From NCBI GenBank assembly GCA_963833225.1, contig CAWHXD010000002.1, forward strand, positions 1 to 14,203: a DNA stretch of 14,203 bases, in the 5' to 3' direction. This stretch comes from an uncultured Chloroflexia bacterium (lineage in GTDB: Bacteria; Chloroflexota; Limnocylindria; Limnocylindrales; CSP1-4). How positions within the stretch are numbered: position 1 is the stretch's first letter; every line of letters starts with the position of its first letter. The translations under genes were made by a program, and so were the position numbers. The notes beneath the pieces were generated by a model, which did no database searches, had not been told where the DNA came from, and saw nothing but the letters and a program-made list of their open reading frames with translations. This document shows, piece after piece, positions 1-14,203 of the stretch.

Positions 1-855
1 CCTCCGCCACTACCGACGCTCCCACCGGGCCCACCCTGACCACCGCCCGTCGAACCGGGATCGCCCGGGAGAACGGCACCGGTGAGCGGGCCAGGGCTGG
101 ATGACGGTGCCGCGCTGGCGGCCATGGCGTCGCTGCCATCCGGGGACGGAGTGACAAGGGCCGGTACCGTCAATCCCGGCGAGGTCCCCGGCTCCAGGAC
201 GCCGTGAGGCAGCGGTGAGACCGTGGGTTGCGGCGTGTCCGCCGGCGTCGGCCGCGGGGTCGGTTTCGGGGTGGGCGCAGGCGTGGACTTCGGTGCCGAG
301 GTGGAGGTCGGCTTCGGGGTCGGCTTCGGGGTCGGCTTCGGGGTGGCTCGGGGTGGGCTTCGGGGTGGGCTTTGGGGTGGGCTTTGGGGTGGGCTTTGGG
401 GTGGGCTTTGGGGTGGGCTCTGGGGTGGGCTGCGGCGTGACCGTGATCATCGGACCCGGCAGGGAGTCCTTGAACCGTTCGCGGTCGGAAGCCTCGAAGG
501 CGGTCTTCCAGGTTCCGGCCGGAAGCGTCATGGTGACGGTGTACTGGGCGCCCTTCTTGAGGTCCTCGCTCGACGACGCGAGGTGCATGGCCTTGGTCGT
601 GCCAGCGACCACCACCCGCACGTAGTCGGGCGTGTCCCCGCCCGCGTTTCGATACATGACCGAGAAGGTGATCGGGGTCCGGGTCGTTCCGCCCGACGGC
701 GTGACCTTCGGATCGAACAGGCTGGTCGGTCCGTCGCCGGCGAACGCCGGCAGCACGGTCACGGCGACGAGGAGGGCAGCCGCCACCAGGGCCCGGACCG
801 GGGCGAGACCCGGTCCCGGGGCGATGGCGCGAGCGATGCCCGTGCGAGGACCCAA
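1..855 (-). CDS. Secreted/cell-surface protein: signal peptide, small beta-rich domain, long Pro/Thr/Lys-rich linker; frameshifted near 346 and running off the window edge
   Basis: GAGGAGG RBS 11 nt before TTG at 855. Hydrophobic signal-like segment ALVAAALLVAVTVLPAFA-G. Globular part PTSLFDPKVTPSGG...PGPMITVT, then (PTPK)n. One repeat unit at ~345-349 is 2 nt short; restoring it gives a frame (PTPKPTSTSAPKSTPAPTP...GGGQGGPGGSVGSGG) open to position 1. Confidence 0.75.
305..430. repeat. 12-bp coding tandem repeat (GGCTT[C/T]GGGGT[C/G]) encoding PTPK, about 10 copies
   Basis: Directly visible: ggcttcggggtc x3, one shortened unit, then ggctttggggtg repeats. Confidence 0.95.
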
Positions 856-1146
856 TGCGGTATCCGCCTCCTCGACGCTTCGAACGTGTCGATCCCCGTA
901 GCTCGGAGCATCGGAGCCAGACGGACGGTCCGCAATGGTACTGGGGTCCCGCTCGGGGCGGGACCGGAGGCGGCACCCCACGCGTGGCGAGGACCGACGG
1001 CTCACCGATCGCGATTGCCGGTGCGTTGAGTCGACACTTCCGCGTCCACCGGCGCAGGCGCGTGCGGCGCACCCGGACGGTCGCATCCTCCTACGTAGCC
1101 GGATGTAGCCATTCCGGCGAGATCCTGGGTGTCCGATCATCTCCCC

Positions 1147-1901
1147 ATGCAGGTCATAGCCACCAATGCGATCAGGCGCGCGGACCGACTGGCAATCGCG
1201 CGGGCCGCGCTGTCCGCCGTTCTCCTGCTGCTCGTCGGCCTCCTCGTCGGCTGGCTGTGCCTGGGCACGCCGCTGATCAGCGCCGTCCAGCCCCAGGGCC
1301 GGCCGACCGCGGCTCAGACGACGGTGGGCATCGTCGCCTGGGCGTTCGCGATCGTCGTGCCCGCCGGGCTTCTGCTCATCGGCGTCGCGCGCGTGGCAGC
1401 CACGATCGATGCGGTCCTGTCACTCCGTCCCGGCACCGTCGCATCGCGCCTGGCCAAGTCGCTGGGTCCGGACCATCTGGCGGCCAGCAGTTTCGTGCTG
1501 CCGGGTGGTCGACGGATCCACGAGCTCGTGCTGGGGCCGTTCGGCATCGCGATCCTGGGTGAGGTTCCCCCCCGAGCATGAGCCGTCATGTCGGCAGCCG
1601 CTGGGAGATCCGCGACGGCCGAGGGCGCTGGATCCCGATCGAGGCACCGACCGACCGGGCCGCCCGCGACGCCGAGCGGGTCCGCGGCTGGCTGACCACC
1701 GACGACCGTGACTTCCTCGTCCGCGTATACGCGGCAATCGTCACCGACGACCGGCGCATCCAGCGCACCCCGACGTGCGCGGTCGTGGCTCCCGAGGAAC
1801 TCGCGGGCTGGATGGCCGCGCTGCCGACCCAGCGGGGGCTCACGCCCGCGCGCATGACGCGACTCGTCGAGCTCATCAGGTCGGTCGCCGCGGCGGGTTG
1901 A
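1147..1901 (+). CDS. Membrane protein with two N-terminal TM helices and a degenerate NERD-like domain; split by an apparent 1-nt deletion in a C7 run (1567-1573)
   Basis: ORFs 1147-1581 and 1578-1901 join into ~251 aa if one C is added. TM segments AALSAVLLLLVGLLVGWLCLG and VGIVAWAFAIVVPAGLLLIGV. IHELVLGPFGIAILGE...W...PTDRAARDAERVRGWL...VRVYAAIV follows the NERD pattern. ATG 1147 lies 6 nt after GATCAT. Confidence 0.65.
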
Positions 1902-1987
1902 GCGAACCACGCCGCCGTTGCCGGGCGAGCGCCGTGCAGGGTCGCGGGCGGCACGATCGACTGGTCGTCGCATCGGAGCACCGAACG

Positions 1988-2064
1988 TGGTAGGGGAGCC
2001 AGGACTCGAACCTGGAACCGGCGGGATATAAGCCCGCAGCTCTAACCGATTGAGCTACTCCCCC
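1988..2064 (-). tRNA. tRNA-Ile, anticodon UAU (77 nt, encoded CCA)
   Basis: Minus strand reads GGGGGAG TA GCTC AATCGGTTA GAGC T GCGGG CT-TAT-AT CCCGC CGGTT CCAGG TTCGAGT CCTGG CTCCCCT A CCA. All four stems pair (G1-U72), TTCGA T-loop, A73, anticodon TAT at 2030-2028. Confidence 0.96.
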
Positions 2065-2107
2065 ACGGAGTCATGCCGACGTTGGCTCGCCCGACATCGG
2101 CACACCT

Positions 2108-2113
2108 AGCGTA
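2108..2113 (-). promoter_or_regulatory. Candidate -10 element (TACGCT) for the tRNA gene
   Basis: TAnnnT hexamer about 44 nt upstream of the mature tRNA 5' end. Confidence 0.4.
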
Positions 2114-2186
2114 CAGCGGACGGGGCCGATCGGCCGCGGAGTCCCTCGCATGCGCGAGAGTCCGTCGCATGCGCGCCCTGGCGATG

Positions 2187-2510
2187 TCAGCCGGCGTCCG
2201 TCGTGGTGTCCTGCTTGCCTCCACGGACACGACCCGTGATGGCACGCAGGCCCAATGTCGGCCCGCGCCGCTGGTGACGGCCATTCGTGCCAGCCCTCAC
2301 CAGGTCACCGGACGCCGTGGGATCACCCTGACTCAGGGTCAGCCCCCTGGCGAGCTGGCGCTCCTCTTCGGTCTGCTCGACCTCGAGCGGCAGGTCGTCC
2401 GGGTTGACGGGGCGTTCCGTCCGCACAACCGGCTCGACGAGAGGTCGAGCGTACGCCGGCGCTCCGTACAGCTTTGGCAGGGCAACGTGCCCGTGGTCCT
2501 CGTTGGCCAC
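2187..2510 (-). CDS. Hypothetical protein (~107 aa)
   Basis: GAGG 6 nt before GTG 2510 (alternative ATG 2516). Protein-like sequence HVALPKLYGAPAYARP...RPVNPDDLPLEVEQTEEERQL. Candidate -10 TATCAT at 2566-2561. Confidence 0.7.
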   Translation of the reverse strand: MANEDHGHVALPKLYGAPAYARPLVEPVVRTERPVNPDDLPLEVEQTEEERQLARGLTLSQGDPTASGDLVRAGTNGRHQRRGPTLGLRAITGRVRGGKQDTTTDAG

Positions 2511-2716
2511 ACGCATCCTCGATGCAGGCAGCTTCGCTGGCCAGCCAGTGGCCAGTGCCGATGATACCGGGCTGGATAAGTCCCGTTGGCGATAATCGCC
2601 GCCTTACAGGATCCACCGCGATCGGCTCGATCGCAACCCCCGGACGTCACTGCTCTGCCCGGCGGGCGACGCTCCGTTGCCCGGGTGCACCGCGTCGACC
2701 GGCACCATCACGCTCG

Positions 2717-3130
2717 TCAGCGGAGCAGCGGCTTGACGATCTCGTGCAGGACGACGAGCACCAGGTACGCGATGGGGACGGCTGCGAACAGCCCCAGCGC
2801 CGCGCTCCAGGGCGTGCGCGCAGAACGCCGTCCAGAGCCCGTCGGCAGCGGCACCACCAGCCAGGTCACGAGCGAACCGGCGACGAGCACGACCACCACG
2901 TAGGCGGTCACGGCGAGCAGTCGCAGATCACCGCCCGGAAGCGACATGCCGGCGTCGAGCGCGAGGTCGTAGGCGAGGAACAGGGTCCCGAGCACGACGG
3001 CCACGCTGAGGCTGCTCGCGACCGCACGGACGACCGGGCGAGGGGCTCGCCGGAGCTGCCGCCAGCGGACCTCGAGCCAGCCACGCCGGCGGACCTCCGG
3101 CCGAGCCGGACGCTCCGATGGGTGGAACAT
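2717..3130 (-). CDS. Hypothetical membrane protein, 3 TM helices (137 aa)
   Basis: Basic N-terminus followed by three hydrophobic segments. Starts 13 nt after the stop of the lyase gene, so probably co-transcribed. Confidence 0.8.
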   Translation of the reverse strand: MFHPSERPARPEVRRRGWLEVRWRQLRRAPRPVVRAVASSLSVAVVLGTLFLAYDLALDAGMSLPGGDLRLLAVTAYVVVVLVAGSLVTWLVVPLPTGSGRRSARTPWSAALGLFAAVPIAYLVLVVLHEIVKPLLR

Positions 3131-3143
3131 TCGATTCGGTCGG

Positions 3144-4395
3144 CTACCGGATCGGGCTTCCGTCGGCGCCGAGGACCGCGAGCGAGCGCCGCGGTGGCAG
3201 CGTCTCCGGGGTGTGGCCGGCCAGCAGCTCGACGGCCTCCGTGAACCGATCGAGCTCGGCTTCCGTCAGCCACCAGCCGACCGAGATTCGGAGCGCATCC
3301 AGTGCGGGCAGATCGCGCAGGATCGCGAAGGCCCGGTGCTCCAGCTCGTCCACAGCGGCCCGGGCGGGCCAGCCGTCGATCCGGAATGTCACCAGGGTGG
3401 CCATCGACGTCCGCGGGGTCATCAGGGTCACGCCCCGGATCGCAGCCAGATGCTCGGCCGTGGAGGCCGCCAACCGCCCCGCACGCTCGAGCGCCCAGGG
3501 CAGCCCGACATACATGGACAGCCAGCCGCAGCTGCGAGCGAACCCGACCAGCGACGGACGGTGGAACCCCGTGGCCTCGAAACGCCGCGCGCCGTGGTGG
3601 AGCCTGGGTTCGGCGACATCGAACGTCTCGTAGGACAGGAACCCGGCCGTCGGTGGCGTGACCGACTCGGCCAGCTGTCGCCGGACCCACAGGGCGCCCA
3701 TGCCCTCCGGGCCCAGGAGCCACTTCTGGGCAGGGACGGCATAGGCATCCACCCCGAGCTCATCGAGCTGGACCGGCATCGCTCCCGCCGACTGCGCGCC
3801 GTCGATGACCGAGACGGCGTCAGCGGCACGGGCGAGGCTCACCCAGCCGGGCGACCGGAAGCACGGCCCCGGTGGTCCACAGGACATGGCTGACCATGAT
3901 CGCGCGGGCCGGCCGCTCGAGCGCCCGGGTGAAGGCCTCGATCGTCCGGTCGTCATCGCCGCCGTCGCCGACGTCGACCAACTCCAGCTCGACCCCGGAC
4001 CGGTCCCGCAGCGCGATCAGCGGCCCGATGCCGCCGGGGTGCTCGTGGTGCGTGGTCAGGATGCGATCGCCCGGGCGCCATGGCAGCGCGCCGACGGCGA
4101 TGTTGACGCCGTCGGTCGTGGAGTGGGTAAGGGCAACGTCGGCGGGGTCGGCAACGAGAATGGCCGCGACGGCCGCGCGGGCCTCGGCCATCCGCTGCTG
4201 CGTCTCGGGCCACAGGTCCGGATGGGCACGACCGACGGCGAGCTCACGCGCGGCCTGCTCGTCCATCGCGCGCTGGGTCTCGGCCGGCAGGGGGCCGGCC
4301 GTGCCCGCATTGAGGTAGATCCCGGCGCCCGTCGCGGGCAGGACCTCCCGGACGGCGGCGATCTTCGCCGACTCGGGCATGAACGGGGCGACCAC
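3144..4395 (-). CDS. PLP-dependent aminotransferase class V enzyme, L-cysteine/cystine C-S lyase (C-DES)-like; 1-nt frameshift at ~3836
   Basis: Motifs YLNAGTAGPLP, THSTTDG, EHPG, SHVLWTTGAVLP, DGAQSAG, AQKWLLGPEGMG (PLP Lys), RFEAT, LRIS. The two ORF halves join to ~416 aa by removing one G at 3836/3837 (GAG C CTC GCC). Start GTG 4395 or ATG 4380. Confidence 0.88.
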
Positions 4396-4400
4396 CTCCG

Positions 4401-4407
4401 TATGATA
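4401..4407. promoter_or_regulatory. Overlapping divergent -10 elements (TATGAT on +, TATCAT on -) between the lyase and rhodanese genes
   Basis: TATCAT (4407-4402) lies 6 nt before GTG 4395. TATGAT (4401-4406) faces the rhodanese gene. Confidence 0.55.
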
Positions 4408-4459
4408 TCGGCGTCGCATGCGCCTGCCCCCGACCTGGCGACTGGTCACCTTGCCACTC

Positions 4460-5317
4460 ATGTTGGAGGCCGATCTGGCTGGCTTCGCCCACCCCGAGCT
4501 CCTCGCCTCACCCGAGTGGCTGGGGGAGAACCTCGGTCGCCCGGATCTCCGCGTGCTCGACGTACGATGGCGTCCGGACGGGACATCGGCCACCGTGTAT
4601 GGCACCGGACACATCCCGGGAGCCGTTCACCTGGAGTGGCGCACGTCGGTCGTCGACGTGCCGGAGGAAGGCGAGACTCCGCTGCTGGCCGCGCCGGAGC
4701 ACATGGCGGCCGCCATGGCGCACGCCGGTGTGGGCGACGGCACCTCGGCGGTGCTGTACGACGACACGCTCTCATACCTCGCGGCTCGTGTGTGGTGGAG
4801 CCTCCGAGCCTACGGCCACGAGTCCGCCCGGATCCTGGAAGGCGGCTTCCCCGGCTGGGTCGACGCCGGCCAGCCGGTGGCCAGCGGCATGGTTGAGGCG
4901 CCCGCGGCCGTGTTCACGCCGCGCGCCGTCGTCCGGCAGCGGCTCACGACGACCGACGTCCGGGGCCTGCTGGGAGCGCCCGACGTGCTCCTGGTCGATG
5001 CGCGAGGACCCGCCGAGTATCACGGGTTCGAGGGCAACGTGCGGCGCCTCGGTCACATCCCCGGTGCAGTCAACGTTCCCGTTGCCTCGATGCACGTCCC
5101 GGGGACGCAGCGCCTTCGCGATGCCGCTGAGCTTCGCTCGCTGCTGCTCAAGGCGAACATCACCCGCGGCCGGCGCCTCGTGTGCTACGACGGGTCCGGC
5201 GTCGCGGCGGCCAAGCTGGCGTTCGTGCTCACGTTGCTCGGCCACGACGATGTGGCGGTCTACGACGGCGGCTGGGCCGAATGGGGGGATCGGCTCGACC
5301 TGCCGGTGGACCGCTGA
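4460..5317 (+). CDS. Two-domain rhodanese/sulfurtransferase family protein (SseA/TST-like) with Asp at the catalytic Cys position
   Basis: LDVRW, GHIPGAV (twice), VLYDD, AARVWW, ILEGG, VDARGPAEY.G, C-terminal signature VYDGGWAEW. Active loop reads VCYDGSGVAA. 285 aa from ATG 4460. Confidence 0.9.
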   Translation: MLEADLAGFAHPELLASPEWLGENLGRPDLRVLDVRWRPDGTSATVYGTGHIPGAVHLEWRTSVVDVPEEGETPLLAAPEHMAAAMAHAGVGDGTSAVLYDDTLSYLAARVWWSLRAYGHESARILEGGFPGWVDAGQPVASGMVEAPAAVFTPRAVVRQRLTTTDVRGLLGAPDVLLVDARGPAEYHGFEGNVRRLGHIPGAVNVPVASMHVPGTQRLRDAAELRSLLLKANITRGRRLVCYDGSGVAAAKLAFVLTLLGHDDVAVYDGGWAEWGDRLDLPVDR

Positions 5318-5326
5318 CCGTCGAGA

Positions 5327-5911
5327 TCAGCCCTCCAACGGCTCCCCCTCGGTCCGCGAGGCGCCGCCCGGAGCTGCGCCTCGATCGAGGCCAGCCCACG
5401 GATCGACCTCGCGGTGCGGGGCCAGGATGTGCGCGCGGTGGTGATTGATCGCGACCAGCAACGCCTGCTCGCGCGCCTCACCCATGCGGTCCGACCAGTA
5501 GGTCGCGTCGGTGACCGGGAGAAACCGCCCGGTCAGCTCGCGGAGCGCGTCGCGCAGGCTGCCGCCCATCGGCATCAGGTGGATTGTGCCCACCACGTTG
5601 AACGGCGGGACGGAGATGATCGCCTGCTCCGGCGACTTGGGAGTCCGCAGCTCCGGCATCGAGGGCACCGGCTCGTTGGCGACCGCGAACAGCACAGCCT
5701 CGAGGTTGACCTGCGCGTAGTCCGAGCGAATCGGCTGTCCACGACCACCAAACTCCTCGACCGTGACGTCCTCGAGGATCAGGAACGGCTCGTCGCCCTG
5801 ATTGAGGATGTCGGTCACCCGATGCTGCCGGGTACGAACGGAGCCGCGCGTGATCAGCGCGTCCGTGTACAGGACCAGTTCCTTCTGACCGCCTTCATAT
5901 GCTTCGAACAT
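5327..5911 (-). CDS. Hypothetical protein with two tandem beta-rich repeats (DUF6812-like, possibly Sm-like fold), 194 aa
   Basis: GGAGG 6 nt before ATG 5911. The two halves share the pattern G-x-[VI]...D-x-L...FL-x-[LV]-x-D-[VA]T...[VI]N. Confidence 0.8.
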   Translation of the reverse strand: MFEAYEGGQKELVLYTDALITRGSVRTRQHRVTDILNQGDEPFLILEDVTVEEFGGRGQPIRSDYAQVNLEAVLFAVANEPVPSMPELRTPKSPEQAIISVPPFNVVGTIHLMPMGGSLRDALRELTGRFLPVTDATYWSDRMGEAREQALLVAINHHRAHILAPHREVDPWAGLDRGAAPGGASRTEGEPLEG

Positions 5912-6024
5912 CCGGATCCTCCGTGCAGGGCGCCCCCCGGAGCGCGCGTGCGCGTACCGCACAGGATACGTGTCCGCGTGCCACCTCGATACCCAAACGG
6001 GATCGCGAACGGTCGACCGGGGTC

Positions 6025-7722
6025 CTAGCGGCGGGCGCTCGCGGCCACGAGGTGCTCTGCGCCCTGCTGCAGACCCTCGTACAGCCGGGCGACGGCAGCG
6101 AGCGTGTCGATCTCGGCCGCCGGCTTGTCCGTGCGCAGCCTGGCGATGCGCGGAAACCGCAGCGCGTAGCCCGACTTGTGGCGGGTCGACCGCATGATCA
6201 CGTCGAACGCAACCTCGATCACGATGGACGGCTCGACGACCCGGTACCGGCCGAACGACCGGACCGTGTGCGCCTCGAACCAGCGGGTCATGTCCGCGAT
6301 CTCCGCGTCGGTGAGCCCGCTGTACGCCTTGCCGATCGTCACCGGCTCGCCGGTGGCATCGTCGCGGACCGCGAACGTGTAGTCGGACAGGACACCGTGG
6401 CGCTTGCCATGCCCCATCTCGACGCCGACCACCACGCAGTCGAGCGTCGCCAGCGCCTTCTTCATCTTGAGCCAGCCCAGCCCGCGCCGGCCGGGCGTGT
6501 AGAGGCTGTCCGGGTCCTTGACCATCAGCCCCTCGTTGCGCCGAGCCCGGGCATCGGTGAACTCGGCCTCAAGGCGTTCGACCGAGCCAACCGTCGCGAG
6601 GCGACTGAGCGCGAACCGCCCGCCGTCGGCGGCCAGCGGCAGCCGGAGCGTCTCGAGCCTCCGGCGCCGCTCGGTCAGCGGTGTCTCGAGCAGCGGCGCG
6701 ACGACACCATCCGCGTCGCGGTCCAACCCCAGGGCGTCCCAGGCCACGAAGATCACCGGAACCTTGGACCGGATGGCCGCGGACGGGTTCTTCCGCCCGA
6801 GCCGGGACTGGAGCTGGAGGAACGGCAGCACGATGCCGTCCTTCCAGGCCAGGATCTCGCCGTCCAGGATCCCGGCCCACGGCAGGTCACGGGCGCCGCC
6901 GATCACCTCGGGGAACTGGCCGCTGATGTCGTGGAGGTCGCGCGAGTAGAGCCGCACGTCCGACCCGGTCCGATGGAGCTGGGCACGGATGCCGTCGTAC
7001 TTGTCCTCGACCCAGACCGTCGGACCCAGCCGGGCGATAATCTCGGCCGCATCCTCGGCCGGTGAGGCGAGCATGAACCTGAGCGGGTGGAACAGCGCCA
7101 GGGCCGCCTCGGCCAGCCGGTCCTCACTTGCCAGCCGCGCGGTCCGGCCGACGTCGCCGGTGAGCATGCCGGCCCGCTTGACGGCCGCGAGCGGCCGATC
7201 GAACGCCTTGGCGATCGCCGCCTCCAGCAGACCTTCGCGGAGACCGATCCGGAGCTCGCCCGACAGGACCTTCACGATGCCCACAGCGGTCGCCGGCGAC
7301 GACCGGGTCAGCAGCGATTCGAGCAGCTCGCTCTTCGCGGCCGCTCCGGACGCCGCCTCGATGGCCTCGAAGGCCGCGCGAACGTCGGTCAGGGAGGGCT
7401 CGTCGGCCGGAGGCGGCGCGTGCCCGGCCTCGGCCAGCATCTCCCCGACCGCCGTGGCCACATCCGACGAGCGGTCGTAGGCACGCCGGAGCGCCTCGGG
7501 GTCCGCCGCGGCAACCTTGAGCACGCTGCCCGCAAGCCCCGCCCAGCCGAGGCCGACGGCCCGCTGGTCCGCCTCGGGAAACGGGCGTCCGGTCAGGAAC
7601 ACCGCCGCGATCGGAAGCTCGTCGTGCCCCAGATCGGCGAGATAGGCGGCCAGAATCGTGGTCTTCTCGGAGGTCCTGGTGGTCGCCGCGACGCTCTCGG
7701 CGATTTCGCTCCAGCGGCGCAT
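6025..7722 (-). CDS. ligB: ATP-dependent DNA ligase (LigB/archaeal-type with N-terminal DNA-binding domain), 565 aa
   Basis: Motif I EDKYDGIR, III ILDGEI, IIIa WDAL, IV EGLMVK, V WLKMK, VI LRFPR...LRTDK. N-terminal DBD features (GRPFP, ELRIGLREG). Confidence 0.95.
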   Translation of the reverse strand: MRRWSEIAESVAATTRTSEKTTILAAYLADLGHDELPIAAVFLTGRPFPEADQRAVGLGWAGLAGSVLKVAAADPEALRRAYDRSSDVATAVGEMLAEAGHAPPPADEPSLTDVRAAFEAIEAASGAAAKSELLESLLTRSSPATAVGIVKVLSGELRIGLREGLLEAAIAKAFDRPLAAVKRAGMLTGDVGRTARLASEDRLAEAALALFHPLRFMLASPAEDAAEIIARLGPTVWVEDKYDGIRAQLHRTGSDVRLYSRDLHDISGQFPEVIGGARDLPWAGILDGEILAWKDGIVLPFLQLQSRLGRKNPSAAIRSKVPVIFVAWDALGLDRDADGVVAPLLETPLTERRRRLETLRLPLAADGGRFALSRLATVGSVERLEAEFTDARARRNEGLMVKDPDSLYTPGRRGLGWLKMKKALATLDCVVVGVEMGHGKRHGVLSDYTFAVRDDATGEPVTIGKAYSGLTDAEIADMTRWFEAHTVRSFGRYRVVEPSIVIEVAFDVIMRSTRHKSGYALRFPRIARLRTDKPAAEIDTLAAVARLYEGLQQGAEHLVAASARR

Positions 7723-7729
7723 GATGGCG

Positions 7730-7741
7730 ATGGTATAGGGT
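7730..7741. promoter_or_regulatory. Back-to-back -10 elements (TACCAT on -, TAGGGT on +) for leaderless ligase and GNAT transcripts
   Basis: Each hexamer lies exactly 7 nt before its ATG (7722 and 7749). No RBS in the 26-nt spacer. Confidence 0.65.
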
Positions 7742-7748
7742 GTCGCCG

Positions 7749-8429
7749 ATGCTCCATCGGCGCTGGTTCCCGGATCACATCGACGGTGACCTCGTCGTGC
7801 TCCGCCGGCACACGCGGGAGAACCTGCGCGACTTCCTGCGCTGGTATCAGGACCCCGAGGTGGCCCGGCTGACCCGCTACCAGGACGCCCCCATGCGACC
7901 CGACGAGGTCGAGCGCTTCTTCATGATGCGGGCGATGGGTCCCGAGGCGATGGCGATGGGGATCCACGTTCGGGCAACGGATCGGCTGATCGGGACGTGC
8001 GCCTTCTCTCAGCTCGACGCCGACAACGGCTCGGTCCTGTTCCACATCACGATCGGCGAGCACGATGCGTGGGGCCGGGGCTATGGCAGCGAGGCCACCC
8101 GGCTCATGGTCGACCACGCGTTCGGCACGCTGGGCATGCATCGCGTGGCGCTGTCGGTGTTCGCGTTCAACCAGCGCGCGATTCGGGCCTACGAACGAGT
8201 CGGGTTCGTGACGGAGGGCCAGGCCCGGGAGGCGATCTGGCGCGACGGCCGCTGGTGGGACGAGATCCACATGAGCGTGATCGAGCCCGAGTGGCGGGCG
8301 GCCCGCTGGCAAGAGCGGGCGGCCGCGGACGGGCGAACGGAGAGAGACGGCCAGGCACCGGGGGTCGGCGGCCACGGCGTCGGGGGCTCCGTTGGCGGTG
8401 CGCCGATCACGCCGCGCGGAGGACCGTGA
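7749..8429 (+). CDS. GNAT N-acetyltransferase, RimJ/RimL family (226 aa)
   Basis: VVLRR, LIGTCAF, ITIGEHDAWGRGYGSEA (acetyl-CoA motif A), LGMHRVALSVFAFNQRAIRAYERVGFVTEG, DGRWWDEIHMSV. Confidence 0.92.
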   Translation: MLHRRWFPDHIDGDLVVLRRHTRENLRDFLRWYQDPEVARLTRYQDAPMRPDEVERFFMMRAMGPEAMAMGIHVRATDRLIGTCAFSQLDADNGSVLFHITIGEHDAWGRGYGSEATRLMVDHAFGTLGMHRVALSVFAFNQRAIRAYERVGFVTEGQAREAIWRDGRWWDEIHMSVIEPEWRAARWQERAAADGRTERDGQAPGVGGHGVGGSVGGAPITPRGGP

Positions 8430-8431
8430 CC

Positions 8432-8710
8432 ATGGTGAGCCAGGGCGCTGCCGCCGGTGCGGCTCGTGGAGCCTTCAGGGAACAGGTGGACGCGAAGGGT
8501 CACGCGGTCGAGAACGCGCGCCGGGCGGTCGATGGGCTCGAGGGGGCATTCTCCGCGGGCGCGCTTCGCCGGACGCCCGCCCTCGACGCGATGCTGGCGG
8601 ACCTCGCTGTCGCGCTCGAGCAGGACGAGGGCCAGAAGCTGGGCGGGAAGAGCGCGGAGGCCGCCCGGTTCATCCTGCGGGCGATCTCGCGCGAGCTCGA
8701 CAATGCCTGA
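8432..8710 (+). CDS. Small alpha-helical hypothetical protein (92 aa)
   Basis: GGAGG at 8418-8422, ATG 2 nt after the GNAT stop (GTG 8426 overlaps it). Strong GC3 bias and amphipathic helices. Confidence 0.8.
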   Translation: MVSQGAAAGAARGAFREQVDAKGHAVENARRAVDGLEGAFSAGALRRTPALDAMLADLAVALEQDEGQKLGGKSAEAARFILRAISRELDNA

Positions 8711-8757
8711 GCGACGAGCCGTCCGGGCCGCAGCCTCGCTGACCACGCACGCCAGCC

Positions 8758-8779
8758 GCGCGATGCCCGGTCATCGCGC
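8758..8779. terminator. Hairpin between convergent genes, possible terminator
   Basis: GCGCGATG-cccggt-CATCGCGC, 8-bp stem, no U-tract. Confidence 0.3.
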
Positions 8780-8841
8780 CATGCCTACCAGACATCGCTT
8801 CGGGATCGAATGACGGCGGTGCCGGCACCGCGTGGCGCCGG

Positions 8842-9159
8842 TCAGTCCAGCCCGAGGTCGCAGCGGCGGCGCGCGTCCAGCAGGGCCAGGCGCGTGTGGA
8901 GCGGCAGCGCTTCGAGCCGCGGCGTGAGCTCGGCGTCGAGCGTGGTCACGATCTGCGGCAGCACGGCGGCCACCGTGGCATCGAGCGCCTCGTCGAGGGC
9001 GCGCTCCTCGGTCTCCTGGATCGCATCGCGGTCAAGCCGGCCGGCAAGGCTCCGGGCGATGTCGCGGAGGTCGCGCGACAGGCACGAGCTCGGTCCCGGT
9101 ACGTGCAGGACCGAAGGCGCCGCCCGCGAATGGACTGTGGGGGGGCGTGTTTCGAGCAT
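8842..9159 (-). CDS. Hypothetical protein (105 aa)
   Basis: GGAGG 8 nt before ATG 9159. Helical sequence SRDLRDIARSLAGRL...RLALLDARRRCDLGLD with GC3 bias. Confidence 0.7.
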   Translation of the reverse strand: MLETRPPTVHSRAAPSVLHVPGPSSCLSRDLRDIARSLAGRLDRDAIQETEERALDEALDATVAAVLPQIVTTLDAELTPRLEALPLHTRLALLDARRRCDLGLD

Positions 9160-9371
9160 CGGACTGACCTCCGGGGTCGGCGCGGCGTGCGGCTCACGGG
9201 ACGCACCGTCCACACCGGTCACTCCCACGGTCTCCCAGACGGGCCGCGGATCCAAGTGCCATCCGGCTCGGCCCGTGGGGCAGGGCCCGGTCCGGCTTGC
9301 CACGGGGCGGCGGAAGCGCGCCCTCGGCGACATGCTGGCGGTCGCATCGTCGGCCATGCGACCATTGGTCC

Positions 9372-10322
9372 ATGAGTGATCTGAAGCTGGGTGTTCTCCT
9401 CTGGAACCAGGCCACCGACTGGCCGTCGTACCTGGCCGCCGCGCAACAGGTCGACGACCTGGGCTACGACCACATCTGGGCCTGGGACCATGTGTACGCG
9501 ATCTTCGGCGACCCCTACCAGCCGATCTTCGAGGGCTGGGCGTCGCTCGCCGCGCTCGCCACCGCGACCACCCGCGCCAGGCTCGGGCTGCTGGTCGGTG
9601 CCAACACCCTGCGCAACCCCGGGCTTGTCGCCAAGATCGTCGTCACGCTCGACCACATCTCGGAGGGTCGGGCGATCCTCGGTCTCGGTGGCGCGTGGGC
9701 CGAGATCGAGCACACGTCCTTCGGAATCGAGTTCGGGTCCGGCTTCGGACAGCGGCTCGACTGGCTGGACGAGTCGGTGGCCGCCTGCCGCGCGCTGCTC
9801 GCGGGCGAGACGGTGACCTCGGCACCGGGTGGCCGGTACGCGTTCGATGGCCTGCGAATGGTCCCGGGTCCGATCCAGGCCCAGCTGCCGATCATGATCG
9901 GGGGCGGCGGCGAGAAGAAGACCTTGCGCACGGTGGCCCGCTACGCGGACATGTGGAACGGCATGGGCACGCTCGAGACGATGACCCGCAAGGTGGCGGT
10001 GCTCCGCCGGCATTGCGAGGACGTGGGGCGAGATCCGTCCGAGATCGAGTTCACGCTCGGGCTCAAGGCCACGATCCGCGACTCGGAGGCCGAAGCCGTC
10101 CGGGTATGGAAGGCGGCGATGGAGCACAACCAGACGCCGATGGCCGACGTCGAGTCCGACGAGACGTTCTGGAACGGCACGCCGGAGCAGCTCGCCGAGC
10201 GGCTCGCGCCGTACCTCGAGCTTGGCTTCACGACCGCCATCACCGAGCAGCCAGCCCCGTACGACACCGAGACGCTCGAGCGCCTCATCGGTCAGGTCAA
10301 GCCGCTCGTGGATCGCGGCTGA
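9372..10322 (+). CDS. LLM-class (luciferase-like) flavin-dependent oxidoreductase, probably F420-dependent (316 aa)
   Basis: GYDHIWAWDH, EGWASLAALA, RNPGLVAK, LDHISEGRAILGLG.W...EH, PIMIGGGGEKKTLRTVARYADMWN. ATG 9372 lies 6 nt after GACCAT. Confidence 0.92.
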   Translation: MSDLKLGVLLWNQATDWPSYLAAAQQVDDLGYDHIWAWDHVYAIFGDPYQPIFEGWASLAALATATTRARLGLLVGANTLRNPGLVAKIVVTLDHISEGRAILGLGGAWAEIEHTSFGIEFGSGFGQRLDWLDESVAACRALLAGETVTSAPGGRYAFDGLRMVPGPIQAQLPIMIGGGGEKKTLRTVARYADMWNGMGTLETMTRKVAVLRRHCEDVGRDPSEIEFTLGLKATIRDSEAEAVRVWKAAMEHNQTPMADVESDETFWNGTPEQLAERLAPYLELGFTTAITEQPAPYDTETLERLIGQVKPLVDRG

Positions 10323-10361
10323 CCGCCCGTCGCCGATGACCGCGATGGAGCCGCGTGCCGG

Positions 10362-11603
10362 ATGACAGCCACCGAGGCGGGTGGACACGCCGCGACCGTC
10401 GAGTTCGACCACGTGACCAAGGTCTACGGTGCCCAGGCCCCGAAACGGGGCACCCCCGGAGCGGTCAACGACCTCTCGCTGACCGTGGCGGCCGGCAGGA
10501 TCTGCGTCCTGGTCGGCCCGTCGGGATGCGGCAAGACGACCTCGCTCAAGATGGTCAACCGGCTGATCGAGCCCACGTCAGGGCGGATCCTGCTCGACGG
10601 CGTGGACGCCGCCACCCGGGACGTCACCGACCTCCGGCGGGGCATCGGGTACGTCATTCAGCAGACCGGCCTGTTCCCGCACCAGACGATCGGCGACAAC
10701 GTGGCCACGGTGCCGCGGCTGCTCGGCTGGCCGAAGCAGCGGCAACGGGAGCGGTCGGAGGAGCTGCTGGCCCTCATCGGCCTCGAGCCCACGACCTATG
10801 CGGGGCGCTACCCGGCCCAGCTCTCGGGTGGCGAGCGCCAGCGGGTGGGCGTCGCCCGGGCGCTCGCCGCGGACCCGCCCATCATGCTCATGGACGAGCC
10901 GTTTGGCGCGGTGGACCCGATCGTGCGCGAGCACCTCCAGAACGAGTTCCTGCGGATCCAGGAGCAGCTGGCGCGAACGATCCTGTTCGTGACCCACGAC
11001 ATCGACGAGGCGATCAAGATGGGCGACGTCGTCGCCGTGTTCCGCGGCGGCGGGGTGGTCGAGCAGTTCGGGCCGCCGGCCGAGATCCTGGCCGCGCCGG
11101 CGTCCGAGTTCGTGGCCCGCTTCGTGGGCGCCGACCGCGGCCTCAAGCGGCTGTCCCTGATGCGCGTCAACGACCTGTCGCTGGAACCTGCGGTGACCGC
11201 GCACGTGGGAGACGACGGGGCCGAGGCCAGGCGCCGCGTCCGCGCGGACCCGTTCCAGTACCTGCTCCTGCTCGACGCGTCCCATCGTCCGATCGGCTGG
11301 ATAGACCAGAACCACGTCCCCGCGTCAGGCCCGCTGCATGCCGACCTCGTGGACTCCACGTCTCCGCTGCTCGACCGCCGCACCACGCTCAAGGACGCGC
11401 TGTCGATGCTGCTGGACGACCTCGTCCAGGCCGGCGTGGTCGTCGATCACCAGGGCGCGTACCGCGGCCTGGTGACGATCGAGGCGGTGATGGCGCGGAT
11501 GCGCGACACGGCCGTGGAGCCCGAGTTCCCCGCCACTGCGCCCGAGGTGGACGACCAGGCGGTTGCCGCCACCTCGGCAACCTCCACCGCGTCGCGGCCA
11601 TGA
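10362..11603 (+). CDS. Osmoprotectant (QAT family) ABC transporter ATP-binding subunit with C-terminal CBS pair, OpuCA/OsmV/ProV-like
   Basis: Walker A GPSGCGKT, LKMVNRLIEPTSG, IGYVIQQ.GLFPH, signature LSGGERQR, Walker B LMDEPF, FVTHD, EFVARFVG. CBS-like tail TTLKDALSMLL...VVD.QGAYRGLVT. Confidence 0.95.
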   Translation: MTATEAGGHAATVEFDHVTKVYGAQAPKRGTPGAVNDLSLTVAAGRICVLVGPSGCGKTTSLKMVNRLIEPTSGRILLDGVDAATRDVTDLRRGIGYVIQQTGLFPHQTIGDNVATVPRLLGWPKQRQRERSEELLALIGLEPTTYAGRYPAQLSGGERQRVGVARALAADPPIMLMDEPFGAVDPIVREHLQNEFLRIQEQLARTILFVTHDIDEAIKMGDVVAVFRGGGVVEQFGPPAEILAAPASEFVARFVGADRGLKRLSLMRVNDLSLEPAVTAHVGDDGAEARRRVRADPFQYLLLLDASHRPIGWIDQNHVPASGPLHADLVDSTSPLLDRRTTLKDALSMLLDDLVQAGVVVDHQGAYRGLVTIEAVMARMRDTAVEPEFPATAPEVDDQAVAATSATSTASRP

Positions 11604-12292
11604 TCGACTGGGGGTGGATGGGCGATCACGTCGACGAGCTCGCCTCGCGGCTCGTCCAGCACCTCTACCTGGCGCTCATCGCCCTGACGGTCGGGTTCGT
11701 CATCTCGTTCGGGCTCGCGATCCTGGCGGTCCGCCGGCGGCGCCTCTACCCGCCCGTCACGGCCGTGGCCGGGATCCTGTACACCATCCCGAGCCTTGCC
11801 ATGTTCGCCGCGCTGGTCCCGATCACGGGCCTGTCACTGCTGACCGCGGAGGTCCCGCTGATCCTGTACACGCTGCTGATCTTCGTGCGCAACATCGTGG
11901 CCGGGTTCGACGCCGTGCCGGCCGAGGTGATCGAGGCCGCGGACGGCATGGGCTACCCGCGCGGGCTCCGGATGTGGCGCGTCGAGCTGCCGCTGGCCGT
12001 GCCCCTGATCGTCGCCGGCGTCCGCGTGGCGAGCGTGTCCACGATCGGCCTGGTGACCGTGTCGGGCGCCATCGGCGATCGTTTCGGCGGCCTGGGGTTC
12101 TTCATCTTCGAGGGCTATCGGCGCGGGTTCCCAACCGAGATCCTGTTCGGGGCCGTGCCGGCGATGGTGCTCGCGGTCGTGGTTGACCTGGTGCTGGTGG
12201 CCGTCCAGCGTCGCGCCACACCCTGGTCCCAGCCGGTTGGCGCGGCAGTCCAGGGCGACTCCGTCACCTCGCGTGCGGTGGCCAGCGTGTGA
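11600..12292 (+). CDS. Osmoprotectant ABC transporter permease (230 aa)
   Basis: ATGA overlap with the ATPase stop. LYTIPSLA, EAA motif VIEAADGMG, VELPLAVPLI, GGLG. Confidence 0.93.
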   Translation: MIDWGWMGDHVDELASRLVQHLYLALIALTVGFVISFGLAILAVRRRRLYPPVTAVAGILYTIPSLAMFAALVPITGLSLLTAEVPLILYTLLIFVRNIVAGFDAVPAEVIEAADGMGYPRGLRMWRVELPLAVPLIVAGVRVASVSTIGLVTVSGAIGDRFGGLGFFIFEGYRRGFPTEILFGAVPAMVLAVVVDLVLVAVQRRATPWSQPVGAAVQGDSVTSRAVASV

Positions 12293-13041
12293 TGGACATC
12301 GCGAGCGAGACCATCGCCTGGCTCACGAACCCCGTCCACTGGTCGGGGCCGTCCGGGATCCCGGTGCGCGTGGGCGAGCACCTGGCGCTGTCGCTGGGCG
12401 CGTTGCTGGTCGCCGGGCTGCTCGCGCTGCCCCTCGGCGTCTGGGTCGGCCACACCGGGCGGGGCGCCCGGATCGCCATCAACGCGGCGAACCTCGGGCG
12501 CGCGATCCCCTCGCTCGCCTTGATCGGAATCGTCGTCCCGTTCACGCAGGCACTGGACCCGCGACTGGGCTTCATCGTGCTGCCGACGTTCATCGCCATG
12601 ATCGCCCTGGCGATCCCTCCCATCCTCGTCAACGCCTTCACGGGGGTCGCCGAGGTCGACCGTGACCTCACCGAGGCCGCACGGGGTATGGGCCTGACCG
12701 AGCTCCAGGTGCTGCGCGGCGTCGAGCTGCCGCTCGCGGTTCCGGTGATCGCCGGCGGTCTCGGATCCGCGGCAGTCCAGGTCATCGCCACCGCGACCCT
12801 GGGGGCGATCTTCGGGTTCGGCGGGCTGGGCAGCTACCTGACCGAGGGGATCTCGCAGCGCGACTTCGGGATGGTGTTCAGCGGGGTCGTGCTGGTGGCG
12901 GTGCTCGCACTGGCGGCCGAGGCGACGTTCACGCTGCTGGGCCGGGCGCTGACCTCGCCAGGAGTGATGGTGGCACGGTCGGGAGCCTTGCGCGAGGCGG
13001 TCGAGCGGTCGCGGGACGGCCCCGAGATGGCCGGGCTCTGA
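12289..13041 (+). CDS. Osmoprotectant ABC transporter permease (second)
   Basis: GTG 12289/ATG 12292 overlaps the previous stop. GRAIPSLA, LAIPPILVN, EAARGMG, VELPLAVP, VQVIATATL, GGLG. Confidence 0.93.
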   Translation: MMDIASETIAWLTNPVHWSGPSGIPVRVGEHLALSLGALLVAGLLALPLGVWVGHTGRGARIAINAANLGRAIPSLALIGIVVPFTQALDPRLGFIVLPTFIAMIALAIPPILVNAFTGVAEVDRDLTEAARGMGLTELQVLRGVELPLAVPVIAGGLGSAAVQVIATATLGAIFGFGGLGSYLTEGISQRDFGMVFSGVVLVAVLALAAEATFTLLGRALTSPGVMVARSGALREAVERSRDGPEMAGL

Positions 13042-13101
13042 TCGGCCGACCGGTGATCACGCCGGAGCGTCCGGGTACCAGACAGGATCTGGCGGCGCCG
13101 C

Positions 13102-13110
13102 TGGTATGGT
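13102..13110 (+). promoter_or_regulatory. Extended -10 promoter (TG-G-TATGGT) upstream of the binding-protein gene
   Basis: TGnTAnnnT in the 115-nt gap, followed by AGGAGAGGAG RBS before ATG 13157. Confidence 0.5.
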
Positions 13111-13156
13111 TCCCACACGCCGGTGCCCGCCGGCAGCAGCCAGGAGAGGAGACCCA

Positions 13157-14071
13157 ATGCGGCTTTCCCGCACGCTCGCCCTCGGGGCGACGGTGCTGGT
13201 GCTGATGGTCAGCGCCTGCTCGTCGGGAGGGGGCAGCAAGCCCACCATCAAGGTCGGATCCGTCGGTTTCGATGAGGCGCGGATCGTGGCCGAAGCCTAT
13301 GCCCAGGTGCTCGAGAACGCGGGGTACACGGTCAATCGGGACGGGATCGGCCTCGGCGATCGGTCCGTCCTGCTGCCGGCCCTCGAGAGCGGTCAGATCG
13401 ATCTCCAGCCCGAGTACATCGGTTCCGGTCTCGGCGCCGGGTATGGCGGAACACCCACCGGGGACCCTGCCCACAACCAGCAGGCCCTGCAGGACATCCT
13501 CAAGACCAAGGGCGGCGGGATCACGGTCCTCGACTACACACCCGCCCAGGATCAGAACGCGTTCGTCGTCCGCAAGGAGACCGCCGACGCCCTGTCACTG
13601 ACCAAGATGAGCGACGTGGCCGCCGTCCAGGACCAGCTGAAGCTCGGCCTGGCCAAGGACTGCCCGACCAATCCGCTGTGTGCCGGCGCCCTCAAGGACG
13701 CCTACGGCATCGACACCTCCAACGCCACCCTGCTCGACGCGTGCTCGACGCCCATGGCGCAGGCACTGGCGGGCAAGACGATCGACCTGGGAGAGCTGTG
13801 CTCGACACAGCCGGACATCATCGTGGACAACTTCGTCCTGCTCCAGGACGACAAGATGACCCAGCCTGCTGACAACATCGCCCCGCTGGTCAGGGATGAC
13901 CTCCTGGCCAAGGTGGGCGACAAGGCGGCGTTCGAGAAGCTGCTCAATGACCTGTCGGCCAAGATCGATACCCCGACGCTGGCCGACCTGTACAAGCAGG
14001 TGAGCGTGGACAAGAAGGACATCAAGGATGTCGTGTCCACGTGGCTCAAGGCGCAGGGCCTGATCAACTAG
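13157..14071 (+). CDS. ABC transporter substrate-binding lipoprotein, OpuAC/OsmX/ProX family (304 aa)
   Basis: RBS AGGAG, lipobox VSA-C, IKVGS.GF.E, ALESGQIDL.PEY.GS, PAQDQNAFVV, FVLLQDDK, PADNIAPLVR, WLK..GL C-terminus. Confidence 0.93.
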   Translation: MRLSRTLALGATVLVLMVSACSSGGGSKPTIKVGSVGFDEARIVAEAYAQVLENAGYTVNRDGIGLGDRSVLLPALESGQIDLQPEYIGSGLGAGYGGTPTGDPAHNQQALQDILKTKGGGITVLDYTPAQDQNAFVVRKETADALSLTKMSDVAAVQDQLKLGLAKDCPTNPLCAGALKDAYGIDTSNATLLDACSTPMAQALAGKTIDLGELCSTQPDIIVDNFVLLQDDKMTQPADNIAPLVRDDLLAKVGDKAAFEKLLNDLSAKIDTPTLADLYKQVSVDKKDIKDVVSTWLKAQGLIN

Positions 14072-14092
14072 ACCCCACGCCAACTCGAACCA

Positions 14093-14118
14093 AGGGCCCC
14101 GGCACCCGCCGGGGCCCT
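14093..14118 (+). terminator. Strong GC hairpin after the ABC operon, likely terminator
   Basis: AGGGCCCCGGC-accc-GCCGGGGCCCT, perfect 11-bp stem 21 nt after the stop. No U-tract on +. Confidence 0.7.
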
Positions 14119-14142
14119 CGCGTATCGGGGAGCTGCGGCAAA

Positions 14143-14197
14143 GGGGCCCTGGCCGAGCGTGGGAGGCCCCTGGCCGAGCGTGGGGGCCCTTGCCCAG
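14143..14197. repeat. Short tandem repeat, ~21-bp unit (GGCCC[C]TGGCCGAGCGTGGG), 2 copies plus a degenerate third
   Basis: ggggccctggccgagcgtggg / aggcccctggccgagcgtggg / ggcccttgcccag. Confidence 0.7.
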
Positions 14198-14203
14198 GGC
14201 CTG

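Follow-up and report, generated by a model that had tools for sequence, protein, structure and literature searches.

How a bacterium can keep the isoleucine codon AUA apart from the methionine codon AUG without lysidine is the question raised by one tRNA gene in a 14,203-nucleotide stretch of DNA (the window) from an uncultured Chloroflexia bacterium. Almost all bacteria read AUA with a tRNA-Ile2(CAU) that is lysidinylated by TilS. This enzyme is regarded as essential and close to universal among bacteria and has been considered as a drug target. The window encodes a tRNA-Ile with the genomic anticodon UAU, from which a sequence-only reading had proposed that AUA decoding in this lineage may be independent of TilS. 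Our analyses of the genome, the class, and the phylum support this proposal; they place the locus in a known kind of system and do not imply a new mechanism.

The gene lies on the minus strand at positions 1988–2064 (77 nt including the CCA at 1988–1990). It is the single tRNA found by ARAGORN in the window, called as tRNA-Ile with anticodon tat, and the Rfam tRNA family RF00005 matches the same interval over its full length with 69.6 bits (gathering score 29, E 9e-14). The acceptor stem (GGGGGAG/CUCCCCU) ends in a G1-U72 pair next to the discriminator A73, the anticodon stem is built from five GC-rich pairs (GCGGG/CCCGC), and the loop C32 U33 U34 A35 U36 A37 U38 runs from 2032 down to 2026. 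The anticodon itself occupies 2028–2030 (U34 at 2030, A35 at 2029, U36 at 2028), followed by A37 (2027) and U38 (2026), by which 36-UAU-38 replaces the usual 36-UAA-38. The intact cloverleaf, the loop CUUAUAU, G1-U72, and A73 had all been read correctly from the letters, in every detail. A sequencing error or miscall at position 34, already considered less likely in that reading, is out: contigs assembled independently from the salt-marsh metagenome runs X3, X4, and X8 cover the gene with no listed difference at 2026–2032 and carry T, not C, at position 34, and UAU recurs in 21 of 24 congeners.

Conservation of the fold was assessed in 20 homologues (19 distinct) from 13 genera. Cloverleaf pairing holds in 99.2% of cells compared to 82.0% in column shuffles, none of 500 shuffles being as high, and control structures slid by 1–3 columns reach 42–58%. 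Double-sided compensatory changes occur in 10 of the 21 pairs, including all five anticodon-stem pairs, which supports a working cloverleaf. Further, the six loop bases CUUAUA, anticodon included, are invariant in 20 of 20 aligned homologues. The tRNA-Ile(UAU) gene is confirmed as real, structurally intact, and conserved. The metatranscriptome run X24 yields one 165-nt contig at 1784–1948, downstream of the tRNA, and none over the tRNA itself; this speaks neither for nor against expression, as RNA libraries may contain DNA and tRNA levels cannot be read from contigs.

All genomes examined are metagenome bins. The bin of the window (G000; 3.89 Mb in 20 contigs, 71% GC) is 86% complete and 3% contaminated. 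ARAGORN identifies 54 tRNAs in it, among them two identical copies of tRNA-Ile(UAU), one tRNA-Ile(GAU), and two tRNAs with a CAU anticodon, one of which is initiator-like (C1-A72 mismatch, GGG/CCC anticodon stem) and the other an elongator. A third CAU tRNA, that is tRNA-Ile2(CAU), was not found in the bin by ARAGORN. Likewise, TilS gave no match in the bin with either PF01171 or TIGR02432, the same profile searches being positive in 14 of 14 control genomes. Within the genus, PF01171 has no match in any of the 24 congeners; 21 of them encode a full-length tRNA-Ile(UAU) with 96–100% identity, one more has a copy truncated where its contig stops, and the two in which the tRNA was not found are 82% and 69% complete. 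As a side observation on the tRNA set, the bin contains a tRNA-SeC with anticodon tca (G000:C7:216319-216417), and the organism probably uses selenocysteine. Four ARAGORN calls of 91–99 nt look false-positive, namely Gly gcc (C5), Pro ggg (C6), and Arg tcg and Val gac (both on C19).

The distribution of TilS was followed in a class sample of 150 genomes, each at least 80% complete, from the window's family (f1), its sister family in the same order (f2), and three other families of the class (f3, f4, and f5). TilS scores above the cut-off in 0 of 44 f1 genomes and 0 of 6 f2 genomes, one- and two-contig assemblies included, compared to 94 of 100 genomes of f3, f4, and f5 in the same search (89 of 95 without the five unpublished genomes G102, G131, G134, G156, and G166). 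The pattern of the UAU tRNA matches in 44 of 44 f1, 5 of 6 f2, and 0 of 100 f3–f5 genomes, and the reversed-pattern control gives 0 matches. In a phylum sample of 400 genomes, TIGR02432 finds TilS in 0 of 23 f1, 0 of 4 f2, and 359 of 373 other genomes, while the UAU pattern occurs in 23 of 23, 4 of 4, and 16 of 373, respectively. The relatives thus bear out the sequence-only reading: throughout the order the UAU tRNA gene is conserved, and precisely the genomes that carry it lack TilS. The exchange of TilS for the UAU tRNA is order-wide (f1 and f2), not class-wide.

The CAU tRNAs were compared in the same lineages. Well-assembled f1 genomes contain the initiator and one elongator CAU tRNA only (5/5); two further CAU-pattern matches in these genomes are not tRNAs. 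In 5 of 5 TilS-positive relatives there is a third CAU tRNA, the acceptor of which starts with GGGCCC (C4-G69, C5-G68), and this type is found in 5/5 TilS-positive versus 0/5 TilS-less genomes. We take C4-G69 and C5-G68 to be the determinants recognized by E. coli TilS and, since the GGGCCC-type tRNA is also lost together with TilS, call it tRNA-Ile2(CAU). The only elongator CAU tRNA left in the TilS-less genomes must serve as tRNA-Met. Neither part of the canonical lysidine system, the C34 tRNA gene and TilS, is found in the window's lineage, where each genome keeps a single conserved tRNA-Ile(UAU) in syntenic position.

Two families outside the window's class present a related picture. TilS is absent from 3 of 3 f27 genomes (G212, G262, G286) and 4 of 4 f56 genomes (G362, G467, G474, G509), and a UAU-pattern tRNA with A38 occurs in 2 of 3 and 3 of 4 of them, the latter including the unpublished G474. 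This suggests independent lysidine losses within Chloroflexota. In the TilS-positive sister families of the window's class, we further observed that the genes found within a few hundred bases of tilS are those for elongator and/or initiator tRNA-Met and not the one for its substrate tRNA-Ile2 (G054:C4:504565-505397, G043:C1:768200-769000, G125:C1:1527451-1528115, G055:C4:23084-24512).

Taken together, tRNA-Ile(UAU) is in all likelihood the only AUA decoder of the organism and of the whole order, and works without lysidine. In the mechanism that we propose, a type-2 isoleucyl-tRNA synthetase (IleRS), already present class-wide, would charge the UAU tRNA with isoleucine, and U34, most likely not xm5-modified, would pair with the A of AUA. 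AUG would be spared by the inherently poor reading of G by an unmodified U34, together with competition by tRNA-Met. Such discrimination has precedents, as in Bacillus subtilis and Mycoplasma mobile an unmodified U34 strongly prefers AUA over AUG (PMC3919564, PMC3575796). TilS would probably have been lost a single time, in an ancestor of high GC content that hardly used AUA.

The IleRS of the bin carries DUF5915, the C-terminal domain of type-2 (eukaryote-like) enzymes (E 1e-29), and resembles MupA and MupB. DUF5915 is present in IleRS ORFs of 1128–1169 residues in 5 of 5 genomes from f1, f2, f3, and f4, and the zinc-finger family of type-1 IleRS matches other ORFs only, none at the IleRS locus. 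As type 2 is also found in TilS-positive f3 and f4, it is older than the TilS loss and has the appearance of a pre-adaptation. The bin's only IleRS gene (G000:C8:~241,000-244,250, L035) is frameshifted near residue 897, with DUF5915 continuing in the +1 frame. The frameshift probably reflects an assembly indel rather than a pseudogene, since the window, too, lacks a base after 1566 that is present in short-read contigs.

The second element of the proposed mechanism concerns the anticodon loop. None of the 52 pattern matches in f1 and f2 has A at position 38, where U, C, or in one case G is found, whereas A38 is present in 12 of 12 other U36 tRNAs of the bin and in 5 of 5 tRNA-Ile2(CAU) of the sister families. 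The work on the bacterial TsaBD structure (2026) describes 36-UAA-38 as a strict and universal determinant of t6A37 that is fully conserved in ~3630 bacterial substrate tRNAs, the requirement for A38 being based on conservation, structure, and U32/U36 mutants (PMC13276492). That U38 breaks the context for t6A, as the sequence-only reading had noted, agrees with this rule. TsaD is present in the searched genomes (5/5). The tRNA-Ile(UAU) does not carry the 36-UAA-38 motif, and without A38 its A37 should be free of t6A. A t6A-free A37 would weaken binding such that only the fully matched AUA is accepted, and the de-tuned loop, its position 38 being U, C, or G, may thereby act as a further safeguard of AUG. 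Such a loop may sharpen the A-over-G choice. Kohrer et al review evidence that loop context alters what U34 reads (PMC3919564).

In its strongest form, this idea states that an ANN-decoding elongator escaped t6A37 by giving up A38, and that the de-tuned loop, not a wobble modification, lets a plain U34 take A but not G. We put it forward tentatively, as a possible though doubtful account. If true, lysidine-free bacteria would have resorted repeatedly to replacing A38 as a means of fidelity, a recurrence to which non-A bases in 52 of 52 matches from the order and in 44 of 88 global matches listed would point. The global numbers stem from a pattern scan of an arbitrary sample of bacterial and archaeal genomes (at least 120 stretches, loci L111-L230), which returned at least 88 ARAGORN-confirmed tRNA(UAU) genes from CPR groups, Collinsella, Planctomycetota, Chloroflexota, and others. 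Among the 88 matches listed, position 38 is A in 44, C in 40, U in 3, and G in 1, with the non-A38 matches mostly from CPR lineages, and deviation from 36-UAA-38 may characterize UAU isoleucine tRNAs in general. Non-A38 is not needed for life without TilS, however, since the TilS-less f27 and f56 have A38. Five genomes from the global scan were searched for TilS, which is absent from two CPR genomes and one Chloroflexota genome with the same tRNA type and present in a Collinsella and a Gemmataceae genome.

Discrimination of A over G might instead be conferred by a modification of U34, for example pseudouridine, which eukaryotic tRNA-Ile(UAU) carries, or a new one, and not by the loop, with AUA still being read without TilS. 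The reported charging of a psi-A-psi tRNA by a eukaryotic IleRS of the same type (PMC3575796) would fit such a modification, as would the modified U of a haloarchaeal U34 mutant and the report that nearly all bacterial U34 are modified (PMC3919564). We nevertheless consider this rather unlikely. MnmG (GidA) was found in 0 of 5 genomes of the class (G000, G006, G077, G025, G054), no candidate enzyme for such a modification was identified, and in both chemically analysed bacterial cases U34 is reported as unmodified. MnmA is present in 5 of 5 genomes. It is the absence of MnmG that makes a U34 without the xm5 group most likely, and the wobble uridines of the Lys, Glu, and Gln tRNAs would by the same token carry s2U without an xm5 group.

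AUA is rarely used in the bin. Its conservative ORF set contains 106 AUA in ~782,000 codons (0.14 per 1000), 45 of which fall within the first tenth of their ORF and probably precede the true start. Of the two AUA codons that had been pointed out in the window, the one at 11301–11303 (plus strand) stands: it is codon 314 of the ABC ATPase ORF at 10362–11603, the only AUA of the window that is in frame within an ORF with Pfam support, and the residue aligned with it in the homologue on contig C19 (a paralogous or orthologous copy) is Ile. The other, at 1156–1158, is an ATA in no supported ORF. The meaning of the codon was examined by comparing ORFs from fetched loci with their orthologues and scoring the majority aligned residue at AUA sites after a frame filter. 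The 27 sites in f1 align to Ile (11), Val (5), Leu (3), Met (2), and several other residues, and the 36 sites in f2 (63% GC) to Ile (28), Val (7), Leu (1), and Met (0). Ile or Val is hence found at 16/27 and 35/36 sites, respectively. AUC sites resemble AUA sites, and AUG sites align to Met in 55–58%. AUA codons are thus used in f1 and f2 and, judged from these alignments, appear to stand for isoleucine.

These data also bear on whether the tRNA discriminates at all. It could read both AUA and AUG, with Ile-for-Met errors being tolerated, AUA nearly unused, and tRNA-Met outcompeting it at AUG. The low frequency of AUA in the bin is compatible with this scenario, and competition by tRNA-Met has been discussed as a partial safeguard (PMC3575796). 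We consider it decidedly unlikely, as AUA makes up about a tenth of aligned Ile codon sites in f2 (36/344), where it aligns with Ile and Val, so that the tRNA cannot be at trace level. Moreover, an unusual loop kept so strictly throughout the order suggests that decoding properties are under selection.

It is barely credible that TilS and tRNA-Ile2(CAU) are present but were missed, being unassembled or too divergent, and that the UAU tRNA is a redundant second reader of AUA, as in Lactobacillus casei. Incompleteness of the window's own bin would allow for this, both genes coexist in the Collinsella and Gemmataceae genomes mentioned above, and ten TilS-positive Chloroflexota genomes have a UAU-pattern match, three of which are ARAGORN-confirmed tRNAs. 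The complementarity of TilS and UAU tRNA across the class sample speaks against it, as do the concordant result with TIGR02432 and the parallel absence and presence of the third CAU tRNA in TilS-less and TilS-positive genomes. The only weak PP-loop match checked, a sub-threshold one in f2 (locus L001), is the GMP synthase GuaA.

The second, identical copy of tRNA-Ile(UAU) in the bin (G000:C19:81154-81230) calls for an explanation. The window contig (C2) is collinear over its full length with C19:70.5-81.9 kb, at merely 65–78% nucleotide identity, and the sole break in collinearity is one inserted luciferase-like gene. The closest congener locus is that of G010 for the window (84%) and that of G008 for C19 (78%). 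In the runs compared, contigs break at the tRNA, where word depth rises three- to four-fold, which is what several co-occurring relatives with an identical tRNA would give. Most likely, the window contig represents a co-binned congener of the same genus; an old segmental duplication within one genome is the less likely origin of the C2/C19 pair, and under both readings the window comes from the same genus. As the window possibly derives from a co-binned congener, the absence of TilS is argued at the level of the clade, which is the stronger case anyway, and not from one closed genome.

Least credible of all, and rejected, is that a phage or integrative element carries the tRNA as cargo, or that the tRNA marks a duplicated attachment site, and that it stands outside the core decoding set: tRNA genes are common integration sites, the bin has two identical copies, and the window is a short 14-kb contig, but no integrase or phage family was matched among the 45 window ORFs scanned with Pfam, the neighbours are ordinary (aminotransferase, rhodanese, DNA ligase, GNAT, OpuA-type ABC transporter), the collinear C2 and C19 loci both correspond, on either flank, to the locus that congeners have in single copy, and 48 of the 50 positive genomes in the class sample have one copy of the UAU tRNA, with two in G000 and G059.

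Just downstream of the tRNA, a conserved ORF without a Pfam family (1314–1973, minus strand) shares 70% nucleotide identity with the gene adjoining the C19 copy. An additional C follows 1566 in the contigs of three runs, such that the window has a 1-bp deletion, and the missing base probably breaks the frame of this ORF in the assembly. The class-V aminotransferase (two overlapping ORFs, 3144–4614) and the ABC ATPase/permease ORFs (10355–12292) look frameshifted as well, and the assembly seems to have indel errors.

A TilS-less tRNA-Ile(UAU) had been described by 2013 for nine species in three clades (PMC3575796). Later counts give 17 genomes of three genera (2021) or speak of "rare cases" (2026), and papers from 2021 to 2026 treat the tRNA as a rare exception of Mycoplasma, Bifidobacterium, and Neorickettsia. 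Our literature search found no paper linking tRNA-Ile(UAU) or lysidine loss to Chloroflexota and none on tRNA-Ile(UAU) of CPR. The order shares with Bifidobacterium and Neorickettsia the lack of tilS and tRNA-Ile2(CAU) and the genomic UAU anticodon (PMC3575796, PMC8450103) as well as a type-2 IleRS with a non-zinc C-terminal domain (Taniguchi et al, 2013, PMC3575796); in the latter source, the tRNA chemistry of these genera is likewise given as unpublished. In contrast to them, the system here belongs to Chloroflexota, extends over an order and not a few genera, and is found in free-living bacteria of soil, freshwater, and salt marsh, whose genomes measure 1 to 4.6 Mb. A is never found at position 38 in the order; the comparison with the two genera covers features other than their loops.

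Mycoplasma mobile also reads AUA with tRNA-Ile2(UAU) without lysidine, the ribosome and the tRNA context being thought to prevent AUG reading (PMC3575796). Its IleRS is of type 1, adapted by Arg865 in its zinc-binding domain (PMC3575796), whereas the type-2 enzyme here is without such a domain. Further, the M. mobile tRNA is reported to carry t6A37, while the tRNA here is without the A38 needed for t6A, and M. mobile is a low-GC parasite with a reduced genome, unlike the members of this order. The same principle, an unmodified U34 that binds AUA strongly and AUG weakly, underlies the B. subtilis tilS-deletion suppressor tRNA-Ile1 G34U (Kohrer et al, 2014, PMC3919564), which demonstrates that it works in an ordinary bacterium. 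The suppressor is a laboratory mutant derived from tRNA-Ile1(GAU) (PMC3919564), whereas the UAU tRNA here is natural. CPR/Patescibacteria combine a UAU tRNA with the lack of a bona fide TilS in 2 of 2 genomes checked, and C38 is common in CPR tRNA-Ile(UAU) among the matches listed; they are an unrelated phylum with ultra-small genomes, in which AUA is heavily used.

The kind of system is therefore known, and what is new is the phylum, the order-wide spread in free-living bacteria, and a position 38 that is never A. A whole order of abundant free-living bacteria, with genomes of 1.0 to 4.6 Mb and 63 to 72% GC, has made the switch. The sister orders of the class keep TilS, which offers a clean natural comparison for asking whether IleRS, ribosome, or tRNA loop changed, and the non-A38 loop is a concrete exception for testing the strict 36-UAA-38 rule of t6A. 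As the pattern seems to recur in two more Chloroflexota families and in CPR, the textbook statement on TilS probably needs softening.

The descent of tRNA-Ile(UAU) was traced by identity and by trees. In five f1 genera, the UAU tRNAs are 78–83% identical to the GGCGGAG-type elongator tRNA-Met, as opposed to 59–70% to tRNA-Ile2(CAU), and G1-U72 is common to the UAU tRNA and this tRNA-Met type. The UAU type of the window itself is equally far from both (71–72%), and it is ~64–69% identical to the tRNA-Ile(GAU) and tRNA-Met of the bin. In AU tests on 71 columns, p is 0.072 for UAU with Ile2(CAU), 0.021 for UAU with elongator Met, 0.25 for UAU alone, and 0.167 for UAU with Ile(GAU). With trees of only 71–74 columns giving no resolution, it is pairwise identity that points to tRNA-Met; as a lead, tRNA-Ile(UAU) may stem from a duplicated elongator tRNA-Met via C34U, not from tRNA-Ile2(CAU). 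Elongator tRNA-Met itself occurs in two types within f1 and even within the window's genus, a GGCGGAG type in G000, G024, and G109 and a GGCAGGG/GGCTGGG type in G006, G170, and G077 (L079, L081, and L083 compared to L082, L084, and G000:C17:112150-112224).
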